A DNA stretch of 64,000 nucleotides from Clostridia bacterium. Its GTDB lineage: Bacteria > Bacillota > Clostridia > Oscillospirales > Acutalibacteraceae. Where the stretch lies: assembly GCA_017507805.1 (NCBI GenBank), contig JAFWAC010000001.1, positions 23,695 through 87,694 on the forward strand, written 5' to 3'. Shown here in pieces: positions 1 through 64,000 of the stretch; position 1 is the first letter of the stretch, and the number at the start of each line of letters is the position of its first letter. The notes beneath the pieces are model-generated. The model was given only the letters and a program-made list of their open reading frames with translations. It searched no databases and had not been told where the DNA came from. Both the position numbers and the translations under genes were made by a program.

Positions 1-42
1 GTTCTGCACCGCGATGAAATTGAGGTCTGCTCAGGCTTTTTT

Positions 43-711
43 GTGAGAAAAAAGTGTTATTTCAAAAAAAGTGCAGTAACGGCGGTGAAAATTGAGCAGG
101 CTCCGCTTATGAGGCTGTTCAAAAGATATTCAGTCGGTGCAGATATCGGCGGCTTCGGTGAAGCCAAGCATAAAAATCAGATTATCCTGCCTGCCGGCAG
201 AGCAACCGAGCTTAAATCAGTTTTAAAGACCTGCTTTCCCTTTATAGCGGCGGGAGGGAAAAGCATCAGGGTAAAAAGGAGCAGACTTTTAAGAAACCGT
301 TTTTTGTTTTTACCAAGCGTCTATTTGTTGTGTATGATTATTGGCTCTGCGGTTTTAGCCCGTAAATTCAAGGATTTCACCCACTTTATATTTTTTTCCT
401 GCCTGACAGCCCTCTTCCTGATTTTCTGTTATTCCTTCGTTTGTTTATATGAATACCGCCACAGCGCGGTTTGCTTTGGCAAGATTGTACACGCCAGAAG
501 CATTAAAGGCTTTCGCGCCTTTTCGCTTTATATTCCGCAAAAAAACTTAGGAGAAATCAAAATCACCCGTTTTGGAATGGATTTTCCCCTAAAAACCTGC
601 CGCGTCAGGCTTACGGTCTGCTCCGAGCAGGCGGAAAGCATACGAATAAAGCATTTAGATTACAAAACCGTTATGGCACAAATTAAGAAAGATTTTCTTT
701 CGGACGAATAA
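43..711 (+). CDS. hypothetical membrane protein (two predicted TM helices then a ~90-aa C-terminal domain; start uncertain)
   Basis: Only long ORF in any frame across ~670 nt. Hydrophobic segments LFLPSVYLLCMIIGSAVLA and FIFFSCLTALFLIFCYSFVCLY. No family recognised by eye; the architecture is reminiscent of membrane-flanked bacterial PH-domain proteins (inference only). Confidence 0.45.
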   Translation: MRKKCYFKKSAVTAVKIEQAPLMRLFKRYSVGADIGGFGEAKHKNQIILPAGRATELKSVLKTCFPFIAAGGKSIRVKRSRLLRNRFLFLPSVYLLCMIIGSAVLARKFKDFTHFIFFSCLTALFLIFCYSFVCLYEYRHSAVCFGKIVHARSIKGFRAFSLYIPQKNLGEIKITRFGMDFPLKTCRVRLTVCSEQAESIRIKHLDYKTVMAQIKKDFLSDE

Positions 712-738
712 TTCCCCAAAAAGTGTGAAAAATATCAA

Positions 739-754
739 TGTTTCACATGAAACA
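739..754. promoter_or_regulatory. parS-like centromere site TGTTTCACATGAAACA
   Basis: 15/16 match to the Firmicute parS consensus TGTTNCACGTGAAACA. Sits inside a longer palindrome with 12-bp arms (734..759). parA-parB lie 0.6 kb downstream. Confidence 0.6.
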
Positions 755-774
755 TTGATTGGAGGAAACATAGC

Positions 775-1143
775 GTGGAAATTTTTACTGATTGCCTTTA
801 TGCCTTTTTGGTCGGCGGTTTGATTTGTATGATTGGTCAGATTTTTATTGATTTCACCAGACTGACACCTGCAAGAATACTCGTTTCTTATGTTGTAAGC
901 GGTGTAATACTTACCGCCCTCGGTATTTATGAGCCGATCGTGGAGTTTGCAGGAGCAGGCGCCACCGTTCCGCTTACCGGCTTTGGTTACAGTCTGGCGA
1001 CCGGAGTTAAAGAGGCTGTTATGCAGTACGGCTTGCTCGGCGCATTTTGCGGCGGTCTCACCGCAACGGCGGCAGGAATTACCGCCTCGATAGTTTTCGG
1101 TTATATAATGGCGCTGATATTCCGACCGGGGGACAAAACCTGA
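775..1143 (+). CDS. spoVAE: stage V sporulation protein AE (SpoVAEB-like membrane protein)
   Basis: 122 aa, GTG start. Strong resemblance to SpoVAE (LVGG.IC..GQI.ID.T.LTPARILV ... GAGATVPLTGFGY.LA.GV ... GG.TATAAGI). Confidence 0.85.
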   Translation: MEIFTDCLYAFLVGGLICMIGQIFIDFTRLTPARILVSYVVSGVILTALGIYEPIVEFAGAGATVPLTGFGYSLATGVKEAVMQYGLLGAFCGGLTATAAGITASIVFGYIMALIFRPGDKT

Positions 1144-1165
1144 TTTTTTTGCTGTCTGATTAGCT

Positions 1166-1215
1166 GCGGTGCAAAATAGCCATAATTTAACGGTTATTTT
1201 GTACCGCGTATTTTT
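1166..1215 (+). terminator. putative intrinsic terminator after spoVAE
   Basis: 13-bp stem GCGGTGCAAAATA / TATTTTGTACCGC (one G-U pair) followed by GTATTTTT. Confidence 0.45.
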
Positions 1216-1224
1216 ATATTTGTC

Positions 1225-1253
1225 TTTACTTTTTACTGTATGGTTGGTATAAT
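1225..1253 (+). promoter_or_regulatory. sigmaA-type promoter for parA-parB
   Basis: TTTACT (1225..1230), 17-nt spacer, TGG-TATAAT extended -10 (1248..1253). Confidence 0.45.
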
Positions 1254-1279
1254 GTAAAACATAAAGTTATCAAACACAT

Positions 1280-1295
1280 AGTTTCACGTGAAACT
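1280..1295. promoter_or_regulatory. parS centromere site AGTTTCACGTGAAACT
   Basis: Perfect 16-bp palindrome whose 14-bp core is identical to parS (GTTTCACGTGAAAC). Located 18 nt upstream of the parA start. Confidence 0.75.
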
Positions 1296-1312
1296 TTTTT
1301 GGGAGTACATAT

Positions 1313-2083
1313 ATGGGTAAAATAATTTCAATCGTAAATCAAAAGGGCGGTGTCGGAAAAACCACAACCGCCGTGAATTTAGCCTCGGCAATAGGAATTG
1401 AAGGCAAAAAAGTGCTTCTTGTTGATGCTGACCCGCAGGGTAACAGCACCAGCGGCTACGGAATAAGCAAAAAAGAAACCAAGCTCACCTCATACGAGCT
1501 GTTGATTGGCAAGGGCACTGCCGATACTGCCGCAGTAAAAACCGAATATAAAAATGTTGATGTTGTGCCGTCCTCAATCAATCTTGCCGCCGCAGAGGTG
1601 GACTTGATTGAGATGGAAAACCGCCACGCACAGCTTAAAATGGCGCTCGCTTCTGTGAGAGAAAAATATGACTATATTTTTATCGACTGTCCGCCCTCGT
1701 TAGGCTTAATTACCATAAACGCGTTAAATGCAAGCGACACAGTTCTCGTGCCGATTCAGTGCGAATACTTTGCTCTTGAGGGACTTTCCCAGCTTACTGC
1801 CACGGTGCGTCAGGTAAAAAGGCTTTACAATCCCACCCTTGAAATTGAGGGCATCGTACTCACTATGTATGATGGCAGATTGAACCTTACACAACAGGTT
1901 GTGGGTGAGATTAAAAAATACTTTGCAACCAAGCTCTATAAAACCGCCATTCCGCGCGCTGTAAGGCTCTCGGAAGCACCGAGCTACGGTATGCCCATAC
2001 AGTATTACGATAAGCGTTCAAAGGGAAGCTCGGCATACAACGATTTGGCAAAAGAATTTTTGAAAAAGAACAGGAGAGGTTAA
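1313..2083 (+). CDS. parA: chromosome partitioning ATPase ParA/Soj
   Basis: 256 aa. Deviant Walker A KGGVGKTT. ParA-family conservation throughout (DADPQGN, IDCPPSLG). Confidence 0.96.
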   Translation: MGKIISIVNQKGGVGKTTTAVNLASAIGIEGKKVLLVDADPQGNSTSGYGISKKETKLTSYELLIGKGTADTAAVKTEYKNVDVVPSSINLAAAEVDLIEMENRHAQLKMALASVREKYDYIFIDCPPSLGLITINALNASDTVLVPIQCEYFALEGLSQLTATVRQVKRLYNPTLEIEGIVLTMYDGRLNLTQQVVGEIKKYFATKLYKTAIPRAVRLSEAPSYGMPIQYYDKRSKGSSAYNDLAKEFLKKNRRG

Positions 2084-2085
2084 GA

Positions 2086-2931
2086 ATGGCAGTAAAAAAA
2101 GGCGGTCTCGGAAAGGGACTTACATCACTCTTTGATGAAAACGCAACCGACAATGACGGTGTTGTAACGGTTGATATAAACGACATTGAGCCCAATAAAA
2201 ATCAGCCCCGCCGCGACTTTGACGAAAAAGCCCTTTCAGAGCTTGCTGACAGTATATCCAGACACGGTCTTATACAACCTATTGTGGTTCGTCCCACGAT
2301 AGACGGCAGATATACGATTATTGCAGGTGAGCGCCGTTGGCGCGCCTGCCGCATTGCAGGGGTAAATCAGGTGCCTGTTATGGTTAAAAACACCGATGAC
2401 CGCACCCTTATGGAATTAGCCCTGATTGAAAACCTGCAGCGCGAGGATTTAAACCCTGTTGAGGAGGCTTTGGGCTACCGCGCTCTCATTGAGGATTTTT
2501 CCCTCACTCAGGAGGAGGTTGCAACGAGAATGGGCAAATCGCGCAGTGCGGTCACAAACACTCTGCGTCTTTTGAGCCTTAACGAAACCGAGCTGGAAGC
2601 CCTCAGAAAGGGAATTATCTCGGCAGGTCACGCAAGAGCCCTTTTGAGCTGTGAGGACGAGGAGCTTCGCCGCAAAATGCTGATTTTGGCGGCAGACGGA
2701 GCCTCTGTGCGAGAGCTTGAGAGAATGGCGGCAGGTTCTAAGAAAAAGGCACAAAAGCCGACTGCTTCTCCAAAGCCCAATTTTTACAGTGAGGTTGAGC
2801 TTTCCCTTAAAAACGAAATGCGCCGCAAGGTATCGGTAAAACCCACGGGCAAGGGAAAGGGAACGATAACCATTGAATTTTTCAGCGATGCCGAGCTTTC
2901 GGAGTTTGCAAAAAAATTAGCAGGAGAGTAA
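2086..2931 (+). CDS. parB: chromosome partitioning protein ParB/Spo0J
   Basis: 281 aa. ParB box motifs (IEPNKNQPRR, IIAGERRWRA). HTH and C-terminal dimerisation region. Immediately follows parA. Confidence 0.96.
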   Translation: MAVKKGGLGKGLTSLFDENATDNDGVVTVDINDIEPNKNQPRRDFDEKALSELADSISRHGLIQPIVVRPTIDGRYTIIAGERRWRACRIAGVNQVPVMVKNTDDRTLMELALIENLQREDLNPVEEALGYRALIEDFSLTQEEVATRMGKSRSAVTNTLRLLSLNETELEALRKGIISAGHARALLSCEDEELRRKMLILAADGASVRELERMAAGSKKKAQKPTASPKPNFYSEVELSLKNEMRRKVSVKPTGKGKGTITIEFFSDAELSEFAKKLAGE

Positions 2932-2934
2932 TGA

Positions 2935-2963
2935 TTGACTTATTCTGTCTGATGTGATATAAT
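2935..2963 (+). promoter_or_regulatory. sigmaA-type promoter of the SCIFF locus
   Basis: TTGACT (2935..2940), 17 nt, TGA-TATAAT (2958..2963). GGAGG RBS at 2986..2990. Confidence 0.55.
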
Positions 2964-3000
2964 ATAAAAAAATTCTAATTCTTAACGGAGGATGACAAAT

Positions 3001-3147
3001 ATGAAGCGTATTCAGACTTTGGATACTAAAAATCTTTGTGAAAGCGCTAAAAACGGCGGTTGCGGCGAGTGCCAGACTTCCTGCCAATCTGCTTGCAAAA
3101 CCAGCTGCGGTATTGCAAACCAGGAGTGCGAAAACGCTGATAAATAA
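3001..3147 (+). CDS. scfA: SCIFF ribosomal peptide precursor (six-cysteines-in-forty-five family)
   Basis: 48-aa ORF absent from the ORF track: MKRIQTLDTKNLCESAKNGGCGECQTSCQSACKTSCGIANQECENADK. Contains the family signature GGCGECQTSCQSACKTSC. GGAGG RBS. Sits directly upstream of the cognate radical SAM maturase. Confidence 0.9.
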   Translation: MKRIQTLDTKNLCESAKNGGCGECQTSCQSACKTSCGIANQECENADK

Positions 3148-3162
3148 TTAAAGCTTTTCGAG

Positions 3163-3185
3163 TGCCGCCGTTTGGCGGCATTTTT
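3163..3185 (+). terminator. intrinsic terminator/attenuator between SCIFF precursor and maturase
   Basis: TGCCGCC-GTTT-GGCGGCA hairpin followed by TTTTT. Confidence 0.6.
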
Positions 3186-3217
3186 AGTGTATAGGATTTT
3201 TTAAGGAAGGTAAAAAA

Positions 3218-4597
3218 ATGATACATTGCTATAAGCTTGGCGGACTTAATATCGTGTTGGATGTCTATTCCGGCTCTGTGCATCTTGTGGACGAGGTGGC
3301 ATACGATATTATCAGTATGTATGAAACTGAAACACTTGAACAGATAACCGAAAAAATTCTCGCAAAATACGGAGCTTTACCCGATGTCACAGCAGAGGAA
3401 ATAAAGGCTTGCTTCGAGGAAATCGGAGAATTAAAGCAGGCAGGCAAGCTTTTTAAGGAGGACACCTTTAAACCGATGGCAGGTGACCTCAAGCAAAAAA
3501 GTGCAGGAATAGTAAAGGCTCTCTGCCTTCATGTGGCACACACCTGCAACCTCAACTGCTCCTATTGCTTTGCAAGTCAGGGCAAATACCACGGTGACAG
3601 GGCAATTATGAGCCTTGAGGTGGGTAAAAGAGCCTTGGATTTCCTTATTGAAAATTCGGGCAGCCGCAGAAATTTAGAGGTTGATTTCTTTGGCGGCGAG
3701 CCGCTTATGAATTTTGATATGATTAAAGAGCTTGTTGCCTATGCCCGAAAGAGGGAAAAAGAAGCCAACAAAAATTTTCGCTTCACCCTGACAACTAACG
3801 GAATTTTGGTTGATGATGAGGTAATCGACTTTGCAAACCGCGAAATGAGCAATGTTGTGCTCAGTCTTGACGGCAGAAAGGAAGTTCACGACCGCTTCAG
3901 GGTTGATTACAACGGAGTGGGAAGCTGGGAGAGAATTGTTCCCAAATTTCAGCGCTTTGTTGAGAAGCGCGGCAACAAAAACTACTATATGCGCGGCACC
4001 TTTACCCACGCAAACCCCGATTTTGTCAAGGATATTGAAGAAATGCTGTCCTTGGGCTTCACCGAGCTTAGTATGGAGCCGGTGGTCTGCGCTCCCGATG
4101 ATCCCTCGGCACTGACCGAGCAGGATTTGCCCATCGTTTTAGAGCAGTACGAAAAGCTGGCATTTTTAATGCTTGACTGCATAAAACAGGGCAAGCCCTT
4201 CACCTTTTATCACTATATGCTTGACCTTAAAAGCGGCCCTTGCATTTACAAGAGGATTTCGGGCTGTGGCTCTGGTACCGAATATATGGCGGTTACTCCT
4301 TGGGGCGACCTTTATCCCTGCCATCAGTTTGTGGGTGAGGAAAGGTTCAGGCTCGGCAATGTATGGACAGGGGTTGAAAACACCGCTGTTCAGGACGAGT
4401 TTGCCGCCTGTAATGTTTACACCCGTCCCGAATGTGAAAACTGCTGGGCAAAGCTTTATTGCTCGGGCGGCTGTGCGGCTAATGCCTATCACGCGACCGG
4501 CTCTGTAAACGGAATTTACAGCTACGGCTGTGAGCTTTTCAGAAAAAGAATGGAATGTGCAATTATGCTTGAAGCGGCAAAGACAGTGGGTAAGTGA
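3218..4597 (+). CDS. scfB: SCIFF radical SAM maturase (SPASM-domain thioether-forming enzyme)
   Basis: 459 aa. CNLNCSYC radical-SAM CxxxCxxC motif. Cys-rich C-terminal SPASM region (CGSG...CHQF...CxxC...CSGGC). Adjacent to the SCIFF peptide. Confidence 0.92.
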   Translation: MIHCYKLGGLNIVLDVYSGSVHLVDEVAYDIISMYETETLEQITEKILAKYGALPDVTAEEIKACFEEIGELKQAGKLFKEDTFKPMAGDLKQKSAGIVKALCLHVAHTCNLNCSYCFASQGKYHGDRAIMSLEVGKRALDFLIENSGSRRNLEVDFFGGEPLMNFDMIKELVAYARKREKEANKNFRFTLTTNGILVDDEVIDFANREMSNVVLSLDGRKEVHDRFRVDYNGVGSWERIVPKFQRFVEKRGNKNYYMRGTFTHANPDFVKDIEEMLSLGFTELSMEPVVCAPDDPSALTEQDLPIVLEQYEKLAFLMLDCIKQGKPFTFYHYMLDLKSGPCIYKRISGCGSGTEYMAVTPWGDLYPCHQFVGEERFRLGNVWTGVENTAVQDEFAACNVYTRPECENCWAKLYCSGGCAANAYHATGSVNGIYSYGCELFRKRMECAIMLEAAKTVGK

Positions 4598-4598
4598 T

Positions 4599-5939
4599 AT
4601 GGATACCCCGATTGTAGATTTTGTGAAAAGCTATGCAAACCAAAATAATATGAGGCTTCATATGCCGGGACACAAGGGCAAAGCCTTTTTGGGTCCCGAA
4701 CGGTGGGATATAACCGAAATCGAGGGTGCAGATGTGCTTTACAGCGCAAACGGTATTATAAAAAAAAGTCAGCAGAACGCCGCCTCACTTTTCGGCACAG
4801 AAAAAACCCTTTATTCAACCGAGGGCTCCTCACTTTGTATCAGGGCTATGGTCTCACTTATTAAAATGTATGCCGGTATACAAAAGCAAAAGCCGACTGT
4901 ATTAGCCGGCAGAAACGCGCACAAAAGCTTTGTTACAGCCTGCGCTGTGCTTGATGTTGAAGCCGATTGGCTTTTTCCGCCCGAAAGTGAAGCTCTGCTT
5001 TCCTGCAATATCACGGCGGAGTATCTCGAAAGTGTTTTAAGCAGTTGCTCGGTTAAACCGACCGCGGTTTATGTCACAAGTCCCGATTATCTCGGGAATA
5101 TGCTTGATATAAAGGCTTTGTCTCAGGTTTGCCGCAAGCATAAAGTTTTATTGGCAGTTGACAATGCCCACGGCGCATACCTCAAATTTTTGCCCGTTTC
5201 TCTCCATCCAATGGATTTGGGGGCTGATATTTGCTGTGATTCGGCGCACAAAACACTTCCCGTTTTAACGGGCGGCGCTTATTTGCATATAAGTAAGCTT
5301 GCACCCGAATTTTTAAAGCTTTGCTCGGAAACGGCAATGTCACTTTTTGCTTCAACAAGCCCGTCTTACCTGATTTTGCAATCGCTTGATATGGCAAATG
5401 AATATTTATCTCTTAATTATAAAGCAAGCCTTTCGGAATTTATTTCAGAGGTTCGAGGGCTTAAAAATGAGCTGGTAACACAAGGTTATCGGCTTTTAGG
5501 AAACGAGCCGTTAAAGCTTACCCTTGCCACTAAGGAATACGGCTACACGGGCCTTGAGCTTGCGGAAGCATTGGCAGAAAAGGGGATTATCTGCGAATTT
5601 TCCGATCCTGATTTTATATGCTTTATGCTAACCCCCGAAAACGGCGCCGAAAATCTTGAAAAGCTTAAAACTGCCCTGCTTGAGATACCAAAAAACGAGC
5701 CTTTGACCGCTTTGCCGCCCAAGCCAACCCTTAAAAAACGGGTGCTGAGCCTGAATGAGGCTGTTTTTTCGCCGGGCAGGCAAATTCCTGTGAGCCAATC
5801 CCTTGGAAAAATTCTGGCTTCCCCGACAGTGAGCTGTCCTCCGGCAGTACCCCTTGTGATGTGCGGTGAGGAAATCGACCAAGCCGCAATCGAAGGCTTT
5901 TCTTATTACGGAATTAAAGAATGTACCGTTGTTTTTTGA
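4599..5939 (+). CDS. PLP-dependent Orn/Lys/Arg decarboxylase-family protein
   Basis: Start moved to the ATG at 4599 (MDTPIVDF..), 1 nt after the scfB stop. MPGHKG N-terminal motif and DSAHKT PLP-lysine motif. Confidence 0.85.
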   Translation: MDTPIVDFVKSYANQNNMRLHMPGHKGKAFLGPERWDITEIEGADVLYSANGIIKKSQQNAASLFGTEKTLYSTEGSSLCIRAMVSLIKMYAGIQKQKPTVLAGRNAHKSFVTACAVLDVEADWLFPPESEALLSCNITAEYLESVLSSCSVKPTAVYVTSPDYLGNMLDIKALSQVCRKHKVLLAVDNAHGAYLKFLPVSLHPMDLGADICCDSAHKTLPVLTGGAYLHISKLAPEFLKLCSETAMSLFASTSPSYLILQSLDMANEYLSLNYKASLSEFISEVRGLKNELVTQGYRLLGNEPLKLTLATKEYGYTGLELAEALAEKGIICEFSDPDFICFMLTPENGAENLEKLKTALLEIPKNEPLTALPPKPTLKKRVLSLNEAVFSPGRQIPVSQSLGKILASPTVSCPPAVPLVMCGEEIDQAAIEGFSYYGIKECTVVF

Positions 5940-5960
5940 ATTTTGGTTTTCTGTTTCATT

Positions 5961-5995
5961 AAAAAATCTCCTGTCTTTAGGGCAGGAGATTTTTG
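5961..5995. terminator. bidirectional-looking hairpin terminator (A-tract, 8-bp stem, T-tract)
   Basis: AAAAA-ATCTCCTG-TCTTTAGG-CAGGAGAT-TTTTT between convergent genes. Homologous to the hairpin at 6800..6838. Confidence 0.6.
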
Positions 5996-6175
5996 TTACT
6001 TATATTCAATTTTAATTTCGCCATTTTGCGCCTCAAAATCTCTTATACATTGGCGGATTAGGTATAATATCTGTCCGTTTGCCGAACGCCCCTCATATTT
6101 TGCAATATAGTGAAGCTTTCCGTGTATTTCAGGCTCTATCTCAATTCCTAAATGCTTGTTATTCTTATTTCTCAT
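5996..6175 (-). CDS. small ribbon-helix-helix (Arc/CopG-like) DNA-binding protein
   Basis: 59 aa from the ATG at 6175 (GGTGA RBS). Predicted beta-strand HLGIEIEPEIH followed by two helices. Divergent from the SLOG gene with a palindromic operator between them. Confidence 0.6.
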   Translation of the reverse strand: MRNKNNKHLGIEIEPEIHGKLHYIAKYEGRSANGQILYLIRQCIRDFEAQNGEIKIEYK

Positions 6176-6238
6176 TAATATCACCAACAAATCTTAATTT
6201 AAGTATATTTTAAGATTAATTTATGATATAATGGGGTT

Positions 6239-6261
6239 AGTATACTTAAATTAAGTATACT
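6239..6261. promoter_or_regulatory. operator-like perfect palindrome AGTATACTTAA-A-TTAAGTATACT
   Basis: 11-bp arms. Immediately downstream of a TATAAT at 6227..6232. A third half-site, CTTAATTTAAGTATA, at 6193..6207. Confidence 0.5.
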
Positions 6262-6285
6262 AAATATATAGGAAAGAGTGTTTTT

Positions 6286-6723
6286 ATGGTTTGTACTTTT
6301 TTTGGGCACCGAACGATAGATAAAGGAATAGAGCCGACCTTGCGGTCAATCCTTGTGGATTTAATAGAAAATAAAAATGTAGAAAAGTTTTATGTTGGAA
6401 ATCATGGTTCCTTTGATTCTTTAGTAATAAGAAATCTTGAAGCATTAGAAACCATTTATCCGCATATTAAATATTCAATCGTACTTGCGTATTTAACGGG
6501 AAAAAAGAGTGAATATCATTGCTTTGATTTTTCTCGTACGCTTTATCCTGACGGGCTTGAAAAAACCCCTCCAAAATTTGCGATAGATAAGCGCAACCGT
6601 TGGATGATTGAAAAATCAGATTTTGTTGTAACCTATGTAAAAAGGTTTGGCGGTGCGTATAATTACAAAGAAATTGCTGAAAAAAAGGGAAAAATTATAA
6701 TTAATATAGCAGACTTAATTTAA
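6286..6723 (+). CDS. SLOG-superfamily protein, DUF1273/YpsA-like (paralog of 57790..58224)
   Basis: 145 aa. FFGHR N-terminus, FYVGNHGSFD, YPHIKY..VLAY, AIDKRNRWMIEKSD. About 53% identical to the 57.8-kb paralog by manual alignment. Confidence 0.75.
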   Translation: MVCTFFGHRTIDKGIEPTLRSILVDLIENKNVEKFYVGNHGSFDSLVIRNLEALETIYPHIKYSIVLAYLTGKKSEYHCFDFSRTLYPDGLEKTPPKFAIDKRNRWMIEKSDFVVTYVKRFGGAYNYKEIAEKKGKIIINIADLI

Positions 6724-6733
6724 TAAAGCTTTT

Positions 6734-6799
6734 GTAGGGGCAGGCGTCCTCGACTGCCCGTCAAACGCATCTAAACCTTTTCAGACAGCCCGTCCCTAC
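6734..6799. repeat. GTAGGG...CCCTAC palindromic element, copy P1-a (right arm degenerate)
   Basis: GTAGGGGCAGGCGTCCTCGACTGCCCGT ... CAGACAGCCCGTCCCTAC. Related to the copies at 42283..42355 and 51399..51471. Confidence 0.7.
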
Positions 6800-6838
6800 A
6801 AAAAATCTCTCCCTGATAAACACAGGGAGAGATTTTTG
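6800..6838. terminator. hairpin terminator, homologous to 5961..5995
   Basis: AAAAA-ATCTCTCCCTG-ATAAACA-CAGGGAGAGAT-TTTTT, an 11-bp perfect stem. Confidence 0.6.
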
Positions 6839-6856
6839 TTATTTACATTTGCCTAT

Positions 6857-7069
6857 AAATTATAGTTTAGCGGTTCGAATGTTTTTCACAACCATTAGCT
6901 CCCTCTGATGAGGGAGCTGTCACCGCAAGGTGACTGAGGGAGAGAAAAAACAAGGATTTATCTGTGTTTTAGCCTTTTCTCTCCCTCCGAGTTTGCTCCG
7001 CAAACCCACCTCCCTCGTCAGAGGGAGGCAAGGTTTCAGCTTTCTATTTAGCGCGGCAAACTATAATTT
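6857..7069. mobile_element. MITE-like unit bounded by the AAATTATAGTTTAGCG terminal motif, carrying palindrome S-a
   Basis: AAATTATAGTTTAGCG at 6857..6872 and an imperfect inverted copy CAAACTATAATTT at 7057..7069. No coding capacity. Confidence 0.55.
6898..7028. repeat. S-element copy a: ~130-nt multi-hairpin palindromic repeat
   Basis: GCTCCCTC-TGAT-GAGGGAGC, GTCACC-GCAA-GGTGAC, long stem GAGGGAGAGAAAA/TTTTCTCTCCCTC, GTTTGC-TCC-GCAAAC, CCTCCCTC-GTCA-GAGGGAGG. Other copies at 31042..31170 and 58288..58420. Confidence 0.85.
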
Positions 7070-7147
7070 ATATGTGTTTACACCATCGGGGTATTAGGTT
7101 GCGATTTTGCAGAATAAAAAGGCGGATAGACCGCGGGGGCACCCCGC
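7070..7147 (-). repeat. repeat module M (copy 1, inverted relative to 35607..35692)
   Basis: Reverse complement GCGGGGTGCCCCCGCGGTCTATCCGCCTTTTTATTCTGCAAAATCGCAAC..ATACCCCGATGGTGTAAACACATAT matches 35607..35692 and part of 57327..57364. Abuts the glmS stop codon. Confidence 0.75.
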
Positions 7148-8970
7148 TATTCCACAGTTACCGATTTTGCAAGGTTGCGGGGTTTATCAATATCACAGCC
7201 GTTATAAAGGGCAGCATAATAGGCATAAAGCTGAAAGGGGATAACCTCCAACGAAGCCGAAAGCAGTGGGTGGGTTTTTGGGATATATATAACCTCCTGT
7301 GCCTCTGCTTCAATGACGGTGTTACCCTCGGTCGCACAGGCTAAAACATCGGCGCCTCTTGCGCGCACCTCCTTAACATTGCTTAAAAGCTTATCGAAAA
7401 GTCTTTCGCAGGCACAAAGGGCTATCACGGTGCGCCCCTCCTCGATAAGAGAGATTGTTCCGTGCTTAAGCTCGCCTGCGGCATAGGCTTCGGAATGAAT
7501 GTAAGAAATTTCCTTTAATTTTAGGGAGGCTTCAAGGGCTACGGCATAGTCTGTATTTCTGCCGATAAAGAAAAGGGAATGTGGATTTCCGCATTTCTTT
7601 GCCGCCTGCTTTATAATCGGCTCTGCTTCAATAACCCTTTTGATTTTTTTAGGTAAAAGTCTCAATTCATCAAAAAGCGCCTCAATTTTTTCACTTTCCA
7701 TTGTGCCAAGCATTCTTGCCGCCCAGACAGCAAAAAGATAAAGCACAGAAAGCTGTGTGGAATAGCCCTTGGTTGTGGCAACCGCAATTTCGGGGCCTGC
7801 CCAGGTGTAGATTACATCGTCTGAAGCCTTTGCGATAGAGCTTCCCACCACATTAACGATTGAAAGCACATGCGAGCCGCGTTTTTTAGCCTCCTTTAAG
7901 GCGGCAAGGGTGTCAGCCGTTTCGCCCGACTGACTTATAACTATGGTAAGTGTTTTTTCATCAACAATCGGGTTGCGGTAGCGAAATTCGCTTGCCAAAT
8001 CAACCTCGGTGGGTATTCTTAAGGTTTCCTCCAAAACATATTTTCCCACCATACCCGCATGATAAGCCGAGCCGCAGGCTATAATTGATATGCGGTTGAT
8101 ATTTTTCAGGCTTTCACCGTTTAATTTTATATCCTCAAAAACAATTTCTCTGCCTCTGATGCGGCTTTCAACCGTTTGAGAAACGGCATCGGGCTGTTCG
8201 TGAATTTCCTTCATCATAAAATGCTCATACCCGCCCTTTTCAGCCGCCGCAACATCCCAGCCCACAACCGATGGCGTGCGCTCCAAGGCAGTGCCGTCCG
8301 CGGAATAAACCGTGACGGAATTCGGTGTTATAAGGGCGGTTTCACCGTCCTCAATATATAAAACCTTTTTTGTATGTGATACTATCGCCGTCACATCCGA
8401 GGCTATTATGTTTGCGTCCTCGCCCAAGCCGATAATAAGCGGGCTGAAATGCTTTGCCGCAACGAGGGTGTCGGGAAAATCGGTGCAAATAATGCCTAAT
8501 GCATAAGAGCCCTCAAGCCTTGCAGTCACTTCTCTTACCGCCTCGATTAAATTTCCCTCGTAATATTTCTGCAAAAGCTGTGGTATTACCTCGGTGTCGG
8601 TCTGACTTTTAAAGCTTATGCCCTCGGCTTCAAGCTCCGCCTTAAGAGAAGCATAATTTTCGATTATCCCGTTATGAACAACAGCAAATTTCATATTTTC
8701 ACTTGTGTGTGGGTGGGCATTTTCAACCGATGGCGCACCGTGGGTTGCCCATCTTGTGTGACCGATACCCAAAGCACCGCCGTCATTATCGAAGCCCTTA
8801 ATTGCTTTAAGCGCCTGCACGCGCTCGACCGTTTTATAAATATTGAATTTATCTTGATTTAAGAGGGCAATACCTGCAGAGTCATAGCCGCGGTACTCAA
8901 GCCTGTGAAGTCCCTCAAACAAAAAATCCTTTGCCGCGCTTTTGCCGGCAAAGCCTACTATTCCGCACAT
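7147..8970 (-). CDS. glmS: glutamine--fructose-6-phosphate aminotransferase
   Basis: 607 aa from MCGIVGF (Ntn-amidotransferase Cys2). Two SIS domains. C-terminal ..AKSVTVE. The upstream in-frame extension to 9024 was rejected. Confidence 0.97.
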   Translation of the reverse strand: MCGIVGFAGKSAAKDFLFEGLHRLEYRGYDSAGIALLNQDKFNIYKTVERVQALKAIKGFDNDGGALGIGHTRWATHGAPSVENAHPHTSENMKFAVVHNGIIENYASLKAELEAEGISFKSQTDTEVIPQLLQKYYEGNLIEAVREVTARLEGSYALGIICTDFPDTLVAAKHFSPLIIGLGEDANIIASDVTAIVSHTKKVLYIEDGETALITPNSVTVYSADGTALERTPSVVGWDVAAAEKGGYEHFMMKEIHEQPDAVSQTVESRIRGREIVFEDIKLNGESLKNINRISIIACGSAYHAGMVGKYVLEETLRIPTEVDLASEFRYRNPIVDEKTLTIVISQSGETADTLAALKEAKKRGSHVLSIVNVVGSSIAKASDDVIYTWAGPEIAVATTKGYSTQLSVLYLFAVWAARMLGTMESEKIEALFDELRLLPKKIKRVIEAEPIIKQAAKKCGNPHSLFFIGRNTDYAVALEASLKLKEISYIHSEAYAAGELKHGTISLIEEGRTVIALCACERLFDKLLSNVKEVRARGADVLACATEGNTVIEAEAQEVIYIPKTHPLLSASLEVIPFQLYAYYAALYNGCDIDKPRNLAKSVTVE

Positions 8971-9086
8971 AAAAAATACACCTTTCCGCTTGTATGGACG
9001 GAAGGGCGCAAAAAATAAACGCACAAAACTGCCGCAAGGGTATAATAACCCCTTGTGTTCCGTACATACAAAAAAATATTTTTTTA

Positions 9087-9230
9087 CAGCATAGCGAACA
9101 CCTTTGTTCCGAAATTACTTTCGGGTTTTGTGCATCCGTTTACGACATGTCTGCCGTGGGGCATCCGCCGAATCTTTCGATGAACCCCAACCTCGTCAAC
9201 CGCTATGCCATATGTACGGTCCCGGCGCTT
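9087..9230 (-). promoter_or_regulatory. glmS ribozyme (GlcN6P-dependent self-cleaving riboswitch)
   Basis: Minus strand reads A/GCGCCGGGACC...GGTTGACGAGG...TCGAAAGATTCGGCGGATGCCCC...CGGAACAAAGG. This matches conserved glmS ribozyme core blocks in the glmS 5' UTR. Confidence 0.88.
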
Positions 9231-9324
9231 GAAATTAATTAAACGGTTTTTTATCCTTTCATTTTATTTTATGGCATATAATCCGCAAACCGAGCATTTT
9301 TTATTTTTTACTCGATTATACTAT

Positions 9325-9353
9325 ATTATACGCGATTATACATAAGATGTCAA
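9325..9353 (-). promoter_or_regulatory. sigmaA-type promoter of glmS
   Basis: Minus strand TTGACA (9353..9348), 17 nt, TATAAT (9330..9325). Confidence 0.55.
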
Positions 9354-9377
9354 TTAAAAAATTTCTATTTTTAGGTG

Positions 9378-9405
9378 TTGACATTATTCGACAATATATT
9401 ATAAT
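9378..9405 (+). promoter_or_regulatory. sigmaA-type promoter of an orphan short transcript
   Basis: TTGACA (9378..9383), 16 nt, TATAAT (9400..9405). Confidence 0.55.
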
Positions 9406-9557
9406 TATAATGTGGAAATCTGCTGTCATTGTCGAACTTGCATCTTCATAGACAGTTGATGGTTAAAAAGGACGGTTGCCTGTGATCCCGCTTGGGCGGA
9501 ATTGAGGTTAAAGTTATAGCCCTTGCGGGAAATTTTTCTCGAAGGGAGCTGATACTT

Positions 9558-9656
9558 ATTACTTTTTCTGTTATACTTGGTATTTGTACCGTCATCGGTA
9601 CGGCTGTAGGAATAATATCGCTTGCGATTTATTTATATGACCGAAAGAAAAAGTGA
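9558..9656 (+). CDS. candidate type I toxin-like hydrophobic peptide (~32 aa; non-ATG start, tentative)
   Basis: Strong SD GAAGGGAG (9541..9548). Open frame ..ITFSVILGICTVIGTAVGIISLAIYLYDRKKK*. One TM helix plus a basic tail. The only plausible start near the SD is ATT at 9558 (9-nt spacing). Confidence 0.3.
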   Translation: MTFSVILGICTVIGTAVGIISLAIYLYDRKKK

Positions 9657-9749
9657 GCCGTCTGCGGCAACAGACGACTCACGGGTTTGAGATAACATCT
9701 CACATCTCAAGTTGTTTTAAGTGCTGTGGCAACCGTCTTGGGTTTCCAC
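9643..9749 (-). ncRNA. candidate antisense sRNA overlapping the 3' end of the small ORF
   Basis: Minus-strand promoter TTGACA (9784..9779), 17 nt, TAATAT (9761..9756). Three predicted hairpins. Terminator GTGAGTCGTCTG-TTGCCG-CAGACGGCTCAC + TTTTTCTTT ends inside the ORF's last codons. Confidence 0.35.
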
Positions 9750-9803
9750 ACCCTTATATTAACACACTATGATTTTTTTGTCAACATTTCTATTGAATTT
9801 TTT

Positions 9804-9830
9804 CCGCACCTTTTTGAGGGGCGGTTTTTT
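9804..9830 (+). terminator. plus-strand intrinsic terminator
   Basis: CCGCACC-TTTTTGA-GGGGCGG followed by TTTTTT. Lies just before the convergent cysK stop. Confidence 0.5.
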
Positions 9831-9835
9831 AATCT

Positions 9836-10756
9836 TTATAAATTAGATAAATAGCGTTCGCCTGTATCGGGCAGGAGGACAACAATCCTTTTATTTTTGT
9901 TTTCCTCTCTTTTTGCAAGCTCAAGCGCCGCAAAAAGCGCCGCGCCCGATGAAATTCCAACCAAAACACCCTCCGTTTTGGCGATTAGTCTTGCGGTGTC
10001 AAAGGCTTGCTCATCCGAAACGGTGATAATTTCATCTAAAATATCGGTGTTGAGGGTATCAGGAACAAAGCCTGCGCCAATTCCCTGAATTTTGTGTGCG
10101 CCCGCCTTTCCGCCTGACAAAACAGGGGAGCTTAGCGGTTCTGCGCCGACAATCTTAATATCAGAATTTTTTTCCTTTAAAAAGCTTCCGACACCTGTAA
10201 TCGTGCCGCCTGTGCCTATGCCTGCAACAAAAATATCAATATTTCCTGCTGTGTCGGCATAAATTTCGTAAGCTGTGGTATTAAAATGAGCCTTTGGATT
10301 ATCGGGGTTTCCGAATTGGTCGGGGATGAAGCTGTTTTCATACTCCTTTGAAAGCTCATTTGCCCTTTCAATTGCGCCCGACATTCCCTTTGCACCCTCG
10401 GTTAAAACAAGCTCGGCACCGTAGGCTGAAATCAGCTTTTTTCTTTCCTCAGACATAGTTTCGGGCATAACAATTATAACCCTGTAGCCCTTAACTGCCG
10501 CAACAAGGGCAAGACCTATTCCCGTATTTCCCGAGGTTGGCTCGATTATAACGGTATCGCTTTTTATAAGCCCCTTTTTTTCTGCTTCAGCCAGCATATT
10601 AAGGGCAACCCTGTCCTTTGCCGAGCCGCCGGGATTGAAAAGTTCAAGCTTCGCAACAAGCTCTGCCTGCAGATTAAAGCGCTTTTCAATATTATAAAGT
10701 CTCAGCAACGGGGTTTTGCCAATCAGCTCCAAAGCGGAGGAATAAATTTTTTCCAT
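9836..10756 (-). CDS. cysK: cysteine synthase A (O-acetylserine sulfhydrylase)
   Basis: 306 aa. PLP-lysine motif [26 protein letters not shown] loop. Confidence 0.95.
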
Positions 10757-10758
10757 AG

Positions 10759-11208
10759 CTATTCCTTTCTTAAACGGTTAAAAAAATCCCGTAAAATCTC
10801 AAGGCACTCATCCTCGCAGATGCCGCCATAGATTTCGGGCTTGTGATTATAGGGATAGTTGCAAAGGTTAATAACACTGTCAATGCTGCCTGCCTTCGGG
10901 TCGTAAGCCCCGAAAACAAGCTTTGTGATGCGTGAATTTATAATTGCCCCTGCACACATCGGGCAAGGCTCTAAGGTGACATAAAGCTCACAACCGTCAA
11001 GCCGCCAGCTTTTTAATTTTTTGCAGGCGGCATTAATTGCCTCAATTTCTGCGTGAGAAAGGGCATTTTGCTTTTCCTCACGCATATTTTTTCCCTCAGC
11101 GATTATCTCGCCGTCCTTAACAATTACGGCACCAACCGGCACCTCACCCATTTCGGCGGCTTCGCGCGCCAGCTCAATGGCTCTGAGCATAAATTTTTTT
11201 ATTTTCAT
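10759..11208 (-). CDS. tadA: tRNA adenosine(34) deaminase
   Basis: 149 aa. CDA-fold zinc motifs HAE and PCPMCAGA. Confidence 0.94.
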
Positions 11209-11846
11209 TATTCCACAGTAAAAAAGGGCTCTTGAATACTTTGCGGAGCATTTTTTCTGTGAATAAAGAGGAAAATCGGCGCTAAGAAGCCGAATAATAC
11301 AGAAAGCACCGTAAAGGTTGTGGCATTATCCCTTGTAAAGATTGCAAAAATACGCCAAAGGGATACATAATAAACAACCTCGTAAACCACAGCCAACGCC
11401 AAAGCTACAAAGTAAACGGCGATTACAGGGATTAATGACGAAAACATCTCAAAGGTAACAGCAGAATCGGCAGAAACCGCGTTTTCCACATTTGCGATAA
11501 TTTGTGAAACTGCAAAAATAGAAAGCAGGATGAAAACCGCAAGTAATATTCTTACCAAAATATAAAGAATTAAAAGCCAAGCTCCCAGCTTTGCGGATTT
11601 TGTGCCGTTTTTCTTTTGATATTTTTGTGCCACCCTGCCAAAGGTTAAAACATTTAAAACGGGGATGAAAGCCAGCACACTTCCCTTAACACCCAAGGTT
11701 TTGGACATATCATAAATTCCGAAAGCCCTTAAAATGTAAAGAATTAAGCCGACAATACCCGAAAAGGTAAGGGTAATACCGTAAATAGTTAAAATTGCCC
11801 CCGAAATAGCAGGAAAAGCTTCTTCAATTAAAGAAAAATTGAACAT
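11208..11846 (-). CDS. hypothetical multi-pass membrane protein
   Basis: 212 aa, 5-6 hydrophobic helices. Its stop overlaps the tadA start. No family recognised. Confidence 0.6.
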   Translation of the reverse strand: MFNFSLIEEAFPAISGAILTIYGITLTFSGIVGLILYILRAFGIYDMSKTLGVKGSVLAFIPVLNVLTFGRVAQKYQKKNGTKSAKLGAWLLILYILVRILLAVFILLSIFAVSQIIANVENAVSADSAVTFEMFSSLIPVIAVYFVALALAVVYEVVYYVSLWRIFAIFTRDNATTFTVLSVLFGFLAPIFLFIHRKNAPQSIQEPFFTVE

Positions 11847-11863
11847 TTAAACATTCTCTCCTT

Positions 11864-12970
11864 TTAAATCACAAAAAATGCAAGCGATTCAATCAAGCAG
11901 TAAGCAATAAAAATTATAATAACTACTGAGCAGAAAAACCATTTATATTTCTTACCCTCTGTAGCCTTTGTTTCGGGAGGATTAAGCTTAAAAAGCTCAG
12001 CAGAGCTTCCGCTTTTCAGCAAAAGCGCCGCCAATCCGCCCAAAAGACAAAGGGTTAAAAATACAGTATAAAGAATATTTTGCTGAACTGTTGTAAGCCC
12101 TTCCAAAAGGGAATTGAAAACAACCGAAATAAAGTTATTAAAGGCGTGAACTGCCATCGCAATTAAAACTGAGCCGCTTTTCACGGTTATAAATCCAAGC
12201 ACAAGCCCCACTAAAAAGGCAAAAGGCATCTGCTCAAAGTTTCCGTGCATAAGTCCGAAAAGGATTGCCGAGGTTATAATTGCAAAGCTGTCCCCGAATT
12301 TGCGCAAAAGCCCCAAAATCAAGCCGCGACAGGCAAATTCCTCAACCAAAGCAGGCACTATAACGGTTGAAATGAGCACCAGCAAAAATCCGAAAATTCC
12401 CTTTGGATTGTCCCCGAAATCAACATCGTATTCTATACCGAAGCGCTCAAAAATACTTCCGGCATAGGAAACTGCAATGTTTGCAAAGAAGCAAAAGGAA
12501 ATACCAAAAAGGAAAAAGGGTAAAATTAATTCCTTTTCAGGCTTTGAAAAGCTTATCAAATCACTTATTCGCTCTCCGCCTATCTTAAAACAGATAATGA
12601 ACGGAACTGTGAATGCAGAAAGTGACAGAATTATCTGCAGGGTATGCAACACTGCCGGCTCCTCAAGACTGATATTCATATTAAAAACCGGACTTAAAAA
12701 AGAAATTAAAAAAACCGAGACAAAATTAAGCACAAGGATAAATGCAGTCATCACTAAAAATGAAGCGCCTATTATGTTTGCCGCCCGTTTGATTTTTTTT
12801 CTTTCCTCATAGGTTTCAGGTGAAAACCCATAAGGAATATATGTCACATACTGTGGGATTGGTCGGTCTTGTTCAATTTCGGTTTTTTGTTCTAAAGGCT
12901 CAGCCCCGGAAGTCTCAGCTTCCGAGGCATCATTATTATATTGTTGATTGATATTATTTTCTTCAGGCAT
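11864..12970 (-). CDS. CPBP-family intramembrane glutamic endopeptidase (CAAX protease/Abi-like)
   Basis: 368 aa. Motifs EEFACRG, FGLMHGN, HAFNN. Multi-pass membrane protein. Confidence 0.85.
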   Translation of the reverse strand: MPEENNINQQYNNDASEAETSGAEPLEQKTEIEQDRPIPQYVTYIPYGFSPETYEERKKIKRAANIIGASFLVMTAFILVLNFVSVFLISFLSPVFNMNISLEEPAVLHTLQIILSLSAFTVPFIICFKIGGERISDLISFSKPEKELILPFFLFGISFCFFANIAVSYAGSIFERFGIEYDVDFGDNPKGIFGFLLVLISTVIVPALVEEFACRGLILGLLRKFGDSFAIITSAILFGLMHGNFEQMPFAFLVGLVLGFITVKSGSVLIAMAVHAFNNFISVVFNSLLEGLTTVQQNILYTVFLTLCLLGGLAALLLKSGSSAELFKLNPPETKATEGKKYKWFFCSVVIIIFIAYCLIESLAFFVI

Positions 12971-13010
12971 AATCTAACCGTTCACCTCTGTATTAAATTA
13001 GCCGCTTTTT

Positions 13011-15605
13011 TTATTCCTCACTGTCCTCTGTCTGTGCCTCAGCCTCAGCAATATTTGCTTCCGCTAATTCTGCCTCGGTTTCACCCTCTGCAGAATCGGC
13101 ATCGGGCGCATCGGGGGTATCGGTGACCTCCTCCTCGTCATGCTCGGCAATACCGACAGACAAAATCTTACGCACGCTGTTACCCGAGGAATCGGTTGTG
13201 CGCATTATTCTTACACCCTTTGCAGGACGGGCAAATTCCGAAATATCCTCTGTGAATATTCGGATAATAATACCGTCATCCGCAATCATTATAATATCTG
13301 TGTTTTCCATTGCAGGAAGCACAGCCGCAACATCGCCGTATTTTTCAACGCGGTAATTCTTAATACCCTTACCGCCTCTTGACTGCAGACGGTAATCGGA
13401 AATTTTGCTCACTCTGCCGTAGCCCGTTTCGCTGATTGTAAGCACGCGGGTATTTTCGTCACAGATTGCCATATCAACAACGCTGTCACCCTCGCGCATG
13501 GTGATAGCCTTAACACCGCGGGCTGTTCTGCCCATCGTGCGGACATTTGTTTCCTTAAATCTTATCGAAACACCCTTCTTGGTGGCAAGCAGTAAATCAT
13601 CCTCGCCTGTGGTCATTCTGACAAACTTAAGCTCATCATCCTCATCAATGGAAAGAGCAATAATACCGTTTTTACGGGTATTTTTAAACTCGGAAAGCTT
13701 TGTTCTCTTAATAATACCCTTCTTTGTAACCATACAGAGGTAGCGTTCCTCGTCATCCTCAACGGTGCAGGGCAGAATGGTGGTAATCTTTTCCTCACTC
13801 ATAAGAGGCACAACATTAACAACATTTAGTCCCTTACTCTGTCGGCTGCCCTCGGGAATTTCGTAAGCCTTAATTCTGTAAACACGGCCTAAGTTAGTGA
13901 ACATCATAATAGAATCGTGAGAGGAGCAGACAAACATATTCTGAACAATATCGTCCTCTCTTGTGCTCATTCCCTTAATACCCTTACCGCCGCGGTTCTG
14001 AACGCTGTACTCACTTGCGGGAACACGCTTGATATAACCGTTTTGGGTTTTGGTTATAACGCAGGACTCCTCGGGAATAAGGTCCTCAATATCAACCTCG
14101 CCCAAAACATCCGAAATTTCGGTGCGGCGGTCATCGCTGAATTTATCCCTTAAATTAAGAGCCTCTGTCTTAACAATATCGAGTATTCTCTCTCTGCTTG
14201 CAAGGATTGCTTCACATTCCTTAATAAAGTCAAGCTTTTCCTGCAATTCGTCAAGAATTTTTTGCTTTTCAAGACCGGCAATCTTACCTAACTGCATCTG
14301 AACAATAGCAGTTGTCTGAATATCATCAAGCCCAAATCTCTCGGAAAGTCTTTCCTTACTTTCGGGAATAGTCTTGCTGGAGCGAATGATTGAAATTACC
14401 TCGTCAATGAAATCAAGAGCAATTTTCAAGCCCTCTAAAATATGGGCGCGCTCCTCTGCCTTCCTTTTATCGTATGCTGTGCGGCGATAGATTATATCAT
14501 ATTGGAAATCAATGCAGCTTTGCAGCATTTCCTTTAAGGTTAAAATCTGCGGCTTTCCGTTTACTATTGCCAGCAAAATTGCGCCGAAGGTGGTCTGCAA
14601 GGCAGTATAACGGTAAATTTTATTAAGCACAACCTGCGGATTTGCATCCCTTTTAAGGTCAACAATAATTCTGATACCGCCGTCCCGCTTTGAGGAATAG
14701 TCCACAACATCGTCTATACCCTCAATTCGTTTTTCAGCGGCAAGGTCGTAAATATTCTTAACAAGCTCCTGCTTTTTAACCTTATAGGGAATTTCGGTTA
14801 TAATAATGCGGAATTTTCCGTTTTTGGTTTCCTCAATCTCGGCTTTACCGCGGACAACAATCTTTCCTCTGCCTGTAGCATAAGCCGCGCGGATACCTGC
14901 CCTTCCCATTATAATACCGCCTGTCGGGAAATCGGGGCCCTTTATGTGCTGACAAATTTCCTGCAATTCAGCCTCAGGGTTATCAATAAGACAGCACATA
15001 CCGTCAATAACCTCACCTAAATTGTGGGGCGGAATTTCGGTTGCCATACCAACCGCAATACCCGATGAGCCGTTTACAAGAAGCTGCGGAAATCTTACGG
15101 GTAAAACCTGCGGCTCCTCCAAACGGTTATCGTAGTTAGGGGCAAAATCAACCGTTTCCTTGTCAATATCGTCAAGCATACTCAAGGACAGTCTGTTCAT
15201 TCTCGACTCGGTATAACGGTAAGCGGCGGCAGGATAACCGTCAATATTACCGAAATTTCCGTGACCGTCAATAAGAGGATACCTGAGAGAAAAATCCTGT
15301 GCCATACGCACCATTGAATCGTAAACACTTGCGTCACCGTGGGGATGGTAACGACCGAGCACCGAGCCTACCGTGTCTGCGCACTTACGGTAAGCCTTGT
15401 CAGGTGTGAGACCGTTTTCATACATTGTGTAAAGTATTCTGCGGTGAACAGGCTTCAAACCGTCACGCACATCGGGGATAGCACGGCCTACCAGCACCGA
15501 CATTGAATACTGAAGCATACTTTGCTTTACTTCATCAACAATTTCAACCGGCTTAATATTTGTTTCTTCACTGCTCGGCCAATATACATTTTCTTGCTTT
15601 GCCAT
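13011..15605 (-). CDS. gyrA: DNA gyrase subunit A
   Basis: 864 aa. QRDR HPHGDASVYD. Catalytic Tyr in AAYRYTE. Acidic C-terminal tail. Confidence 0.98.
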   Translation of the reverse strand: MAKQENVYWPSSEETNIKPVEIVDEVKQSMLQYSMSVLVGRAIPDVRDGLKPVHRRILYTMYENGLTPDKAYRKCADTVGSVLGRYHPHGDASVYDSMVRMAQDFSLRYPLIDGHGNFGNIDGYPAAAYRYTESRMNRLSLSMLDDIDKETVDFAPNYDNRLEEPQVLPVRFPQLLVNGSSGIAVGMATEIPPHNLGEVIDGMCCLIDNPEAELQEICQHIKGPDFPTGGIIMGRAGIRAAYATGRGKIVVRGKAEIEETKNGKFRIIITEIPYKVKKQELVKNIYDLAAEKRIEGIDDVVDYSSKRDGGIRIIVDLKRDANPQVVLNKIYRYTALQTTFGAILLAIVNGKPQILTLKEMLQSCIDFQYDIIYRRTAYDKRKAEERAHILEGLKIALDFIDEVISIIRSSKTIPESKERLSERFGLDDIQTTAIVQMQLGKIAGLEKQKILDELQEKLDFIKECEAILASRERILDIVKTEALNLRDKFSDDRRTEISDVLGEVDIEDLIPEESCVITKTQNGYIKRVPASEYSVQNRGGKGIKGMSTREDDIVQNMFVCSSHDSIMMFTNLGRVYRIKAYEIPEGSRQSKGLNVVNVVPLMSEEKITTILPCTVEDDEERYLCMVTKKGIIKRTKLSEFKNTRKNGIIALSIDEDDELKFVRMTTGEDDLLLATKKGVSIRFKETNVRTMGRTARGVKAITMREGDSVVDMAICDENTRVLTISETGYGRVSKISDYRLQSRGGKGIKNYRVEKYGDVAAVLPAMENTDIIMIADDGIIIRIFTEDISEFARPAKGVRIMRTTDSSGNSVRKILSVGIAEHDEEEVTDTPDAPDADSAEGETEAELAEANIAEAEAQTEDSEE

Positions 15606-15618
15606 TTCTCACACCACC

Positions 15619-17562
15619 TTAAATATCCAAATCTGTCGCATAAATTGCGTTTTCTTCAATAAATTTTCTTCTTGGCTCAACTTCCTCACCCATTAAAATG
15701 GTAAAGGTCTGGTCTGCCAATTCAGCATCTGCCATTGTAACCTGAAGCATTGTTCTGTGCTCAGGGTCAAGGGTTGTCTCCCAAAGCTGTTCGGGGTTCA
15801 TTTCACCAAGACCTTTATAGCGCTGAACATCAGCCGTTCCGCCCAACTGCTCTATATATCTGTCCTTTTCCTCGTCTGTAAAGGCATCAAAATATTTTTT
15901 GCCCTTTGCCACGCGGTAAAGCGGAGGCTGAGCTAAATAGATGTGTCCCGTCTCTATAAGCTGGGGCATATAACGGAAAAAGAAGGTAAGCAAAAGTGTT
16001 CTGATGTGGCTACCGTCAACATCGGCATCCGCCATAATTACAATTTTATCGTATCTCAGCTTACTTATATCAAAGTTTTCGGCAATACCTGTGCCAAGAG
16101 CCACGATAACGGGGGTTAGCTTGTCATTACCGTAAACCTTGTCCTCTCTTGCCTTTTCAACATTAAGCATTTTACCCCAAAGCGGTAATATTGCCTGATA
16201 GGTGCTGTTTCTGCCCTCAACCGCCGAGCCTCCTGCAGAGTCTCCCTCTACTATAAATATTTCGGTTTTGGTCGGGTCGTCCGAAATACAGTCCTTAAGC
16301 TTTTCGGGCATACGGGTTTTACCGCCTATACCCGACTTATTTCTCGAAGCATCGCGGGCTTTTTGTGCCGCTTCTCTTGCATTTGAAGCCGCAATAGCCT
16401 TTTCGATTATTATCTTTGAGTCATTTGGATGCTCCTCAAGGAATTGATAAAGCTGGTCGTTTACAAGGTCTCTCACAAGCTGACCGATTGAGGTATTACC
16501 AAGCTTTGCCTTGGTCTGGCTTTCAAACTGTGCATCTGCAAGCTTAACCGAAACAACTGCTACCAAGCCCTCTAAAATATCGTCACCCTTTAAATTATCC
16601 GAGCTTTCCTTGAGCTTTTTGAAATCGTGGGCATATTTATTAACAACCCTTGTCACTGTCTGGCGGAAAGCCTGCTCGTGTGTACCGCCGTCAATAGTGT
16701 GGAGTGTGTTTGCAAAGGATAAAATTTTACTGTCATAGGCAGTTGACCACAAAAGAGCAATCTCTGCGGTGCTGTCTCCCTTTTGGGCTGAAAGATAAAT
16801 TACTTCACTTGTAAGGCTTTCCTTTTTTATGCCTGCAAGCAGATACTCAACATAGGATTTAATACCGCCCTCAAAGCACAAATCATCTGTCTTTTCGCTT
16901 GTAAAGGAATCGCTTCTTTTGTCGGTCAAAACAATTCTTATACCTGCGTTAAGGAATGCCTGCTCTCTTAAACGGGTAAGCAAAATATCGTAATCGTAGG
17001 TAGTGGTATCAGTAAAAATTGCGGGGTCAGGCTTAAAGGTAACGGTTGTTCCTGTTTCGGTTGTGTCACCTATAATTTCAAGCTCGGACACAATATTACC
17101 CTTTTCATATCTTTGCTTGTAGATATTTTTACCGTCCTTAACCTCAACCTCAAGCCAGCTCGACAGGGCATTAACAACCGAAGCGCCAACACCGTGAAGT
17201 CCGCCCGAAACCTTATAGCCGCTGCCGCCGAATTTACCGCCGGCATGCAAAATGGTGAAAACAACCGTAACGGTGGGTATTCCCTTTTGAGGGTTAATTC
17301 CCACAGGTATACCGCGTCCGTTATCGGTAACACGGATAATACCGTCATCAAGAATGTCAACAGTTATTTTATCACAATAACCTGCTAAGGCTTCATCGAT
17401 TGAGTTGTCCACTATCTCATACACCAAGTGGTGGAGACCTCTTTCACCCGTTGAGCCGATATACATACCCGGTCTTTTTCTTACCGCCTCAAGACCTTCT
17501 AAAACCTGAATGGAATTTTCGTCATAGCTTTCGGTAACCGGGGTGATAATTTCGTTGTTCAT
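15619..17562 (-). CDS. gyrB: DNA gyrase subunit B
   Basis: 647 aa. GHKL ATPase motifs (VYEIVDNSIDEA, GLHGVG). Toprim EGDSAGG. Confidence 0.98.
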   Translation of the reverse strand: MNNEIITPVTESYDENSIQVLEGLEAVRKRPGMYIGSTGERGLHHLVYEIVDNSIDEALAGYCDKITVDILDDGIIRVTDNGRGIPVGINPQKGIPTVTVVFTILHAGGKFGGSGYKVSGGLHGVGASVVNALSSWLEVEVKDGKNIYKQRYEKGNIVSELEIIGDTTETGTTVTFKPDPAIFTDTTTYDYDILLTRLREQAFLNAGIRIVLTDKRSDSFTSEKTDDLCFEGGIKSYVEYLLAGIKKESLTSEVIYLSAQKGDSTAEIALLWSTAYDSKILSFANTLHTIDGGTHEQAFRQTVTRVVNKYAHDFKKLKESSDNLKGDDILEGLVAVVSVKLADAQFESQTKAKLGNTSIGQLVRDLVNDQLYQFLEEHPNDSKIIIEKAIAASNAREAAQKARDASRNKSGIGGKTRMPEKLKDCISDDPTKTEIFIVEGDSAGGSAVEGRNSTYQAILPLWGKMLNVEKAREDKVYGNDKLTPVIVALGTGIAENFDISKLRYDKIVIMADADVDGSHIRTLLLTFFFRYMPQLIETGHIYLAQPPLYRVAKGKKYFDAFTDEEKDRYIEQLGGTADVQRYKGLGEMNPEQLWETTLDPEHRTMLQVTMADAELADQTFTILMGEEVEPRRKFIEENAIYATDLDI

Positions 17563-17584
17563 AAAAATATTCCTTTCTACCGCT

Positions 17585-17860
17585 TTATTTTTTCAAACCT
17601 AAAATATCTGTTAAATCTCTGCGCCTTGACAGCACCGAGGAAGAAATCTGTGAAATATATACCCTATTTCTTTTTAATTTATCTGAGCAGACAATAAAGG
17701 ATTTTGGCATTTCAAGGCTAACATTTGTAACAATACCGCTTTTTTCTGCCTTGTTTAAAAATATTCTGGTATTACTTACAACGGTTGAGCTTTCAATATC
17801 AAAAATACCGATTATATCCTTTTCATTTACAACCCTGCCTTGACCTAAATGCACAAACAT
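17585..17860 (-). CDS. DUF370-family protein (RemB/YaaB-like)
   Basis: 91 aa. Conserved position between recF and gyrB, as for B. subtilis remB. Starts MFVHLG... Confidence 0.75.
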   Translation of the reverse strand: MFVHLGQGRVVNEKDIIGIFDIESSTVVSNTRIFLNKAEKSGIVTNVSLEMPKSFIVCSDKLKRNRVYISQISSSVLSRRRDLTDILGLKK

Positions 17861-18924
17861 TAAATCAAACTGCCTTTCGAAACCTTAAATATTTTACCTG
17901 CTTTAAGATTTTTGAAATTTGAGGGGTCACAGCAGGTTAAAAATGCCTGCATTCCCTCAATATGATTAAGCACAAAATTCTGCCTTTCGGGGTCAAGCTC
18001 ACTCATAACATCGTCAAGCAGAAAAACCGGACTTTCTCCCGCGCTTTTTTTTATTACCTCTGCTTCCGAAAGCTTAAGGGAAAGTGCAACACTGCGTTTT
18101 TGTCCCTGTGAGCCAAAGCTTCTTGCAGAAACCCCGTTAATTTTAAAAACAAGGTCATCCCTGTGCGGCCCTACCGAGGTTTTTCCGCTGAACATATCCT
18201 CTTTTCTTGAAATAACAAGCCTTTCACTTAAATCCTTGCCCTCACAGACACAAAGGTAAGAGGTATCAAGTATTTCCTTGCCTGAGGAAAGTCCGGAATA
18301 AACAACCGGCAAAAATTCGTTAAGCCTTTCAACATACCGTTTTCTTAAATTAATTATTTTCTCGCCGTTAATTGCAATTTCATTTTCAAAAGCATCAAGC
18401 ATAACACTAAGGCCCGAATCGTTTTTAAAATCCTTTATAATTCGGTTTCGCTGTGTTACTGCCCTTGTATAATTTCTTAAAAGCTCTATATAGGAGGGGT
18501 AAAGCGAGCCTATCGCAATGTCTAAAAATCTCCGTCTTAATGCCGGTCCCTCTTTAACAATACTTAAATCATTCGGAGAAAAAACAATCGCATTAAAGCT
18601 TCCTGCAAGCTGTGACGCCGTTTTTAATTTATTGTTGTTTAAAACAGCACTTCTTTTTTCGGTTATCTGAAGCCTTGCATCCTTTTTAATTCCCTCTGCA
18701 AAGAAATCAAGCTCCAAATCCGCCTGCTCCTTGCCGAAAAGTACAAGCTCCTTATCCTTGCTTCCTCTGAAGCTTTTAGCACCCGTGAAAAGCCAGATTG
18801 CCTCAACAATATTCGTTTTTCCCTGAGCATTTTCACCGCAGATAACATTCATTCGGTCACACGGCTCAAGAGAAAGCCCTCCGATATTGCGGAAATTTTT
18901 TATTTGAAGCCTTAAAACCCTCAT
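17860..18924 (-). CDS. recF: DNA replication/repair protein RecF
   Basis: 354 aa. Walker A GENAQGKTN. SMC-like signature GSQGQKRS. Walker B LLDDV. Confidence 0.96.
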   Translation of the reverse strand: MRVLRLQIKNFRNIGGLSLEPCDRMNVICGENAQGKTNIVEAIWLFTGAKSFRGSKDKELVLFGKEQADLELDFFAEGIKKDARLQITEKRSAVLNNNKLKTASQLAGSFNAIVFSPNDLSIVKEGPALRRRFLDIAIGSLYPSYIELLRNYTRAVTQRNRIIKDFKNDSGLSVMLDAFENEIAINGEKIINLRKRYVERLNEFLPVVYSGLSSGKEILDTSYLCVCEGKDLSERLVISRKEDMFSGKTSVGPHRDDLVFKINGVSARSFGSQGQKRSVALSLKLSEAEVIKKSAGESPVFLLDDVMSELDPERQNFVLNHIEGMQAFLTCCDPSNFKNLKAGKIFKVSKGSLI

Positions 18925-19133
18925 AAAATAACAAATCCGCTGTCTTCAAATTCCACACTGTCTCCGCTTCTGAGCTTCTTTCCGCGCATAGTGCAAACCT
19001 CGCCGTTCACCTTAACTTCACCGTTTTGAATAACGATTTTTGCGTGACCGCCGGTAACAACCAAATCTGCCAATTTCATTGCGCTGTCAAGACGGATAAA
19101 ATCCTCTTTTATCCTGATTTCCTTAAATTCCAT
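18921..19133 (-). CDS. yaaA: S4-domain RNA-binding protein YaaA
   Basis: 70 aa. Conserved dnaN-yaaA-recF synteny. Overlapping start/stop codons. Confidence 0.85.
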   Translation of the reverse strand: MEFKEIRIKEDFIRLDSAMKLADLVVTGGHAKIVIQNGEVKVNGEVCTMRGKKLRSGDSVEFEDSGFVIL

Positions 19134-20233
19134 TATTTCAACCTCATCGGCATTATCATATATTTAAATTCGTCACCGTCTGCCGGTACAATCAGCACAC
19201 CTGCATTCGGGCCGTTAAAGAGAATTTGAACCGTTTCAGCCTCTGCCGCGCGCAAAGCCTCCAAAAGATAGCGGCTGTTAAGACCGATTTCAAAGCTTTC
19301 ACCCTCTAATTTTGTGTTAAAGGTTTCGGTAGCCCTTCCCATCGCGGTAGCGCAGGTGAAAACCACATTAAGCTCGTTAAAATAACAGCGAAGCGGAGTG
19401 GAAAAGGATTCGCTTATAAGCAGAGATACGCGCTCTATAATATCGATAAGCTCCCTTGTGTTAATAACAACCCTTTGCTGATGCTCCTGCGGAATGGTTT
19501 TTTGATAATTAACAAACTCTCCCTCTAAAAGACGGGAAATAAAGCAATAGCCCTCAATTTCAAAGCTTATGAGACGGTCTCCCACACTAACGGTTATGTC
19601 CTCGCTTTGGTTTTCTATAAGCTTAACCGCCTCTAAAACAGCTCTGCTTGTAACCGTAAAGGAAAGCTCATTTTCAATATTAACCTTCTGTTTTCTGATT
19701 GCTAAACGGTAACCGTCAATCGCAACCAACTGCATAACGCCGCCGGTAAAGGAAAAATTAATTCCGGTTAAAATCGGTTTTGCACCCTCGGTCTGAGCCG
19801 CTGCAAAGCTTGTGCCCTTAACCATTTCCGAAAGAATTTCAGCGCCTAATTTTACCGAAACCCCATCCTCAACAGCAGGCATTTCGGGATAATCAATCGC
19901 CGCCATACCCATAATATCAAAGGTTGCCCCTCCGCATTTGATGTGACAGTTAAGACGGTCATCAGCACTTATCTCAACCTGTGTACCGTTTAAGCGGCGC
20001 AGAATGTCGGCAAGAAGGCGCGCGTTTATAACAATGTCACCCTCCTCGTCACATTTAGCGTATATTTCCTTTTTCATTCCTATTTCCAGATTGTAGGATA
20101 TGAGTGTAAGGCAGCCTTGCCTTGCAGAAATGAATATACCTTCAAGCACAGGCATTGAGGTTTTTGCTCCCACTGCCCTCTGAAGCTTTGAAACGGTATC
20201 TAAAAGTGCTGAACGCTCAACTGAAAAAATCAT
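19133..20233 (-). CDS. dnaN: DNA polymerase III beta sliding clamp
   Basis: 366 aa. Typical DnaN N-terminus and three-domain length. Follows dnaA. Confidence 0.97.
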   Translation of the reverse strand: MIFSVERSALLDTVSKLQRAVGAKTSMPVLEGIFISARQGCLTLISYNLEIGMKKEIYAKCDEEGDIVINARLLADILRRLNGTQVEISADDRLNCHIKCGGATFDIMGMAAIDYPEMPAVEDGVSVKLGAEILSEMVKGTSFAAAQTEGAKPILTGINFSFTGGVMQLVAIDGYRLAIRKQKVNIENELSFTVTSRAVLEAVKLIENQSEDITVSVGDRLISFEIEGYCFISRLLEGEFVNYQKTIPQEHQQRVVINTRELIDIIERVSLLISESFSTPLRCYFNELNVVFTCATAMGRATETFNTKLEGESFEIGLNSRYLLEALRAAEAETVQILFNGPNAGVLIVPADGDEFKYMIMPMRLK

Positions 20234-20439
20234 AATTTTTGCTCCTTAAAACAATATAAAAAATAACAGTAGTAATAAGTGCGGTGGAAATTGTGGAAAA
20301 CCTGATTTTGCCTTTTAAAAAAAGGAAAGGGCTGTCCAACGGGGGGTGTGTATAAAAAGTGAATAATTAGGACAACCAAAACGATCCACACCCCGTGTTT
20401 ATAACTTTTCGGTGTATAACGGTTAATTTAGTGGAAAAC
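20234..20439. other. oriC part: DnaA-box cluster in the dnaA-dnaN intergenic region
   Basis: One-mismatch boxes TGTGGAAAA (20292..20300) and TGTGTATAA (20347..20355). At least five 2-mismatch boxes (20382..20390, 20395..20403, 20411..20419, 20430..20438 and others). Confidence 0.65.
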
Positions 20440-21792
20440 CTAACTCCACAAATTACCCTCTTTACTGCTCTTTAAATTTTTAATAATATCCTCAACAAGC
20501 TCGCGTTGGTGAGGCTTGTCCTTTAAAAAGTTTTCAATTTTATTTACATTGTGAAGCACCGTTGTGTGGTCCTTACCGAAGCTTTCACCGATTGCTTTAA
20601 AGGAAAGGGCTGTGGTTTCCCTTGCAATATACATCGCAACCTGACGCGCCAGCACAAGGTTTGCGGTTTTTCTGTTTGAAAGAATGTCCGATTCCGAAAC
20701 ATTGTAGGTTCTGGCAACCTCGGAAATTATTTTGTCAATCGTTATCGGCTCAGGCTCAGTATCGGTGGTAACCTCCTTGATATACTCCTGAACAATGGCA
20801 ATGGTAGGCACCTTGTTTTGAAGTGTGGCATAAGCCTTTAGCTTTTTAACAATTCCCTCAAGCTGTCTAGGGCTCATTTTCAATTGCTCCGCAATAAAGA
20901 AAACAATGTTTTCGTTGATTTCAAAACCGTGATGCTCCGCCTTTTTCTTTATAATTCCAACCCTTGTTTCAAAGTCGGGAATTGTGATGTCTGCAAAAAG
21001 ACCGCTTTCAAGTCTTGAACGGATACGGTCGTCAAGGGTTTTAACGTCCTTCGGGGGGCGGTCAAGGGTGACAACAATCTGCTTGTTTTTTTGTTGCAGA
21101 GTATTAAAGGTATTGAAAAATTCCTCCTGTGTCTGCTCCTTGCCTGCGATAAAATGAATATCGTCTATAAGCAGGACATCCGCATTGCGGTATTTCTCGC
21201 GGAAATCGTCAATCGAGCCCATTCCAAGCTTACCGTCCTGCAAGGATTTTATAAGCTGATTGGTAAACTCCTCACTTCTTATATACTCAAGCTTTTTGTT
21301 CGGAAACTTTTGCCTTATTGCGTTTTTGATTGCAAGCATAAGATGGGTTTTTCCCACACCCGAGGGCCCGTAAATAACGAGGGGATTAAACTTTATTTCG
21401 GGGTAGCTTTCAACAATTCCCTTGGCGGCGGCGTGAGCAAAGCGGTTTGTTGAGCCGACAATGAAGTTCTGAAAGGTGAAAAAGTCCTCAAAAGAAAGCC
21501 CCTCACTGAATTGCTCGGCATTAAGTATCTCTTTTTCCTCATCCTCAAGAATAATCCTGATTTCCACGGGTATTCCCATCACAGCCTTAACACAGTCGTT
21601 TAAAAGCTCGGTGTAATTCTGCTCTATAAGACCGCGCATATAATCGCTGTTGATAGAAACCGTTAATTCGCCCGAATCAAGAGAAACAGGCTTTAGGTCC
21701 TTTAAAAAGCAGTCAAAGGCAATGTCTGAAATATGCTTTTTACATTCCTCACAAACTGCAAACCAAATATCATCCAAAGAATTAATTGGCAT
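20440..21792 (-). CDS. dnaA: chromosomal replication initiator protein DnaA
   Basis: 450 aa. AAA+ Walker A GPSGVGKTHL. C-terminal DNA-binding helix KDHTTVLHNV. Confidence 0.98.
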   Translation of the reverse strand: MPINSLDDIWFAVCEECKKHISDIAFDCFLKDLKPVSLDSGELTVSINSDYMRGLIEQNYTELLNDCVKAVMGIPVEIRIILEDEEKEILNAEQFSEGLSFEDFFTFQNFIVGSTNRFAHAAAKGIVESYPEIKFNPLVIYGPSGVGKTHLMLAIKNAIRQKFPNKKLEYIRSEEFTNQLIKSLQDGKLGMGSIDDFREKYRNADVLLIDDIHFIAGKEQTQEEFFNTFNTLQQKNKQIVVTLDRPPKDVKTLDDRIRSRLESGLFADITIPDFETRVGIIKKKAEHHGFEINENIVFFIAEQLKMSPRQLEGIVKKLKAYATLQNKVPTIAIVQEYIKEVTTDTEPEPITIDKIISEVARTYNVSESDILSNRKTANLVLARQVAMYIARETTALSFKAIGESFGKDHTTVLHNVNKIENFLKDKPHQRELVEDIIKNLKSSKEGNLWS

Positions 21793-21960
21793 TGTATTTT
21801 TACCGTCCTTTTATATGTACTAAGTATATAAGATTATATATATACTTATCTTTATACTATATACTAAATTAGTATAACATACGAACAAATTTTTTTCAAC
21901 TTTTTTCCACCAAAAAAGTGCATAAAAAAACACACTTTTGTTAATGCTTTTTAAAAAGAG
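21793..21960. other. AT-rich dnaA upstream region (possible DNA-unwinding element / dnaA promoter)
   Basis: Very AT-rich run with TATACT/TATATA iterations. One weak DnaA box TTTTCCACC at 21903..21911. Confidence 0.4.
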
Positions 21961-21975
21961 AAGGAGAATATAAAA

Positions 21976-22818
21976 ATGGGTGTCAGAACTGACCTTGCGA
22001 TTGAGCTTTTAAACGGGCAGGAGCAAGAGGGTGTAAGGCTTGAAAATCGGGAAAAGGGAGGGGTCAAAATAACCGAAACCGAAATAATTACAGAGGAGGC
22101 GGAAAAAAGACTTTCAAAGCCAAGAGGAAAATATGTGACGCTTGAATTTGAGTCTGTTGAGAGGCTTAACAGCTTTGATAATATCATCGAAGCGCTGAAA
22201 GAGGAAGTAACAAAGCTTTTACCGCAGGATTTCCAAAGTATTCTGGTTGTGGGCTTGGGAAACAGCGAAATCACTGCCGATTCGATAGGGCCTGCCGTTT
22301 CTGCAAGACTGCTTGCAACCCGCCACATTGCCGGAAAATTTGCCGAAAGCATCGGGCTTAAGGGGCTTAAAAGCGTTTCGGTTGTAGCCCCGAATGTTTT
22401 AGGTAAAACAGGGATTGAAGCGGCAGAAATAATAAAGGGAATTGTGGAAAAAACAAAGCCGCAGGCGGTTGTTGTGACCGATGCATTGGCAAGCAGCAGT
22501 ATAAACCGTCTTTTCAGAACGGTTCAGCTTTGCAACACCGGAATTTCCCCCGGCTCGGGAGTGAAAAATTCGCGCAAGGAATTAAGCCCCGAAGTCCTTG
22601 GAGTGCCGGTAATTGCAGTGGGAGTTCCCACCGTTGTAGATGCCCTCACCCTTGCGGCAGAGATAACCGATTCACAGCCGGTTTTTGATACCGATATGGT
22701 TGTCACTCCAAAGGATGCCGACCTGCTTTGCCACCGCATAAGTGAAATTATTTCCCATGCCTTAAACCTTGCCCTCCAGCCCGAAATCGACCCCGAGCTT
22801 TTAATGAGTCTGGTATAA
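21976..22818 (+). CDS. gpr: germination protease (spore endopeptidase GPR)
   Basis: 280 aa. N-terminal RTDLAIE. GPR-family conservation (VVGLGN, GISPGSGV). Confidence 0.93.
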   Translation: MGVRTDLAIELLNGQEQEGVRLENREKGGVKITETEIITEEAEKRLSKPRGKYVTLEFESVERLNSFDNIIEALKEEVTKLLPQDFQSILVVGLGNSEITADSIGPAVSARLLATRHIAGKFAESIGLKGLKSVSVVAPNVLGKTGIEAAEIIKGIVEKTKPQAVVVTDALASSSINRLFRTVQLCNTGISPGSGVKNSRKELSPEVLGVPVIAVGVPTVVDALTLAAEITDSQPVFDTDMVVTPKDADLLCHRISEIISHALNLALQPEIDPELLMSLV

Positions 22819-22860
22819 AAAGGAAGCCACGGACATAAAATTATCTATGGAGATGAGATT

Positions 22861-23919
22861 ATGTCAGGAAACGGTGTTTTAAGGCTTTTTTTGGTGTTTT
22901 TAAGCTGTTTTGCCATTATTTTTTGCAACGCGGCGGAAATAATAAAAAAGGACACATTTTTTAATTATTTTGAAAGCAAAGGCACTGCCGATTATTTTTT
23001 ATCAGACGGCGGTGAGCTTGAATTAGTCCCCGAAGCCCCTCAAAAAACCGAAAGCGAACCGCAAAAGACCGAAAGCTCCTCAAAAGCTGAAAGCACCGCC
23101 GACACCTCCTCAAAGCAAACCTCTGCCGAAGCGGTTAAGGGGAAAATATTAAGTCAGTACATTTCACCCTATAACGCGCCCCTTTCCTATAACGGCGTAT
23201 ATATGAAAAACAGCACCGACCTTAAAATAGATATAAAAGCCCTGCTTGGTGCAAAGCTGGGCTTTAAAATAGAAAAAAACTCCCAGCCGCAGGTTTTGAT
23301 ACTTCACACCCACGCAACCGAAACCTTTATGCAGACAGATAACGATTATTACACCGCCGATTTTTCCTCCCGAACCAAGGATACCTCGAAAAATATGGTT
23401 AAAATCGGCTCCATCGTAGCCGAAAAGCTAAACTCAGCCGGTATTAAGACCTTGCACGATAAAACACTTCACGATTCGCCGCAGTATTCAGGGAGCTATT
23501 CCCGTGCGGCAGAGACAATCTGCTCCTACCTCAAAAAATACCCCTCAATAAAAATTGTTTTAGACCTCCACCGCGATGCCGTGACCTCCGGAAACGATAA
23601 GGTCAAGCTTGTCACCGAGATTGAGGGCAAAAAGGCGGCACAGGTGATGCTTGTGATGGGCTCGCAAAGCGGAAGCGTGACCAATTTCCCGAAATGGCAG
23701 GAAAATTTGAAATTGGCGCTCAGGCTTCAGCAAATTTTGGAGATTAAATTTCCAACCCTTGCCCGACCTTTAAGCCTTATGCCTAAAAATTATAACCAAA
23801 GCCTCACAACCGGCTCTCTGCTTTTGGAGTTCGGTACAGATGCCAACACCCTGACCGAAGCCTGCTTTTCGGCAGAGCTTGTGGGAGAAGCCCTTGTCAG
23901 CCTTCTTAACACACTTTAA
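22861..23919 (+). CDS. spoIIP: stage II sporulation protein P
   Basis: 352 aa. N-terminal anchor. SpoIIP amidase motifs ILHTHATE and LDLHRD. Confidence 0.92.
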   Translation: MSGNGVLRLFLVFLSCFAIIFCNAAEIIKKDTFFNYFESKGTADYFLSDGGELELVPEAPQKTESEPQKTESSSKAESTADTSSKQTSAEAVKGKILSQYISPYNAPLSYNGVYMKNSTDLKIDIKALLGAKLGFKIEKNSQPQVLILHTHATETFMQTDNDYYTADFSSRTKDTSKNMVKIGSIVAEKLNSAGIKTLHDKTLHDSPQYSGSYSRAAETICSYLKKYPSIKIVLDLHRDAVTSGNDKVKLVTEIEGKKAAQVMLVMGSQSGSVTNFPKWQENLKLALRLQQILEIKFPTLARPLSLMPKNYNQSLTTGSLLLEFGTDANTLTEACFSAELVGEALVSLLNTL

Positions 23920-23933
23920 AAAAACAAAAAGGA

Positions 23934-24140
23934 ATGATAAAAATAAAAAAACAGACAAAAACCTTTTTAAGAAGCTTTTATATCTCCTCTGTAGTGGTTT
24001 TCTGCCTGCTTTTCGGGTTGCTTGCCGCCGCAAAGGCTTATGAAAGCATCCGCCTTATCGGCTTCGGCGAATACCGCCGCGCGGTTGAATACCGTGACGG
24101 CACCCTTTATTTGTTCGATATTTCGTTTTTTGAAAATTGA
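23934..24140 (+). CDS. hypothetical small membrane protein
   Basis: 68 aa with one TM helix (VVVFCLLFGLLAAA). AAAGGA RBS. Follows spoIIP. Confidence 0.45.
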   Translation: MIKIKKQTKTFLRSFYISSVVVFCLLFGLLAAAKAYESIRLIGFGEYRRAVEYRDGTLYLFDISFFEN

Positions 24141-24178
24141 TGAAAAAAATTTATTATGTAAATATAATAAAATCAAAC

Positions 24179-24201
24179 GGGAGGCGAAACGCCTCCCCTA
24201 C
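24179..24201 (-). terminator. short GTAGGGGA-family hairpin (H-1); probable terminator of the RHH gene
   Basis: Minus strand GTAGGGGAGGCG-TTT-CGCCTCCC followed by GTTTGATTTTAT. Homologous, in inverted orientation, to 47676..47699. Confidence 0.45.
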
Positions 24202-24257
24202 AATTTATCAAGAAAATATAATTAACATTTCGTAGGGAACGAGTTTTAAAATTTGGT

Positions 24258-24443
24258 TTATTCCGATTGACCTTTTTCCTCTTTTAAATTTGCCAAAGCA
24301 ACCCTCACTGCTTCAATAACAAAAGCAGTGAAAGTGCAGTTAGTTCCTTTTATTTCATTTTCTACCTGTTCTATAATATCATTTGGAAAGCGAATACATT
24401 TATTAGTAGTAGGTGGTTGGGACGGAATTTTAAAGCTTTTCAT
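24258..24443 (-). CDS. small ribbon-helix-helix (Arc/YlcI-like) DNA-binding protein
   Basis: 61 aa from the ATG at 24443 (GAGGTGA RBS). KCIRFPNDIIEQVE beta-strand/helix signature. The 23-aa upstream extension was rejected. Confidence 0.6.
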   Translation of the reverse strand: MKSFKIPSQPPTTNKCIRFPNDIIEQVENEIKGTNCTFTAFVIEAVRVALANLKEEKGQSE

Positions 24444-24453
24444 AAAATCACCT

Positions 24454-24489
24454 CTGCAAATATTATTGTATATCAAAAAATATTTGCAG
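24454..24489. promoter_or_regulatory. operator-like inverted repeat CTGCAAATATT-N14-AATATTTGCAG
   Basis: Perfect 11-bp arms in the divergent control region. Additional ATTGCA direct repeats at 24495..24512. Confidence 0.45.
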
Positions 24490-24569
24490 TATGCATTGCA
24501 AATGTATTGCAATCATAAAAATTTTATGTTACCATATTAAAAAAGAAAATTATAATAAAGGTAAAAAAT

Positions 24570-24971
24570 ATGATTAAAAAAATAGTGGTTGCAGGGTGCA
24601 GGGATTATCAGGATTATGAACAGGCAAAGGAATACATAGATTTCTGCATCAGTAATATAAAAAAGAAATATACCCTTGTTTTTGTGTCGGGTGGGTGTGC
24701 CGGCGCGGATATGCTCGGTGAGCGCTATGCCAGGGAAAACGGATATGAAATTGAGCGCTATCCTGCCGAATGGGAAAAATACGGCAGGTCTGCAGGACCG
24801 AAAAGAAACGAACAAATGGCAAAGGCTGCGGATTTTGTTATCTGCTTTTGGGACGGACAAAGCCGCGGCACAAAAACAATGATTGAATTTGCAAGACAAA
24901 TGGGAAAACGCGTAAAAATCAAGAAAATAAAATTAACATTCCCTACAAATAATTTATGTTTAAAACATTGA
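24570..24971 (+). CDS. SLOG-superfamily protein, DUF2493-like
   Basis: 133 aa. VVAGCRDY, VSGGCAGADMLGERYA, GPKRNEQMA, WDGQSRGTK. The last ~15 aa read through a repeat terminus and overlap the polC 3' end by 12 nt. Confidence 0.75.
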   Translation: MIKKIVVAGCRDYQDYEQAKEYIDFCISNIKKKYTLVFVSGGCAGADMLGERYARENGYEIERYPAEWEKYGRSAGPKRNEQMAKAADFVICFWDGQSRGTKTMIEFARQMGKRVKIKKIKLTFPTNNLCLKH

Positions 24972-27900
24972 AATCTGGTTTGTGTCGGGAAGGTCGTTCA
25001 TTGCGCCCAAATCCGAAAGATTTTGAATTATGGTTTTGGAGACACCTGCTTCAAGCTGGAAATCCTCACGTGAGACAAAATTACCCTTTTGGGCGGCTTC
25101 GTATATAGAGTATGCCGCCTTTTCACCGACACCGCTGAGGGCGCCGAAGGGCAGACGCATTTTGCCGTTTTCGGGTACATATTTCATCGCGTGGGATTTA
25201 TTCAAATCAATAGGTAAAACACCTATTCCTCTTGACATCATCTCATTGAAAATAAGCATATTCTCATAAACATCAAGCTCTTTTTTGGTGGCATCCTTGC
25301 CCTTTGCCTTAATATCACGGATAAACCGCTTGACAGCCTCGTGTCCCTGAATTATGGTTGGCACATCCACATCCTCGGGACGGGCGGTGAAATAGGCGCA
25401 GTAAAACTCCAGGGGCTTATGCACCTTGTACCACGCAACCCTTATTGCGGCGGTAACATAAGCCGCGGCGTGAGCCTTGGGGAACATATACTTAATTTTA
25501 TAACAACTGTTGATATACCATTCGGGTACATTAACGGCGCGCATATCGTCCTCCATTGCGCCCCATTCCTCTTTGGAAACCTTGCCTTTGGCAACAAGTC
25601 CCTTACGCACCGTTTCGGTAATCTTAAAGGCTCTGCCCTCCTCCATACCCTGATGGATAAGGTAAACCATTATGTTGTCACGCGTACCGATAACCTCCGA
25701 AATGGTGCAGGTGCCGTTTTCGATAAGGTCTTTAGCATTGCCGAGGTAAACATCGGTACCGTGGGAAAGTCCCGAAATCTGCAAAAGGTCGGAGAAATTC
25801 TTAGGCTTACAGTCCACCAGCATTCCGCGGACAAAGCTTGTACCGAATTCGGGTATACAGTATGTACCTGTGGGGGAGTCGATTTCCTCGGGTGTAACAC
25901 CCAAAGCCTCGGTAGAGGTGAAAAGACTGTAAACCGCGGGGTCGCTCATCGAAACATCACTTACGGATATTCCCGAATATTCCTCAAGATACTTGTAGGT
26001 AGTGGGGATTACATGCCCCAGCTCATCCAGCTTCAAAATGGTATCGTGGATAGAATGGAAGTCAAAATGGGTGGTAACAACATCGGAGTTGACATCGTCT
26101 GCAGGGTGCTGAACGGGGCAGAAATCGTAAATTTCCTTATCCCTCGGCACAACAATCATACCTGCAGGGTGCTGACCTGTTGTGGTCTTGACCTGTGCGC
26201 CCTCAACCAGCTTTGCCAAGCGGTTAAGCTCGGCATTGCTGAGTGTCACGCCCTTTTTCTCAGCATAAGCCTTGGCAAAGCCGAAAGCGGTTTTTTCGGC
26301 AACGGTTGAAATTGTACCTGCCTTGAAAACATTTTCGCTTCCGAACATAGTCTCGGTGTATTTTTGCACCTGTGTCTGGAATTCGTTGGAGAAGTTAAGG
26401 TCTATATCGGGCACCTTGTCGCCCTTAAAGCCCAAAAAGGTTTCAAAGGGAATGTCGTGACCGTCACGCTCCATCATTTCTCCGCATTCGGGACAAGCCT
26501 TTTCGGGCAGGTCAAAGCCCGAGCCTACAGAGCCGTCCGTGAAAAATTCGCTGTGACAGCATTTGGGGCAGACATAGTGCGGAGCTAAGGGATTAACCTC
26601 CGAAATACCTGCCATTGTGGCAACAAAAGAGGAGCCAACCGAGCCACGCGAGCCTACAAGGTAGCCGTTTTCCTCACTGTAAGCCACCAGCTTTTGCGCC
26701 GAAATATACATTATCGAGAAGCCGTTGTTGATAATTGAATTAAGCTCCTTTTCAAGCCGTTTTTCAACTATTTCGGGTACATTTTCCCCGTATTTTTTAT
26801 GTGCGTTATCCCAGCAAATGCGCCTCAGCTCATCGTCCGACCCCTCGATTACGGGGGGATAGTTTCCGTCAGGCACAGGGATAACATCGCCGTCCACCAT
26901 ATCGGCAATTTTATTTGGGTTATCAATAACAAATTCCTTTGCGCGGTCACCGAAATAATCAAAATCAGCAAGCATTTCCTCTGTGGTTTTGAAGTAAAGC
27001 GGAGCCTGATTGTCGAAATCATCAAAGCCCTGCCCTGCCATAAGGATTTTGCGGATAATTTCATCGCTCTTTTTAAGAAAATGCACATCACCCGTTGCAA
27101 CAACGGGAAGCCCAAGCTCGTCCGCCAATTCAACCACCTTGCGGTTAAAGTCCTTCAAAACCTCGTCACTTGTGACCTTGCGGAATTTATTGGGAATAAC
27201 TGCCCCCGTCTTTTTGTCCTTTTTATCGGGCAATCCCGATTCCCTTACCATAAATTGGTTGTTGCCCAAGGGCTGAATTTCAAGATAATCGTAAAAGCTT
27301 GCAATCCTTATAAGCTCCTCGTGGGGCTTTTCCTCAATGATTGCCTGAAAAAGGTCGCCCTGCTCACAGGCACTGCCGATGATAAGCCCCTCGCGCAGAG
27401 CTTCAAGCTTGCTTCTCAGGGTTATGGGCTTGCCGTGAAAATCCTTCAGGTGGGCTTCGGAAATCAGCTTGTAAAGATTTTTAAGTCCTGCAAGATTTTT
27501 AACCAATATAATCTGGTGGTGGCGAAGCTTGCCTATCTGCTTGGCGTTAAGCTCGGAAATATCGTTGGCTATATCGTCCACGAAATAGGCTTCCACACCG
27601 TAGATAACCTTAAAATCTCCGCCACCCTTGCGGATGCCCTTAACCGCGCCTGCCGCTGTGGGGTATGCCTGAACAACACCGTGGTCGGTGATGGCAACTG
27701 CCTTGTGTCCCCAGCTAAAGGCTTGGTTTATAATATCCGCCGCAGAGGAAACGGCATCCTTTGCCGACATATTTGTGTGGCAGTGAAGCTCCACACGCTT
27801 TTCGCCCTCGTAGCTGTCGGTCTCGGTATATTTCTGCAAAAGCGCCATCGCCTTTGGCTTTACGCGGAAATCCTTTTTATAATCGTCAAATTCGTAAGCA

Positions 27901-28793
27901 CCGCTGACAAGAACAAAAGCACCCTTTTTAACGGGGGCAACATCACCCGTCCGATTTTTATCAATAAACATCGAGGCGGTGAGAGAATTGGTATAATCAC
28001 TAAAGGAAAAGGTGAAAATATTACTTTCGCCGCGCTTGGTGTTAATGGTGCGCATTTCGGTCTCGAAAACCTCACCCCAACAGCAAATATCCGTGTCATC
28101 GCCCGTGACATCTATCATCTGCTTGATATTGCCCTCTATCCGTCTGCCGTAGAAAAGCTTGGGGTTGTCAAGGTAAACCACACCGTTTTGGGGCTTTTCT
28201 GCCCTTTTTTCAAACTTAATTTCGGGCTTTGGCGGCGGTGGTGCGCCCTCGCTTCTTTGGGGCTTGGCAGGCGCACTGCTAACGGTGGGCTCGGGGTCGG
28301 GAAGCACGATTTCCATATCCTCAAGCTGACCTTCAAAGCTAACCTCCGCCTCTATACCGAAGCGGCCGATGATGCATTTTGTAAAGTTTTTGAGGAAATC
28401 GGTTTCACAGATTTTTTTATAGCCGCCGTGTTTGAGGGTAATTGTGATTTTTTCACCCTCAAGGCGATAGTCCGCGCCCCCGAAATAACCGTTGAGCGCG
28501 GCATTTTTCATTTTAAGCTCTGCCGCAATATCGGCACAGGCTTCGGCGCAAAAAGCGCCCTGCCCAAAGGTAAACTCAATAAAACATTTCTCTAATTTCA
28601 GCGCCGATTTTATGGTTTGGGTAACATTAAGCTGTGTCTGGCGGTTTATGTAGCTCTCGGAAAAAATCACAGCAATAATACTGCGGTTTTCCGTATCCAA
28701 CGCGCATTTTTCAACCGCGGCATTTCCCAAATCCGTATTCTTTTCCTGTGGCACAAGCGCACCGAAAACATCTGAAAAGGTAGCCTTTGGCAT
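24960..28793 (-). CDS. polC: DNA polymerase III PolC-type catalytic subunit, lacking the internal 3'-5' exonuclease domain
   Basis: 1277 aa. OB fold. PHP motif ELHCHTNMS..ITDHG. Zn module CPKCCH..CPECG. Polymerase core. No ExoI/II/III motifs. Confidence 0.93.
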   Translation of the reverse strand: MPKATFSDVFGALVPQEKNTDLGNAAVEKCALDTENRSIIAVIFSESYINRQTQLNVTQTIKSALKLEKCFIEFTFGQGAFCAEACADIAAELKMKNAALNGYFGGADYRLEGEKITITLKHGGYKKICETDFLKNFTKCIIGRFGIEAEVSFEGQLEDMEIVLPDPEPTVSSAPAKPQRSEGAPPPPKPEIKFEKRAEKPQNGVVYLDNPKLFYGRRIEGNIKQMIDVTGDDTDICCWGEVFETEMRTINTKRGESNIFTFSFSDYTNSLTASMFIDKNRTGDVAPVKKGAFVLVSGAYEFDDYKKDFRVKPKAMALLQKYTETDSYEGEKRVELHCHTNMSAKDAVSSAADIINQAFSWGHKAVAITDHGVVQAYPTAAGAVKGIRKGGGDFKVIYGVEAYFVDDIANDISELNAKQIGKLRHHQIILVKNLAGLKNLYKLISEAHLKDFHGKPITLRSKLEALREGLIIGSACEQGDLFQAIIEEKPHEELIRIASFYDYLEIQPLGNNQFMVRESGLPDKKDKKTGAVIPNKFRKVTSDEVLKDFNRKVVELADELGLPVVATGDVHFLKKSDEIIRKILMAGQGFDDFDNQAPLYFKTTEEMLADFDYFGDRAKEFVIDNPNKIADMVDGDVIPVPDGNYPPVIEGSDDELRRICWDNAHKKYGENVPEIVEKRLEKELNSIINNGFSIMYISAQKLVAYSEENGYLVGSRGSVGSSFVATMAGISEVNPLAPHYVCPKCCHSEFFTDGSVGSGFDLPEKACPECGEMMERDGHDIPFETFLGFKGDKVPDIDLNFSNEFQTQVQKYTETMFGSENVFKAGTISTVAEKTAFGFAKAYAEKKGVTLSNAELNRLAKLVEGAQVKTTTGQHPAGMIVVPRDKEIYDFCPVQHPADDVNSDVVTTHFDFHSIHDTILKLDELGHVIPTTYKYLEEYSGISVSDVSMSDPAVYSLFTSTEALGVTPEEIDSPTGTYCIPEFGTSFVRGMLVDCKPKNFSDLLQISGLSHGTDVYLGNAKDLIENGTCTISEVIGTRDNIMVYLIHQGMEEGRAFKITETVRKGLVAKGKVSKEEWGAMEDDMRAVNVPEWYINSCYKIKYMFPKAHAAAYVTAAIRVAWYKVHKPLEFYCAYFTARPEDVDVPTIIQGHEAVKRFIRDIKAKGKDATKKELDVYENMLIFNEMMSRGIGVLPIDLNKSHAMKYVPENGKMRLPFGALSGVGEKAAYSIYEAAQKGNFVSREDFQLEAGVSKTIIQNLSDLGAMNDLPDTNQISMF

Positions 28794-28814
28794 CTGTTTT
28801 ACAACTCCGTTTTT

Positions 28815-29867
28815 TTACATTTTTTCTATCTCGTCAAGTAAAGCGTCAAGAAGCTCCGCTTCGGGCAAACGGCGGATAATCTCACCCTTTTTGAAAATCA
28901 CTCCGCAACCGTCACCGCCGGCAATGCCGATATCCGCGGCGGATGCTTCGCCCGGACCGTTTACAACACAGCCCATAATTGCAACCGTGATATCCTTGTT
29001 CACTCCTTCGAGCCTTTTTTCAGCTTCCTTTGCAATTTCTATGAGATTAATTTTGGTCCGTCCGCAGGTCGGGCAGGAAACAAGTGTCACGCCGCCCTTT
29101 CTCACTCCTATCGCTTTGAGCAGCTTTTTGCCTGCCTCGACCTCCTTCACGGGGTCATCTGTCAAAGAAATACGAATGGTTGCGCCGATATTTCGGAGCA
29201 AAAGACCGCCTATTCCTGCAGCCGATTTTATAACCCCCATACCCTCTGTGCCTGCCTCGGTAACACCCAAGTGAAGCGGATAGGGGCATTTTTCTGCCGC
29301 CAGCTCGTATGCCTTATACATTCTCGCCGTATCGGAGGATTTGAGCGACAGCACAATATCGTGAAAATCAAATTTTTCAAGCAGAGAAATATGATAAAGT
29401 CCGCTTTCCACCATAGCTTCGGGTGTGGCAGAGCCGTATTTTGCAAGGATATTTTTCTCAAGCGAGCCTGAATTTACCCCTATTCTTATCGGCACATTGC
29501 GGCTTCTGCAGGCATCTGCTACCAGCTTCACCTTATCGTCCGAGCCGATATTTCCCGGGTTAATTCTCACCTTATCCACACCTGCGGCAATGCTTTCAAG
29601 CGCCAAGCGGTAATCAAAGTGAATATCCGCAACAAGGGGAATAGAAATATTTTCTTTGAGGGCTTCCACCGTTTTAAGCGCCCTCTTGTCGGGCACAGTA
29701 ACACGCACAATGTCACAGCCTGCCGCCTGCAAGCGGCGGGCCTGTTCAACATTGCCCTCTATATCGTGAACGGGCACACAAAGCATTGACTGCACCGTTA
29801 TCGGCGCACCTCCGCCTATAAATGTGTTTCCCACCTTCACTTTCACGGTTTTATCGTTGGTATACAT
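28815..29867 (-). CDS. ispG: 4-hydroxy-3-methylbut-2-en-1-yl diphosphate synthase
   Basis: 350 aa. GcpE family. C-terminal 4Fe-4S cysteines (SCPTCGRT ... GCVVNGPGE). Confidence 0.95.
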   Translation of the reverse strand: MYTNDKTVKVKVGNTFIGGGAPITVQSMLCVPVHDIEGNVEQARRLQAAGCDIVRVTVPDKRALKTVEALKENISIPLVADIHFDYRLALESIAAGVDKVRINPGNIGSDDKVKLVADACRSRNVPIRIGVNSGSLEKNILAKYGSATPEAMVESGLYHISLLEKFDFHDIVLSLKSSDTARMYKAYELAAEKCPYPLHLGVTEAGTEGMGVIKSAAGIGGLLLRNIGATIRISLTDDPVKEVEAGKKLLKAIGVRKGGVTLVSCPTCGRTKINLIEIAKEAEKRLEGVNKDITVAIMGCVVNGPGEASAADIGIAGGDGCGVIFKKGEIIRRLPEAELLDALLDEIEKM

Positions 29868-29880
29868 AAAAAATCAATCC

Positions 29881-30930
29881 TTAAAAAACAAGTGATAAAA
29901 TATCCTTTGCGGCTATCAGCACCATTAGTCCCATCAAAATCGCAAAGCCAACCGCGTGAACTGCCGCCTCGTATTTCTGAGGGACAGGCTTTCTGAAAAT
30001 CATTTCAATCAGTATGAAAAGCAGTCTGCCGCCGTCAAGGGCAGGAATGGGCAACAGATTAAAAAGTCCCAGATTAATGGTTATAAGCGCCATAATCGGC
30101 AACAGGTTCTGAAGGCTTTGCTTTGCCGCATTGCTGATTGCCACCGTCACCCCGACAGGGCCGGAAACCGCGCTGATACCGTATTTCCCGCTTAAAAGGT
30201 CTATGAGACTGCGCCAAACCACCGCGCAATAGGAAACCGCGGTTTTCACCGTCTGCTTTATATATGAGCCGACCGTTTTCTTTATCCCGTAAACCTTGAA
30301 ATCCACCGTAAGGTAGGTTATGCCCTGCTCCTCGGCAGTATCAAAGGAAACTCCTCTGAGCAAAACCTCTTTCCCGTCACGAAGGACGGTTATATCAAGC
30401 TTTCCGTCCTTAACATTTGTAAAGGCATAGCTCAAATCGTAGGTGGTGAATATTTTTCTGCCGTTTACTTCGGCAATGCGGTCGTTTATTTCAAGCCCCG
30501 ACTGCTGACTCACAGCATTTTCGTCAAACTCGGCTATAACAGTCGAGGTGAAAGCCTTTGACGGAGCCAATATTACTGCCACAATTATAAGTCCCAACAA
30601 AAGGTTGAAAAGCGCGCCCATTACCACAATAATAAATCTGCGCCACGGCGCTTTATTGCAAAATGCCCGTGTGTCGGAGCTTGTTTCGTCCTCTCCCTCC
30701 ATTGCGCAATAGCCGCCCAAGGGAATGAGGTTAAGAGCATATTTTGTCTCCCCCCACTGTTTAGCAAAGAGCTTCGGACCGAAACCTATGGCAAATTCGT
30801 TGACACGGACGCCCATAAGCTTTGCGGCAATGAAATGCCCGAATTCGTGTATTGTTATAAGCAGAATAAAAAGAAGTATCGCCACAAGATATGGCCAGAC
30901 ATTGTTCCAAAGGTTTAAAATCGTAATCAC
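29881..30930 (-). CDS. rseP: RIP metalloprotease RseP (M50 site-2 protease)
   Basis: 349 aa. HEFGHF zinc motif. PDZ-like insert. NLLPIPALDGG. Confidence 0.93.
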   Translation of the reverse strand: MITILNLWNNVWPYLVAILLFILLITIHEFGHFIAAKLMGVRVNEFAIGFGPKLFAKQWGETKYALNLIPLGGYCAMEGEDETSSDTRAFCNKAPWRRFIIVVMGALFNLLLGLIIVAVILAPSKAFTSTVIAEFDENAVSQQSGLEINDRIAEVNGRKIFTTYDLSYAFTNVKDGKLDITVLRDGKEVLLRGVSFDTAEEQGITYLTVDFKVYGIKKTVGSYIKQTVKTAVSYCAVVWRSLIDLLSGKYGISAVSGPVGVTVAISNAAKQSLQNLLPIMALITINLGLFNLLPIPALDGGRLLFILIEMIFRKPVPQKYEAAVHAVGFAILMGLMVLIAAKDILSLVF

Positions 30931-31041
30931 CTACAAAAAGTTAATTAAAGGCTTATCGCCCCAGACTGTAGACAAAGCCTATTTTAGGTGGTTGTCTCAC
31001 TAAGGTTAAGATACGCAATTACCGAAGCGGTTTCAACATTG

Positions 31042-31170
31042 GCTCCCTCTGATGAGGGAGCTGTCACCGGAAGGTGACTGAGGGAGAGAAAAACAAAAAT
31101 TCATCGCGGTTTCACCCTTTCTCTCCCTCCGTCAAAACTTCGTTTTGCCACCTCCCTCGTCAGAGGGAGG
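31042..31170. repeat. S-element copy b
   Basis: Same module order as 6898..7028. Interior hairpins GTCACC-GGAA-GGTGAC and CAAAAC-TTC-GTTTTG. Lies between dxr and rseP. Confidence 0.85.
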
Positions 31171-31185
31171 CTGTGTTTGGCGTGT

Positions 31186-32319
31186 CTATACTTTTAGGCT
31201 TATCGCCCGTGCCGCTTTATCGGCTTCCAAAATATCCTCTAAAGTAAATTCTCTTTTATTATTCACATTAACAAGGGCTTTTTCCACCAAATCGGCAATT
31301 TGCAGGAATTTAATTTTGCCCTCTAAGAAAAGGCGCACCGCCTCTTCGTTAGCTCCGTTTACAGCGGTCGGCGCAAGACCGCCCCTGTTTATTGCCTCGA
31401 TACAAAGTCCCAAGCAACGGAAGGTATCCAAGTCGGGCTTTTCAAAGGTAAGGGTGCCAATATCCGAAAGGCTTAAATGCTCAAAGGCAAAGTCGCTTCT
31501 TTCGGGGTAGGTCAGGGCATACTGAATGGGCAGGCGCATATCGGGTGTGCCAAGCTGTGCAATAACTGCACCGTCCGACAGCTCAACTCCCGAATGAACA
31601 ATACTTTGTCTGTGCACCAGCACCTCAATCTGTGAAGCCGTAACACCGAAAAGATGCACCGCCTCAATAACCTCAAGTCCTTTGTTCATCAAGGTTGCCG
31701 AGTCAATGGTGATTTTAGCACCCATCGACCAATTCGGATGATTAAGCGCTTCTTTCACGGTCACATTTTCCAAATCGGCGCGTTTTTTGCCGTAAAAAGG
31801 GCCGCCCGAAGCGGTTAGTAATATTTTTTTCAGGGATTTTTCGGGTGTGCCCTGCAGGGATTGAAAAATTGCCGAATGTTCACTGTCCACCGGCAGAATT
31901 TTAACACCCTTTTCTCTTGCGGCTTTGTTTACAAGCTCGCCGCCTGTGACAAGGGTTTCCTTATTTGCAAGGGCGATTGTTTTGCCTGCCTCGATTGCGG
32001 CAAGTGTGGGGCGAAGCCCTGCGATACCCACAATGGAGTTAAGCACAATCTCGCCCTCGCCCTGTGCGGCGGCGCAAACGCCCTCCACACCCGACAGCAC
32101 CTTTATATCGGTATCCTTAAGCTTTATTGCAAGCTCCCTTGCGGCATTTTCATTAAAAACCGCAACAACCGCGGGCTTGAATTCACGCGCCTGTTTTTCC
32201 AAAAGCTCTGTGTTTCTACCTGCCGCCAACGCGGTAACGCGGTAGCCGTCCCTGCGGCAAACCTCAAGCGCCTGAGTACCGATTGAGCCGGTAGAGCCTA
32301 AAATTATCAAGCTTTTCAT
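31186..32319 (-). CDS. dxr: 1-deoxy-D-xylulose-5-phosphate reductoisomerase
   Basis: 377 aa. GSTGSIG NADPH motif. Dxr family throughout. Confidence 0.96.
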   Translation of the reverse strand: MKSLIILGSTGSIGTQALEVCRRDGYRVTALAAGRNTELLEKQAREFKPAVVAVFNENAARELAIKLKDTDIKVLSGVEGVCAAAQGEGEIVLNSIVGIAGLRPTLAAIEAGKTIALANKETLVTGGELVNKAAREKGVKILPVDSEHSAIFQSLQGTPEKSLKKILLTASGGPFYGKKRADLENVTVKEALNHPNWSMGAKITIDSATLMNKGLEVIEAVHLFGVTASQIEVLVHRQSIVHSGVELSDGAVIAQLGTPDMRLPIQYALTYPERSDFAFEHLSLSDIGTLTFEKPDLDTFRCLGLCIEAINRGGLAPTAVNGANEEAVRLFLEGKIKFLQIADLVEKALVNVNNKREFTLEDILEADKAARAISLKV

Positions 32320-33114
32320 TTATATTACCCCGTATACTATAAGCATAAAAAGCATTGGCACTATCATTATTATGCTGTCAACACGGTCTAAAATACCACC
32401 GTGACCGGGAATAAGGCTTCCGTAATCCTTAAGTCCCACAGCTCTTTTGATTGAGGAAGCAAACAAATCACCCAGCATACCTATAACGCAAAAGGGGATT
32501 GTGAGAACAATGGGCAGCAGCATTGCTTTTTTGAAGCAGAGGGTTAAAATCACGGTGACAATTACACTCGCGGCTATTCCGCCGATTGCGCCCTCCACCG
32601 TCTTTTTGGGGCTTACATTCGGGCAAAGCTTGTGCTTGCCCAAAAAGCTTCCTGTAAAGTAAGCCCCCATATCGCAGACACTTGAAAAATTAAGCAGCAG
32701 CAAAAGATAGTAAATACCGCCGAATTTTTTATTCAGCACAAACTCTAAGCAGAAAAAGGCAAAGCCCAATGCCAAGGGCAGACCGCAAAGAGATGCTATA
32801 TGCGCGAGGGTAAGCTCCTTATTATTCTTAAGGACGATTACCACCGCAAAAAGGAAATAAATAATACTCACAAAAAAGAAGGAATGGTAGGTATACCGTG
32901 TTGCAAGCACCGCAAGTCCTGCATAAATACAAGCGCCTATTATCGCCGCCTTCGATTTTATCCCAACCGCGTTGTGTATAAGCTCATAAGCGGCGCCTGC
33001 CGCAATAAGCGCAACCGCAACCGTGATTATAAAGGAATTTAAAAGATACCCTGCCGCCAAAACCGCCGCAACAATAGCTCCCATTACAATTCCCGAAATT
33101 ATCCTCGTCTTCAT
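32320..33114 (-). CDS. cdsA: phosphatidate cytidylyltransferase
   Basis: 264 aa. Signature SSIKRAVGLKDYGSLIPGHGGILDRVDS. Confidence 0.94.
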   Translation of the reverse strand: MKTRIISGIVMGAIVAAVLAAGYLLNSFIITVAVALIAAGAAYELIHNAVGIKSKAAIIGACIYAGLAVLATRYTYHSFFFVSIIYFLFAVVIVLKNNKELTLAHIASLCGLPLALGFAFFCLEFVLNKKFGGIYYLLLLLNFSSVCDMGAYFTGSFLGKHKLCPNVSPKKTVEGAIGGIAASVIVTVILTLCFKKAMLLPIVLTIPFCVIGMLGDLFASSIKRAVGLKDYGSLIPGHGGILDRVDSIIMIVPMLFMLIVYGVI

Positions 33115-33330
33115 ATTTTTAGTCCGCCTTTACTGTTTACTAATGCTAAGCTTTTACCCCGATGGGGAGTTTGTATGAAATTCACAGCTTTTTAATCCGC
33201 CTTTACATTGTAATGAATAGTGAATAATGAATAATGAATAATGAATAATTAATGTGTCGGCGGTGCCGACATTATATATCGTGCTGAAGGCACACCTTAC
33301 CGATTCACTTTTCACTATTATCTTTTACCT
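33115..33330 (-). repeat. R-element copy a: ~210-nt structured repeat ending at the cdsA start codon
   Basis: Minus strand is homologous to 45070..45277 (about 97% over the first 85 nt, about 80% over the rest, by eye). Contains a (TGAATAA)n tandem repeat at 33216..33250. Confidence 0.8.
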
Positions 33331-33352
33331 GTTTGGTTTTTTCAAAACCAAA

Positions 33353-34066
33353 CTATACTCCTCCGAAGCGGCGGTTGCGGTGATTATATTCATCAATCGC
33401 CCTTTCCAGATGCTTAGGTCTGAAATCGGGCCACAAAATGTCCGAAAACCAATATTCCGCATAAGCCGACTGCCAGATAAGATAATTTGAAAGCCTGTAT
33501 TCACCGCTTGGTCTGATAATAAAATCAGGATCGGGCATACCGGCTGTGTAAAGATGTGCCGAAACCGTCTCCTCGGTGATTTCCCCGGCAGGGATACCCT
33601 CGGCAACGATTTTTCTCACCGCGCGGGTAATTTCATCCTTACCGCCATAGTTTATGGCAATGTTAAGGTTCAGTCCCGTAGCCTCCTTAGAGCCGTCCTC
33701 GTTCTTTTTTATGAGCGCCTTAATATCCTCGTCAAGCACCTCTAAATTACCGATAAACCGAACTCTTATATTTTCGTCCTTAAAATTCTCGGCATCCTTA
33801 AGGTAATCGCGCAAAAGCTTCATAATACCCTCCACCTCGTCCTTGGGCCTTTTCCAATTTTCGGTGGAAAAGGCGTAAACCGTGAGGTATTTAAGCCCGA
33901 TTTTGTTGCAATATCTTGCAATATCCTTAAAGGTTTTAGCTCCGGCAACATGCCCTGCCGAGCGCGGCAGGGAGCGCTTCTTTGCCCATCTGCCGTTCCC
34001 GTCCATTATTATTGCAATATGGGTTGGCAGTATGCGCTCAAGGTTTTTCTTTTTCATAAATGCCAT
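33353..34066 (-). CDS. uppS: isoprenyl transferase (undecaprenyl diphosphate synthase)
   Basis: HIAIIMDGNGRWA motif. Start placed at the ATG at 34066 (GGTGGTG RBS); the ORF is open to 34087. Confidence 0.93.
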   Translation of the reverse strand: MAFMKKKNLERILPTHIAIIMDGNGRWAKKRSLPRSAGHVAGAKTFKDIARYCNKIGLKYLTVYAFSTENWKRPKDEVEGIMKLLRDYLKDAENFKDENIRVRFIGNLEVLDEDIKALIKKNEDGSKEATGLNLNIAINYGGKDEITRAVRKIVAEGIPAGEITEETVSAHLYTAGMPDPDFIIRPSGEYRLSNYLIWQSAYAEYWFSDILWPDFRPKHLERAIDEYNHRNRRFGGV

Positions 34067-34167
34067 AAAAGCACCACCAAACAGCAAAATGCAGGGGTCG
34101 CTGCCAACATCGGCCCAAAGCTCGGGCGGACGAAGGGCAACCGCCCCTGCAAAGTGAATTTTATTTA

Positions 34168-34722
34168 TTAGATTTCAAGAATTTCCTTTTCCTTGATACC
34201 TGCAAGCTCGTCTATTTCCTTGCAGTATTTATCGGTGAGGTTTTGTATCTGCTTTTCGCCGTTTGCAACATCGTCCTCTGTAACGGTGTTTGCCTTTTTG
34301 AGGGCTTTAAGCTTTTCGATAGCATCTCTGCGTGTGTTTCTTATTGCAACCTTGCTGTCCTCTGCAAATTTCTTGACATCCTTAACGATTTCCTTTCTGC
34401 GCTCCTCGGTAAGAGGGGGGAAGGAAAGGCGGATAACTCTACCGTCATTCTGAGGGTTAATTCCAATGTCAGAGGTCTGGATTGCCTTTTCAATGGTCTT
34501 AAGTGTTGAAGCGTCCCAAGGCTGAATCATAAGCACGCGCGGCTCGGGAGTTGAAACAGCCGCCATCTGCTGAATGGGGGTGGGTGCGCCGTAATAATCA
34601 ACGGTGATACGGTCTAAAACAGAGGCATTTGCTCTGCCTGCGCGTATAGATTTATAATCTCTCTCCAAAACGGCAACCGTTTTGTTCATCTTTTCCTCGG
34701 TATTTTTAATTAATTCTTTCAT
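34168..34722 (-). CDS. frr: ribosome recycling factor
   Basis: 184 aa. Canonical Frr sequence and pyrH-frr-uppS-cdsA synteny. Confidence 0.97.
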   Translation of the reverse strand: MKELIKNTEEKMNKTVAVLERDYKSIRAGRANASVLDRITVDYYGAPTPIQQMAAVSTPEPRVLMIQPWDASTLKTIEKAIQTSDIGINPQNDGRVIRLSFPPLTEERRKEIVKDVKKFAEDSKVAIRNTRRDAIEKLKALKKANTVTEDDVANGEKQIQNLTDKYCKEIDELAGIKEKEILEI

Positions 34723-34734
34723 AAACCTTTCTCC

Positions 34735-35439
34735 TTACTTTACTATTGTGCCGATAGTTTCGCCTGTCATTGCGGCAACGATATTATCGGGATTTTCAAG
34801 ATTAAACACAAGTATCTCAATACCGTTATCCATACAAAGGGAAGCGGCGGTGCTGTCCATAACATGAAGTCCCTGCTTGAGCACCTCAAGATGCGAAAGG
34901 GTGTCATACTTCTTTGCGTCGGGATTAAGCTTGGGGTCGCTGTCATAAACACCGTCAACATTGGTTGCCTTAAAGATAACATCTGCGCCGATTTCTGCCG
35001 CGCGCAATGCCGCCGCAGTGTCGGTCGAGAAAAAGGGATTTCCCGTTCCGCAGCCGAAAATCACAACTCTGCCCTTTTCGAGATGCCTTACTGCCTTATT
35101 GCGGATATAAAGCTCTGCAATCTGGCGCATTTCGATAGCAGTCTGCACCCTTGCGGTAACACCCAACTGCTCAAGCGCATCGGCTAAAGCCAGAGAGTTT
35201 ATAGAGGTTGCCAGCATTCCCATGTGGTCAGCCCTTGTTCTGTCCATCTTGCCGCTTGAACGACCGCGCCAGAAATTGCCGCCGCCAACCACGATTGCAA
35301 CCTGAACGCCCATTTCCACGCAGGTTTTAATCCTTTCACAGACGCTTAATACCTTATCAAAATCAATGCCTGAGCCTTTTTCGCCGGCAAGCACCTCGCC
35401 GCTGAGCTTAAGCAACACCCTTTTATAAACAGGTTTCAC
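34735..35439 (-). CDS. pyrH: UMP kinase
   Basis: [15 protein letters not shown]-terminus. Start placed at the GTG at 35439 (GAGGGG RBS 8 nt upstream); the ORF is open to 35448. Confidence 0.95.
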
Positions 35440-35477
35440 AAGCCACACCCCTCAAAATTTTATTCATATCTAATCAT

Positions 35478-35506
35478 ATTTTACCTTAAACTGTCTGCAA
35501 AGTCAA
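35478..35506 (-). promoter_or_regulatory. sigmaA-type promoter of pyrH operon
   Basis: Minus strand TTGACT (35506..35501), 17 nt, TAAAAT (35483..35478). Confidence 0.5.
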
Positions 35507-35593
35507 TCAAATTATATATAAGTTTTTCATACTGCCGCTTTTAGCTTTTCCGTTCCAACCCATCACCGCATTTTACTCGATTTAGGGAGTGTT

Positions 35594-35883
35594 AAATTAT
35601 AGTTTAGCGGGGTGCCCCCGCGGTCATTCCGCCTTTTTATTCTGCAAAATTACAACACGATACCCCGATGGCGTAAACACATATAAATTATAGTAGGGGA
35701 CGATGGGTCTCGTTGCGGCTCGGTCACTTTTTGGCTCTGACAGTCCACCGGACTGTCATTCACTACCAAAAAGCCGCTTCGCTACCCACATCGTCCCGCT
35801 TGGTTTCTGCAAATTCTGGCGGGACGATGTGGGCATCGTCCCCTACAAAATGTCAATTTAATTAGTGCGCTAAACTATAATTT
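35594..35883. mobile_element. composite MITE-like mosaic bounded by perfect 16-nt inverted termini
   Basis: AAATTATAGTTTAGCG at 35594..35609 and CGCTAAACTATAATTT at 35868..35883. The interior holds module M (35607..35692, ending in AAATTATAGT) and palindrome P2-a. Confidence 0.7.
35693..35846. repeat. GTAGGGGAC...GTCCCCTAC palindrome P2-a, left arm split by a 79-nt nested palindromic insertion (35706..35784)
   Basis: Apart from the insertion, the arms match the perfect copy at 57402..57476. The loop is in the inverted orientation with one base difference. Confidence 0.8.
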
Positions 35884-36035
35884 GTTTTTTGCTTCGCCGT
35901 CACATACTGTGTTTTTGCCGAAGGCTTAAATGCAAAACAGCAATATTTCTAAAGTTTTTGTCAATAAAACCTATTGATTTACGGGGGATATAGCATTAAA
36001 ATTAAAATAAAATAATTTTAAAGGGAGTGCTTGTT

Positions 36036-37124
36036 ATGCCGGTCAGAGAAAAATCCTTCAGAATTGGCTGTGGCAGATATCTGCAGGAGCCGGGTATTCT
36101 TAAAGCTTGCGGAGAGGAGATTTTAAGGCTGGGAAATTCTCCGCTTATTGTCGGGGGTAAAACCGCCCTTGAGCTGACACGCAGCTACATTGAGCAAAGT
36201 GTTGCCGCCGTCTGCAAAAAATATGAAATAACCGAGCATTGCGGCACCTGTAACGAGGAGCGCGCCTCGGAGCTTGCGACTTATGCAAGGAAAAACGGGT
36301 TTAATGTGATTGTAGGTGTCGGAGGCGGAGTTTTAATGGATTTTGCCAAGCTTACAGGCGATTTTGCAGAGCTTCCCGTTATCAACATTCCAACCTCCTC
36401 TGCCACCTGTGCGGCATACACTCCGCTTAGCGTGCGCTATACAACGGACGGCAGAACGGTGGGAAGCCGCCATTTCGGTTATGAGGTTTCAGGTGTTCTG
36501 GTTGATACGGAAATTTTGGTACATCAGCCGACAAGGCTGTTGCTTTCGGGTGTGTTTGATGCCCTTGCCAAGTTTGTTGAAATAAAGCAACGGTTTAACG
36601 AAAGCACCTGCGAATATCCCTTAGGGCTTGATTGGGCTTATGTTCTTGCAAAAAGGTCATTTGATGAGCTTGTAAGCAAAACCGAAAAATGCATAGAGGA
36701 TATGGCGAAAGGTAAGTGCACAGACACGGTTGAGCAGATTACCTTCACCAACATTGCCGCAACGGGTGTTATAAGCGGAATTGCCAGAGGCTCCAATCAA
36801 TGTGCTTTGGCGCACAAGTTTTATGAGGGTACACGCGCAATGTTTTTCGAGCAAAGCCGCAGTTATCTCCACGGTGAAATAGTGGGTATTGGACTGCTTT
36901 TGCAGAATTTCTTTAACGGCGAAACCCAAAACAATGAATTTCTTTTGTCGCTGATGAGAAAGTACGGTATGCCCTGCTGTCTTTCGGATATCGGCATTGA
37001 GCCGACAGCCGAGGCATTGGAGCTTTACTTTGAACGGCTTAAGGGCGGCAGTGCCATAGATGAAAACAACCCCGAGGAGACGGCTTTGCTCCGAAAGGGC
37101 TTGGAATATTTGTGGAGCATATAA
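36036..37124 (+). CDS. iron-containing alcohol/glycerol dehydrogenase-family oxidoreductase
   Basis: 362 aa from the ATG at 36036 (AAAGGGAG RBS). GVGGGVLMDFAK nucleotide-binding motif. His-rich metal site region (HKFYE..HGE). Confidence 0.85.
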   Translation: MPVREKSFRIGCGRYLQEPGILKACGEEILRLGNSPLIVGGKTALELTRSYIEQSVAAVCKKYEITEHCGTCNEERASELATYARKNGFNVIVGVGGGVLMDFAKLTGDFAELPVINIPTSSATCAAYTPLSVRYTTDGRTVGSRHFGYEVSGVLVDTEILVHQPTRLLLSGVFDALAKFVEIKQRFNESTCEYPLGLDWAYVLAKRSFDELVSKTEKCIEDMAKGKCTDTVEQITFTNIAATGVISGIARGSNQCALAHKFYEGTRAMFFEQSRSYLHGEIVGIGLLLQNFFNGETQNNEFLLSLMRKYGMPCCLSDIGIEPTAEALELYFERLKGGSAIDENNPEETALLRKGLEYLWSI

Positions 37125-37135
37125 GGAGCAGGGTT

Positions 37136-37786
37136 ATGCAACAGACAATTGACAGTATTTTAAAGGAAAAGCTGATTGTTATTGTGAGGGGTGTTGCCCG
37201 CGAAAAGCTTATCCCCTTTGCGGAGGCGGTTTACAGGGGCGGCGTCCGTCTTTTGGAATGCACATACGATGCTTGCGGTAATACGCCTGATGAGGAAATT
37301 GCCTCAAACATACAAATGCTTTGCGAGCATTTTGATGGCAGAATGTTAATAGGTGCCGGCACGGTGCTTACCGAGCATCAGGTTGAGCTTACCAAAAAGG
37401 CAGGCGGCAGATTTATTATTTCGCCCGACACAAATCCTGCCGTTATCGCAAGGACAAAGAAGGAGGGCTTGGTTTCAATACCCGGCGCTCTCACCCCCAC
37501 AGAAGTTTCTGCGGCACACAATGCCGGTGCGGATTTTGTGAAGCTTTTTCCCGTGGGGATTTTCGGCGCAAAATATATTAAGGACATCAAAGCACCGCTT
37601 TCACATATCCGTTTTCTGGCTGTGGGCGGTGTGGGCAGTGATAATATGAAGGAATATTTCGATTGCGGTGCCTGCGGTATCGGTGTGGGGTCAAGCATAG
37701 TAAATCACAGTCTTTTGGCGCAAAATGATTTTGCGGCGATTGAGGCTTGTGCGCGTAAATATACAGATTGTATAAGGGGACTTTGA
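37136..37786 (+). CDS. eda: KHG/KDPG aldolase (4-hydroxy-2-oxoglutarate / 2-dehydro-3-deoxyphosphogluconate aldolase family)
   Basis: 216 aa from the ATG at 37136 (AAGGAG RBS). Class I aldolase Lys in ADFVKLFPV. Eda family length. Confidence 0.85.
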   Translation: MQQTIDSILKEKLIVIVRGVAREKLIPFAEAVYRGGVRLLECTYDACGNTPDEEIASNIQMLCEHFDGRMLIGAGTVLTEHQVELTKKAGGRFIISPDTNPAVIARTKKEGLVSIPGALTPTEVSAAHNAGADFVKLFPVGIFGAKYIKDIKAPLSHIRFLAVGGVGSDNMKEYFDCGACGIGVGSSIVNHSLLAQNDFAAIEACARKYTDCIRGL

Positions 37787-37787
37787 A

Positions 37788-38939
37788 ATGAAGGATTTTA
37801 ATAAGCTTTGCGAGGTTATCGACAGCCTTGAGGAGGAGTTTATAAAGGTTTGGGTGGATGTGTGTAACATCGAAAGCCCGACAGAATGTAAAGCAGGGGT
37901 AGATGCGGTTGGCAGATATTTTGCCGAGAAATCCCAAAAAAACGGCTGGCAGGTTGAAATTTTTGAACAGCCGGTTTCGGGCAACTGCGTTTGCATTACA
38001 ATGAACCCAAATTCCTGCAATCAGCCGATAACCCTTTCGGGGCATATTGACACGGTGCATCCTGTCGGTTCCTTCGGAACACCTGCCGTCCGTCTTGATG
38101 AAAAGTATATTTACGGGCCGGGAGTTACCGATTGCAAGGGCGGAACGGTTGCGGCACTGCTTGCTATGACCGCGCTCGGTAAAATCGGCTTTGATACCCG
38201 TCCTGTGAGGCTGATTTTGCAAAGTGACGAGGAAGCCGGCAGTATTTACAGCAATAAAAAAACAATAGAATACATCTGCCGCAAAGCAGAGGATTCCATT
38301 GCATTCTTAAACTGCGAAAGCACGCGCGGCAACACTGCGGTTTTGTGGCGCAAGGGTATTTGCAGATATAATTTTGACATTACCGGAAAAACAATTCACG
38401 CTTCCCGTTGTGCCGAGGGGGCAAGCGCAATAGCCGAAGCGGCACATAAAATATTGGCTCTTGAAGGCTTTAAGGACCCCGATGGCATCACCTGCAATTG
38501 CGGACTTATAAGCGGAGGAACTGCGGCAAACTCTGTGCCGGAGCATTGCTCCTTTACCGCCGAGATACGCTTTAATACCAACGAGGAGTGGGAACGGGCA
38601 GATAAATTTATAAAAGAGGTAGCCCAAAGGACTTACATACCCGGCACCGAGTGCAGTCTTACCAAAACAACCAGCCGTTCGATGATGGAAAAATGCGAAC
38701 GGAATTTTGAATTACTTGAACGGCTCAACAAAATTTATGCCGAAAACGGTATGCCCACACTTACCGCAAGGCAAAGCCTCGGCGGCTCTGACGCGGCAGA
38801 GGTCACGGTACACGGTATTCCTTGTATAGATTCTATCGGTGTTGCAGGGGACAGAATTCATAGCCCCGAGGAATACGGGGTGTTAGCCTCCCTTACAGAG
38901 GCGGCAAAGCGAATTGCCGCCGCGTGTTATTTTATTTAG
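37788..38939 (+). CDS. M20-family metallohydrolase (carboxypeptidase G2/ArgE/DapE-like)
   Basis: 383 aa. Metal ligand motifs GHIDTVHP, GPGVTDCKGG, SDEEAGS. Confidence 0.85.
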   Translation: MKDFNKLCEVIDSLEEEFIKVWVDVCNIESPTECKAGVDAVGRYFAEKSQKNGWQVEIFEQPVSGNCVCITMNPNSCNQPITLSGHIDTVHPVGSFGTPAVRLDEKYIYGPGVTDCKGGTVAALLAMTALGKIGFDTRPVRLILQSDEEAGSIYSNKKTIEYICRKAEDSIAFLNCESTRGNTAVLWRKGICRYNFDITGKTIHASRCAEGASAIAEAAHKILALEGFKDPDGITCNCGLISGGTAANSVPEHCSFTAEIRFNTNEEWERADKFIKEVAQRTYIPGTECSLTKTTSRSMMEKCERNFELLERLNKIYAENGMPTLTARQSLGGSDAAEVTVHGIPCIDSIGVAGDRIHSPEEYGVLASLTEAAKRIAAACYFI

Positions 38940-38959
38940 TGTGACAGGTTCGGCTCCTG

Positions 38960-40135
38960 TCACACCTTAAGCTCACTCAAAAATTCACCCATTCGTTTAA
39001 GGGCTTCGGTTATGTGCTCAACCGAGTAGCAGTATGACGCGCGGATAAAGCCCTCGCCGCTGTCACCGAAGGCGGTACCGGGAACAACCGCAACCTTTTT
39101 GGAATAAAGCAATCTTTCGCAAAATTCCTCACTGCTCATTCCGGTAGCCTTGATGGACGGAAAGGCATAAAAAGCGCCTTTCGGCTCACGGCAGGTAAGT
39201 CCGATTTTATTAAAGCCTGCAACCATCATTCTGCGGCGCATATTATATTCCTTAAGCATAACCGCAACCTCATCATCACAGTTTTTCAGCGCCTCTATTG
39301 CGGCATACTGCGAGGTTGTGGGTGCGCACATAATGGCATATTGGTGAATTTTAAGAAGCTGGCTCATTATTTCCTTTGGTCCGCACGCAAAGCCCAAGCG
39401 CCAACCGGTCATGGAAAATGCCTTTGAAAAGCCGTTGATTGTTACGGTTCTTTCGCGCATACCCTCGACCGAGGCGGTGGCTGCGTGCGGATTTTTTCCG
39501 AATGTGAGCTCGGCATATATCTCGTCCGACAAGATAAGGATATTTGTATCCTTTATCACCTCGTAAAGCGCGGCAATATCCTCTTTTTCCATTATAGCGC
39601 CTGTCGGGTTACAGGGGTAGGGCAGGATGAGAAGCTTTGTGCGGTCGGTTATAGCGGCTTCAAGCTCCTGCGGAGTGACCTTGAAATCGTTTTCTGCCTT
39701 TGTGTTTATAATCACCGGCGTGCCGCCTGCAAGACGGGTCATCGGCTCGTAGCAGACATAGCTCGGCTGGGGGATAATAACCTCGTCCCCCTGTGAAACT
39801 GTGGCGCGGATGCAGGCATCAATGGCTTCACTGCCGCCCACGGTAACCACAATTTCGTTATCAGGGCAGTAGTTAAGACCGAATTTGCGCTCCATATAGG
39901 TTGAAATTTCGCACAAAAGGGGATAAAGACCTGTGTTTGAGGTGTATTTCGTTTTGCCGTTTTGCAGGGAATTAATACCTGCCTTGCGAATCTGCCAGGG
40001 GGTTTGGAAATCGGGCTCACCCACACCGAGAGAAATTACCCCCTCCATTGTGGCGGCAATATCGAAAAATTTCCGTATACCCGAGGGCTTGATTTCGGTT
40101 ACGGTTTTGTTCAAAACCTTGGAATAATCTATCAT
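38960..40135 (-). CDS. class I/II PLP-dependent aminotransferase
   Basis: 391 aa. NPTG and SKAFSMTGWRLG (PLP lysine) motifs. Confidence 0.92.
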   Translation of the reverse strand: MIDYSKVLNKTVTEIKPSGIRKFFDIAATMEGVISLGVGEPDFQTPWQIRKAGINSLQNGKTKYTSNTGLYPLLCEISTYMERKFGLNYCPDNEIVVTVGGSEAIDACIRATVSQGDEVIIPQPSYVCYEPMTRLAGGTPVIINTKAENDFKVTPQELEAAITDRTKLLILPYPCNPTGAIMEKEDIAALYEVIKDTNILILSDEIYAELTFGKNPHAATASVEGMRERTVTINGFSKAFSMTGWRLGFACGPKEIMSQLLKIHQYAIMCAPTTSQYAAIEALKNCDDEVAVMLKEYNMRRRMMVAGFNKIGLTCREPKGAFYAFPSIKATGMSSEEFCERLLYSKKVAVVPGTAFGDSGEGFIRASYCYSVEHITEALKRMGEFLSELKV

Positions 40136-40614
40136 ATCCAGAGCTGCCCCCTGTCATCCTCGTCCATTGACACAAGCTCAACATCCATTTCCTTGTATCT
40201 GCGCATAACGAAATGGGTTGTGGTGGAGGTCACAGAGTCAATGGTGGCAAGCTCCTTTGCAACAAACCACGCAATATCCTTAAGGGTTTTGCCCTTTACC
40301 ACAACATTCAGGTCATAAACACCCGACATCAGGTAAACCGACTCAACCTCGGGGTATTTCATAATCTTTTTGGCAACCTCCTCAAAGCCCAAGCCTGCCT
40401 TGGGAACAACATTAAGCTCAATTATTGCCGAAACATAAGCACCGTCCAGCTTGTCCCAATCGACCAAAGCCTTGTAGCCGCGAAGCAGTCCGTCCTTTTC
40501 AAGCTCCTTTATGGAGGAGGTGACCTCCGCCTCGGTTATTGCAAGCATTGTTGCGATTTCTTCTGTGGTGTAGCGCGCATTGCGGGCTAAAAGCTTGAGT
40601 ATTTCGTATTTCAT
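40132..40614 (-). CDS. Lrp/AsnC-family transcriptional regulator
   Basis: 160 aa. N-terminal HTH (ILKLLARNARYTTEEIA) and RAM domain. Overlaps the aminotransferase start. Confidence 0.9.
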   Translation of the reverse strand: MKYEILKLLARNARYTTEEIATMLAITEAEVTSSIKELEKDGLLRGYKALVDWDKLDGAYVSAIIELNVVPKAGLGFEEVAKKIMKYPEVESVYLMSGVYDLNVVVKGKTLKDIAWFVAKELATIDSVTSTTTHFVMRRYKEMDVELVSMDEDDRGQLWI

Positions 40615-40630
40615 AATTAAAACTCCTTTT

Positions 40631-40853
40631 TAAAAAAATAACGCCCTGAAAAAATTTCAGGACGAATAAAAATCCGTGGTACCACCCGATTTCGGGAAAA
40701 TCCCGCACTCAAAACCCGTAACGAGGGTGACGGCAATCCCTTTCGGGCGCAGCTGAGGAAAGAGCTTCACAGGGCTTTAAAGGTGGATTTTCACCGGCCA
40801 TCCACTCTCTTGACACTTAAAACCGAGCTACTTATTTTCCCTTATCGCTTTTA
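40631..40853 (-). promoter_or_regulatory. T-box leader (tRNA-sensing riboswitch), probable Ala (GCU) specifier
   Basis: Minus strand has AGTA S-turn, AGAGAG, GGTGAAAA distal loop, T-box sequence AATCGGGTGGTACCACGG and terminator CGTCCTGAAATTTTTTCAGGGCG + T-run. GAA-GCU-C lies in the specifier position (codon at 40765..40763). Confidence 0.8.
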
Positions 40854-40860
40854 CAAATTA

Positions 40861-40889
40861 ATCATACTATTTTTTAAGGTATATGTCAA
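40861..40889 (-). promoter_or_regulatory. sigmaA-type promoter of the T-box operon
   Basis: Minus strand TTGACA (40889..40884), 17 nt, TATGAT (40866..40861). Confidence 0.55.
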
Positions 40890-40980
40890 GCAAAAAAATA
40901 ATCCGATAAACAGTATTAACCATTGACTTGCGGGCAATTTAGTATTAAAATAATGATATAAAAATTTTAGGAGTATAGTT

Positions 40981-41289
40981 ATGAGCGAAGAAATCAAAAA
41001 GGATTATGACCCCGATTTAATTACACTTACAGATGATGAGGGCAAGGAGTACACCTTCGAGGTGCTTGATGCTATCGAAACCGACACCGGCAGATACCTT
41101 GCAATGCTTCCCACCTTTGACGATCCTCAAAAAATGCTTGAGGACAGCGGCGAGCTTGTAATCGTTAAGGTTGAGGAAGAGGACGGCGAGGAGTATTACT
41201 GCGAAATCGAGGATGACGATGAGTATGAAACCGTTGCTGATGCATTTATTAACCGCCTTCAGGATTTTTTTGAGATAGAAGACAAATAA
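40981..41289 (+). CDS. DUF1292-family protein
   Basis: 102 aa, acidic. DDEGKEYTFEVLD...YLAML pattern typical of DUF1292. Confidence 0.8.
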   Translation: MSEEIKKDYDPDLITLTDDEGKEYTFEVLDAIETDTGRYLAMLPTFDDPQKMLEDSGELVIVKVEEEDGEEYYCEIEDDDEYETVADAFINRLQDFFEIEDK

Positions 41290-41310
41290 TATAAATAAAT
41301 ATCAAAATTT

Positions 41311-41516
41311 TTGTCCTGCGCTGTTCGCGGACCGTGACTTATATAACCCTACAACCTTTTTAAAAGGGACCACAGCTCGTACGGCGGGCTTGCAGACCTC
41401 CCGCGGCGGTGCCGAGTTCGGAAGAAGGGAGCGCGAAGCCGTACGGCCGGTACCCACCTGGCTTACGCTAGGTTATCTTAAGCACATTACGGCAGCGCGG
41501 GACACTCGTGTTTTTT
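41311..41516 (+). ncRNA. ffs: signal recognition particle RNA (SRP/scRNA)
   Basis: Closing helix GTCCTGCGCTG / CAGCGCGGGAC. Domain IV-like GAGTTC-GGAA-GAAGGGAGCGC resembles CAGGUCC-GGAA-GGAAGCAGC. Long helix CGTACGGC../..GCCGTACG. T-run at the 3' end. Confidence 0.7.
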
Positions 41517-41568
41517 GGGGAAAATGGAACAGCCCAAAAGAAAGAAAACCCGATTAGAAAAGGTAAAA

Positions 41569-42258
41569 ATGAAAGACAGTATAACACTTAACATAATTGC
41601 AAAAATAAAAACCGATTTTCCCACCAAGTTCGGAATACCCCGTCAAAGCGGTATAATACCCGAGCTTAAAGGAAAAATCGTATTTGAACCGGAATACCGC
41701 AACCCTGAGGCCCTGCGCGGACTTGAGGGTTTTTCGCATTTATGGCTTTTGTGGAAATTTTCCGAGGCTGTGTCAGAAGCCTGGTCGCCCACAGTGCGCC
41801 CTCCAAGGCTTGGCGGCAACCGCCGTATGGGTGTGTTTGCCACCCGTTCGCCCTTCAGACCAAATCCGATTGGGCTTTCCTCGGTCAAAATTGAGGACAT
41901 TATCCACGGCACACCCGAGGGTACGGTTATTGTGGTTTCGGGAGCCGACCTTCTGGACGGCACTCCGATATATGATATAAAGCCTTATATTGCTTATACC
42001 GACAGCCACCCTGACGCGGTTGGCGGTTTTTCGCAGGCTGTAATGGAAAATTCACTGCAGGTGGTCTTTGAAGGGGGAGCCGAGCAAGGCTTGCCGCAAG
42101 AAATTCTCCTGCCTCTCAGGAAAATACTTGAAAATGACCCCCGTCCCGGCTACCAACGGGACAGCGAGCGCATATATTCCTTTGAATTTTCGGGGTATAG
42201 AATCAAATTCAAGGCTGATGACCTGAACCTGACGGTCATTTCGGCAGAAAAAATGTAA
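41569..42258 (+). CDS. trmO: tRNA (N6-threonylcarbamoyladenosine(37)-N6)-methyltransferase TrmO (TsaA/YaeB family)
   Basis: FGIPRQSG, GFSHLWLLWKF, RSPFRPNPIG motifs. Start chosen at MKDSITLN (41569); alternative ATG at 41524. Confidence 0.88.
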   Translation: MKDSITLNIIAKIKTDFPTKFGIPRQSGIIPELKGKIVFEPEYRNPEALRGLEGFSHLWLLWKFSEAVSEAWSPTVRPPRLGGNRRMGVFATRSPFRPNPIGLSSVKIEDIIHGTPEGTVIVVSGADLLDGTPIYDIKPYIAYTDSHPDAVGGFSQAVMENSLQVVFEGGAEQGLPQEILLPLRKILENDPRPGYQRDSERIYSFEFSGYRIKFKADDLNLTVISAEKM

Positions 42259-42282
42259 AATTTTAAAAATGAAAAAATTACA

Positions 42283-42355
42283 GTAGGGACAGACGTCCCC
42301 GACTGTCCGTTGATTCAGATGTGTTTTACGGACAGTCGGGGATGCCTGTCCCTAC
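42283..42355. repeat. GTAGGG...CCCTAC palindrome P1-b (27-bp arms, ~19-nt loop)
   Basis: GTAGGGACAGACGTCCCCGACTGTCCG ... CGGACAGTCGGGGATGCCTGTCCCTAC between convergent trmO and the DD-carboxypeptidase gene. Confidence 0.85.
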
Positions 42356-42385
42356 ATTTATTCTTTTAGATACCGAAATTCAAAT

Positions 42386-43501
42386 TCAGGAAGCAAAGCT
42401 TTTGTAAAGGTCAATCTGACCGTAAAAAGCGGGCCAACGCGCTGAATTTGCCAAGGTCACAACAATATATTCGGTGCCGCTTGAGTTTGCCTTGCCAAAG
42501 GAAGCAATGCAATAGCCCGATTCATTCACAAAGCCGGTTTTACCGCCCAAAATGGTGGCGGTTTCGGGCTCTGTGCCGTACATATAACTGAAAAGTGTGC
42601 TTGAAAGCAGAATACCGTTCGGATTTTGGGGTGTTTGGGCGGTGGTGTGCTGATAGGATGAAAGCACCTGTCGGCAAAGGGGATTTTCCATCGCCGCCCT
42701 GAGAATTACCGCCATATCATAGGCGGAGGAATAGTTGTTTTCAGAATGAAGCCCCGTGACATTATCAAAACAGGTGTTTTCAAGCCCCAATTCCTCAACC
42801 CTTTTATTCATAAGCTTAACAAATGCCTTTTCACTGCCTGCAAGCTTTATTGCAATCCCCATTGCCGCATCTGCGCCCGAGGGCAGAATCGTTCCGTAAA
42901 GCAGGTCGTTAATGCTGACCTCCTCACCGTCCAGAAAGCCTGCAACCGAAGCCTCCGCAACATATAACGGATCGGTAATTTCGTAGGTCATGGTAAAGGT
43001 ATCGTTAAGGTCGGTAAGGGTTTCAGCCGCTACAAGCAGTGTCATTATCTTGGTGGTTGATGCCGGATATGCCCTTTGGTGGGGATTTCTCGCCGCAACA
43101 ACGGTATTGTTGTTGGAATTAACAATTATAGCGCATTTGGCATCGTTAGTGCTTAAAATATCGGGGGTTTCACCGCTTGGAAAGGTGAAATGGATTTCGG
43201 GAACCCTGTCCTCATTTTTGTCGGTAGTCTCTGCGCCACCTTTTTCGGAGCCATTTTCCTGCTTTTCTGCCTTGCCCTTAAAGCCTGAAGCCACAGCTGC
43301 CGAGGTTATTATAATAACCAGCCCCAGCATTATTGCAAGAACTGATTTTCGCAATCTTATAACCTTGTAAACACCGCGTTTTTGGGTGGTTTGAGCCTGC
43401 GGCTTTTGTTCGGCAGGGGAGGGATTTTCCCTCTTATCAAGCTGTTTTTCAAGGTTTTTGAAATATTCACCGTAATCCTTGTGATTAAACTCGTTAGACA
43501 T
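42386..43501 (-). CDS. D-alanyl-D-alanine carboxypeptidase (S11 family)
   Basis: 371 aa. N-terminal anchor. SxxK (ASTTK), SxN (SEN), KTG (GGKTGF). Confidence 0.9.
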   Translation of the reverse strand: MSNEFNHKDYGEYFKNLEKQLDKRENPSPAEQKPQAQTTQKRGVYKVIRLRKSVLAIMLGLVIIITSAAVASGFKGKAEKQENGSEKGGAETTDKNEDRVPEIHFTFPSGETPDILSTNDAKCAIIVNSNNNTVVAARNPHQRAYPASTTKIMTLLVAAETLTDLNDTFTMTYEITDPLYVAEASVAGFLDGEEVSINDLLYGTILPSGADAAMGIAIKLAGSEKAFVKLMNKRVEELGLENTCFDNVTGLHSENNYSSAYDMAVILRAAMENPLCRQVLSSYQHTTAQTPQNPNGILLSSTLFSYMYGTEPETATILGGKTGFVNESGYCIASFGKANSSGTEYIVVTLANSARWPAFYGQIDLYKSFAS

Positions 43502-43528
43502 TTATGCTCTCCGTTCGTGGAAATATCA

Positions 43529-43564
43529 TAAAAAATATGCAGGGTGGGTATTGCTCTACCCTGC
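43529..43564 (-). terminator. intrinsic terminator after the TPM gene
   Basis: Minus strand GCAGGGT..ACCCTGC hairpin followed by ATATTTTTTA. Confidence 0.5.
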
Positions 43565-43572
43565 AATAAATA

Positions 43573-44349
43573 TTAAAACTTTCTGCCGGCGCCGCCGCCT
43601 CCGAAGGAGCCGCCACCGCCCGAAAAACCGCCGAAGCTGCCTGACGAGCCACCAAAGCCGCCTGAGCCAAAGCCTCCCGGACCGCCGAAAAAGAAAAATC
43701 CGCCGCGTCCGTGTCTGTTTGTCAATAATGAAAATACAATCAAAATTATTAAAAGTATTACCCAGGAAAGAGCAACCCTGCCGCTGTACCCCTCGGAGAC
43801 AGATTCAGCATCGGAAATATAATCAATCGAAACATAGCCGGTTTCAGGCTCTAAACCGTATTCAATATAAACCTCGTTTATGAGTGCGTTTGTGATGGCA
43901 GTAATTCCTGACGAAAAATCGTCCTGCTGTAAAAGGGAAAGCCCGTAATGGTCGATAATTCTGCCGGTTTTGCTGTCGGGCAGGGCGCCCTCTAAGCCGT
44001 AACCCACAGCGATATATATTTCACGGTCACTTTCGGACAACAAAATCACAATTCCGTTATCCTTTTCCTCGTCTCCCACACCCCATTCTCTGCCTAATTG
44101 CAGAGCATAGTCGGCAGGCTCCTGCCCGTCAAGGCTTTCGATTGTAACCACAACAACCTGCGCGGTGGTTTTTTGTTCCAAAGCGGCTGCTTTGGAAACG
44201 ATTTCCGCTTCGTGTGTGTCGGTTAAAACCTCGGCAAAATCGTTGACAAAGAAATATTCGGTAGGCTCCGGAAAGGAACTGCTTTCCTCACAGCCGCAAA
44301 GCAATACAAGGAAAAGAGAAATTACCGCAATTAATATTTTTCTTTTCAT
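43573..44349 (-). CDS. TPM-domain lipoprotein with Gly-rich C-terminal tail
   Basis: 258 aa. Lipobox LLCGC. TPM phosphatase-like domain. TM helix. GGFGG-rich tail. Classic partner of LemA. Confidence 0.85.
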   Translation of the reverse strand: MKRKILIAVISLFLVLLCGCEESSSFPEPTEYFFVNDFAEVLTDTHEAEIVSKAAALEQKTTAQVVVVTIESLDGQEPADYALQLGREWGVGDEEKDNGIVILLSESDREIYIAVGYGLEGALPDSKTGRIIDHYGLSLLQQDDFSSGITAITNALINEVYIEYGLEPETGYVSIDYISDAESVSEGYSGRVALSWVILLIILIVFSLLTNRHGRGGFFFFGGPGGFGSGGFGGSSGSFGGFSGGGGSFGGGGAGRKF

Positions 44350-44351
44350 AA

Positions 44352-44924
44352 TCAGTTAAAGCTTACCTGCGGTACATCCTGGGCATCACTGTCTGCTTCA
44401 AAATATTCGTAAGCCTCAAAGCCGAAAATACCTGCAAGGAGATTGCGTGGGAATTTCTTTATCGAAACATTAAATTCCTTTGCTCTTTCGTTGTAATCCC
44501 TGCGTGCTTGTGCGATGCGGTTTTCGGTGCCTGTAAGCTCATCCTGCAAACCGATATACTGCTCGCTTGCCTTAAGCTCGGGATAAGCCTCGGTCACAGC
44601 GTTTACCCAAATGTCAATCGCACTGTCAAGCCTCTGGGAAGCCGCCGCCTGTTCACCCACAGAATCGGCATTGGCAACTGCGTTTCGTGCCTCGGTAACA
44701 GCGGTAAAGGTTTCCTGCTCGTAATCGGAATAGCCCTTAACGGTTGCGACAAAGTTGGGAATTAGGTCTGCCCTTCTTTGAAGCTGGGTAGAAATTTCTG
44801 CGCTTGCGGCGGTCACCCTTTCGCTTCTTTCAACGAAATTGTTATAAGAACCGATAAGTGAGCCGATAAGCACCACGATAACTGCAATAACTATACCTAT
44901 TATAATCAGTTTTTTATTTTTCAT
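44352..44924 (-). CDS. lemA: LemA-family membrane protein
   Basis: 190 aa. N-terminal TM helix. LemA conservation (YNNFV..., RRDYNERAKEFN). Confidence 0.9.
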   Translation of the reverse strand: MKNKKLIIIGIVIAVIVVLIGSLIGSYNNFVERSERVTAASAEISTQLQRRADLIPNFVATVKGYSDYEQETFTAVTEARNAVANADSVGEQAAASQRLDSAIDIWVNAVTEAYPELKASEQYIGLQDELTGTENRIAQARRDYNERAKEFNVSIKKFPRNLLAGIFGFEAYEYFEADSDAQDVPQVSFN

Positions 44925-45033
44925 AAAAACGCTTCCTTTCGGAAAAATTTTCTTTTATTTTTACATTGTACTATATTTTATTAAAAAAAGCTACTACAAA
45001 TATATTATTATTTTTTATTGCCGCAATAAACTG

Positions 45034-45062
45034 TTGATTTTTGGAAGAAAAATGGGTATTAT
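45034..45062 (+). promoter_or_regulatory. sigmaA-type promoter firing into R-element copy b / sufC
   Basis: TTGATT (45034..45039), 17 nt, TATTAT (45057..45062). The -10 overlaps an ATTATAGT terminal-motif variant. Confidence 0.5.
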
Positions 45063-45069
45063 AGTATGT

Positions 45070-45277
45070 AAGATAAAAGATAATAGTGAAAAGTGAATAG
45101 GTAAGGTGTGCCTTCGGCACGATATATAATGTCGGCACCGCCGACACATTAATTATTCATTTTTCATCCTTCATTATTCATTACAATGTAAAGGCGGACT
45201 AAAGGGCTGTAATTACAGCTAAACTTCCCATCGGGGTAAAAACTTGGCATTAGTACAAAAGAAAAGGCGGATTAAAA
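45070..45277 (+). repeat. R-element copy b: ~210-nt structured repeat ending at the sufC start codon
   Basis: Homologous to the minus strand of 33115..33330. Hairpins GTGCC-TTC-GGCAC, TGTCGGC-ACC-GCCGACA, CCC-ATC-GGG. Two AAAGGCGGA SD-like boxes, the second 6 nt before the ATG. Confidence 0.8.
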
Positions 45278-46009
45278 ATGTTGGAGTTGAAAAATATTTG
45301 CTTTAGTGCGGAAAATGATGACGGCACAAAGGAAATTTTGAAAAATATAAATCTCAAAATTGATACGGGCTTTGTGGTTATCACCGGCCCTAACGGCGGC
45401 GGAAAATCCACCCTGGCAAAAATAATTTCGGGTATCATAAAACCCACATCGGGACAAATTTTGCTTGACGGTGAGGATATAACCGAGCTTTCTGTGACCG
45501 ACAGGGCAAAACGCGGCATAAGCTTTGCTTTTCAGCAACCGGTACGGTTTAAGGGTATCACCGTGCACGACCTCATAAGCCTTGCGGCAGGTAAAAAAAT
45601 CGGTATAACCGAGGCTTGCGACTATCTTTCACAGGTGGGACTTTGCGCAAGGGATTATATAAACCGCGAGGTCAACGCATCCCTTTCGGGCGGCGAGCTT
45701 AAGAGGATTGAAATTGCGACAGTGCTTGCAAGGTCAACCAAGGTTTCGATTTTTGACGAGCCTGAAGCCGGAATTGATTTGTGGAGCTTTAACAGCCTTA
45801 TCAAGGTGTTTGAAAAAATGCACAGCACTTTGGGCGGCTCGATTATAATTATTTCCCATCAGGAAAGAATACTTAACATTGCCGACAGGATTGTGGTTGT
45901 GTCGGCAGGGAATATTAAAAGCATCGGCACAAAAGAGGAAATTTTACCCGACCTTTTAGGAACTGCCGATAGGGGCTGCAAGGCGCTTGCGGCTTCGGCG
46001 GAGGTGTAG
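45278..46009 (+). CDS. sufC: Fe-S cluster assembly ATPase SufC
   Basis: 243 aa. Walker A GPNGGGKST. LSGGE signature. Walker B IFDEPEAG. Confidence 0.9.
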   Translation: MLELKNICFSAENDDGTKEILKNINLKIDTGFVVITGPNGGGKSTLAKIISGIIKPTSGQILLDGEDITELSVTDRAKRGISFAFQQPVRFKGITVHDLISLAAGKKIGITEACDYLSQVGLCARDYINREVNASLSGGELKRIEIATVLARSTKVSIFDEPEAGIDLWSFNSLIKVFEKMHSTLGGSIIIISHQERILNIADRIVVVSAGNIKSIGTKEEILPDLLGTADRGCKALAASAEV

Positions 46010-46011
46010 GT

Positions 46012-46929
46012 ATGAACAGCACAGAGCTTGAACTGTTAAAAATTATTGCTGATATGGACGGTACACCCGAGGGTGCGTATAATATACGCGCCAACAGCGG
46101 TCTTACCGACCGCCGCGTTACCGAAAATATAGATATTAAAACTAAAACCGATAAAAGCGGAATAGATATTATTATAAAGCCCGGCACAAAGGGTGAAAAG
46201 GTGCATATCCCCGTTATAATAAGCGAGTCGGGACTTACAGAGAATGTTTATAACGATTTTATTATAGGCGAAAATGCCGATGTTGAGATTGTTGCAGGCT
46301 GTGGTATTCATAACTGCGGTGACGGCGAGTCCCGACACGATGGTATTCATAGCTTTTTCGTGGGCAAAAACGCAAGGGTGCGTTATGTTGAAAAGCATTT
46401 CGGCGGCGGTGACGGCAACGGAGAACGCAATATGAACCCCACCACCGTTGTAAACATTGCCGAGGGCGGCTATATGGAAATGGAAACCACACAGATTGAG
46501 GGTATTGATTCGACAAAAAGGGTGACCAAAGCCCGCCTTGCCGATAATGCCACCCTTGTTATCAAGGAAAAGCTTATGACACACGGCTCTCAGCGCGCCG
46601 AAACCGATTTCACGGTTGATTTGGACGGCGAAAACTCAAGCGCAAATGTTATTTCGCGCTCGGTTGCAAAAGAAAATTCGTATCAGCTATTTATTTCTAA
46701 AATTAATGGTAATAATATCTGTAATGGACACACCGAATGTGATGCGATTATTATGGATAATGCCCATGTGTCTGCAGTGCCGGAAATTACTGCAAATCAC
46801 ATAGACGCTTCCCTTATTCACGAAGCGGCAATCGGTAAAATTGCAGGTGAGCAGCTTATAAAGCTTATGACGCTGGGACTTACCGAGCAGGAAGCAGAGG
46901 AGCAGATTGTAAACGGATTTTTGAAATAA
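46012..46929 (+). CDS. SufB/SufD-family Fe-S assembly scaffold protein
   Basis: 305 aa. Beta-helix SufBD core. Immediately follows sufC. Confidence 0.85.
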   Translation: MNSTELELLKIIADMDGTPEGAYNIRANSGLTDRRVTENIDIKTKTDKSGIDIIIKPGTKGEKVHIPVIISESGLTENVYNDFIIGENADVEIVAGCGIHNCGDGESRHDGIHSFFVGKNARVRYVEKHFGGGDGNGERNMNPTTVVNIAEGGYMEMETTQIEGIDSTKRVTKARLADNATLVIKEKLMTHGSQRAETDFTVDLDGENSSANVISRSVAKENSYQLFISKINGNNICNGHTECDAIIMDNAHVSAVPEITANHIDASLIHEAAIGKIAGEQLIKLMTLGLTEQEAEEQIVNGFLK

Positions 46930-46972
46930 CACAAATTTGTGTTAATTATATTTTATTTTGAGGTGATTTTTA

Positions 46973-47506
46973 ATGGAATTAAAAGGAACAAAAACAGAAA
47001 AAAATCTTATGGCGGCATTTTCGGGCGAAAGTGAAGCCAGAAACAAGTACACCTACTTTGCATCGGTTGCAAAAAAGGAAGGCTTCGAGCAGATAGCCGC
47101 AATATTCCTTGATACCGCAAACAACGAAAAGGAACACGCAAAAATGTGGTTCAAGGCTTTGGGTGCTTTGGGCGATACCGCCGCTAATCTTGCTGCCGCC
47201 GCCGCAGGCGAAAACTATGAGTGGACCGATATGTACGCCGGCTTTGCCAAGGACGCTGAGGAGGAGGGCTTTACCGAGCTTGCCGCAAAATTCCGTATGG
47301 TTGCCGCTATTGAAAAAAGCCACGAGGAAAGATACCGCAAGCTTCTTAACAATGTTGAGATGCAGCAGGTTTTCGAAAAGGCAGAGCAGACGATGTGGGA
47401 ATGCCGCAACTGCGGTCACCTTGTAATGGGTAAAAAGGCTCCGCAGATCTGCCCCGTTTGCGCACATCCCCAGAGCTTTTTCGAGGTTAGAAAAGAGAAT
47501 TATTAA
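46973..47506 (+). CDS. rbr: rubrerythrin
   Basis: 177 aa. Ferritin-like di-iron ExxH motifs. C-terminal rubredoxin CRNCGH...CPVCAHP. Confidence 0.94.
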
Positions 47507-47522
47507 TTGGAGATGTATTAAA

Positions 47523-47547
47523 GGCGACCGTTACGGCCGCCTTTTTT
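47523..47547 (+). terminator. intrinsic terminator of rbr
   Basis: GGCGACCG-TTA-CGGCCGCC (one mismatch) followed by TTTTTT. Confidence 0.65.
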
Positions 47548-47577
47548 GTCGCTTTAATTTCAGCAAACGCATTATTC

Positions 47578-47675
47578 GAATTATAGTTTATGTGTCTGAA
47601 CGGATAGTAGCATCTAATGCCTCCCTTGCCTAAAGGGTTTGTGCTGTCAATTAACACCCCGCTAAACTATAATTT
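47578..47675. mobile_element. 98-bp MITE-like unit with AATTATAGTTTA / CGCTAAACTATAATTT termini
   Basis: GAATTATAGTTTATG at 47578..47592 and CGCTAAACTATAATTT at 47660..47675. The interior contains an S-element flank remnant (CCTCCCTTGCCTAAAGGGTTTGTGC). Confidence 0.6.
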
Positions 47676-47699
47676 GTAGAGGAGGCGTTTCGCCTCCCC
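47676..47699 (+). repeat. short GTAG(A/G)GGA-family hairpin H-2
   Basis: GTAGAGGAGGCG-TTT-CGCCTCCCC. Inverted homolog of 24179..24201, including the flank AAAATCAAA. Confidence 0.6.
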
Positions 47700-47740
47700 T
47701 TTGATTTTACGATATTTTGCTACAAGGTATATATGTATCA

Positions 47741-47989
47741 TTAGTCGGTGCTTTCAAATAATGCCTCCATCGGAAGCTTTAATATTTTAGAAATGACATA
47801 TATTTCCTTGTCCGAAGCAAGCCGCACCTGCCCTTCAAGCTTTGAATAGCTTGTCGGATTAATATCACAGCCGTGAGACTGCATTTGGGCTATAAAATCC
47901 TTTTGTTTAATTCCTCTTTCCTTACGGAGGCGCTCGATATTTTTACCAACCATATTGCAGTTTCCGTAAATGTGTTTTCTTGTTTTCAT
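47741..47989 (-). CDS. XRE-family helix-turn-helix transcriptional regulator
   Basis: 82 aa from the ATG at 47989 (GGAGTG RBS). NIERLRKERGIKQKDFIAQM HTH. AT-rich gene. Confidence 0.8.
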   Translation of the reverse strand: MKTRKHIYGNCNMVGKNIERLRKERGIKQKDFIAQMQSHGCDINPTSYSKLEGQVRLASDKEIYVISKILKLPMEALFESTD

Positions 47990-48040
47990 AAGTATCACTC
48001 CGTTTATAATTCCACAATAGAAGTATAAACGAAAAAACAC

Positions 48041-48069
48041 TTGACATAATTCCGTAACGGAATTATAAT
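48041..48069 (+). promoter_or_regulatory. consensus sigmaA promoter with embedded perfect palindromic operator
   Basis: TTGACA (48041..48046), 17 nt, TATAAT (48064..48069). The spacer contains AATTCCGT-A-ACGGAATT (48048..48064). Confidence 0.6.
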
Positions 48070-48175
48070 GTTTTTGTTGAGTTATATTAAATGTTTGAAT
48101 AGGGAAAAGGAGATATAAGCGCAAAATTTTTTTGGTTGTCACTCAAGCCGACTTGGCAAGCAGTGGAGAAAAGGG

Positions 48176-48208
48176 CTGCCCCACTGAGGATTTTCCTCGG
48201 TGGGGCAG
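48176..48208. terminator. hairpin terminator shared by the short plus transcript and the convergent EF-G-like gene
   Basis: CTGCCCCAC-N15-GTGGGGCAG. T-rich on the plus side (GTCTGTTTATTT) and CCCTTTTCTCC on the minus side. Confidence 0.5.
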
Positions 48209-48249
48209 GTCTGTTTATTTGGGGCTTTTAGAGATTTTAGCTTAATCTT

Positions 48250-50286
48250 TTATGCCTTTGCCGCTTCAATGATTTTTTGAGCGATATTCTGGGGAACCTC
48301 CTCATATCTTGCAAGCTCTAAGCTGAAGACAGCAGTGCCCTGTGTTATGGAGCGCATTGCGGTCGAGAAATCTGACATCTCGCTCATTGGAACCTCGCCG
48401 ATGATTTCCTGCAGCTTGTTTTCTGCCGGATTCATACCTATAATTCTGCCGCGGCGCTTGTTTATATCGCCTATCACATCGCCGAGCATTTCATCGGGAA
48501 CAAGCACCTTAAGGGTGCCGATTGGCTCAAGCAGAACGGGTGAGGTCTGGGGAATACCCTCCTTGAATGCGATTGCGGCCGCCATTTTAAAGGACATTTC
48601 GGAGGAGTCAACCGGATGGTAGGAGCCGTCCACCAAGACAGCCTTGACACCTACCACGGGATAGCCTGCAAGCACACCCTTGGCGGTACATTCACGCAAG
48701 CCCTTTTCAACTGCGGGGAAGAAATTTTTAGGTACAGAGCCGCCGAAAATCTCATCCTCAAATACAAGCTCCTCACTCTCGCAGGGCTCAAATCTTATCC
48801 ACACATCACCGAACTGACCGTGACCGCCCGACTGCTTCTTGTGTCTGCCTTGAACCTTAACCGATTTGCGGATGGTTTCGCGGTAGGCAATCTTGGGCTT
48901 TTTAAGCTCAACCTCGGCGCCGAACTTGGTTTTAAGGCGGGAGATTATAACATCAATATGCTGTTCACCCAAAGCCTCAAGTATCTGCTCGTGGGTTTCG
49001 TTGTTCATATAAACCGAGATGGTGCGGTCCTCCTCCATCATACGGTTAAATGCGGCGGTGATTTTTTCCTCATCGCCCTTTGCCTTGGGGTAAACCGCAA
49101 CCGAAAGATTGGGTGCAGGGAAGGCAATTTCTGCCGCCTTGACATCGCCCTTTAATGAGAGTGTGTCACCTGTAAGCACATTGCCAAGCTTTGCAACGGC
49201 ACCTATATCACCTGCGGCAATGCTGTCCGCATCCTCCTGCTTGCCGCCCTTGAGCCACATTACCTTTGAAATGCGCTCCTCATCACCCGTGCGGGCATTA
49301 ATGAGCCTGCTGTCTGGGCTTATCTTGCCCGAAAGCACCTTGAAATAGGAAAGCTTTCCGACAAACGGGTCGGCAATGGTTTTGAATATTGTAATGGCAG
49401 TGTTACCCGAGGAATCAAAGCTGACCTCGTTGCCGTCCGCCGTTTTATATTTGCTGTCTGCCGCAGTGGGCATAATTTTCAAAAGATTGTCAAGCATCAT
49501 ACCAACGGCATCGCCTGTTTGCTGAACACCGCAATAAACAGGGCAGATGTCGCCGTTTTTCACGCCTGTGGCAAGACCTGAAATAATTTCCTCGGGGGTG
49601 AATTCCTCGCCGCCGAAATATTTTTCCATCAGCTCCTCATCGGTGGAAGCAACTGCCTCAAGCAGCATACTGCGCATATCGTCAAGCTCTGAGCTGACAG
49701 GCATTCTCAGCTCCTTGATTTCGGTGCCCGAGCAGGAATATGCCTTGTTTTCGATAAGATTTATGTAGCACTTAAGCTCGTCATTTTCAATGTAAGGTAC
49801 CGTTACGGGACAGATTACCGCACCGTAATTTGCAACCAAAGCCGATAAAACCCTGTAAAAATGCGCGTGGGTGGAATCAAGCTTACCAACGAAAAATGCA
49901 ACGCTCTTGTTAAGGGCGCGAGCCTTTTCATAAGCCTGCTTTGCGCCAACCGTGAGGCCCGATTTACCCGAAATGGCAATAAGTGCGCTGTCTGCCGCGG
50001 TGAGCGCCTCGTAAACACCGCCTGCAAAGTCAAACAAGCCGGGGGCATCAATAATGTTAAGCTTTTTATCGGAAACCTCAAGGGCATAAACCGCGGTGGA
50101 AACCGAAACCTTGCGCTTTTTCTCCTCGGGGTCAAAGTCGAGAACGGTTGTGCTGTCACCCGTTTTGCCGATTCTGTCAATAGCGCCTGCACAATAAAGT
50201 ATAGCATCAGCCAGAGTGGTCTTTCCCGAGCCACCGTGACCTAATATTGCAATATTACGCACAAAATTTTCAAGATACTGTTTCAA
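48250..50286 (-). CDS. elongation factor G paralog with divergent GTPase motifs
   Basis: 678 aa with five-domain EF-G layout. G1 GHGGSGKT. G3 DAPGL (canonical DTPGH). G4 GKLD (canonical NKMD). Confidence 0.9.
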   Translation of the reverse strand: MKQYLENFVRNIAILGHGGSGKTTLADAILYCAGAIDRIGKTGDSTTVLDFDPEEKKRKVSVSTAVYALEVSDKKLNIIDAPGLFDFAGGVYEALTAADSALIAISGKSGLTVGAKQAYEKARALNKSVAFFVGKLDSTHAHFYRVLSALVANYGAVICPVTVPYIENDELKCYINLIENKAYSCSGTEIKELRMPVSSELDDMRSMLLEAVASTDEELMEKYFGGEEFTPEEIISGLATGVKNGDICPVYCGVQQTGDAVGMMLDNLLKIMPTAADSKYKTADGNEVSFDSSGNTAITIFKTIADPFVGKLSYFKVLSGKISPDSRLINARTGDEERISKVMWLKGGKQEDADSIAAGDIGAVAKLGNVLTGDTLSLKGDVKAAEIAFPAPNLSVAVYPKAKGDEEKITAAFNRMMEEDRTISVYMNNETHEQILEALGEQHIDVIISRLKTKFGAEVELKKPKIAYRETIRKSVKVQGRHKKQSGGHGQFGDVWIRFEPCESEELVFEDEIFGGSVPKNFFPAVEKGLRECTAKGVLAGYPVVGVKAVLVDGSYHPVDSSEMSFKMAAAIAFKEGIPQTSPVLLEPIGTLKVLVPDEMLGDVIGDINKRRGRIIGMNPAENKLQEIIGEVPMSEMSDFSTAMRSITQGTAVFSLELARYEEVPQNIAQKIIEAAKA

Positions 50287-50585
50287 AATAATACACTCCT
50301 TACGCGTTTAAGCTTTATGAAAAACATTATAACACATCTCGCTATCAAATACAACAAATTTTTTTATTTTTTACTTTTTAAACTGTTTAAAACGCATAAA
50401 AGGCACTTTAAAGTCGAAAAGTGTTGGTAAAGGTCACCAAAAAAATTACATTTTGTAATTTTTTCGTTCCTTCACAAACCGAAACGGTAACATTTCTGAT
50501 ACAATTTGTAACCGAATTGTATCTGCTATTTTTAAGAGCTTTATTGTATAATATTTTAGTAGAAATAACGAAAGGGGCAGTATGA

Positions 50586-51212
50586 ATGAAAAGGACTGTT
50601 TTTGGTGTAACAGCAGTTATGCTTGCGGTTGTTGCCGTTTCTTTAGCATTTTTCCGTACAGCGCCCGCCACCCCTTCGGTTGACAGTGTGCCTGACAGTG
50701 CCGTTGTCACGGTTGCAAATTCCGCAAACGGCAGTTCACATTCGCAAAAGGTTTTGCAGGCTCGCTTTCTTAATATGCTTAATCACAATTTTGTCTACGG
50801 CAGTGATTTTGAAACGGTTGAGGGTGTGGTTAATTCCTCGGTTATAGCCTTGCTTGATATGCGCGAGGATGAAAACAGCTCCTTTATAAATCAGGCAATC
50901 GTTTCGGATTATATCTTTAATATGTACGGGATAGAGGATGCGGACTTTTCTGCAATAAATGCGGACGCTCCCCAAAAAGAGGGATATGTTTACATTATGC
51001 CCCGCGGATATTCGGTGTATAGCCACACGATTAATTCTGTGGCAGAAAATCCTGACGGCAGCTATACCGTAATAACCGATGTTTCGGTTTCCTCGCATGA
51101 CGGTGTCGGTCTTACGGAAAGGTGCGAAACCCTTTTTGTTCCCAACAGCGCTTCTCAGTTCGGCTTTTGCATTATTTATTCAAATATGCAAAGCAGCTCT
51201 GCGGCAATATAA
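50586..51212 (+). CDS. hypothetical secreted/membrane-anchored protein
   Basis: 208 aa. N-terminal signal/anchor (VTAVMLAVVAVSLAFF). AAAGGGG RBS. No family recognised. Confidence 0.6.
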   Translation: MKRTVFGVTAVMLAVVAVSLAFFRTAPATPSVDSVPDSAVVTVANSANGSSHSQKVLQARFLNMLNHNFVYGSDFETVEGVVNSSVIALLDMREDENSSFINQAIVSDYIFNMYGIEDADFSAINADAPQKEGYVYIMPRGYSVYSHTINSVAENPDGSYTVITDVSVSSHDGVGLTERCETLFVPNSASQFGFCIIYSNMQSSSAAI

Positions 51213-51361
51213 TGTGATTTTAAAATATAAAAAAGGCTGTAAAAAACTCAACACTCTAAAAAACAATAAAATAAGGCAAGTTAAAATAATAAAGTGCGTA
51301 AGAAGTGAAAAATACAAACTTCTTACGCACTTTTGCCCTTTTATAATCTGATTTGAGATGT

Positions 51362-51495
51362 AAAATATAGTTTGATAAACAAATCAAAATGATATATCGT
51401 AGGGGCATGCGTCCCCGAACGCCCGTTAGTTACGATGAATTTTGCGGACAGTCGAGGACACCTGTCCCTACAAATAATCCCAATAAACTATAATT
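51362..51495. mobile_element. MITE-like unit (AAAATATAGTTTG ... AAACTATAATT) carrying palindrome P1-c (51399..51471)
   Basis: Degenerate terminal motifs at 51362..51374 and 51485..51495. The interior is GTAGGGGCATGCGTCCCCGAACGCCCGT ... GCGGACAGTCGAGGACACCTGTCCCTAC. Confidence 0.6.
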
Positions 51496-51525
51496 GAGTT
51501 TTTTACAGCCGCTTTAATTCTTTTA

Positions 51526-51948
51526 TTAAATATCTGTTTCTCCTGCAAGCTTTATGCCCTTTTCCTCAAGTAAAGCGGCTGCCTTTGCCATATCGTCCGC
51601 CTTTAATACCATAAGGGCTTTACCCTCGGTTCTGCCAAGGAAAGCATAGGTATATTCGATGCCGATCTGTGCATCCGAAAGGTGGTCAAGCACAGCAACA
51701 AGTCCGCCTGCGCGGTCATCAATATAAACTGCGATAACCTCGGTTATTTTGGAAATAACACCCTCCGCCTTTAAAATCTCGCGTGCGGCATCGGCATCGC
51801 TCACGATAACGCGCAAAATACCGAAATCGGTGGTATCGGCAATGGAAAGGGCGCTTATATTAATGCCCTTGTCTGCCAAAGCATCCATAATAGAATGAAG
51901 TCTGCCTGCCTTGTTTTCAACAAATATAGAAAGCTGTTTAATAAACAT
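51526..51948 (-). CDS. ACT-domain protein (tandem ACT, amino-acid binding)
   Basis: 140 aa with two ACT repeats. Conserved partner downstream of paaK/iorAB. Confidence 0.85.
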   Translation of the reverse strand: MFIKQLSIFVENKAGRLHSIMDALADKGINISALSIADTTDFGILRVIVSDADAAREILKAEGVISKITEVIAVYIDDRAGGLVAVLDHLSDAQIGIEYTYAFLGRTEGKALMVLKADDMAKAAALLEEKGIKLAGETDI

Positions 51949-51960
51949 AAGGTTTCCTCC

Positions 51961-53268
51961 TTAGTGTAATTTACGCTTGTCAATAACGCGTTTTGCCTTG
52001 CCCTCGCTGCGTTCAATGGATTTGGGGTTGACAAGGTTTACCTTGGGCGCAATACCTAACATACTTCTCAGCTTTTCGGTGATAAGCTTTTCGATTTTTT
52101 CGATACCCTTTACACCGTCCGAGAAAAGGTTTTCGCTCATTTCAACATTAACCTCAAAGGTGTCGGTGTTATTCATACGGTCAACAACTATCTGGTAGTT
52201 AGGTGTAATGCTTCCGCCAACGCTGAGCAAAACCTCCTCAATCTGGGAGGGGAATACATTTACGCCGCGAATAATGAGCATATCGTCTGTTCTGCCCTGC
52301 GGCTTGTTCATTCTCACATGGGTTCTGCCGCATTTGCACTGCTCATAATTAAGGGAGCAGATGTCTCTTGTGCGGTATCTTATGAGGGGGAAGCCCTCCT
52401 TGGTAATGGTGGTGAAAACAAGCTCACCCTGCGCGCCCTCGGGCAAAACCTCGCCTGTGTCGGGGTCGATGATTTCGGGGATGAAATGGTCCTCACAGAC
52501 ATGCATACCGCACTGATATTCACATTCGTAGGAAACACCGGGGCCCATAATTTCGGAAAGACCGTAAATATCATAAGCCTTAAGCCCTAATTTTTCCTCA
52601 ATCTGCTTGCGCATTTCCTCGGTCCAGGGCTCTGCTCCGAAAATACCTGCCTTGAGCTTGAGCTTATCCTTAAGCCCCATTTCCTCGATGGTCTCGCCAA
52701 GGTAAAGGGCATAAGACGGGGTACAGCAAAGCACCGTTGCGCCGAAATCAATCATAGTCTGGATTTGGCGCTGGGTGTTACCTGCCGAAATCGGGATTGC
52801 GGTAGCGCCTATTCTCACGGCGCCGTCATGCGCGCCGAAGCCGCCTGTGAAAAGACCTAAGCCGTAGGAAACCTGAACAAAGGAATTTTCGTCATTACCT
52901 GTGGCAATCAACATTCTTGCAAAGCAATCTGCCCAAAATGAAAGGTCATTATCGGTGTAGCCCACAACTATCTGCTTGCCTGTTGTGCCCGATGACGCAT
53001 GCACGCGGCGGATATCGCTCATCGGAACGGCAAAAAGACCGTAGGGGTAGTAATCTCTTAAATCCTGCTTGTAGGAAAAGGGAAGCCTGTGAAGGTCCTC
53101 AACACCCTTGATGTCATCGGGCTTCAGGCCCTTTTCGTCCATTCGCTTTCTGAAAAGCTCCACATTTTCGTACATTCTTTTAACCTGAGCTACAAGTCTT
53201 TCGCTTTGAAGCTTTTTAAGCTGTTCTCTCGGCATGGCTTCGTATTCGGGTTGCCACATTTTGCTCAT
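51961..53268 (-). CDS. paaK: phenylacetate--CoA ligase family protein
   Basis: 435 aa. AMP-binding motif SSGTTGK. PaaK-family length and C-terminal domain. Confidence 0.93.
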
Positions 53269-53286
53269 GAGGGGTCACTCCTTATT

Positions 53287-53853
53287 TTAATAATTATATC
53301 CTAAGTCAAAGGCTTTAAGATTGATTTCAAGAAATTTCGGCGGAACGGTTTGCTTAATGGTATCCACCCATTTTTCGTAAGGAATATCGCTTTTACTTGC
53401 CATAACACCGATAAGCACGATATTGACAGCCTTTATATTTCCTGCCTCTTTAGCTAAGGAAAGGGCGTCAAGCTCGGAGACATCTGCCACAGCGCTCAGC
53501 TTTTCGATGATATTTTCGGGGTAGCTTGCCGCACCTGTGATTACAGGCATTGGGTTTATCTGCTGAGAGTTGACGATTATTTTACCGCCCTTTTTAAGAA
53601 AAGGCAACGCGCGGTAGGCTTCAAGCAGCTCGAATGCCAAAATCACATCCGCCTCGCCCTCGTCAACGATGGGGGAATAAACCTTTTCACCGTATTTAAC
53701 ATAGGTGATAACGCTTCCTCCGCGCTGGCTCATACCGTGAACCTCTGAAATTTTAACATCGTAGCCCTCGTTTATAACGGTGTTACCGAGAACACGGCTT
53801 GCAAGGAGGGTGCCCTGACCGCCAACGCCGACAATCATAATATTTTTGCTCAT
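53287..53853 (-). CDS. iorB: indolepyruvate ferredoxin oxidoreductase subunit beta
   Basis: 188 aa. GVGGQGTLLASR motif. Follows iorA. Confidence 0.93.
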   Translation of the reverse strand: MSKNIMIVGVGGQGTLLASRVLGNTVINEGYDVKISEVHGMSQRGGSVITYVKYGEKVYSPIVDEGEADVILAFELLEAYRALPFLKKGGKIIVNSQQINPMPVITGAASYPENIIEKLSAVADVSELDALSLAKEAGNIKAVNIVLIGVMASKSDIPYEKWVDTIKQTVPPKFLEINLKAFDLGYNY

Positions 53854-53854
53854 A

Positions 53855-55594
53855 TCAGTTATCCTCCTTTACAATCGCCTTAAAGGGACAAACATTTATG
53901 CAAAGACCGCAGCCGTTGCACTGTGTACTGTCAATAACCACAGTATCATCCTTAACCGAGATTGCAGGACAGCCCAGCTTCATACACATTTTGCAGTTCT
54001 TGCAGTTTTCGGTAACGGTGCAGTGACCGGTGTACTTAACACTCTTAAGCAATGCGCAGGGACGCTGTGCAATGATAACCGAAGGCTCCTCGCGGTTGGT
54101 TTCTTCCTTTACAACACGCTCAAATTCCTTAACATCAAAGGGGTCGGCAACAATCACATGCTCCACACCAACCGCCTTGCAAAGGGCAATAAGATTAACC
54201 TGCTTGGTTTCCTCGCCCTTTATGGTGTAGCCCGTGGTGGGATTATTCTGATGACCTGTCATACCCGTAATTGAGTTATCAAGAATTATAACGGTGTTGT
54301 TGCCCTTGTTGTAGACAATATCAACAAGACCTGTAATTCCTGAGTGCATAAAGGTAGAGTCGCCTATAACAGAAACTAACTTTTTGTTAAATTCTGCTCC
54401 CTGTGCCTTTGCCATACCGAGCGCTGCGCTTACCGAAGCGCCCATACAAATTGTGGTGTCAACCGAAGCCAAGGGTGCGGCGGCGCCGAGGGTATAACAG
54501 CCGATATCGCCCGAAACCACAAGCCCCAGCTTTTTAAGCACATAGAAGGTACCTCTGTGGGGACAGCCTGCGCACATAACGGGCGGTCTTACGGGGATAG
54601 CCTCTGTCGGGCGGTTAATCTCAGGCGAAGCCTCGCCCAAAACCGCCTTTTTAATCATATTTGGGGTGTACTCGCCCAAAAGGGTGAATACCTCCTTACC
54701 GATAATATTGGTAATGCCTAAAGCCTTGCAGTAGTCCTCGATTACAGGGTCAAGCTCCTCAATAACGAAAACCTTGTCATAAGCGGCGGCAAATTTCTTA
54801 AGCTTATTATCGGGCAGAGGATAAACCGTGCCGAGCTTTAGAAAATCAACCTTGTCGCCCAAGGCTTCCTTAGCATAGGCATAGGCAATGCCTGCGGTGA
54901 TAACACCGATACGGCTGCCGTTGTTTTCGGTTGTGTTGAGTGGGCTTGTTTCGGCATAAGCCTTTAAAGCCTCAATTCTTTCCTCAACCGTTACATGACG
55001 CTTAACTGCGTTTGCAGGCATCATAACATATTTGCCGATATTTTTTTCGTAGGGCTTAACGGGTACATCCTCCCTGTCGCACAGCTCAACAAGGCTCTGT
55101 GAGTGTGAAACGCGGGTGGAAAGACGGATGAAAACGGGTGTGTCATATTCCTCCGAAAGAGAGAAGGCGAGCTTTGTGAATTCCTTGCACTCGGCAGAAT
55201 CGGCAGGCTCCAGCATCATAATTTTAGAAGCCCTTGCGTAATGCCTTGAATCCTGCTCGTTTTGGGAGGAGTGCATACCCGGATCATCTGCAACGCAGAA
55301 AACCAAGCCGCCGTTTACACCTGTGTAGCTTACGGTGAAAACGGGGTCCGCCATAACATTAAGACCTACATGCTTCATACAGCTCATAGCCCTGCCGCCT
55401 GCTATTGAAGCGCCAATCGCTACCTCTGCCGCAACCTTTTCGTTGGGAGACCATTCGGAATAAACCTCGTTAAATTTTGCAATTTCCTCTGTGATTTCGG
55501 TGCTGGGTGTACCGGGATAGGAAGCAACAACATTAACGCCTGCTTCAAAAGCACCTCTGGCAACAGCGGCATTGCCGAGTAATAACTTTTTCAT
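53855..55594 (-). CDS. iorA: indolepyruvate ferredoxin oxidoreductase subunit alpha
   Basis: 579 aa. TPP-binding GDSTF motif. C-terminal 2x[4Fe-4S] ferredoxin motifs (CKNCKMC, CNGCGLCINVCP). Confidence 0.95.
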   Translation of the reverse strand: MKKLLLGNAAVARGAFEAGVNVVASYPGTPSTEITEEIAKFNEVYSEWSPNEKVAAEVAIGASIAGGRAMSCMKHVGLNVMADPVFTVSYTGVNGGLVFCVADDPGMHSSQNEQDSRHYARASKIMMLEPADSAECKEFTKLAFSLSEEYDTPVFIRLSTRVSHSQSLVELCDREDVPVKPYEKNIGKYVMMPANAVKRHVTVEERIEALKAYAETSPLNTTENNGSRIGVITAGIAYAYAKEALGDKVDFLKLGTVYPLPDNKLKKFAAAYDKVFVIEELDPVIEDYCKALGITNIIGKEVFTLLGEYTPNMIKKAVLGEASPEINRPTEAIPVRPPVMCAGCPHRGTFYVLKKLGLVVSGDIGCYTLGAAAPLASVDTTICMGASVSAALGMAKAQGAEFNKKLVSVIGDSTFMHSGITGLVDIVYNKGNNTVIILDNSITGMTGHQNNPTTGYTIKGEETKQVNLIALCKAVGVEHVIVADPFDVKEFERVVKEETNREEPSVIIAQRPCALLKSVKYTGHCTVTENCKNCKMCMKLGCPAISVKDDTVVIDSTQCNGCGLCINVCPFKAIVKEDN

Positions 55595-55612
55595 TTTATG
55601 TATCCTCGCTTT

Positions 55613-57250
55613 TTATTTTATCTCGTTTTGTTGGGCGACCACGCTGTCACCGCAGTAGATACGGCGAAGCTTGGGCTTTTCAATTTTTCCTGTGGGGTTG
55701 CGCGGTACCTCGGCAAAAATAATTTTGCGCGGCCGCTTATATCTTGGCAATTCAAGGCAAAATTCCTCTATCTCAGCTTCGGTGAGGGTAAGCCCCTCCT
55801 TTGCCTGAATAATAGCCGTTGCAATTTCTCCTAAGCGCGCATCGGGCAGACCGATTACCGCAACATCGCTTATTTTTTCGTGCTTTCTTAAGAAATCCTC
55901 AATCTGAACGGGGTAAAGATTTTCGCCGCCTGAAATGATAACATCCTTTTTGCGGTCAACAAGGAAAATAAAGCCGTCCTCATCCTCGGATGCCATATCG
56001 CCTGTAAAGAGCCAACCGTCACGCAAAACCTCGTTTGTTGCCTTTTCGTCCTTGTAATAGGCGGTCATAACACCGGGACCTCTAACGGCAAGCTCGCCCA
56101 CCTCGCCGCGGGCAACGGTATTGCCGTTTTCGTCAACGATTTTTGTCTCCCAGCCGAAGCCTGCCTTACCGATTGCGCCAACCTTGTGCTCGTTTTCCAC
56201 TCCAAGGTGAACACAGCCGGGACCGATAGACTCCGAAAGACCGTAGTTTGTATCGTAGGAATGGGTGGGGAAATACTGCTTCCACCTTTTTATAAGGCTG
56301 GGCGGCACAGGCTGTGCGCCGATGTGCATAAGTCTCCACTGAGAAAGGTCGTAATCCTGAAGCTTTATATCGCCGCGCTCAATTGCGTCAAGAATATCCT
56401 GTGCCCACGGCACCAACAGCCAGACGATAGAGCATTTTTCCTCCGAAACGGCGCGCAAAATCCATTCGGGGTTAATACCCTTAAGGATTACCGCCTTACC
56501 GCCCACAAGGAAGCTGCCGAACCAATGCATTTTAGCGCCTGTGTGGTAAAGGGGCGGTATGCAGAGGAAAACATCCTCCTTGGTTTGTGAATGGTGGTTC
56601 TGCTCGGTCATTGCCGAGTGAACAAGGCTTCTGTGTTTATGTATAATAGCCTTGGGGAAGCCTGTTGTTCCCGAGGAAAAGTAAATCGCGGCATCGTCCT
56701 CATCAGTAAGCTTGATTTGGGGGCTTTTTGATGAGCAGTAGGACACTAAGCTGTCATAGCTTTCGGCAAAGGTGGGGCAATCCTCACCTAAATAAAGCCA
56801 CATTTTTATTCTCGGCACCCTGCCCACAATCTGTTCGACACGGCCTGTAAATTCCGGTCCGAAAATTATTACATCGGCATCGGCAAGCTCAAGACAGTAT
56901 TTAATCTCATCCGAAGCGTAACGGTAGTTAAGAGGTACTGCCAACGCGCCTGTTTTAAGCACACCGAAATATATGGGCAGCCACTCAATGCAGTTCATTA
57001 AAAGAATGGCAACCTTGTCCCCCTTTTTAATTCCGCGGGAGAGCAAAAGGTTTGCAAAGCGGTTAGCCTTCTTGTTAAACTCGCCCCAGGTAATTTCCTT
57101 GCGGTAGGCATCGTTGGGGTTGGCCTCTATAAGGGAATATTCCTGCCAGGTAAGACGGCGGTTATTTTCGTTTTTTGGATTTATTTCCACAAGGCTTATG
57201 TCCTCGGGGTAAAAATCCGCATTTTTTTGCAAAATTTCGGTAATAGGCAT
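55613..57250 (-). CDS. AMP-dependent acyl-CoA synthetase/ligase
   Basis: 545 aa. SSGTTGFPKA, GYGLSE-like NYGLSE and GWLFTGD motifs. C-terminal PRNPTGKI. Confidence 0.92.
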   Translation of the reverse strand: MPITEILQKNADFYPEDISLVEINPKNENNRRLTWQEYSLIEANPNDAYRKEITWGEFNKKANRFANLLLSRGIKKGDKVAILLMNCIEWLPIYFGVLKTGALAVPLNYRYASDEIKYCLELADADVIIFGPEFTGRVEQIVGRVPRIKMWLYLGEDCPTFAESYDSLVSYCSSKSPQIKLTDEDDAAIYFSSGTTGFPKAIIHKHRSLVHSAMTEQNHHSQTKEDVFLCIPPLYHTGAKMHWFGSFLVGGKAVILKGINPEWILRAVSEEKCSIVWLLVPWAQDILDAIERGDIKLQDYDLSQWRLMHIGAQPVPPSLIKRWKQYFPTHSYDTNYGLSESIGPGCVHLGVENEHKVGAIGKAGFGWETKIVDENGNTVARGEVGELAVRGPGVMTAYYKDEKATNEVLRDGWLFTGDMASEDEDGFIFLVDRKKDVIISGGENLYPVQIEDFLRKHEKISDVAVIGLPDARLGEIATAIIQAKEGLTLTEAEIEEFCLELPRYKRPRKIIFAEVPRNPTGKIEKPKLRRIYCGDSVVAQQNEIK

Positions 57251-57326
57251 TTTAAAATTCCTTCCTGATAATTATACAAATATATTTTAACACTTTAAAG
57301 CGAATTTTGCAAGGGTTTATTATTCA

Positions 57327-57501
57327 AAATTGCAACATGATACCACGATGGTGTGAACATATATAAATTATAGTTTAGCGCACTAATTAAATTGACATTT
57401 TGTAGGGGACGATGCCCACATCGTCCCGCCAGAATTTGCAGAAACCAAACGGGACGATGTGGGCATCGTCCCCTACGAACAACCCCAATAAACTATAATT
57501 T
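57327..57501. mobile_element. composite repeat: partial module M + AAATTATAGTTTAGCG (57365..57380) + perfect P2-b palindrome + AAACTATAATTT (57490..57501)
   Basis: 57365..57401 is the exact reverse complement of 35847..35883. 57327..57364 matches module M. Confidence 0.75.
57402..57476. repeat. P2-b: perfect 27-bp-arm palindrome GTAGGGGACGATGCCCACATCGTCCCG-N21-CGGGACGATGTGGGCATCGTCCCCTAC
   Basis: The arms are exact reverse complements. The loop CCAGAATTTGCAGAAACCAAA is the reverse complement, with one base difference, of the loop at 35799..35819. Confidence 0.9.
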
Positions 57502-57521
57502 ATTGCAAGAAAGATTTTTGG

Positions 57522-57550
57522 TTGTAAAAATCACAAAGGTTTGGTATAAT
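57522..57550 (+). promoter_or_regulatory. sigmaA-type promoter of the SLOG-3 leader
   Basis: TTGTAA (57522..57527), 17 nt, TGG-TATAAT (57545..57550). Confidence 0.5.
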
Positions 57551-57743
57551 GCTTCTGCCAAGCAATTTTAACAAGTAAGCCAAAGGTAATTTCTTGCAGG
57601 AATTATACCTTTTTTCTTTGCACACAATATGAATGATGAATTTGGTAAAAATGCAAATTCCTTCATTTGTATTGTGTAGGATTTATTATATCCTTGAGCT
57701 TACTTTTGAATTGTTTGGCGACAATTGGGGTTTGCGTTTTTCA

Positions 57744-57772
57744 GTGCGTGACTTCGGTTGCGCGCTTTTTTA
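57744..57772 (+). terminator. leader terminator/attenuator 18 nt upstream of the SLOG-3 start
   Basis: 9-bp stem (GTGCGTGAC / GTTGCGCGC, with G-U pairs) closed by a UUCG loop, followed by TTTTTT. Confidence 0.5.
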
Positions 57773-57789
57773 TTTAGGGGGAAACGGAA

Positions 57790-58224
57790 ATGACGGTTAC
57801 CTTTTTCGGGCACAGAATAACACCAAACGAAATAAAACCAAGGTTAATGCTGGTTTTGAGGGATTTAATAGAAAACAGCCAAGCAGACACCTTTTATGTT
57901 GGCAACCAAGGCGATTTCGATCGGTTGGTAAGGCAAAGCCTCAGGGAGCTTGAAAAGCAATATCCGCATATCAGGTACAATGTAGTCCTTGCTTATATGC
58001 CAATCCGAAGCGGGTTAGACGAGTGTCGCGATTTTTCGGACACAATCTACCCTGAAGGTCTTGAAGCTGTATCCCCGAAAAATGCAATCGACAGGCGCAA
58101 CCGATGGATGCTTGAAAAATGTGACTGTGCGGTGGTTTATATCACAGGTGTCGGCAATGCGAGTACATACGGGGAGCTTGCCGAGAAAATGGGCAAGACA
58201 GTGATTAACATTGCAGAAAAATAA
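57790..58224 (+). CDS. SLOG-superfamily protein, DUF1273/YpsA-like (paralog of 6286..6723)
   Basis: 144 aa. TFFGHR, FYVGNQGDFD, YPHIRY..VLAY, AIDRRNRWMLEK. GGGGG RBS. Confidence 0.78.
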   Translation: MTVTFFGHRITPNEIKPRLMLVLRDLIENSQADTFYVGNQGDFDRLVRQSLRELEKQYPHIRYNVVLAYMPIRSGLDECRDFSDTIYPEGLEAVSPKNAIDRRNRWMLEKCDCAVVYITGVGNASTYGELAEKMGKTVINIAEK

Positions 58225-58230
58225 TAAAAT

Positions 58231-58458
58231 AAAGGGCTGTCTAACAAAGGTTAAAATGCACAAATTAACGGAGTAGCTTCACCACCGGCTCCCTCTGACG
58301 AGGGAGCTGTCGAGTGAAACGAGACTGAGGGAGAGAAAAAACTACACTAATTGTAGAAATTTCACTTTTTCTCTCCCTCCGTCACGGCCACACCGTGCCA
58401 CCTCCCTCGTCAGAGGGAGGCAGGGTTTGTGCACAAACCTTTAATGAGACAGCCCTTT
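58231..58458. repeat. 228-nt compound palindrome filling the SLOG-3/symporter intergenic region; core is S-element copy c (58288..58420)
   Basis: Outer arms AAAGGGCTGTCTAACAAAGGTTAAAATGCACAAA (58231..58264) and TTTGTGCACAAACCTTTAATGAGACAGCCCTTT (58426..58458) enclose S-c. Confidence 0.8.
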
Positions 58459-58471
58459 AATATTTTGAATT

Positions 58472-60013
58472 TTATTCCCCCAAGGATTCCTTGGATTTAA
58501 CCACAACCTGCTTTTCATAGCAAGCAAACATTTCGTTTGTTTGCTCCCTTGAAGGCTTTGGTGTGATAAGGCTTACAACCGGCACGATAACAAGACCTGC
58601 AAGCATTGCGATAACACCGCAGTTAATCGGAGACTGCAAAATTGCGGGGAATGCGCTCCTTGCCACCATATTGAGGATCATAATACCCGAGCCGAAAATA
58701 AAGCTTGCCCAAACCGAAAGCTTGGTTGCCCGTTTCCAATAAAGACCAAAAAGGAAGGGAGCTAAGAATGCGCCTGCAAGCGCGCCCCAGGAGATACCCA
58801 TCATATCTGCTATGTAGCCCAGCTTATCCTTATTAAGTGCGATAAATGCAGAGATTACGATGAAAATCACAATCAGCACCCTTAAAATAAATACCTGCTT
58901 TTTTTCACTCATCTGCTTCACGATATGCCCCTTTATAAGGTCGAGTGTGAGGGTGGAGCTTGAAGCCAGAACAAGGGAGGAAAGGGTTGACATTGAAGCC
59001 GAAAGCACCAGCACGATAACCACGGCAATCAAAATATCGGGAAGTCCCTCAAGAACGGTGGGAATAATCGAGTCAAAGCCGCCTGCAGGCATACCGTCCA
59101 CAACGCTGAGCTTGTCGGTGAACAGTCTGCCGAAGCCGCCGAGGAAGTAACAGCCGCCGGCAACTATAACGGCAAAAACGGTTGAAATAATAGTGCCCTT
59201 ATTGATGTCCTTCTCACTCTTTATGGCATAGAACTTCTGCACCATCTGCGGCAAGCCCCAAGTACCCAATGAGGTGAGGATAACAACGAACAAAAGACCT
59301 AACGGGTCTGGCCCGAAGAAGGAGTTGAATGCCCCGGGAGCAGTGCCCTCTGTCTCAATTTTTGCAAGACCGTCAAGCGCTTCGATAAAGCCGCCGTTTT
59401 GGTTTAAGACAGCGGCAATTACCATAATAATGCCTGCAATCATTATAATTCCCTGAATGAAATCGTTAATTGCGGTTGCCATATATCCGCCTGCTATTAC
59501 ATAAATACCGGTGAGGATTGCCATAACAATAACACACACCGAATAATCAATTCCGGGGAATGCCATTGAGAAAAGCCTTGAAAGACCGTTGTAAAGGGAA
59601 GCGGTGTATGGAATAAGGAAAATAAACACGATAACCGAGGCGGCTACTTTAAGCGCAGGACTTAGATAACGCTTGCCGAAAAATTCGGGCATGGTGGCAC
59701 TTTCAAGGTGCTGTGACATAAGTCTGGTTCTCCTGCCCAGCACAAGCCAAGCCAAAAGCGAGCCTAAAACTGCGTTTCCGATACCAATCCATGTAGAGGC
59801 AATTCCGAACTTCCAACCGAACTGTCCGGCATAGCCCACAAAAATAACGGCAGAGAAATAGGAGGTGCCGTAGGCAAAGGCAGTAAGCCAAGGACCGACC
59901 GACCTGCCGCCCAGAACAAATCCGTTTACATCTGTTGAATGCTTGCGGCAGTAAAGTCCGACAAAAAGCATTGCAGAAAAGAATACTATTAGCATCAGGA
60001 TTTTAATAATCAT
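58472..60013 (-). CDS. sodium:solute symporter family transporter (PutP/PanF-like)
   Basis: 513 aa from the ATG at 60013 (AAGGGTGA RBS). About 13 TM helices. SSF-family conservation. Confidence 0.9.
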   Translation of the reverse strand: MIIKILMLIVFFSAMLFVGLYCRKHSTDVNGFVLGGRSVGPWLTAFAYGTSYFSAVIFVGYAGQFGWKFGIASTWIGIGNAVLGSLLAWLVLGRRTRLMSQHLESATMPEFFGKRYLSPALKVAASVIVFIFLIPYTASLYNGLSRLFSMAFPGIDYSVCVIVMAILTGIYVIAGGYMATAINDFIQGIIMIAGIIMVIAAVLNQNGGFIEALDGLAKIETEGTAPGAFNSFFGPDPLGLLFVVILTSLGTWGLPQMVQKFYAIKSEKDINKGTIISTVFAVIVAGGCYFLGGFGRLFTDKLSVVDGMPAGGFDSIIPTVLEGLPDILIAVVIVLVLSASMSTLSSLVLASSSTLTLDLIKGHIVKQMSEKKQVFILRVLIVIFIVISAFIALNKDKLGYIADMMGISWGALAGAFLAPFLFGLYWKRATKLSVWASFIFGSGIMILNMVARSAFPAILQSPINCGVIAMLAGLVIVPVVSLITPKPSREQTNEMFACYEKQVVVKSKESLGE

Positions 60014-60087
60014 AAAATCACCCTTCAAAAATTTTTACTTTAGCATTTTAACACATAAAAGCGCTAAAGTCAAGCTCTAAAAAATAT

Positions 60088-60116
60088 TTGACTTTGAATG
60101 GGAGATACAATATAAT
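60088..60116 (+). promoter_or_regulatory. sigmaA-type promoter of ymdB
   Basis: TTGACT (60088..60093), 17 nt, TATAAT (60111..60116). Confidence 0.55.
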
Positions 60117-60152
60117 GAAAAAGATAATATTTTTTAGTTTCGGGAGGGTAAA

Positions 60153-60929
60153 ATGCGGTTATTGGCGATAGGCGATGTTTGCGGACAGGCAGGGTGTGAC
60201 TGTGTGCGCAGGGTATTACCCTCATTAAAAAAGGAAAAAGAGATTGATGTGGTTATAATAAACGGGGAAAACTCTGCCGAGGGTAATGGCATAACTCCCT
60301 TCAGCGCCGACCTGCTTTTTGCTTACGGCGCGGATATTATTACAGGCGGCAATCATTCCTTAAGAAGACCTGAAATTTATGATTATCTTGACGGCTGGGA
60401 TTATATTTTAAGACCTGACAATCTGCCCGAGGCAGAGTTTGGCTGTGGTTATTGCTTTGCCGATTTCGGAAAATTTGCCTTGGCGGTAATCAATCTTTCG
60501 GGTACGGTTTACCTTGAAAGGGCGGGTGCTTCAAACCCGTTTACCGCCGCGGATGAGCTGCTCAAAAGGGCTGAGGCGGACGGTGCTGTGGTTACGGTGG
60601 TGGATTTTCACGCAGAGGCAACGAGTGAGAAAAGGGCGTTGGGGCTTTATCTTGACGGTAGAGTGTCTGCCTTTTTCGGAACACATACCCATGTGCAGAC
60701 CGCGGACGAGCAAATTCTGCCGAATGGCACAGGGTATATCACAGACCTTGGTATGACGGGGCCGAAAAACTCGGTTTTGGGTGTGAAAAGTGAGATAATA
60801 ATAAACCGCTTTAAGGATAACGATATGTCAAAATTTGTTTTTGCCGAGGGTGAAGCTGTGTTCAGCGGATGTATTTTTGATATTGACAGCCGCGGCAGGA
60901 CGACAGCGGTGGAAAGAATACTGTTATGA
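60153..60929 (+). CDS. ymdB: YmdB-family metallophosphoesterase (2',3'-cyclic-nucleotide 2'-phosphodiesterase, TIGR00282-like)
   Basis: 258 aa. MRLLAIGDVCG, NGENSAEGNGIT, GGNH, DFHAEATSEK motifs. Confidence 0.92.
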   Translation: MRLLAIGDVCGQAGCDCVRRVLPSLKKEKEIDVVIINGENSAEGNGITPFSADLLFAYGADIITGGNHSLRRPEIYDYLDGWDYILRPDNLPEAEFGCGYCFADFGKFALAVINLSGTVYLERAGASNPFTAADELLKRAEADGAVVTVVDFHAEATSEKRALGLYLDGRVSAFFGTHTHVQTADEQILPNGTGYITDLGMTGPKNSVLGVKSEIIINRFKDNDMSKFVFAEGEAVFSGCIFDIDSRGRTTAVERILL

Positions 60930-62509
60930 AATTAAAAAAATTTTTTGCTTGTTTTTTGGCGGTGGCTTTAAGCCTTGGTATTGTTGCCTGCCGTAAAATG
61001 CCGGGTGAGACCTCCTCCTCGTTGAACGGGGGCGGCGAAGCCGGAAAGGAAAAGGATACGGTCACACTTATCTATTCCGCGGCTGATACCTTTAATCCCT
61101 ATACCGTTAAAACAGACACAAACCGTCAGCTTTGCAAGCTTTTATATGAGCCGCTTGTCAAGCTTGATAATGAATTTAATCCCGTTTATGCGGTGGCGCA
61201 GTCGGTTGAAACCAAGGGACTGACCTGCACCGTTACACTGAAGGACATTGTTTTTTCGGACGGCTCAGCCCTCACGGCAGACGATGTGGTTTATTCGGCA
61301 AAGCTGGCGCTCGGCTCTGAGACCTCCTATGCCGCCAAGCTTTACGAGGTTAAGTCGGTTAAGGCGAGCAATGCCAAAACGGTTGTATTCAGTCTGAAAA
61401 AGGCAGACCCTTATTTTGTCAATATTCTTGATTTCCCGATAATTAAGGCAAAAAGCGAAACGGTTACCGATTCGGACAGTGTTTTGCAGCCTCCTGTCGG
61501 AAGCGGCAGATACAAGGTCTCTGCTGACCGACAGTATTTGGAGCAAAACGGTATGTATTACGGTGAGACGGGGAATATTAAAAGGGTAAGGCTGATAAAC
61601 GCGCCCGACACCGAGTCGGTTTCGCATTATGTTGAAATTGGCGCCGCCGATATATATTACAGTGATATGGCAGACGGCAAAATCATAAGAATGAGCGGCA
61701 GTAAGCTTAATATAAATCTCAACAATATGGTATATATAGGTGTTAATAAAAATTACGGCGAATTGGAGCAAAATGCTCTGCGTCAGGCGATTTCTGCCGG
61801 TATTGACAGAGAGAAAATCTGCCGGAATGCCTATTACAACAATGCTCTGCCCGCAACAGGCTTTTTCAGCCCCGTCTGGGAGCCGACTAAGGCGGTGCAA
61901 AATTTACAAATTAACGCAAATAAAGAAATAACAGTTGAGAATTTGGATAAAATAGGATATAATAGATTAGATGGAAGCGGAAAGCGCACTAACGCAAGGG
62001 GCAGACAGCTCAGGTTTTCCCTGCTTGTCAATTCCGAAAACCGCATCAGGGCGGCGGCGGCACAGCTTATTGCCGAGCAGCTTTCGGAGTACGGGATAAC
62101 CGTAACGGTGGTCGAGAAAAGGTATGCCGATTACATCAAGGCTTTGAACGAGGGTGATTTCCAGCTTTTCCTCGGTGAGATAAGGCTTACCGAGAATATG
62201 GATATTTCCCCCTTGGTTCTGGAGGACGGCGCCGCGGCTTACGGACTTAAAAAGCCCGATAAGGACAAAAAAACGGATAAGGCTGAGGCCGAAGCCGAGC
62301 TTTTAAATAAATCCGCCGTTGTCACAAAGGGGCTTTATGAGGGGAAAAATACCGTTGCCGATGTAGCATCGGTTTTGCAGACCGAAATGCCCTTTATTCC
62401 GGTTTGCTATCGCACAGGAGTGCTTTTTTACAGTGATAATATCGAAAATGTAAATAATTCATCTGCGAGTGATATTTATTTTTCGATTGAATCATATATC
62501 TTAGGGTAG
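60926..62509 (+). CDS. ABC transporter substrate-binding lipoprotein (family 5, peptide/nickel type)
   Basis: 527 aa. Lipobox LGIVAC. SBP_bac_5-like layout. ATGA overlap with the ymdB stop. No permease or ATPase genes adjacent. Confidence 0.85.
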   Translation: MKLKKFFACFLAVALSLGIVACRKMPGETSSSLNGGGEAGKEKDTVTLIYSAADTFNPYTVKTDTNRQLCKLLYEPLVKLDNEFNPVYAVAQSVETKGLTCTVTLKDIVFSDGSALTADDVVYSAKLALGSETSYAAKLYEVKSVKASNAKTVVFSLKKADPYFVNILDFPIIKAKSETVTDSDSVLQPPVGSGRYKVSADRQYLEQNGMYYGETGNIKRVRLINAPDTESVSHYVEIGAADIYYSDMADGKIIRMSGSKLNINLNNMVYIGVNKNYGELEQNALRQAISAGIDREKICRNAYYNNALPATGFFSPVWEPTKAVQNLQINANKEITVENLDKIGYNRLDGSGKRTNARGRQLRFSLLVNSENRIRAAAAQLIAEQLSEYGITVTVVEKRYADYIKALNEGDFQLFLGEIRLTENMDISPLVLEDGAAAYGLKKPDKDKKTDKAEAEAELLNKSAVVTKGLYEGKNTVADVASVLQTEMPFIPVCYRTGVLFYSDNIENVNNSSASDIYFSIESYILG

Positions 62510-62530
62510 AGCAAAATAGGAGGATATTTT

Positions 62531-62881
62531 ATGATAGCTTATGAAACCAGATTGGGTAAAATAGACATCTCGGAAGCTTATCTTTCTAAGCTTATCGGTC
62601 ACGAGGTAACATCCTGCTTCGGTGTTGTGGGAATGGTTCCCAGCAATAACAGGCAGCGCATTTTCAGCAAGCTTTATAAGAATGACCCGATTGATACCGG
62701 TATAAAGGTTATCGGCAATACAGACAGTATAATTGTAGAGCTTCATATTGTTGTTACCTACGGAATGAATATAAATGCCATTGCGGCAAGCATTACCGAA
62801 AAGGTTAAGTACATTGTAAAAGAAGCAACCGGCATCACTGTCGAAAAGGTTATCGTTAAAATAGATGGTATCAAGGAATAA
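62531..62881 (+). CDS. Asp23/Gls24-family envelope stress protein
   Basis: 116 aa. Asp23 family. Conserved yloU-yloV-like synteny with the next gene. Confidence 0.9.
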   Translation: MIAYETRLGKIDISEAYLSKLIGHEVTSCFGVVGMVPSNNRQRIFSKLYKNDPIDTGIKVIGNTDSIIVELHIVVTYGMNINAIAASITEKVKYIVKEATGITVEKVIVKIDGIKE

Positions 62882-62945
62882 AACAAAAAACAGTGCAAAC
62901 CGTCAAAGATAATCAGGCTTTGATGTTTTAAGGAGTGTTTATATT

Positions 62946-64000
62946 TTGATAAACGGCGATATATTAAGAGACGCGCTGATTTCAGCAGCAAACAATCTTG
63001 CAAATAACCGCAAGCAGTGTGACGATTTAAACATATTCCCCGTGCCTGACGGTGATACGGGTACAAATATGTCTATGACCTTGGCAAACTCTGCCCGCGA
63101 GCTTGAGAAGCTGAGTGGTGCCACTGCAGGCAAGGTTGCGGCAGTCAATGCTTCGGCATTACTGCGCGGCGCAAGAGGAAATTCGGGTGTTATCACATCT
63201 CTGCTTTTCCGCGGCTTTGCCAAGGGCATTGGTGACGGTGAATTTGTCACCGCAGAAAATCTGGCGGCAGCCTTTGAGCTTGGTGTTCAGGCGGCTTACA
63301 AGGCAGTTATGAAGCCTACCGAGGGTACAATTCTCACCGTTGCGCGCGTGGCTTCGGAATATGCAAGGGCGGCGTATGACAGCGGTAAGGACGAATTGGG
63401 CGTTTTCACCGCCGCAATCGAGGGTGCCGAAAAGGCTCTTGCCGAAACACCTGAGCTTCTGCCCGTGCTCAAAAAAGCAGGGGTTGTGGATGCAGGCGGC
63501 TTTGGCTTTGTGCTTATATTAAAGGGTATGCTTTCGGTAATGCAGGACGGTGTTATGATAAAATCGGCAAACGCTCCCGCGGCTGACGAGGAGGAAGAAG
63601 CCTCAAGAAATGCGGCAGGCGAGTTTGAGACCGAGATAACCTTTACCTACTGCACCGAGTTTATCGTAAACCGTGCCGAGGAATGTGAAAAGGAGCCGAG
63701 CGAGCTCAGGGCTTATCTTGAAACCATTGGTGACTGTGTGGTTGTGGTTGACGATGAGGAAATCATCAAGGTTCATGTTCACACCGACCATCCGGGTAAC
63801 GCAATCGAAAATGCCCTTACCTTTGGTGCCCTTGTTCACCTTAAGATAGAAAATATGCGCGACCAGCACGAGCGCGCAAAGCATGATGCCGAAAGGGCAA
63901 AGAAAACCCCTGCAAAGAGTGCTGACCGCACCGAAACTTTTACTCCCGTAGAGCCGACAAAGCCGGTAGGCTTCGTCTCGGTTTGCGCAGGTGACGGCCT
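62946..64000 (+). CDS. DAK2-domain protein (YloV-like), 5' partial view: runs off the window end
   Basis: TTG start after an AAGGAG RBS. FPVPDGDTGTNM and ARGNSGVI Dak2 motifs. The frame is open to the last base. Not in the ORF track because no stop lies within the window. Confidence 0.88.
   Translation, partial: MINGDILRDALISAANNLANNRKQCDDLNIFPVPDGDTGTNMSMTLANSARELEKLSGATAGKVAAVNASALLRGARGNSGVITSLLFRGFAKGIGDGEFVTAENLAAAFELGVQAAYKAVMKPTEGTILTVARVASEYARAAYDSGKDELGVFTAAIEGAEKALAETPELLPVLKKAGVVDAGGFGFVLILKGMLSVMQDGVMIKSANAPAADEEEEASRNAAGEFETEITFTYCTEFIVNRAEECEKEPSELRAYLETIGDCVVVVDDEEIIKVHVHTDHPGNAIENALTFGALVHLKIENMRDQHERAKHDAERAKKTPAKSADRTETFTPVEPTKPVGFVSVCAGDG

Follow-up and report, generated by a model that had tools for sequence, protein, structure and literature searches.

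SLOG domains are Rossmann-like domains that bind or cleave nucleotides and derivatives of NAD or ADP-ribose, and they are central to nucleotide-signaling immunity (i.e., Thoeris ThsA and Shosta) and to TRPM channels. To our knowledge, the YpsA family has a single studied member and no known ligand. In the immI region of phage P22, two ribbon-helix-helix (RHH) repressors (i.e., Mnt and Arc) control the divergent promoters Pant and Pmnt. Controller (C) proteins and antitoxins are normally cotranscribed with their targets. Overproduction of Bacillus subtilis YpsA blocks cell division, and four genomic contexts have been described for the YpsA family, namely, gpsB, PRTase, NAD salvage, and nucleotide conflict systems (PMC6459960).

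Here, we analyzed a window of 64 kb (i.e., the whole stretch of DNA under study) in which the gene for a 59-aa RHH protein and the gene for a small YpsA-like SLOG protein (hereafter, mini-YpsA) are transcribed away from each other. An earlier interpretation made from the letters of the window (hereafter, the sequence-only reading) had taken this pair for a small regulator/effector module of undescribed function, and both points are supported; the sequence features that it listed are all found at the coordinates it gave. The repressor-operator-mini-YpsA unit is conserved in its entirety in Clostridia of the gut and rumen, with its repressor swapped many times, and no description of a regulator-mini-YpsA pairing was found in the literature searched.

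Results

The RHH gene (5996-6175, minus strand; 59 aa from its ATG) and the mini-YpsA gene (6286-6723, plus strand; 145 aa) diverge across a spacer of 110 bp (6176-6285), in the layout that had been proposed, and they are flanked by a decarboxylase gene and glmS. The mini-YpsA start is preceded by the ribosome-binding site AGGAAAGAG (6270-6278, plus strand); the shorter database call (P0001; 122 aa, starting from the GTG at 6355) loses strand 1 and the GH loop of the SLOG domain.

The sequence-only reading had assigned the two proteins to the YpsA (PF06908/DUF1273) and RHH families. The Pfam YpsA model matched the 145-aa protein at 17.9 bits (E = 0.0033) and a paralog at 57.8 kb at 17.3 bits, while the cutoff of 27.7 bits was not reached; the same model matched 38 of the 43 aligned family members at E values of ≤0.01 (best, 3.2e-8). 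The RHH protein had no match in Pfam, and NCBIfam returned nothing for either protein. Since Pfam does not call the RHH protein and places mini-YpsA under its threshold, both assignments rest on structure and family-level evidence. The AlphaFold model of mini-YpsA (pLDDT, 90; pTM, 0.84), in which strands alternate with helices, predicts a three-layer Rossmann-like alpha/beta fold with a five-stranded parallel sheet that is nearest to solved SLOG structures. Its top Foldseek match was B. subtilis YpsA (2NX2; E = 1e-5; TM, 0.75), in line with the YpsA-like label of the sequence-only reading, followed by ShosA and then by DprA, TRPM2/4/8, ThsA, and LOG; the 13 best matches and most of the stronger later ones are SLOG proteins. 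Sequence and profile searches against PDB sequences gave chance matches only, and the fold comparison alone was informative.

The invariant residues are F5, G7, H8, G38, G41, D44, Y69, A99, I100, R103, N104, and G122. Across 43 sequences, this holds for G7-H8, G38/G41/D44, Y69, and A99/I100/R103/N104, which were placed on strands and helices with the AlphaFold model, and the features were defined according to PMC6459960 and PMC9503650. Because the residues of the pocket are invariant across the family, mini-YpsA probably retains a ligand-binding or catalytic role. At 50% identity, the family comprises 398 clusters with E values of ≤1e-30 and 5,185 with E values of ≤1e-3. The homologs are 141 to 150 aa long, and the nearest is at most 65% identical to the window protein. 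The clade is absent from the 50,697 phage records of INPHARED and nearly absent from plasmids, and an IMG/VR search returned two distant matches. The PADLOC defense models matched the SLOG and RHH proteins only at chance level (E, 0.02 to 0.04).

The 59-aa protein is a probable Arc/Mnt-type RHH repressor. Its GRSANGQ turn is of the Arc/Mnt GRSxN type and carries the G-x-S/T-x-N feature of the RHH fold, and the invariant E-G-R-S-A-N-G of its family aligns with NGRSMNS of Mnt. The predicted model has an extended N-terminal segment followed by helices at residues 15 to 28 and 32 to 51 (in keeping with a strand-helix-helix topology); the strand of RHH proteins forms only in the dimer. The top 40 Foldseek matches of this model were mostly RHH proteins (0.9 to 1.5 Å over 33 to 43 residues), but with E values of >1. 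Matches to individual families were weak (a PHROG Arc-like repressor, E = 1.5e-3; the antitoxin EndoAI, the best PDB profile match, E = 0.01; and Mnt 1MNT, E = 0.27 by sequence and 0.14 by profile), and one homolog matched HicB (0.01) and a FitA-like RHH (0.034) in Pfam, both under threshold. There are 2,127 homologs, and UniRef labels relatives as "Arc-like DNA binding domain-containing protein"; the homologs aligned, whose sources include Christensenellaceae, Ruminococcus, and Phocea, are 78 to 88% identical, and all start with MRNKNNK. The RHH protein is thus far more conserved than its SLOG partner, and it also occurs without a SLOG gene, i.e., after a GNAT gene (L171), in tandem before glnA-III (L178), and alone (L180). 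Given this higher conservation and these SLOG-less occurrences, it may have roles beyond gating the SLOG gene.

Candidate operators and promoters in the spacer

The perfect 23-bp palindrome that had been noticed behind a TATAAT (6239-6261) is present and extends to 13+1+13 nt at 6237-6263 (core, GTATACTTA-N3-TAAGTATAC). This candidate main operator, O1, lies 5 to 31 bp downstream of the -10 box. The pattern GTATACTTANNNTAAGTATAC has one match in the 64 kb, with 0 expected, and the window holds no further full RHH operator. The third half-site (6193-6207), also noted earlier, is identical to 6245-6259 at 14 of 15 positions and contains TTAAGTATA, of which the window has four copies (0.5 expected), three of them within the spacer. 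It forms part of an upstream operator-like block, O2 (AATCTTAA-TTTAAGTATATT-TTAAGATT; 6190-6217), the centers of O1 (6250) and O2 (6198) being 52 bp apart.

These candidate operators are conserved. The O1 core is kept in nine independent loci, with a few substitutions in L086, L125, L149, L176, and L180, and it persists both with a SLOG gene of another clade, YAcAr, as cargo (L175) and with no cargo (L180). A related O2 site is conserved together with the O1 palindrome across nine loci, and the O2 block itself is kept in the window, L086, L133, L173, and L176. The palindrome is retained among loci whose SLOG proteins are just 47 to 61% identical, which strongly supports its interpretation as an operator.

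The putative mini-YpsA promoter has the -10 element TGATATAAT (6224-6232, plus strand). It is of the extended type, since a TG (6224-6225) precedes the TATAAT (6227-6232), and a consensus promoter scan missed it because it lacks a -35 element. The six aligned RHH-type spacers all contain TGnTATAAT, TAAGT.TATTTTA, and TTTAAGTATAC as invariant blocks (mean column identity, 75%), and these blocks are retained with the YAcAr cargo of L175 and in L180, which has no cargo. On the minus strand, ATTTTA at 6207-6212 reads TAAAAT; it lies inside O2, is retained even in L175, and may be the -10 box of the RHH promoter. A permissive Rfam search of 5900-7160 found nothing credible, and no RNA-seq run containing the RHH-SLOG locus was found.

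Conservation of the regulator-SLOG pairing

In 76 of the 79 testable homolog loci, a small divergent DNA-binding gene lies 50 to 330 bp upstream of the SLOG gene (i.e., 75 loci with a divergent small ORF plus L110, in which the ORF starts with GTG), and a chance adjacency of the two genes was rejected on this count. The regulators, whose families were confirmed by Pfam, are of the Xre type (several families) or the RHH type (two families), and the partner of most mini-YpsA genes is an Xre protein, not the RHH of the window. The palindrome in the spacer differs with the class of regulator, and these classes are intermingled on the SLOG tree. The genes flanking the unit differ from genome to genome; at L055, an independent Xre-SLOG unit occupies the same decarboxylase boundary in reversed orientation. 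L175 carries the RHH and operator of the window in front of a YAcAr gene. The pairing of a small regulator with mini-YpsA is therefore conserved, and the loci support the view of a small, portable regulator/effector unit.

Flanking hairpins and base composition

The sequence-only reading held that two homologous hairpins bracket the cassette, and that it had been inserted at a terminator or had duplicated one. The bracketing stands. Related direct repeats occupy 5961-6006, where they overlap the last RHH codons, and 6800-6849. The left hairpin (5962-5994; a perfect 12-bp inverted repeat, which the terminator scan counts as 15 pairs, with a T run behind it) is a bidirectional terminator between the decarboxylase gene (plus strand) and the RHH gene (minus strand), and the right hairpin (6801-6837) is the mini-YpsA terminator. 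Both score as terminator-like and share AAAAAATCTC and GAGATTTTTGTTAYTTAYATT, and the motif AAAATCTC..GAGATTTT, which they both carry, has no other occurrence in the window and is absent from 177 related loci. The proposed origin fared less well. At other loci, the flanking terminators are unrelated, and there are no homologous flanking hairpins. In four metagenomes (95% likeness), the cassette is contiguous and of even depth, with no empty site or cassette-skipping contigs; at 80% likeness, the partial-match contigs yielded nothing beyond the noise of conserved and repeated segments. Without an empty site, and with such repeats missing at other loci, insertion could not be shown. A comparison of cassette presence between the decarboxylase gene and glmS, which had been suggested as a check, was uninformative because the downstream region differs in all 80 GTDB relatives recovered via the decarboxylase: these keep the radical-SAM/decarboxylase pair, glmS is never adjacent, and the nearest available genomes have a decarboxylase identity of merely 40 to 60%. 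No recombinase gene adjoins the cassette. An integron cassette was rejected, there being no integrase and a single unit only.

The cassette is AT-richer than its flanks, as had been stated (GC, 27 to 35% over 6000-6900 versus 44 to 50%), and a marked local drop is found in all RHH-type loci. Over all loci, the module is on average only 3.3 GC points below its flanks, and the SLOG gene equals them on average (53 loci); strong AT-richness was thus rejected as a family-wide property. Between the mini-YpsA stop codon and the terminator lies a REP-like hairpin (TTTTGTAGGGGCAGGC...GCCCGTCCCTACAAAA; 6730-6803), whose motif class also occurs at 24189, 34138, 35691/35834, 51459, and 57400/57464.

A second module and a paralog in the window

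The layout recurs at 24.2-25.0 kb with another SLOG clade, in agreement with the sequence-only reading. A gene for a YlcI/YnfO-family small protein (24258-24443, minus strand) diverges from a YAcAr-clade SLOG gene (24570-24971, plus strand; Pfam YAcAr, E = 1.4e-13), and the spacer holds an 11-nt inverted repeat (CTGCAAATATT/AATATTTGCAG; 24454-24489). The two proteins are members of phage-associated families (phrog_949 and phrog_289), and relatives of the YAcAr protein are found in 1,017 phage records. The paralog announced at 57.8 kb also exists (57790-58224, plus strand; 53% identical to the window mini-YpsA), but it has neither a divergent regulator nor an RHH operator nearby. It is preceded by a promoter (57522-57550), ~230 nt of structured leader, and a terminator (57743-57766). 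A permissive Rfam search of 57250-57830 likewise found nothing credible, and neither this range nor 5900-7160 gave a hammerhead ribozyme match, despite CUGAUGA boxes.

Discussion

The most likely reading, which we hold with moderate confidence, is that the pair is a self-contained two-gene switch, in which a repressor gates a conditionally expressed protein that binds or processes nucleotides. The RHH protein is predicted to bind O1, directly downstream of the extended -10 element of the mini-YpsA gene, and also O2, with which the candidate promoter of its own gene overlaps. With both sites occupied, the two genes would be kept at low, self-limiting expression. Repression and autoregulation by the RHH protein are what we infer from this arrangement, and the SLOG fold suggests a nucleotide ligand. 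Overexpression of mini-YpsA may be harmful, by analogy with B. subtilis YpsA (PMC6459960). The frequent swapping of the repressor and the position of the unit amid unrelated housekeeping genes suggest an accessory protein that is sensitive to dose or needed only under some conditions and whose expression has to be gated, unlike a fixed pathway enzyme. The leader and terminator of the 57.8-kb paralog, which would provide tight control by other means, count in favor of this gating.

A toxin-antitoxin-like or abortive-infection pair would share several of these features. Mini-YpsA would then arrest growth (e.g., by depleting or modifying a nucleotide or NAD derivative), and the RHH or Xre protein would be an antitoxin that both represses the pair and binds its partner directly via an acidic C-terminal tail. 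Antitoxins classically bind DNA through one of two folds, RHH and Xre, with freely swapped partners; the regulators of every class end in a short tail that is acidic or hydrophobic; in L171, the RHH family of the window shares an operon with a GNAT gene; and EndoAI, an antitoxin, is the best PDB profile match of the RHH protein. The module is also AT-rich, variable in location, and present in several copies per genome, and overproduced YpsA is toxic in B. subtilis (PMC6459960). However, type II pairs are cotranscribed, whereas these two genes point away from each other in 76 of 79 loci and are never arranged as an operon. The RHH tail has merely ~14 residues, PADLOC gave no match, and the paralog in the same genome has no regulator or nearby RHH operator. 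Moreover, ShosA, the closest characterized SLOG protein in a toxin-antitoxin system, is the antitoxin, not the toxin (PMC11961720 and PMC12961424). We therefore regard such a pair as unlikely.

We hold it to be quite unlikely that mini-YpsA is an ordinary housekeeping enzyme of nucleotide or cofactor metabolism under local regulation (e.g., a LOG-like N-glycosidase or a hydrolase of ADP-ribose derivatives) that has a dedicated repressor and no role in conflict or mobility. Its gene is chromosomal, lies amid core genes, is missing from the INPHARED phage records and nearly so from plasmids, is fixed in the four metagenomes, where its depth is even, matches its flanks in average GC content, and encodes a conserved pocket. 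Yet the unit has a different position in every genome, its regulators are replaced repeatedly, all RHH-type loci show the strong local GC drop, and the 64 kb contain two paralogs and a YAcAr unit; in addition, the regulators have no ligand-sensing domain, which a metabolic repressor would need. The higher conservation of the RHH protein (78 to 88% identity to aligned homologs versus at most 65% to the nearest homolog for mini-YpsA) and its persistence without a SLOG gene could instead mean that the RHH protein is the primary element, an autonomous and widespread small repressor in charge of its own regulon, the SLOG protein being a sensor or antirepressor that modulates it on a nucleotide signal; the SLOG domains of ThsA and TRPM2 are indeed noncatalytic sensors (PMC9503650). 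Against this, the window has no other full operator, and Xre rather than RHH proteins accompany most mini-YpsA genes, so that we judge it very improbable.

The analysis has consequences beyond this locus. It defines a compact clade, of no fewer than 398 clusters when grouped at 50% identity, that has a simple, conserved, and tractable predicted control circuit and a clear operator sequence. Derepressing or expressing mini-YpsA would give a direct handle on its phenotype and ligand, and the highly conserved 59-aa RHH protein with its operator would serve directly as a portable repressor/promoter pair of gut clostridial origin. As a tentative and doubtful extension, mini-YpsAs under interchangeable minimal repressors might be a so far unrecognized class of effectors, widespread in gut Clostridia, that are expressed conditionally and target nucleotides. 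They could serve in defense or growth arrest, or they could degrade nucleotide immune signals, with derepression rather than allosteric activation as the trigger, and the regulator-less paralog may be under a new structured leader RNA (57555-57790). If this is true, the leader RNA could hint at the relevant ligand.

Comparison with known systems

B. subtilis YpsA (2NX2) is the best structural match of mini-YpsA, and both are single-domain proteins. They share a glycine loop after strand 1, a G..G..D motif after strand 2, and a K/R-N pair in the helix after strand 3. However, they are only 13% identical, mini-YpsA is shorter (145 versus 178 aa), and its match to the Pfam family remains under the threshold. 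YpsA proper is a protein of Bacilli with ~180 aa and a gpsB linkage, whereas the window gene has RHH and glmS neighbors and the homolog loci a small regulator; pairing with a divergent repressor matches none of the four published contexts (PMC6459960). Like ShosTA, the locus places a SLOG protein in what may be a two-gene conflict module, and ShosA, a DprA-like SLOG antitoxin (PDB 8ZVA), is the second-best structural match of mini-YpsA. ShosA, in contrast, has ~300 aa and is encoded in an operon with a PRTase toxin, while no PRTase is present here, and the PADLOC ShosA model does not match mini-YpsA. The YAcAr proteins (PF10686/DUF2493) of phages and prophages are represented in the window by the module at 24.2-25.0 kb, and one of them would be gated in L175 by the window-type RHH and operator. 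Nevertheless, they form a separate SLOG clade, with 1,017 phage records as opposed to no mini-YpsA match in INPHARED.

The regulators resemble R-M controller (C) proteins and Xre or RHH antitoxins in being small, sensor-less DNA binders that would gate a potentially harmful neighbor and in their frequent nonorthologous replacement, but they differ in being divergent from their targets in 76 of 79 loci. As in phage P22 immI, the gene of a minimal RHH repressor and the gene that this repressor would gate point in opposite directions, candidate palindromic operators overlap putative back-to-back promoters, and Mnt and the PHROG Arc-like repressors are among the closest sequence relatives of the window RHH. 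The locus departs from immI in gating a SLOG protein rather than an antirepressor, in lying on a chromosome rather than in a phage, and in using one repressor instead of two. On the whole, its layout is closer to the P22 immI switch than to a toxin-antitoxin operon.

Gene models and identity of the SLOG protein

The features that the sequence-only reading had described in this region were present as stated. The ribbon-helix-helix (RHH) ORF (5996-6175, minus strand; 59 aa from ATG) and the SLOG ORF (6286-6723, plus strand; 145 aa) are separated by a 110-bp spacer. A longer RHH form with a TTG start is possible, yet the homologues all start with MRNKNNK. The public call for the SLOG gene (P0001, 122 aa; 6355-6723) starts at an internal GTG (6355) and is devoid of the conserved N-terminal strand 1 and the invariant FFGH motif (GH loop). 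Since this N terminus is conserved among homologues, sequence comparison identifies the 145-aa form as the correct one.

A word-indexed search retrieved 1,267 homologues of the SLOG protein, and an exhaustive profile search yielded 398 clusters at 50% identity with E values of ≤1e-30 and 5,185 with E values of ≤1e-3 (length, 136 to 160 aa in nearly all clusters). The window protein itself falls below the Pfam YpsA cutoff (17.9 versus 27.7 bits), while 38 of 43 aligned family members match that profile. NCBIfam, PADLOC, and PDB-sequence searches returned no match for the protein. A confident AlphaFold model built from the family alignment (pLDDT, 90) has B. subtilis YpsA (2NX2) as its top PDB match (E value, 1e-5; TM, 0.75), bearing out the SLOG/YpsA-like identity, and the next matches are other SLOG proteins (ShosA, DprA, TRPM2/4/8, ThsA, and LOG). 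The invariant residues (G7-H8 past strand 1; G38, G41, and D44 past strand 2; Y69 and R103-N104 past strand 3) coincide with the position of the ligand pocket located in the SLOG/TIR/DrHyd clade (PMC9503650, PMC6459960). On the basis of the family Pfam matches, the fold match, and the pocket residues, the 145-aa protein is a compact YpsA-family SLOG protein (here, mini-YpsA) and not the gpsB-linked "YpsA proper."

Several lines of evidence point to the 59-aa protein, earlier read as RHH, being of the Arc/Mnt type. Although a Pfam search gave no match, the sequence aligns to Mnt (1MNT) over the strand, helix A, and the GRSxN turn, matches "Arc-like repressor" families in PHROG (E value, 1.5e-3), and has relatives named "Arc-like DNA binding domain-containing protein" in UniRef. 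Its model consists of an extended N-terminal arm followed by two helices, and the fold neighbours (including Arc, CopA, FitA, TacA, AtaR, AmrZ, and MatP) are nearly all RHH proteins at a ~1-Å rmsd, with no E value significant for so short a chain. Conservation of the protein is striking: aligned members of its 2,127 homologues, among them proteins from Christensenellaceae, Ruminococcus, and Phocea, are 78 to 88% identical, whereas the nearest SLOG homologue is just 65% identical.

Recurrence of the regulator-SLOG pair

We collected 90 loci encoding SLOG relatives, of which 79 had enough upstream DNA. In 75 of the 79, a small ORF with an ATG start diverges from the SLOG gene and is separated from it by ~50 to 330 bp, and another locus (L110) has a GTG-started equivalent. 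The genes flanking the unit are different in every genome. The regulator-plus-SLOG layout, which had been noted to recur in the window, is present in 76 of 79 loci, and this pairing is the main finding here. Clustering resolved the divergent ORFs into Xre proteins (two large groups and two minor types) and RHH proteins (two families), each regulator class having its own spacer palindrome. On a crude neighbour-joining SLOG tree without support values, these classes are interleaved; for instance, an Xre-linked protein is the sister of the RHH-linked protein of the window. An Acutalibacteraceae MAG (L055, 7343-8062) carries an independent Xre and mini-YpsA unit directly past a homologous decarboxylase gene; the boundary is the same as in the window and the orientation opposite.

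Seen from the RHH side, a divergent SLOG-superfamily gene occurs in four of seven look-ups and is missing from three; the RHH protein would thus serve as a SLOG gatekeeper in many settings but not in all. In one of the four (L181, 1678-2719), the RHH gene follows an Xre gene in an operon that faces a mini-YpsA gene. Elsewhere, it lies 9 bp past a 141-aa GNAT gene (Phocea massiliensis L171, 2566-3189), forms two tandem paralogues ahead of glnA-III (Ruminococcus sp. L178, 514-1041), or is solitary (L180).

The analysis also confirmed the two further SLOG loci noticed in the window: the YlcI/YnfO-YAcAr module (24.2-25.0 kb) and, at 57.8 kb, a paralogue with 53% identity. The module has an 11-nt inverted repeat (CTGCAAATATT / AATATTTGCAG, 14 nt between) and ATTGCAA direct repeats in its spacer (24454-24489), probably the operator of the YlcI/YnfO-type regulator. 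Ahead of the regulator-less paralogue (57522-57792), a promoter (TTGTAA-17-TATAAT with TG) precedes a ~230-nt leader that folds at -87 kcal/mol, far better than shuffles (z, -7.75), with a terminator (57743-57766) immediately ahead of the ribosome-binding site. In a Clostridia MAG (L070, 10730-10976, minus strand), a leader with 74% identity precedes an unrelated gene, which encodes a lipoprotein; of the 51 predicted base pairs, 10 differ at both positions between the two leaders yet still pair, and the apical loop of one hairpin (GUAAAAAUGCAAAUUCC) is conserved. The paralogue leader has no Rfam match and may be an undescribed cis-regulatory RNA.

Control region

The palindrome, the preceding TATAAT (6227-6232), and the third half-site (6193-6207) reported earlier are all present. 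The palindrome is perfect across 6239-6261 and extendable to 13+1+13 nt (O1, 6237-6263), and a TG (6224-6225) lies upstream of TATAAT. These operator-like sites are not chance features, since the full pattern is expected zero times per 64 kb and the 9-mer TTAAGTATA occurs four times in the window (three within the spacer) versus 0.5 expected. An alignment of six RHH-type spacers, from loci with SLOG protein identities of 47 to 61%, revealed three standout blocks: AATCTTAAnTTAAGTATATTTTAAGATT, TGnTATAAT, and GTATACTTA-N3-TAAGTATAC. The same region stands before a YAcAr-clade SLOG gene in a Ruminococcus flavefaciens MAG (L175) and persists, with a degraded -10 box, in L180 in the absence of a SLOG gene; this control region is a conserved cassette.

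We infer operator function, RHH autoregulation, and the promoter assignments from these patterns. Because O1 starts 5 bp past the -10 box, a repressor bound there would stop initiation or early elongation. A related block, O2 (6190-6217), is centred 52 bp (approximately five helical turns) upstream of O1 and contains ATTTTA, kept even in L175; its minus-strand TAAAAT is a candidate -10 element of the RHH gene.

Flanking terminators, composition, and repeats

Both flanking hairpins (5962-5994 and 6801-6837) are terminator-like, with common outer arms and a common 21-nt 3' tail. The motif AAAATCTC..GAGATTTT occurs within the window only at these hairpins and is absent from 177 related loci (~1.3 Mb in total); the similarity of the two terminators exceeds chance. 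The final codons of the RHH gene fall within the left copy (5961-6006). Of the proposal that the cassette was inserted at, or duplicated, a terminator, the relatedness stands, while insertion is not established: four metagenomes contain no empty site, no recombinase gene lies near the cassette, available relatives are too distant for presence/absence comparison at the decarboxylase boundary, and the terminators of other RHH-type loci are unrelated to these.

The AT-rich islet was recovered (G+C content, 27 to 35% versus 44 to 50% in the flanks), and each of the eight RHH-type loci falls 6 to 20 G+C points short of its flanks. Across 53 nonredundant loci, however, the module averages just 3.3 points below its flanks (negative in 40), with the SLOG gene equal to them; strong AT bias therefore characterizes the RHH subtype rather than the whole family.

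The interval from the SLOG terminator to glmS contains a composite palindromic repeat of ~220 nt (6854-7072; folding z, -11), with terminal inverted repeats TATAAATTATAGTTTAGCG, inner CTCCCTCTGAYGAGGGAG hairpins, and a metagenome depth 10 to 25 times that of its flanks; it gave no Rfam match and no hammerhead ribozyme. Further occurrences lie at 31043-31169 and 58289-58419; the paralogue is followed by the same inner element at 58.3 kb, and the termini recur at 35591/35886, 47678, and 57362/57504. REP-like TTGTAGGGG...CCCCTACAA hairpins are found at 6730-6803, 24180-24210, 34138, 35691-35848, 51459, and 57400-57478. Four of the six intergenic regions bordering the three SLOG loci carry a member of one of these repeat classes, which suggests that these loci occupy recombination-prone spots. 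On the left, the radical-SAM gene at 3218-4597 is paired with a gene of the PLP-dependent Orn/Lys/Arg-decarboxylase family (pair, 3218-5939), and the pair is kept in ~65 of 80 relatives; the decarboxylase probably starts at ATG 4599 and not GTG 4530, since relatives' alignments begin at residue 24. Rfam gathering thresholds also delineate a glmS ribozyme upstream of glmS (9085-9240, minus strand), a T-box leader (40655-40854, minus strand), and a 6S RNA (41310-41507, plus strand).

Proposed function and relation to known systems

The reading best supported by sequence and models is that mini-YpsA binds or processes nucleotides and that its expression would be conditional, gated by the small repressor. 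Dose sensitivity of mini-YpsA is pointed to by the retention of a regulator while its type changes, by the long terminator-containing leader before the regulator-less paralogue, and, by analogy, by the toxicity of YpsA overproduction in B. subtilis and S. aureus (PMC6459960).

A toxin-antitoxin pair of mini-YpsA and the small regulator would account for the regulator folds (RHH and Xre), their acidic tails, the swapping of partners, and the association of RHH with a GNAT gene; we consider it unlikely, given that the layout is invariably divergent, that the paralogue is unguarded, and that the SLOG protein ShosA acts as the antitoxin (PMC11961720). Less probable still is a housekeeping enzyme: the setting is chromosomal, mini-YpsA is absent from phages and nearly so from plasmids, and it is fixed in four metagenomes, but its position is variable and its regulators are without a sensor.

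The YpsA family, RHH repressors, and SLOG-based conflict systems were already known. A full-text literature search, whose reach did not include the 2015 SLOG classification, found no description of the divergent-regulator/SLOG pairing. A small divergent repressor, as at the mini-YpsA loci here, is not among the four YpsA-family context classes that Brzozowski et al. described (gpsB, PRTase, NAD salvage, and conflict systems; PMC6459960). The regulator-mini-YpsA arrangement is well delimited, occurs widely, and lends itself to experiment. In the immI region of phage P22, divergent promoters are under Mnt/Arc control, and the RHH-SLOG pair of the window would resemble it in its repressor-gated divergent layout.

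Follow-up and report, generated by a model that had tools for sequence, protein, structure and literature searches.

The S-element, a palindromic repeat of ~130 nt present in three copies in the stretch of DNA analysed here (64,000 nucleotides, hereafter "the window"), is probably a gene-less, internally shortened copy, comparable to a MITE or a REPIN, of a ~445-bp cassette that encodes a DUF559 nuclease and has inverted ends with a triplex signature. Several lines of evidence bear on this reading: the anatomy and covariation of the element's ends, a mirror relation between two purine blocks within each end, full-length cassettes with the same ends in related genomes, and gene-plus-repeat arrangements in distant phyla. 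Here, we describe this evidence, the alternative explanations, and the relationship of the S-element to known repeats and mobile elements.

Copies in the window and the anatomy of their ends

The three S-elements lie at positions 6898-7028, 31042-31170 and 58288-58420. All are on the + strand and all are intergenic, two of the three between convergent genes, and, as a preliminary description of this DNA had reported, they share one module order. The single-strand fold of copy 1 consists of exactly the five hairpins described earlier (−43.9 kcal/mol, z = −9.9, on the + strand; −42.9 kcal/mol, z = −8.6, on the − strand), and the sequences then quoted for the variable hairpins are correct. The terminal hairpins have no mismatches, with six matches over both strands and zero expected from shuffled sequences, and the three units hold 18 of the 21 GAGGGAG/CTCCCTC heptamers present in the window, where 4.1 would be expected in total. 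The copies had also been called large palindromes. Their ends are indeed mutually inverted, but the inner hairpins of the two halves differ. Similarly, the GNRA loops noted in two copies turn out to be too narrow a category, since loops across the family are GNA or GNNA. The conserved unit extends ~2-5 nt past each terminal hairpin, with the flank (C/A)WWG-S, and copies 2 and 3 are embedded in a longer composite of 230-260 nt with an outer inverted repeat. Public sequencing runs place the window's organism in gut metagenomes.

Each unit consists of two inverted end modules, or halves. Read from the outside to the centre on its own strand, a half comprises the (C/A)WWG flank, hairpin 1, hairpin 2 and a third purine block, GAGGGAGAGA. 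Hairpin 1 has the form S-CTCCCTC-TGAY-GAGGGAG-S', i.e., a pyrimidine arm, a 4-nt loop and a purine arm. Hairpin 2 is free in sequence, with GNA/GNNA loops and G·A mismatches. Halves come in two types: the GC-type has a G-C closing pair and the junctions CTGTC...GACT, and the CG-type has a C-G closing pair and the junctions GTGGC...GACG. Every complete unit pairs one half of each type; in all, 53 halves close hairpin 1 with G-C and 55 with C-G. When the window was searched with a covariance model built from 111 halves, the six half-units scored 67-75 bits and the next best match 17 bits. The features of the three copies are as follows.

6893..6948, + strand: left (GC-type) end module of copy 1 (covariance model 67.3 bits, fold, alignment); its left flank, outside hairpin 1, is CATTA
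6898-6917, + strand: hairpin 1 of copy 1, GCTCCCTC-TGAT-GAGGGAGC
6918-6935, + strand: hairpin 2 of copy 1, GTCACC-GCAA-GGTGAC
6936-6948, + strand: third purine block of copy 1, GAGGGAGAGAAAA
6949..6974, no strand: centre of copy 1, a variable remnant at the position of the DUF559 ORF in full-length cassettes
6975..7033, − strand: right (CG-type) end module of copy 1 (73.3 bits), reading CCTCCCTC-TGAC-GAGGGAGG, hairpin GTTTGC-GGA-GCAAAC, GGAGGGAGAGAAAA on the − strand
6855..7071, no strand: context of copy 1, the core lying between ATAAATTATAGTTTAGCGG (6855-6873) and TTTAGCGCGGCAAACTATAATTTAT (7047-7071)
31037..31092, + strand: GC-type end module of copy 2 (70.3 bits)
31117..31175, − strand: CG-type end module of copy 2 (72.4 bits), followed on the − strand by GTGAAA, a remnant of the cassette start codon
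~30986-31021 and 31176-31197, no strand: outer arms around the core of copy 2
30949..31208, no strand: whole insert of copy 2 in the dxr-rseP gap (empty relatives and alignment)
30949-30961 and 31196-31208: 13-nt direct repeat AGGCTTATCGCCC bounding the copy 2 insert
29881-30930, − strand: rseP
31186-32319, − strand: dxr
58283..58339, + strand: GC-type end module of copy 3 (67.0 bits), whose hairpin 2 has tandem G·A mismatches and a GAAA loop
58367..58425, − strand: CG-type end module of copy 3 (75.0 bits), followed by GTGAAA on the − strand
58230..58459, no strand: composite of copy 3, the core enclosed by the outer inverted repeat
58230-58264 and 58426-58459: outer inverted repeat arms of copy 3, TAAAGGGCTGTCTAACAAAGGTTAAAATGCACAAA and TTTGTGCACAAACCTTTAATGAGACAGCCCTTTA

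The central long stem of copy 1, GAGGGAGAGAAAA/TTTTCTCTCCCTC, is made up of the centre and both third blocks. Separately, the inverted motif pair ATAAATTATAGTTTAGCGG/TTTAGCGCGGCAAACTATAATTTAT also brackets a different palindromic repeat, at 35680-35885 and 57362-57503. Copy 1 has no real Rfam match at E ≤ 10, and the Rfam matches across the window are limited to a T-box, the glmS ribozyme and 6S RNA, a set indicative of a Firmicute. Hairpin 1 contains CUGAUGAG, which raised the hammerhead ribozyme as a candidate; this was rejected, as there is neither a stem II/GAAA arrangement nor an Rfam match.

Folding strand and the mirror relation of the third purine block

The preliminary description had proposed a conserved fold with changing sequence, and the larger family bears this out. 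In the 111 halves, 92.8% of hairpin 2 cells are paired, and six of the seven hairpin 2 pairs vary on both sides; the covariation score is 0.332, compared with 0.079 for shuffled and 0.05-0.07 for slid controls. The loop of hairpin 1, which the scan pattern left free, is TGAY in 134 of the ~170 hairpins among the matches listed.

Mismatches and loops in hairpin 2 are strongly asymmetric between strands. On each half's own strand, G·A/A·G mismatches number 93 and C·T/T·C mismatches 4, and there are 15 G·T versus 3 A·C. Loops of the G..A type (GAA, GCA, GTA, GCAA and others) occur in 75 of the 111 halves and the complementary T..C type in none; the G..A loops often form the GCGAAGC mini-hairpin. 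The bias is present in each half type separately. Because the G·A and GNA features sit on each half's own strand, the two halves fold on opposite strands, and these comparisons show that the constraints, as read from the alignment, act on the outside-to-centre strand of each end. Opposite-strand folding goes beyond what one RNA can provide and is compatible with a two-fold symmetric DNA element. The earlier suggestion of a single structured RNA is therefore not sustained.

The relationship between the third purine block and hairpin 1 is masked in the standard sequence, since GAGGGAG is the same read in both directions. It can be read from seven variant classes of hairpin 1, given here as purine arm and third block:

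GAGGGGG with GGGGGAG (17 distinct cases)
AGGGGAG with GAGGGGT
GGGGAAG with GATGAGG
GAGGGAA with ATAGGAG
AAGGGGG with GGGGGAT
GAGGAAG with GAAGGAG
GGAGAAG with GATGAGG

The third block mirrors the purine arm of hairpin 1, with T tolerated opposite A-T pairs. Across eight sequence classes, the mirror register fits at 54 of 56 positions and the direct register at 36 of 56. Where hairpin 1 has changed, the third block tracks the change at the mirror position in 12 of 12 cases, versus 3 of 12 at the direct position, and only 2 of the 40320 permutations of third blocks among classes reach a fit of 54, although the variant classes are few (seven) and each may derive from a single ancestral event. The base preceding the third block also fits a triplex code, being G in halves closed by C-G and T in those closed by G-C. 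An alternative in which the third block forms Watson-Crick pairs with the arm of hairpin 1 is contradicted by the variants; the mirror relation has no Watson-Crick explanation, and at one locus (L008) the central-stem partner remains standard. The third block is under several constraints at once, since it is also a ribosome-binding site (see below) and an arm of the central stem.

The mirror relation fits the antiparallel purine-motif triplex code (G·G-C, A·A-T, T·A-T), and the predicted topology of the chain would let a third strand fold back onto the hairpin 1 duplex, to which hairpin 2 links it. From these patterns, we infer an intrastrand purine-motif DNA triplex at the end modules. A strict scanner for this signature found all six halves of the window and had no match in 396 kb of control DNA; a relaxed version had six matches in the same control DNA. 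Purine-motif triplexes are stated not to form in RNA (PMC4666352), so the third-block covariation is a second argument against the structured RNA first proposed.

The DUF559 cassette, its gene-less copies and their spread

At six loci (L061, L108, L120, L059, L205 and L211), the two halves are ~445 bp apart with an ORF between them. The ORF starts 5-7 nt after the third block of the CG-type half, so that this block (GGAGGGAGAGAAAA in copy 1) serves as the ORF's ribosome-binding site in full-length cassettes. At its other end, the ORF reads through the GC-type half, on the strand opposite to that half's own, as the C-terminal tail of the protein. The product is a DUF559 protein (Pfam PF04480, E = 1.5e-27), and D50, E61, D63 and H67, which resemble an active site, are invariant in 30 relatives. 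The ORF matches the Neisseria DUF559 structure 3HRL, and in a structure model a Vsr-like core is joined to a tail without order. The structures closest to the model are 3HRL and the catalytic domain of the homing endonuclease I-Bth0305I (TM-score 0.80, normalised on the target; 3R3P was also matched), followed by Vsr, the R2 endonuclease domain and TnsA. The cassette protein is thus predicted, from sequence and model, to be a Vsr-fold member of the PD-(D/E)XK endonuclease family. The search for a transposase with matching hairpin ends that had been suggested did lead to a gene with such ends, but the gene encodes a DUF559 nuclease and not a Y1 transposase.

DUF559 cassette proteins exist in thousands of variants in gut Clostridia. 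A protein database search returned 5460 clusters at E ≤ 1e-10, and the best 120 of these show ~80% identity to the query. Among the best 120 clusters, 103 C-termini could be read, and at least 70 of them terminate with SLPQSAxLTAPSSEGA or a form differing at one residue, a motif that corresponds to the translation of the GC-type half; the 60 most frequent forms of the tail (70 proteins) all carry the motif or a one-residue variant. The sequence diverges beyond the motif, which marks the edge of the element. Among the matches listed, a DUF559 gene lies in or beside the modules at 8 of 120 loci, and there is none within the 64-kb window.

The gene-less units can be connected to the cassette by what they retain. 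Units of 115-194 nt and of ~445 nt have the same ends, and intermediate lengths occur. One unit (L078) keeps ~45 nt of the 3' end of the ORF, with 76 of 82 positions identical, and window copies 2 and 3 keep GTGAAA, the start of the cassette gene, after the ribosome-binding site. These alignments show gene-less units to be internal-deletion derivatives of the gene-bearing element; the case is weaker for the window copies, where the remnant is GTGAAA only and the centres are too short for reliable alignment to the ORF.

An alternative at the level of RNA is that the modules are the 5' UTR of the DUF559 mRNA, acting in translational control and stability, and its 3' end, and that S-elements are the remains of decaying pseudogenes, functionless as DNA. 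In favour of this, the third block makes a good Shine-Dalgarno sequence, 5-7 nt ahead of the start codon; transcription of the dxr-rseP operon takes in copy 2; and covarying hairpins would be expected of an RNA too. However, the GC-type module has the same G·A/GNA features on the strand antisense to the ORF, the mirror third block has no Watson-Crick explanation and would call for a triplex of the kind reported absent in RNA (PMC4666352), the same short form occurs at many loci, and Rfam has no match. We regard this explanation as very unlikely.

The family extends well beyond the window. The preliminary description had looked to further copies as a check, and a pattern scan with one genome per species found at least 120 genomic stretches. 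Those listed are nearly all from Oscillospiraceae, Ruminococcus, Acutalibacteraceae and other gut Clostridia, with a few from Bifidobacterium stellenboschense. The matches listed include 23 complete units, with the same module order and in either orientation. The covariance model finds 230 halves in 688 kb of the selected loci; in 396 kb of unselected loci of relatives, it finds one weak half, and the density of halves is therefore lineage-specific. Many pattern-scan matches are at contig ends, and in eight gut metagenomes the core exceeds the flanking genes in assembler word depth by a factor of tens or more. A phage collection had no match to the element, and we found no paper in the literature with these element sequences.

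Copy 2 separates dxr from rseP within the conserved cdsA-dxr-rseP-ispG-polC operon. These two genes are 255 nt apart here and 2-100 nt apart in most of ~75 relatives, and none of ~75 related loci (RseP 43-80% identical) has a GAGGGAG motif in this gap. The C-terminal codons of Dxr are altered at the copy 2 locus. As judged from the empty relatives, copy 2 is shown to be an insertion into a conserved operon.

A further explanation is that the units are beneficial host cis elements, e.g., bidirectional terminators, insulators, nucleoid-protein sites or recombination hotspots, which are selected and immobile. In its favour, the copies are intergenic, two of the three between convergent genes, and TMECO repeats (see below) have been tied to local genome instability (PMC4666352). 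Nevertheless, the cores have no consistent terminator-like tail, the gene upstream of copy 1 has a terminator of its own (6801-6837), copy 2 is inside an operon, relatives lack the copy, and across phyla the repeats go together with a nuclease gene. We consider an immobile host element to be the least probable of the explanations weighed here, and highly improbable in its own right. Scans specifically for a terminator or promoter role show nothing consistent.

Across 26 units, there is no target-site duplication: no direct repeat was seen at any offset or length. The flanks of one unit have a weak mutual match (p ~0.06), and the copy 2 composite, with its 13-nt direct repeat, is an isolated instance. 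Public runs of related strains yielded no empty site from the same species, with contigs breaking at the repeat, and exact-protein look-ups returned the identical locus each time and no empty site. The exact ends of the element are consequently placed from conservation alone.

Outer inverted repeats occur only in the window's lineage, and most family members lack them, so they were rejected as a general feature. Within that lineage, composites of the copy 3 type are found at other loci of related genomes (L021, L034, L029 and L095), at 80-84% identity. Because the short form recurs with these outer sequences at unrelated loci in four other genomes, it was copied as such. In this lineage, the spreading unit takes in the outer inverted repeats, so that another enzyme could move it and these repeats could be part of a different mobilising system.

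These data also bear on the possibility that a free-standing DUF559 homing gene has invaded pre-existing hairpin/triplex repeats. S-elements would then be landing pads, spread in some other way, whether by host recombination or by a transposase acting on the outer inverted repeats. Several observations would suit homing: the fold of the cassette protein is nearest to the I-Bth0305I catalytic domain, target-site duplications are absent, the core is accompanied by the outer inverted repeat in the window's lineage, and DUF559 genes are wedged into operons in other phyla. Against it, parts of the ORF survive in copies like L078, and GTGAAA survives in copies 2 and 3, so that short forms come from gene-bearing ones, and most family members have no outer repeats. 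We judge homing into pre-existing repeats to be unlikely, while giving it more weight than the other two alternatives.

For how the element moves, and whether DUF559 moves it, we infer the following scheme. The end modules would act as folded single-stranded or extruded DNA, each with a hairpin, a GNA hairpin and a fold-back triplex. The DUF559 nuclease would recognise or nick these ends, and would be supplied in trans for gene-less copies. Copying may proceed via host repair or replication, in a manner resembling homing, rather than by cut-and-paste of the DDE type. We speculate that a central break followed by 5'→3' resection is one geometry that would expose exactly these strands.

Repeats in other phyla and comparison with known systems

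The end module of the S-element shares its block architecture with the BoxC/PIT/TMECO repeats, so the earlier statement that it matches no described repeat holds for Rfam but not for this group. BoxC/PIT/TMECO repeats have been catalogued since the 1990s, with no origin or partner enzyme. As intrastrand-triplex repeats, BoxC/PIT were reportedly described by Hoyne and colleagues in 2000. In the account of Holder et al. 2015 (PMC4666352), these repeats consist of a pyrimidine block, a purine block, a 3-nt loop and a second purine block. TMECO, with 23 copies in E. coli K-12, is supported as a purine-motif intrastrand triplex by CD, NMR and in vivo footprinting, often occurs as inverted A+B pairs, and is found in >260 genomes. 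That paper names no associated protein or mobility and makes no mention of ycjD, DUF559 or an endonuclease (PMC4666352), and among the papers searched we found none that connects DUF559 or ycjD to repeats.

In E. coli, a TMECO repeat lies ~190 nt downstream of ycjD, a DUF559 gene, on ycjD's own strand; this apparent link is a single locus, with a chance probability of roughly 0.5-1% estimated post hoc. Other bacteria provide more loci. Inverted triplex-type motifs are present at both gene ends in all eight plasmid or chromid DUF559 loci considered, from Synechocystis, Pseudanabaena, three Deinococcus, Azospirillum and two Sphingomonas. Within 49 kb of Sphingomonas parapaucimobilis, one pair of motifs 444 nt apart surrounds a DUF559 gene that sits wedged between pntAA and its neighbour pntAB; there are also six gene-less pairs, with spacings of 112-131 nt, each occupying an intergenic gap. 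In their junctions, GGGGAGG-TGGCAGGCC-GAA-GGCCTGACG-GAGGGG, the Sphingomonas pairs show visible homology to the Clostridial elements. A 47-kb stretch of Deinococcus has only four motif clusters, of which two directly flank the gene and two form a gene-less pair. The Deinococcus modules are reversed, reading from gene to outside, so that one geometry does not suit all. Together, these loci show the same gene-plus-repeat system in distant phyla, and they would tie together two long-standing orphans, the DUF559 family and the BoxC/PIT triplex repeats. A broader proposal is that DUF559 nucleases, i.e., E. coli YcjD and its relatives in their tens of thousands, supply the partner enzyme that repeats of the BoxC/PIT type have been missing, and that the two form a pan-bacterial, unrecognised class of minimal mobile elements whose ends are read as folded single-stranded DNA, with a hairpin and a fold-back triplex, and which leave gene-less copies of 120-130 nt like the S-element. 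We put this forward tentatively, as a serious possibility that falls somewhat short of being the expected outcome.

If correct, these proposals would provide DUF559, a very large family that includes E. coli YcjD and whose role is unknown, with a function open to testing. The BoxC/PIT/TMECO triplex repeats would gain an origin and a partner enzyme, and the known mobile elements would be joined by a type whose ends depend on a non-B DNA fold and not on sequence. The natural three-way covariation supplies evidence, relevant in vivo, for purine-motif triplexes. There are also practical effects: the units break metagenome assemblies in gut Clostridia, and they put spurious C-terminal tails on annotated proteins of these bacteria.

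One close parallel is with BoxC/PIT/TMECO. Both kinds of repeat have a pyrimidine arm, a complementary purine arm and a mirror purine block on one strand, and both are intergenic, multi-copy, often arranged as inverted pairs of two subtypes lying on opposite strands, and present in many phyla. They differ in their loops and arms. In the S-element, the first loop is 4 nt and the second is 19-22 nt in the window and 12-32 nt in the family, with a covarying hairpin of its own (15-30 nt), whereas the second loop of BoxC/PIT/TMECO is 3 nt; published searches, which allowed loops of 1-6 nt, would miss S-elements. The arms are 7-8 nt in the S-element versus 9 nt. The S-element repeats are the ends of a DUF559 cassette, whereas the TMECO paper names no protein, and the putative S-element triplex is predicted from sequence, whereas that of BoxC/TMECO has physical evidence (PMC4666352).

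In its way of life, the S-element resembles the REPIN-RAYT system, in which gene-less inverted doublets of palindromes are dispersed between genes, a small partner gene is flanked by the same inverted repeats, single-strand hairpins are probably recognised, and there is no target duplication (PMC3116915, PMC3337134). However, the S-element has no GTAG head, which REPINs have, and has the flank consensus (C/A)WWG-S. Its partner is a DUF559 Vsr-fold nuclease with thousands of variants, rather than the Y1 HUH transposase RAYT, and its ends carry the triplex signature, unlike those of REPIN-RAYT.

The preliminary description had suggested single-stranded DNA hairpin ends recognised by a protein, as in IS200/IS605 and PATE. 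Recognition of such ends is close to the reading favoured here, and like IS200/IS605 and PATE the S-element is small, has subterminal hairpins and makes no target duplication; non-canonical DNA-DNA contacts in end recognition, a feature of that group, would be a further likeness. Membership in the group is a different matter. IS200/IS605 hairpins are on the same (top) strand at both ends, whereas those of the S-element are on opposite strands; the S-element has no TnpA/TnpB, and its gene is DUF559 rather than a Y1 transposase.

The Vsr-like (EDxHD) enzyme I-Bth0305I provides a parallel for the cassette protein, as a nuclease fold in the service of a selfish element (PMC3239194, PMC2677866). 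EDxHD homing enzymes are associated with introns and inteins and home to one gene (PMC3239194, PMC2677866), whereas the DUF559 cassette is free-standing and intergenic, has structured ends, and leaves gene-less copies. Finally, classical MITEs such as Correia, RUP and ERIC are, like the S-element, ~130 bp long, intergenic, bounded by terminal inverted repeats, derived by internal deletion and co-transcribed with neighbouring genes. The S-element differs from them in making no target-site duplication and in having a parent with a DUF559 gene in place of a DDE transposase.

Small genes next to S-elements

Two of the S-elements (~130-nt units with two inverted end modules) lie immediately downstream of small genes, which are paralogues of one another (53% identical) and have no match in Pfam or NCBIfam:

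6286-6723, small gene upstream of copy 1
57790-58224, small gene upstream of copy 3

A third homologue is found in another genome (L021, 4516-4944), where S-elements are again located immediately downstream. Because the repeats are much more similar to each other than the adjoining genes are, the zone downstream of these homologues is suggested to be a preferred landing zone for S-elements.

Direct repeat, arrays and possible recombination

The whole copy 2 insert, between dxr and rseP, has a 13-nt direct repeat, AGGCTTATCGCCC, at both ends:

30949-30961, direct repeat
31196-31208, direct repeat

The second repeat would restore the dxr ending (...AISL*). Two origins are possible for this repeat: target duplication of the copy 2 composite, or a rearrangement. 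Elsewhere, end modules (“halves”) and solo hairpin 1 units form tandem or composite arrays (L005, 700-1008; L062, 1385-2624), with outer flanks joining the units. Together with the Logan joints 6919->7006 (copy 1) and 31169->31043 (copy 2), these arrays suggest recombination between the heptamer repeats.

Halves on enterobacterial plasmids

Klebsiella pneumoniae plasmid pKP13f (L212; NZ_CP004000.1, about 194050-194220) has one GC-type half together with a CG-type half of variant sequence (CTTCCTC/GAGGAAG/GAAGGAG), downstream of sul2 and adjoining rsmH and tgt. Seven other Klebsiella/Enterobacter conjugative plasmids have both halves in this same setting. The plasmid segment looks captured, and its source may be a gut Firmicute.

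Other structured features and a second palindromic family

Three known RNA features in the window are usual for Firmicutes; a terminator-like hairpin is listed with them:

9085-9240, - strand, glmS ribozyme, upstream of glmS
40655-40854, - strand, T-box leader
41310-41507, + strand, 6S RNA
6801-6837, terminator-like hairpin, AAAAATCTCTCCCTG...CAGGGAGAGATTTTT

The hairpin arms resemble the S-element central stem in reversed order, which may be a coincidence or a relic.

Palindromic repeats of a second family, GTAGGG(G/A)C...CCCTAC, also occur in the window, as does a conserved ~60-nt module, TTTATTCTGCAAAATTACAACACGATACCCCGATGGCGTAAACACATATAAATTATAGT:

6734-6791, 35693-35850, 42283-42352, 51399-51470, 57403-57476, GTAGGG repeat
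35636-35694, 57316-57374, 7063-7125 (inverted), ~60-nt module

The module is followed by an inverted motif pair, ATAAATTATAGTTTAGCG / CGCTAAACTATAATTTAT, which encloses either an S-element (copy 1) or a GTAGGG repeat; module and pair may represent a third element, or a hotspot where both kinds of repeat insert. Like the S-element cores, the GTAGGG repeat has a very high word depth in gut metagenomes (seen at positions 6696-6783), and L034, another genomic stretch with S-element halves, carries a copy at 85% identity. The GTAGGG repeat is REP-like, and its head is GTAG.

Follow-up and report, generated by a model that had tools for sequence, protein, structure and literature searches.

A probable type I toxin-antitoxin-like cassette of bsrG/SR4 design between glmS and cysK in a member of the Clostridia

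The window, that is, the whole 64,000-nucleotide stretch of Clostridia DNA analysed here, holds a small and self-contained intergenic module with glmS on one side and cysK on the other (Table 1). The glmS gene and its ribozyme lie upstream of the module and are served by their own divergent promoter. On the far side, the ORF at 9836..10756 of the minus strand encodes a protein with the fold of PLP-dependent enzymes (Pfam PALP, 273 bits), which agrees with the cysK of the original prediction, and the gene downstream is indeed convergent. Promoter-like sites number 8 in the region, compared with 2.5 ± 1.4 in shuffled sequences. The two opposed promoters that had been proposed for the module are present: TTGACA-16-TATAAT on the plus strand matches the consensus at 12/12 positions, and TTGACA-17-TAATAT on the minus strand at 10/12, with a TG extension.

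Table 1 Features at the locus (window coordinates); transcripts, helices and the open frame are predictions
Feature	Position	Strand	Description
glmS ribozyme	9085-9240	-	RF00234, 92 bits
Toxin mRNA promoter	9378..9405	+	-35 TTGACA 9378-9383, 16-nt spacer, -10 TATAAT 9400-9405
Predicted toxin mRNA, about 420 nt	9412..9830	+	from GUGGAAAUC to the hairpin 9804-9824 plus U6
LR1 5′ arm (GUGGAAAUC)	9412..9420	+	pairs with 9741-9749; RNAalifold, 16 units
Leader hairpin 1 (CUGUC..GACAG)	9423..9455	+	seen in predicted folds
LR2 5′ arm (GGACGGUUGCC)	9470..9480	+	pairs with 9728-9738; perfect 10-nt inverted repeat
Leader hairpin 2	9486..9530	+	outer stem UCCCGC/GCGGGA, covarying inner stem; found as inverted repeat
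SD-sequestering stem UUCUC-GAA-GGGAG and extended SD GGGAGCUGAUAC	9536..9555	+	read from sequence
Candidate toxin ORF, 32 codons and TGA	9558..9656	+	predicted start AUU 9558; peptide (M/I)TFSVILGICTVIGTAVGIISLAIYLYDRKKK
Stop-codon hairpin	9653..9682	both	stop in 5′ arm; minus strand is the antitoxin terminator stem
3′ UTR box GGCAACCGUCUUGGGUUUCCAC	9728..9749	+	3′ arms of LR2 and LR1; complement of antitoxin 5′ hairpin
Plus-strand intrinsic terminator candidate	9804..9830	+	CCGCACC..GGGGCGG (hairpin 9804-9824) then T6; from folds
Antitoxin promoter	9756..9784	-	-35 TTGACA 9784-9779, 17-nt spacer ending TGT, -10 TAATAT 9761-9756
Predicted antitoxin sRNA, about 105 nt	9643..9749	-	three hairpins; terminator then UUUUUCUUU

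The start of the putative toxin mRNA was placed by the -10 box and by an invariant GTGGAAA at which homology begins, and the predicted fold of this transcript has z = -4.58. Its candidate terminator was missed by a consensus scan because of one stem mismatch; with that hairpin and its T6 as the 3′ end, the mRNA would span the entire antisense gene. The strong SD of the original prediction is there (GAAGGGAG at 9541-9548), and in its GGAGGnTGATAC form the extended SD complements the 16S 3′ end. The frame behind it is open to the TGA at 9654-9656 and encodes ..ITFSVILGICTVIGTAVGIISLAIYLYDRKKK, one hydrophobic helix with a KKK tail, in agreement with the tiny, Lys-tailed transmembrane peptide first described.

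From the opposite side, the minus-strand promoter would drive an RNA composed of a 5′ hairpin (GUGG-A-AACC..GGUU-G-CCAC), a middle hairpin and the terminator. Its predicted fold (9749..9643, 107 nt; -40.6 kcal/mol, z = -4.84, with 0 of 200 shuffled sequences as stable) agrees with the three-hairpin RNA of about 105 nt that had been put forward. The terminator consists of a 13-bp stem (9682..9653) followed by TTTTTCTTTC, and its T-run lies opposite the Lys codons AAG AAA AAG at 9645-9653; it thus ends inside the last codons of the peptide, as claimed. Complementarity of the sRNA to the mRNA is perfect across the 3′ UTR and across the stop with the four sense codons before it (about 9643-9656).

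The original prediction had asked for homologous peptide/sRNA pairs and had named lack of conservation as a unit in relatives as grounds for giving it up. Full units were found 16 times in other genomes and assemblies, with the promoter, leader, SD, ORF, stop-codon hairpin, antisense RNA and antisense promoter co-conserved, and the same elements are conserved together in over 200 contigs from viruses and metagenomes. Such conservation of the complete unit elsewhere means that the arrangement is not a product of chance. L043 and L044 are two such units; L043 is carried by genome G361, and units occur in 11 of 101 relatives of that genome. Their contexts vary (NRPS-like genes, rplS-lepB, RNase J, ABC transporters). 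The DNA signature of the sRNA is present in 101 IMG/VR viral contigs, in at least 120 metagenome contigs, many of them from human gut, and in 4 of 401 genomes of the order. The IMG/VR relatives adjoin terminase, Ant and HNH genes, which fits the known prophage association of type I modules (PMC6563280); neither INPHARED phages nor PLSDB plasmids yielded a blastn match. The window's genome has a single copy of the element, and searches there by DNA and by peptide found no paralogue. With the unit as blastn query, 36 genomes of the same genus and 24 of the same order gave matches only to AT-rich promoter-like stretches, and a peptide search of 300 genomes of the family matched solely transmembrane segments of larger proteins. 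An empty site was sought through the glmS ribozyme in six same-genus genomes, none of which had cysK or the module within 1.5 kb of it.

RNAalifold predicts both long-range helices, LR1 and LR2, from the 16 units. Comparison of the units shows that the 5′ end and the second leader box of the predicted mRNA pair with its own 3′ UTR, closing the molecule. In the outer helix, LR1, 97.2% of the cells of nine pairs are paired, compared with 36-52% in slid controls, and three pairs have changes on both sides. The inner helix, LR2, is paired in 99.4% of the cells of its 11 pairs; as eight pairs are invariant and three have wobble changes only, it carries little covariation information. The 3′ UTR box that supplies both 3′ arms is near-invariant across the 16 units, and both hexamers of the toxin promoter are invariant or nearly so (alignment A4). 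Homologous antitoxin promoters stand at the same place with TATAAT and either TTGACA or TTGAAT. For leader hairpins 1 and 2 and for the sRNA alignment (A3), the MAFFT alignment is out of register, so covariation in these stems is argued from individual folds and not from pair counts. Hairpin 1 has the stem CCGUU/GACGG in L049 and L053. The inner stem of hairpin 2 is GGGC/GCCC in the window, AGGAGC/GCUCCU in L043, AAGC/GCUU in L053 and GAGAGC/GCUCUU in L049, beneath a conserved apical loop, GGAAU(U/G)GAGG. The three-hairpin fold recurs in 13 of 15 sRNA homologues, with middle stems of unrelated sequence (GAGAU/AUCUC, GAGGA/UCCUC, GGAAAC/GUUUCC, GCGAAA/UUUCGC, GGAUGA/UCAUCC). In L060 the change of the stop codon from TGA to TAA is compensated in the opposite arm of its hairpin (GUAAGCC/GGCUUAC). 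The Y-rich/GAA/GGRG arrangement of the SD stem is conserved in homologues, and the SD core has a predicted unpaired probability of 0.01-0.30 (13 units). Plus-strand terminators of homologues lie directly after TTTCCAC (L061, L063, L064) or after the sRNA promoter (L049, L069, L070).

The weak point conceded at the outset, the lack of a usual start codon near the SD, is real: no ATG, GTG or TTG lies at a usable SD distance in the window. The candidate favoured then, ATT 9558, lies 9 nt 3′ of GGGAG and is backed by homology, as it aligns with the ATG of L062 and with ATT or ATC in L060, L052, L051 and L070. Among the 77 distinct units with an assignable start, 69 (90%) have ATA, ATT, ATC or ACG at this position; across units such near-cognate codons are spaced 8-9 nt after the extended SD, and some members have ATG or GTG there. 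We accordingly retain AUU 9558 as the predicted translation start. Two other candidates were rejected. An in-frame CTG, GTG or TTG inside the extended SD abuts GGAGG and is followed by an in-frame TGA in many units, and the TTG at 9492 has no SD. Many units also have an in-frame stop 2-3 codons before the candidate start, and in these no remaining canonical start would give a peptide of at least 24 residues. Initiation at AUU reaches ~1-2% of that at AUG in E. coli (10.1101/063800), so the window copy could be nearly silent. The only confirmed non-canonical starts in E. coli are those of infC and pcnB (10.1101/063800); they share the near-cognate AUU with the start predicted here but belong to single housekeeping genes, whereas in the present case a whole mobile family would use AUA, AUU, AUC or ACG. 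Gene callers mostly miss these loci because their ORFs lack ATG, GTG and TTG.

The ORF body is by nucleotide the most variable block of the 16-unit alignment, yet it stays open and hydrophobic. Between the window and L060, differences by codon position are 9/5/20 (pS 0.91, pN 0.26); L060 and L070 give pS 0.93 and pN 0.23, and pS exceeds pN in 21 of 21 pairs. In a sister peptide type the counts are 2312/1492/3516 (pS 0.62, pN 0.22). Long and short forms of the ORF, which spans 29-35 codons across units and closes with Lys codons and the stop, differ by 6-9 nt, in frame. A peptide profile retrieved 15 unnamed relatives from 1.84 billion representatives (best 54 bits), with the common motif G-x-[IV]-C-[ST]-[IV]-[IL]. 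From this coding signature we infer that the peptide is translated. A word-indexed protein search with the 54-aa frame gave no match, and no gene is called at the locus in a large protein collection.

Neither the peptide nor the two RNAs match a described family. The window peptide has no match to Hol_Tox (PF16935, 'holin-like toxins', the family of TxpA) at E up to 10, and it is absent from the results of a six-frame Hol_Tox search of the genome; of 15 family members the highest-scoring reaches 12.5 bits where 23.3 are required, and profile-profile alignment by hhalign aligns the KKK tail only. Pfam and NCBIfam scans with the 54-aa, 34-aa and homologue peptides returned sub-threshold noise only. 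No toxin-antitoxin-related family of Rfam 15, including the bsrG model RF01412, was matched over 8900-10000 at E up to 10, nor in L053 and L062 at E up to 1. The Rfam BsrG model gave sub-threshold matches (24-28 bits versus 55) only at Hol_Tox-type loci of these genomes. The window's genome has two Hol_Tox matches, L072, which passes the cut-off with 33 bits, and L073, which at 19.8 bits does not. Their design principle is that of the locus, with KKK and the stop inside the antisense terminator and with a leader box, AGGCGGTTRCC in their case, opposite a 3′ box, GGnnAACCGTCT; Hol_Tox-type loci differ in starting with ATG.

In structure the locus resembles bsrG/SR4, a type I system of the B. 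subtilis prophage SPbeta whose architecture is known experimentally. In the bsrG mRNA, 5′ nucleotides 1-35 pair with 3′ nucleotides 232-262, the SD lies in a 4-bp stem and the terminator starts 1 nt past the 5′-3′ helix (PMC3834814). The closing helix, the SD stem (4-5 bp), the 3′ overlap of convergent genes and the position of the terminator beside the closing helix all recur here, as do the stop codon in the 5′ arm of a stem-loop and the small single-helix toxin with a Lys end; this is a functional resemblance and not membership of a sequence family. The sRNA is shorter (about 105 nt and three hairpins, compared with 183 nt and four in SR4), the start is near-cognate, and we found no computational sign of an SR4-like extension of the SD stem. 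When the 3′ UTR was blocked in silico in 13 units (constrained partition-function folding), SD accessibility did not change consistently, so a translational arm of the SR4 kind was dropped from the model. In TxpA/RatA an antisense RNA of about 110 nt covers the 3′ UTR (PMC2887945) and the ribosome-binding site has long anti-SD complementarity (PMC6562991), both of which are predicted features of the present locus. The kinship with TxpA/RatA and BsrG/SR4 asserted by the original prediction therefore stands for architecture (3′ overlap, closing helix, sequestered SD, Lys tail) and falls for sequence-family membership. Pairing of the 5′ and 3′ ends also keeps the full-length toxin mRNAs of hok/Sok and aapA1/IsoA1 closed (PMC8167048); there, however, the antisense RNA has its site of action in the 5′ part, and the mRNA is activated by 3′ processing, whereas here the antisense RNA covers the 3′ arm of the clamp, and those systems have no sequence relation to the locus. 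The CD-RCd modules of C. difficile, many of which lie on prophages, have hydrophobic peptides that end in a Lys-rich tail (PMC6563280). They share with the locus the class Clostridia, the phage link and this type of peptide, but not sequence, their peptides being of 30-56 aa and of other families.

A type I system combines a separately transcribed ORF for a small hydrophobic peptide, toxic when overproduced, with a cis antisense RNA that has its own promoter and terminator and neutralises the peptide; the ORF and the antisense RNA are found here as predicted elements, the second conserved with covariation. With the conservation of the unit, its architecture and the coding signature, these results support the type I reading as a predicted module, and we regard a type I toxin-antitoxin-like cassette of bsrG/SR4 design as the probable identity of the locus. 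In the proposed mechanism, the strong promoter would yield the mRNA of about 420 nt, closed by pairing of its first 9 nt and second leader box with the 3′ UTR. The SD would be half-buried in the small stem and extend into a near-perfect anti-SD complement. Only a trickle of the 32-residue single-helix membrane peptide with its Lys tail would be made, because initiation would take place at the near-cognate AUU 9558; known brakes on toxin synthesis include weak start codons and ribosome-binding sites that are sequestered or 'too perfect' (PMC6562991; PMC8167048). The convergent promoter would provide the three-hairpin RNA, with the Lys codons templating its terminator U-tract. By analogy with RatA and SR4, this RNA may bind through loop contacts, zip up and open the 5′-3′ clamp, and the long duplex may be a substrate of RNase III, leading to degradation of the toxin mRNA. 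Loss of the sRNA would allow translation of the stable closed mRNA, and the peptide could then damage the membrane.

Three other explanations have to be weighed against this one. A purely non-coding pair of convergent RNAs with an incidental open frame would account for the missing canonical start, for the uncalled gene and for a leader and 3′ UTR that are conserved more than the ORF. It is nevertheless very improbable, given substitutions ordered third > first > second codon position, pS above pN, in-frame indels, a conserved Cys within the G-x-[IV]-C-[ST] motif, and an SD at a fixed distance from a candidate start that is ATG or GTG in some members. Somewhat less remote, but still improbable, is that the window copy is a disarmed remnant, in which loss of the ATG silenced the toxin and the sRNA alone functions, for example in anti-addiction against phage cassettes. 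The ATG of L062 opposite the window's ATT, the copies reduced to the sRNA (L048, L054, L056, L057) and the broken ORFs in 7 of 108 units speak for it. Against such decay, near-cognate codons are the rule at this position, many units have an upstream in-frame stop and no canonical start of use, the ORF, SD and promoters of the window are all intact, and ATT-start copies (window/L060, L060/L070) are synonymously saturated yet have kept the peptide.

The likeliest of these alternatives, though an unlikely one, is a regulated small membrane protein that is not toxic (e.g., a phage-related modulator or a superinfection-exclusion factor) and whose level is tuned by the antisense RNA. Peptides of the TxpA family differ in toxicity, which YhzE-2 lacks and TxpA shows in B. 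subtilis only (PMC2887945), the near-cognate start implies a very low dosage, and many relatives lie on phage contigs. Closure of the mRNA, burial of the SD, the weak start and a dedicated, perfectly complementary sRNA with a strong promoter together make up, however, a set of brakes typical of type I toxins; the same RNA scaffold carries different peptide cargos; and decayed as well as sRNA-only copies exist, as they do for toxin-antitoxin loci. The type I toxin-antitoxin-like cassette remains our preferred reading. That the units form a large and so far unannotated superfamily, in which one RNA scaffold (leader, 5′-3′ clamp and 105-nt antisense RNA) carries interchangeable membrane peptides and near-cognate starts stand by design 8-9 nt behind a near-perfect extended SD, is a wider proposal whose chances we consider evenly balanced.

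Type I systems in Clostridia are barely known beyond C. difficile (PMC6563280). Judged by sequence comparison, the predicted cassettes represent a widespread family of bsrG/SR4-like type I modules in gut Clostridia and their phages that is new to description; it brings in hundreds of further loci, from metagenomes of human and animal guts and from phage contigs, and places the closed-mRNA design of bsrG far outside Bacillus. Such cassettes can be annotated in gut genomes and prophages with the help of the sRNA signature and the peptide profile, and the family provides a natural system in which near-cognate initiation in bacteria can be examined comparatively. [quoted passage not shown]

The locus occupies the gap between glmS and a convergent gene for a PLP enzyme (cysK in the original prediction), a gap with no annotated-size gene inside. 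The elements that the original prediction had read from the sequence are all present: both promoters, the minus-strand terminator, the peptide frame and the three-hairpin antisense RNA (sRNA). The last is a 107-nt minus-strand RNA whose three predicted hairpins fold at z = -4.84. The 5' arm of its terminator hairpin holds the stop codon of the peptide ORF, and the Lys codons of the peptide are the complement of the terminator T-run. The plus-strand RNA extends to a downstream hairpin with T6 and therefore would cover the whole antisense gene. The toxin promoter and that of glmS are divergent and 25 bp apart.

Features of the locus and of two further candidates in the same genome
Feature	Position	Strand	Remarks
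glmS	7147-9024	minus	
glmS ribozyme	9085-9240	minus	complete; RF00234, 92 bits; upstream of glmS
glmS promoter	9353..9325	minus	consensus
Toxin promoter	9378-9405	plus	perfect TTGACA-16-TATAAT
Long-range helix LR1	9412-9420:9741-9749		5' leader with 3' UTR
Long-range helix LR2	9470-9480:9728-9738		5' leader with 3' UTR
Leader hairpin 2	9486-9530		
Peptide frame	ends at TGA 9654-9656	plus	encodes ..ITFSVILGICTVIGTAVGIISLAIYLYDRKKK
Antisense terminator	9682-9653	minus	13-bp stem, then TTTTTCTTTC
Antisense promoter	9784-9756	minus	TTGACA-17-(TG)TAATAT
Hairpin + T6	9804-9830	plus	end of predicted toxin mRNA
PLP-enzyme gene	9836-10756	minus	Pfam PALP, 273 bits
L072	G000 C35:65-148	minus	peptide MVTYETLFLFGSLVVAIIALVIDITKKK; Hol_Tox 33 bits, over cut-off
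L073	G000 C7:26374-26457	minus	peptide MVTYEELFLLGTLVVSIIALVINITKKK; Hol_Tox 19.8 bits, below cut-off

The unit of toxin mRNA and convergent sRNA is single copy in this genome. It was not found in 36 genomes of the same genus, nor did a peptide search find the window peptide in 300 genomes of the family. Two rabbit-gut Clostridia MAGs with the whole unit (loci L043 and L044) came from a back-translated scan of species-representative genomes, and blastn located it in 11 of the 101 genomes around G361, the genome of L043, itself included. A profile of six peptides matched 15 cluster representatives among 1.84 billion proteins (best 54 bits), all unnamed or 'hypothetical', from whose contigs further units were taken. 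A wider search used an sRNA signature independent of the start codon, AAGTGAGCCGTCT-N50-80-GTGGYAACCGT. It matched 101 contigs in IMG/VR and at least 120 from metagenomes, many labelled human gut; the matches listed yield at least 205 full units, at least 108 of them distinct. The signature is present in 4 of 401 genomes of the order, a patchy distribution.

The original prediction would be refuted if relatives did not conserve the region as a unit; an alignment of 16 units (seven of them also in a separate alignment) has the whole unit kept. Both promoters, the 5' end GTGGAAATC, the box GGACGGTTGCC, leader hairpin 2 with its loop GGAATGGAGG, the SD and the blocks AAGAAAAAGTGAGCCGTCTG and GTGGCAACCGTCTnGGGTTTCCACA are invariant or nearly so, which shows by comparison a putative cassette conserved as a unit. 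Because the neighbours vary (NRPS-like genes, rplS-lepB, RNase J, ABC transporters), the element is a discrete cassette. Relatives in IMG/VR contigs have terminase, Ant and HNH genes at a distance of 2-4 kb; the window copy is chromosomal, between housekeeping genes, and six same-genus genomes with the glmS ribozyme define no empty site for it. REP-like hairpins GGGCGAACACGGTTCGCCCCTAC directly adjoin the cassette in three genomes (L043:3270-3300; L044:2862-2886 and 3305-3330, one of which touches the -35 box; the flanks of L047), and their ends, CCCCTAC, resemble the GTAGGG...CCCTAC palindromes of the window.

The body of the ORF is the least conserved block at the nucleotide level, yet it stays open, hydrophobic and 29-35 codons long, with an in-frame indel between the long and short forms. 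The peptides share one Cys and the motif G-x-[IV]-C-[ST]-[IV]-[IL]. Nei-Gojobori counts on 26 codons, the sRNA-constrained tail left out, give pS > pN in 21 of 21 pairs, and differences fall mostly at third codon positions (9/5/20 for the window against the homologous locus L060). By comparison, the ORF is thus coding. At L061:1598-1632 an extra A in the A-run of the Lys codons shifts reading beyond the usual TGA, with ..DRKKKSEPSASDR as the result; either this tail variant is real or the assembly has a homopolymer error.

Several peptide types share one RNA scaffold: the window type, ITLQ[DE]VFWIVSI.. (the commonest), ITST.LSVLGALGSIASIV.. and ITLVNIAAICGIL... In loci L076-L296, which come from metagenome and IMG/VR contigs, the scaffold of leader, clamp and sRNA is common to at least four peptide types that look unrelated. 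ITLQ[DE]VFWIVSIxWIxxQxWDKFxNxKK, the commonest type, is rich in Trp and amphipathic rather than plainly hydrophobic. Copies of the sRNA with no adjacent toxin ORF (L052:1851-1961(-), with the same place in L056; L048:1538-1640; L054; L057) are possible orphan antitoxins, or else remnants; one of them follows a full unit in tandem, and one shares 93% identity with the sRNA of L043. On the toxin-sense strand of L059 (G428:C2), a composite locus, a Hol_Tox-like ORF MVTYDGLFIFTTLIVGIIGLCYTIFSKKK (20 bits) with its own variant clamp boxes is followed by the 5' part of a window-type sRNA, whose hairpin precedes A7, not a U-tract.

RNAalifold on 16 mRNAs pairs the 5' end GUGGAAAUC with the 3' UTR segment GGGUUUCCAC (LR1) and GGACGGUUGCC with GGCAACCGUCU (LR2). 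LR1 has 9 bp, is 97.2% paired and carries three compensated pairs (for example AUGGAG../..UUCCAU in L061 and GGAAGCC/GGCUUCC in L062 and L052); LR2 has 11 bp, is 99.4% paired and changes by wobble only. Slid controls are 36-52% paired. The comparison thus shows a predicted 5'-3' clamp, and since the plus-strand terminator follows immediately on TTTCCAC in L061, L063 and L064, the clamp would join the true mRNA ends. An ACGGTTRCC box stands in the leader of 72 of 101 wider units among the matches listed. The three sRNA hairpins are kept in 13 of 15 units with unrelated middle-stem sequences, and in L060 the stop is TAA and the hairpin is compensated to match, so that covariation argues for a conserved sRNA structure. 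The apical loop of leader hairpin 2 and its homologues holds a conserved SD-like GGAAUGGAGG, ~45 nt upstream of the real SD, which may act as a decoy, as a standby site or as a partner in pairing.

Experiments on bsrG mRNA show nt 1-35 paired with nt 232-262, a 4-bp stem that contains the SD, a stem-loop whose 5' part includes the stop codon, and a terminator one nucleotide past the closing helix (PMC3834814). SR4 overlaps the bsrG 3' end; it prevents translation and promotes decay initiated by RNase III (PMC3834814, PMC6562991), and the TxpA family of 'holin-like toxins' has antisense RNAs of ~110 nt over the 3' UTR (PMC2887945). The likeness to TxpA/RatA and BsrG/SR4 drawn in the original prediction holds for the architecture and fails for sequence: the window-type peptide scores below Hol_Tox membership, hhalign aligns only the KKK tail, and the cassette RNAs of the window, L053 and L062 match no Rfam family. 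The locus therefore resembles both systems in working plan and lies outside both sequence families. Two further type I candidates in this genome, L072 and L073, have Hol_Tox/TxpA-type peptides and sub-threshold Rfam BsrG matches. Their design is that of the window locus: KKK and the stop fall within the terminator of the antisense RNA, and a box in the leader complements a 3' box. For Clostridia, reviews name the systems of C. difficile, a few matches of TxpA-like or Fst-like type, and no others (PMC6563280); T1TAdb holds 24 families (PMC8594479). The type I toxin-antitoxin interpretation is supported, and the peptide and RNA families are new, on a bsrG-like plan. By analogy, sRNA binding would open the clamp and lead to RNase III decay, and the peptide would be membrane-toxic. 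The SD, whose extended form is GGAGGnTGATAC, has a core with predicted unpaired probability 0.01-0.30 in 13 units, and in these units an SR4-like tightening of the stem around the SD finds no support.

None of the codons ATG, GTG and TTG occurs near the SD in the window. ATT 9558, the original prediction's best candidate, lies 9 nt downstream of GGGAG, and the homologues back it. In an exact alignment its counterpart in L062 is ATG (GATACTT-ATT-ACT-TTT-TC in the window against GATACAT-ATG-ACT-TTT-TC); the aligned codon is ATT in L060, L052 and L051 and ATC in L070, and in other units ATG, GTG or a TTG further downstream is present. In ATT-start copies synonymous sites are saturated and the peptide is kept (window against L060, pS 0.91, pN 0.26); L060 against L070 gives pS 0.93, pN 0.23. 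Among 101 intact distinct units from the matches listed, the codon that stands in frame 6-11 nt past GGAGG, typically at 8-9 nt, is ATA in 29, ATT in 27, ACG in 9, ATC in 4, ATG in 6 and GTG in 2; 24, mostly with rearranged 5' parts, have no codon assigned. ACG, like AUA, AUU and AUC, is one base from AUG. In many units an in-frame TGA precedes this position by two or three codons, and any canonical start would leave fewer than 24 residues, as in the *PYITLQ.. form (at least 59 contigs). The commonest peptide type shows codon-position differences of 2312/1492/3516 with pS 0.62 and pN 0.22, and its 23 members with non-canonical starts give identical pS and pN. Comparison thus shows a putative near-cognate start position, from which we infer that near-cognate initiation is the norm in the superfamily and AUU 9558 the probable start codon in the window. 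AUA, AUU and AUC are among the near-cognate codons with initiation in E. coli at ~1-2% of the AUG level; the confirmed non-canonical starts there are only those of infC and pcnB (10.1101/063800). Where the literature on type I systems speaks of a 'non-canonical start', the codon meant is GUG (PMC6562991, PMC8167048). Near-cognate starts across a whole family would be unexpected, and they raise the interest of this locus.
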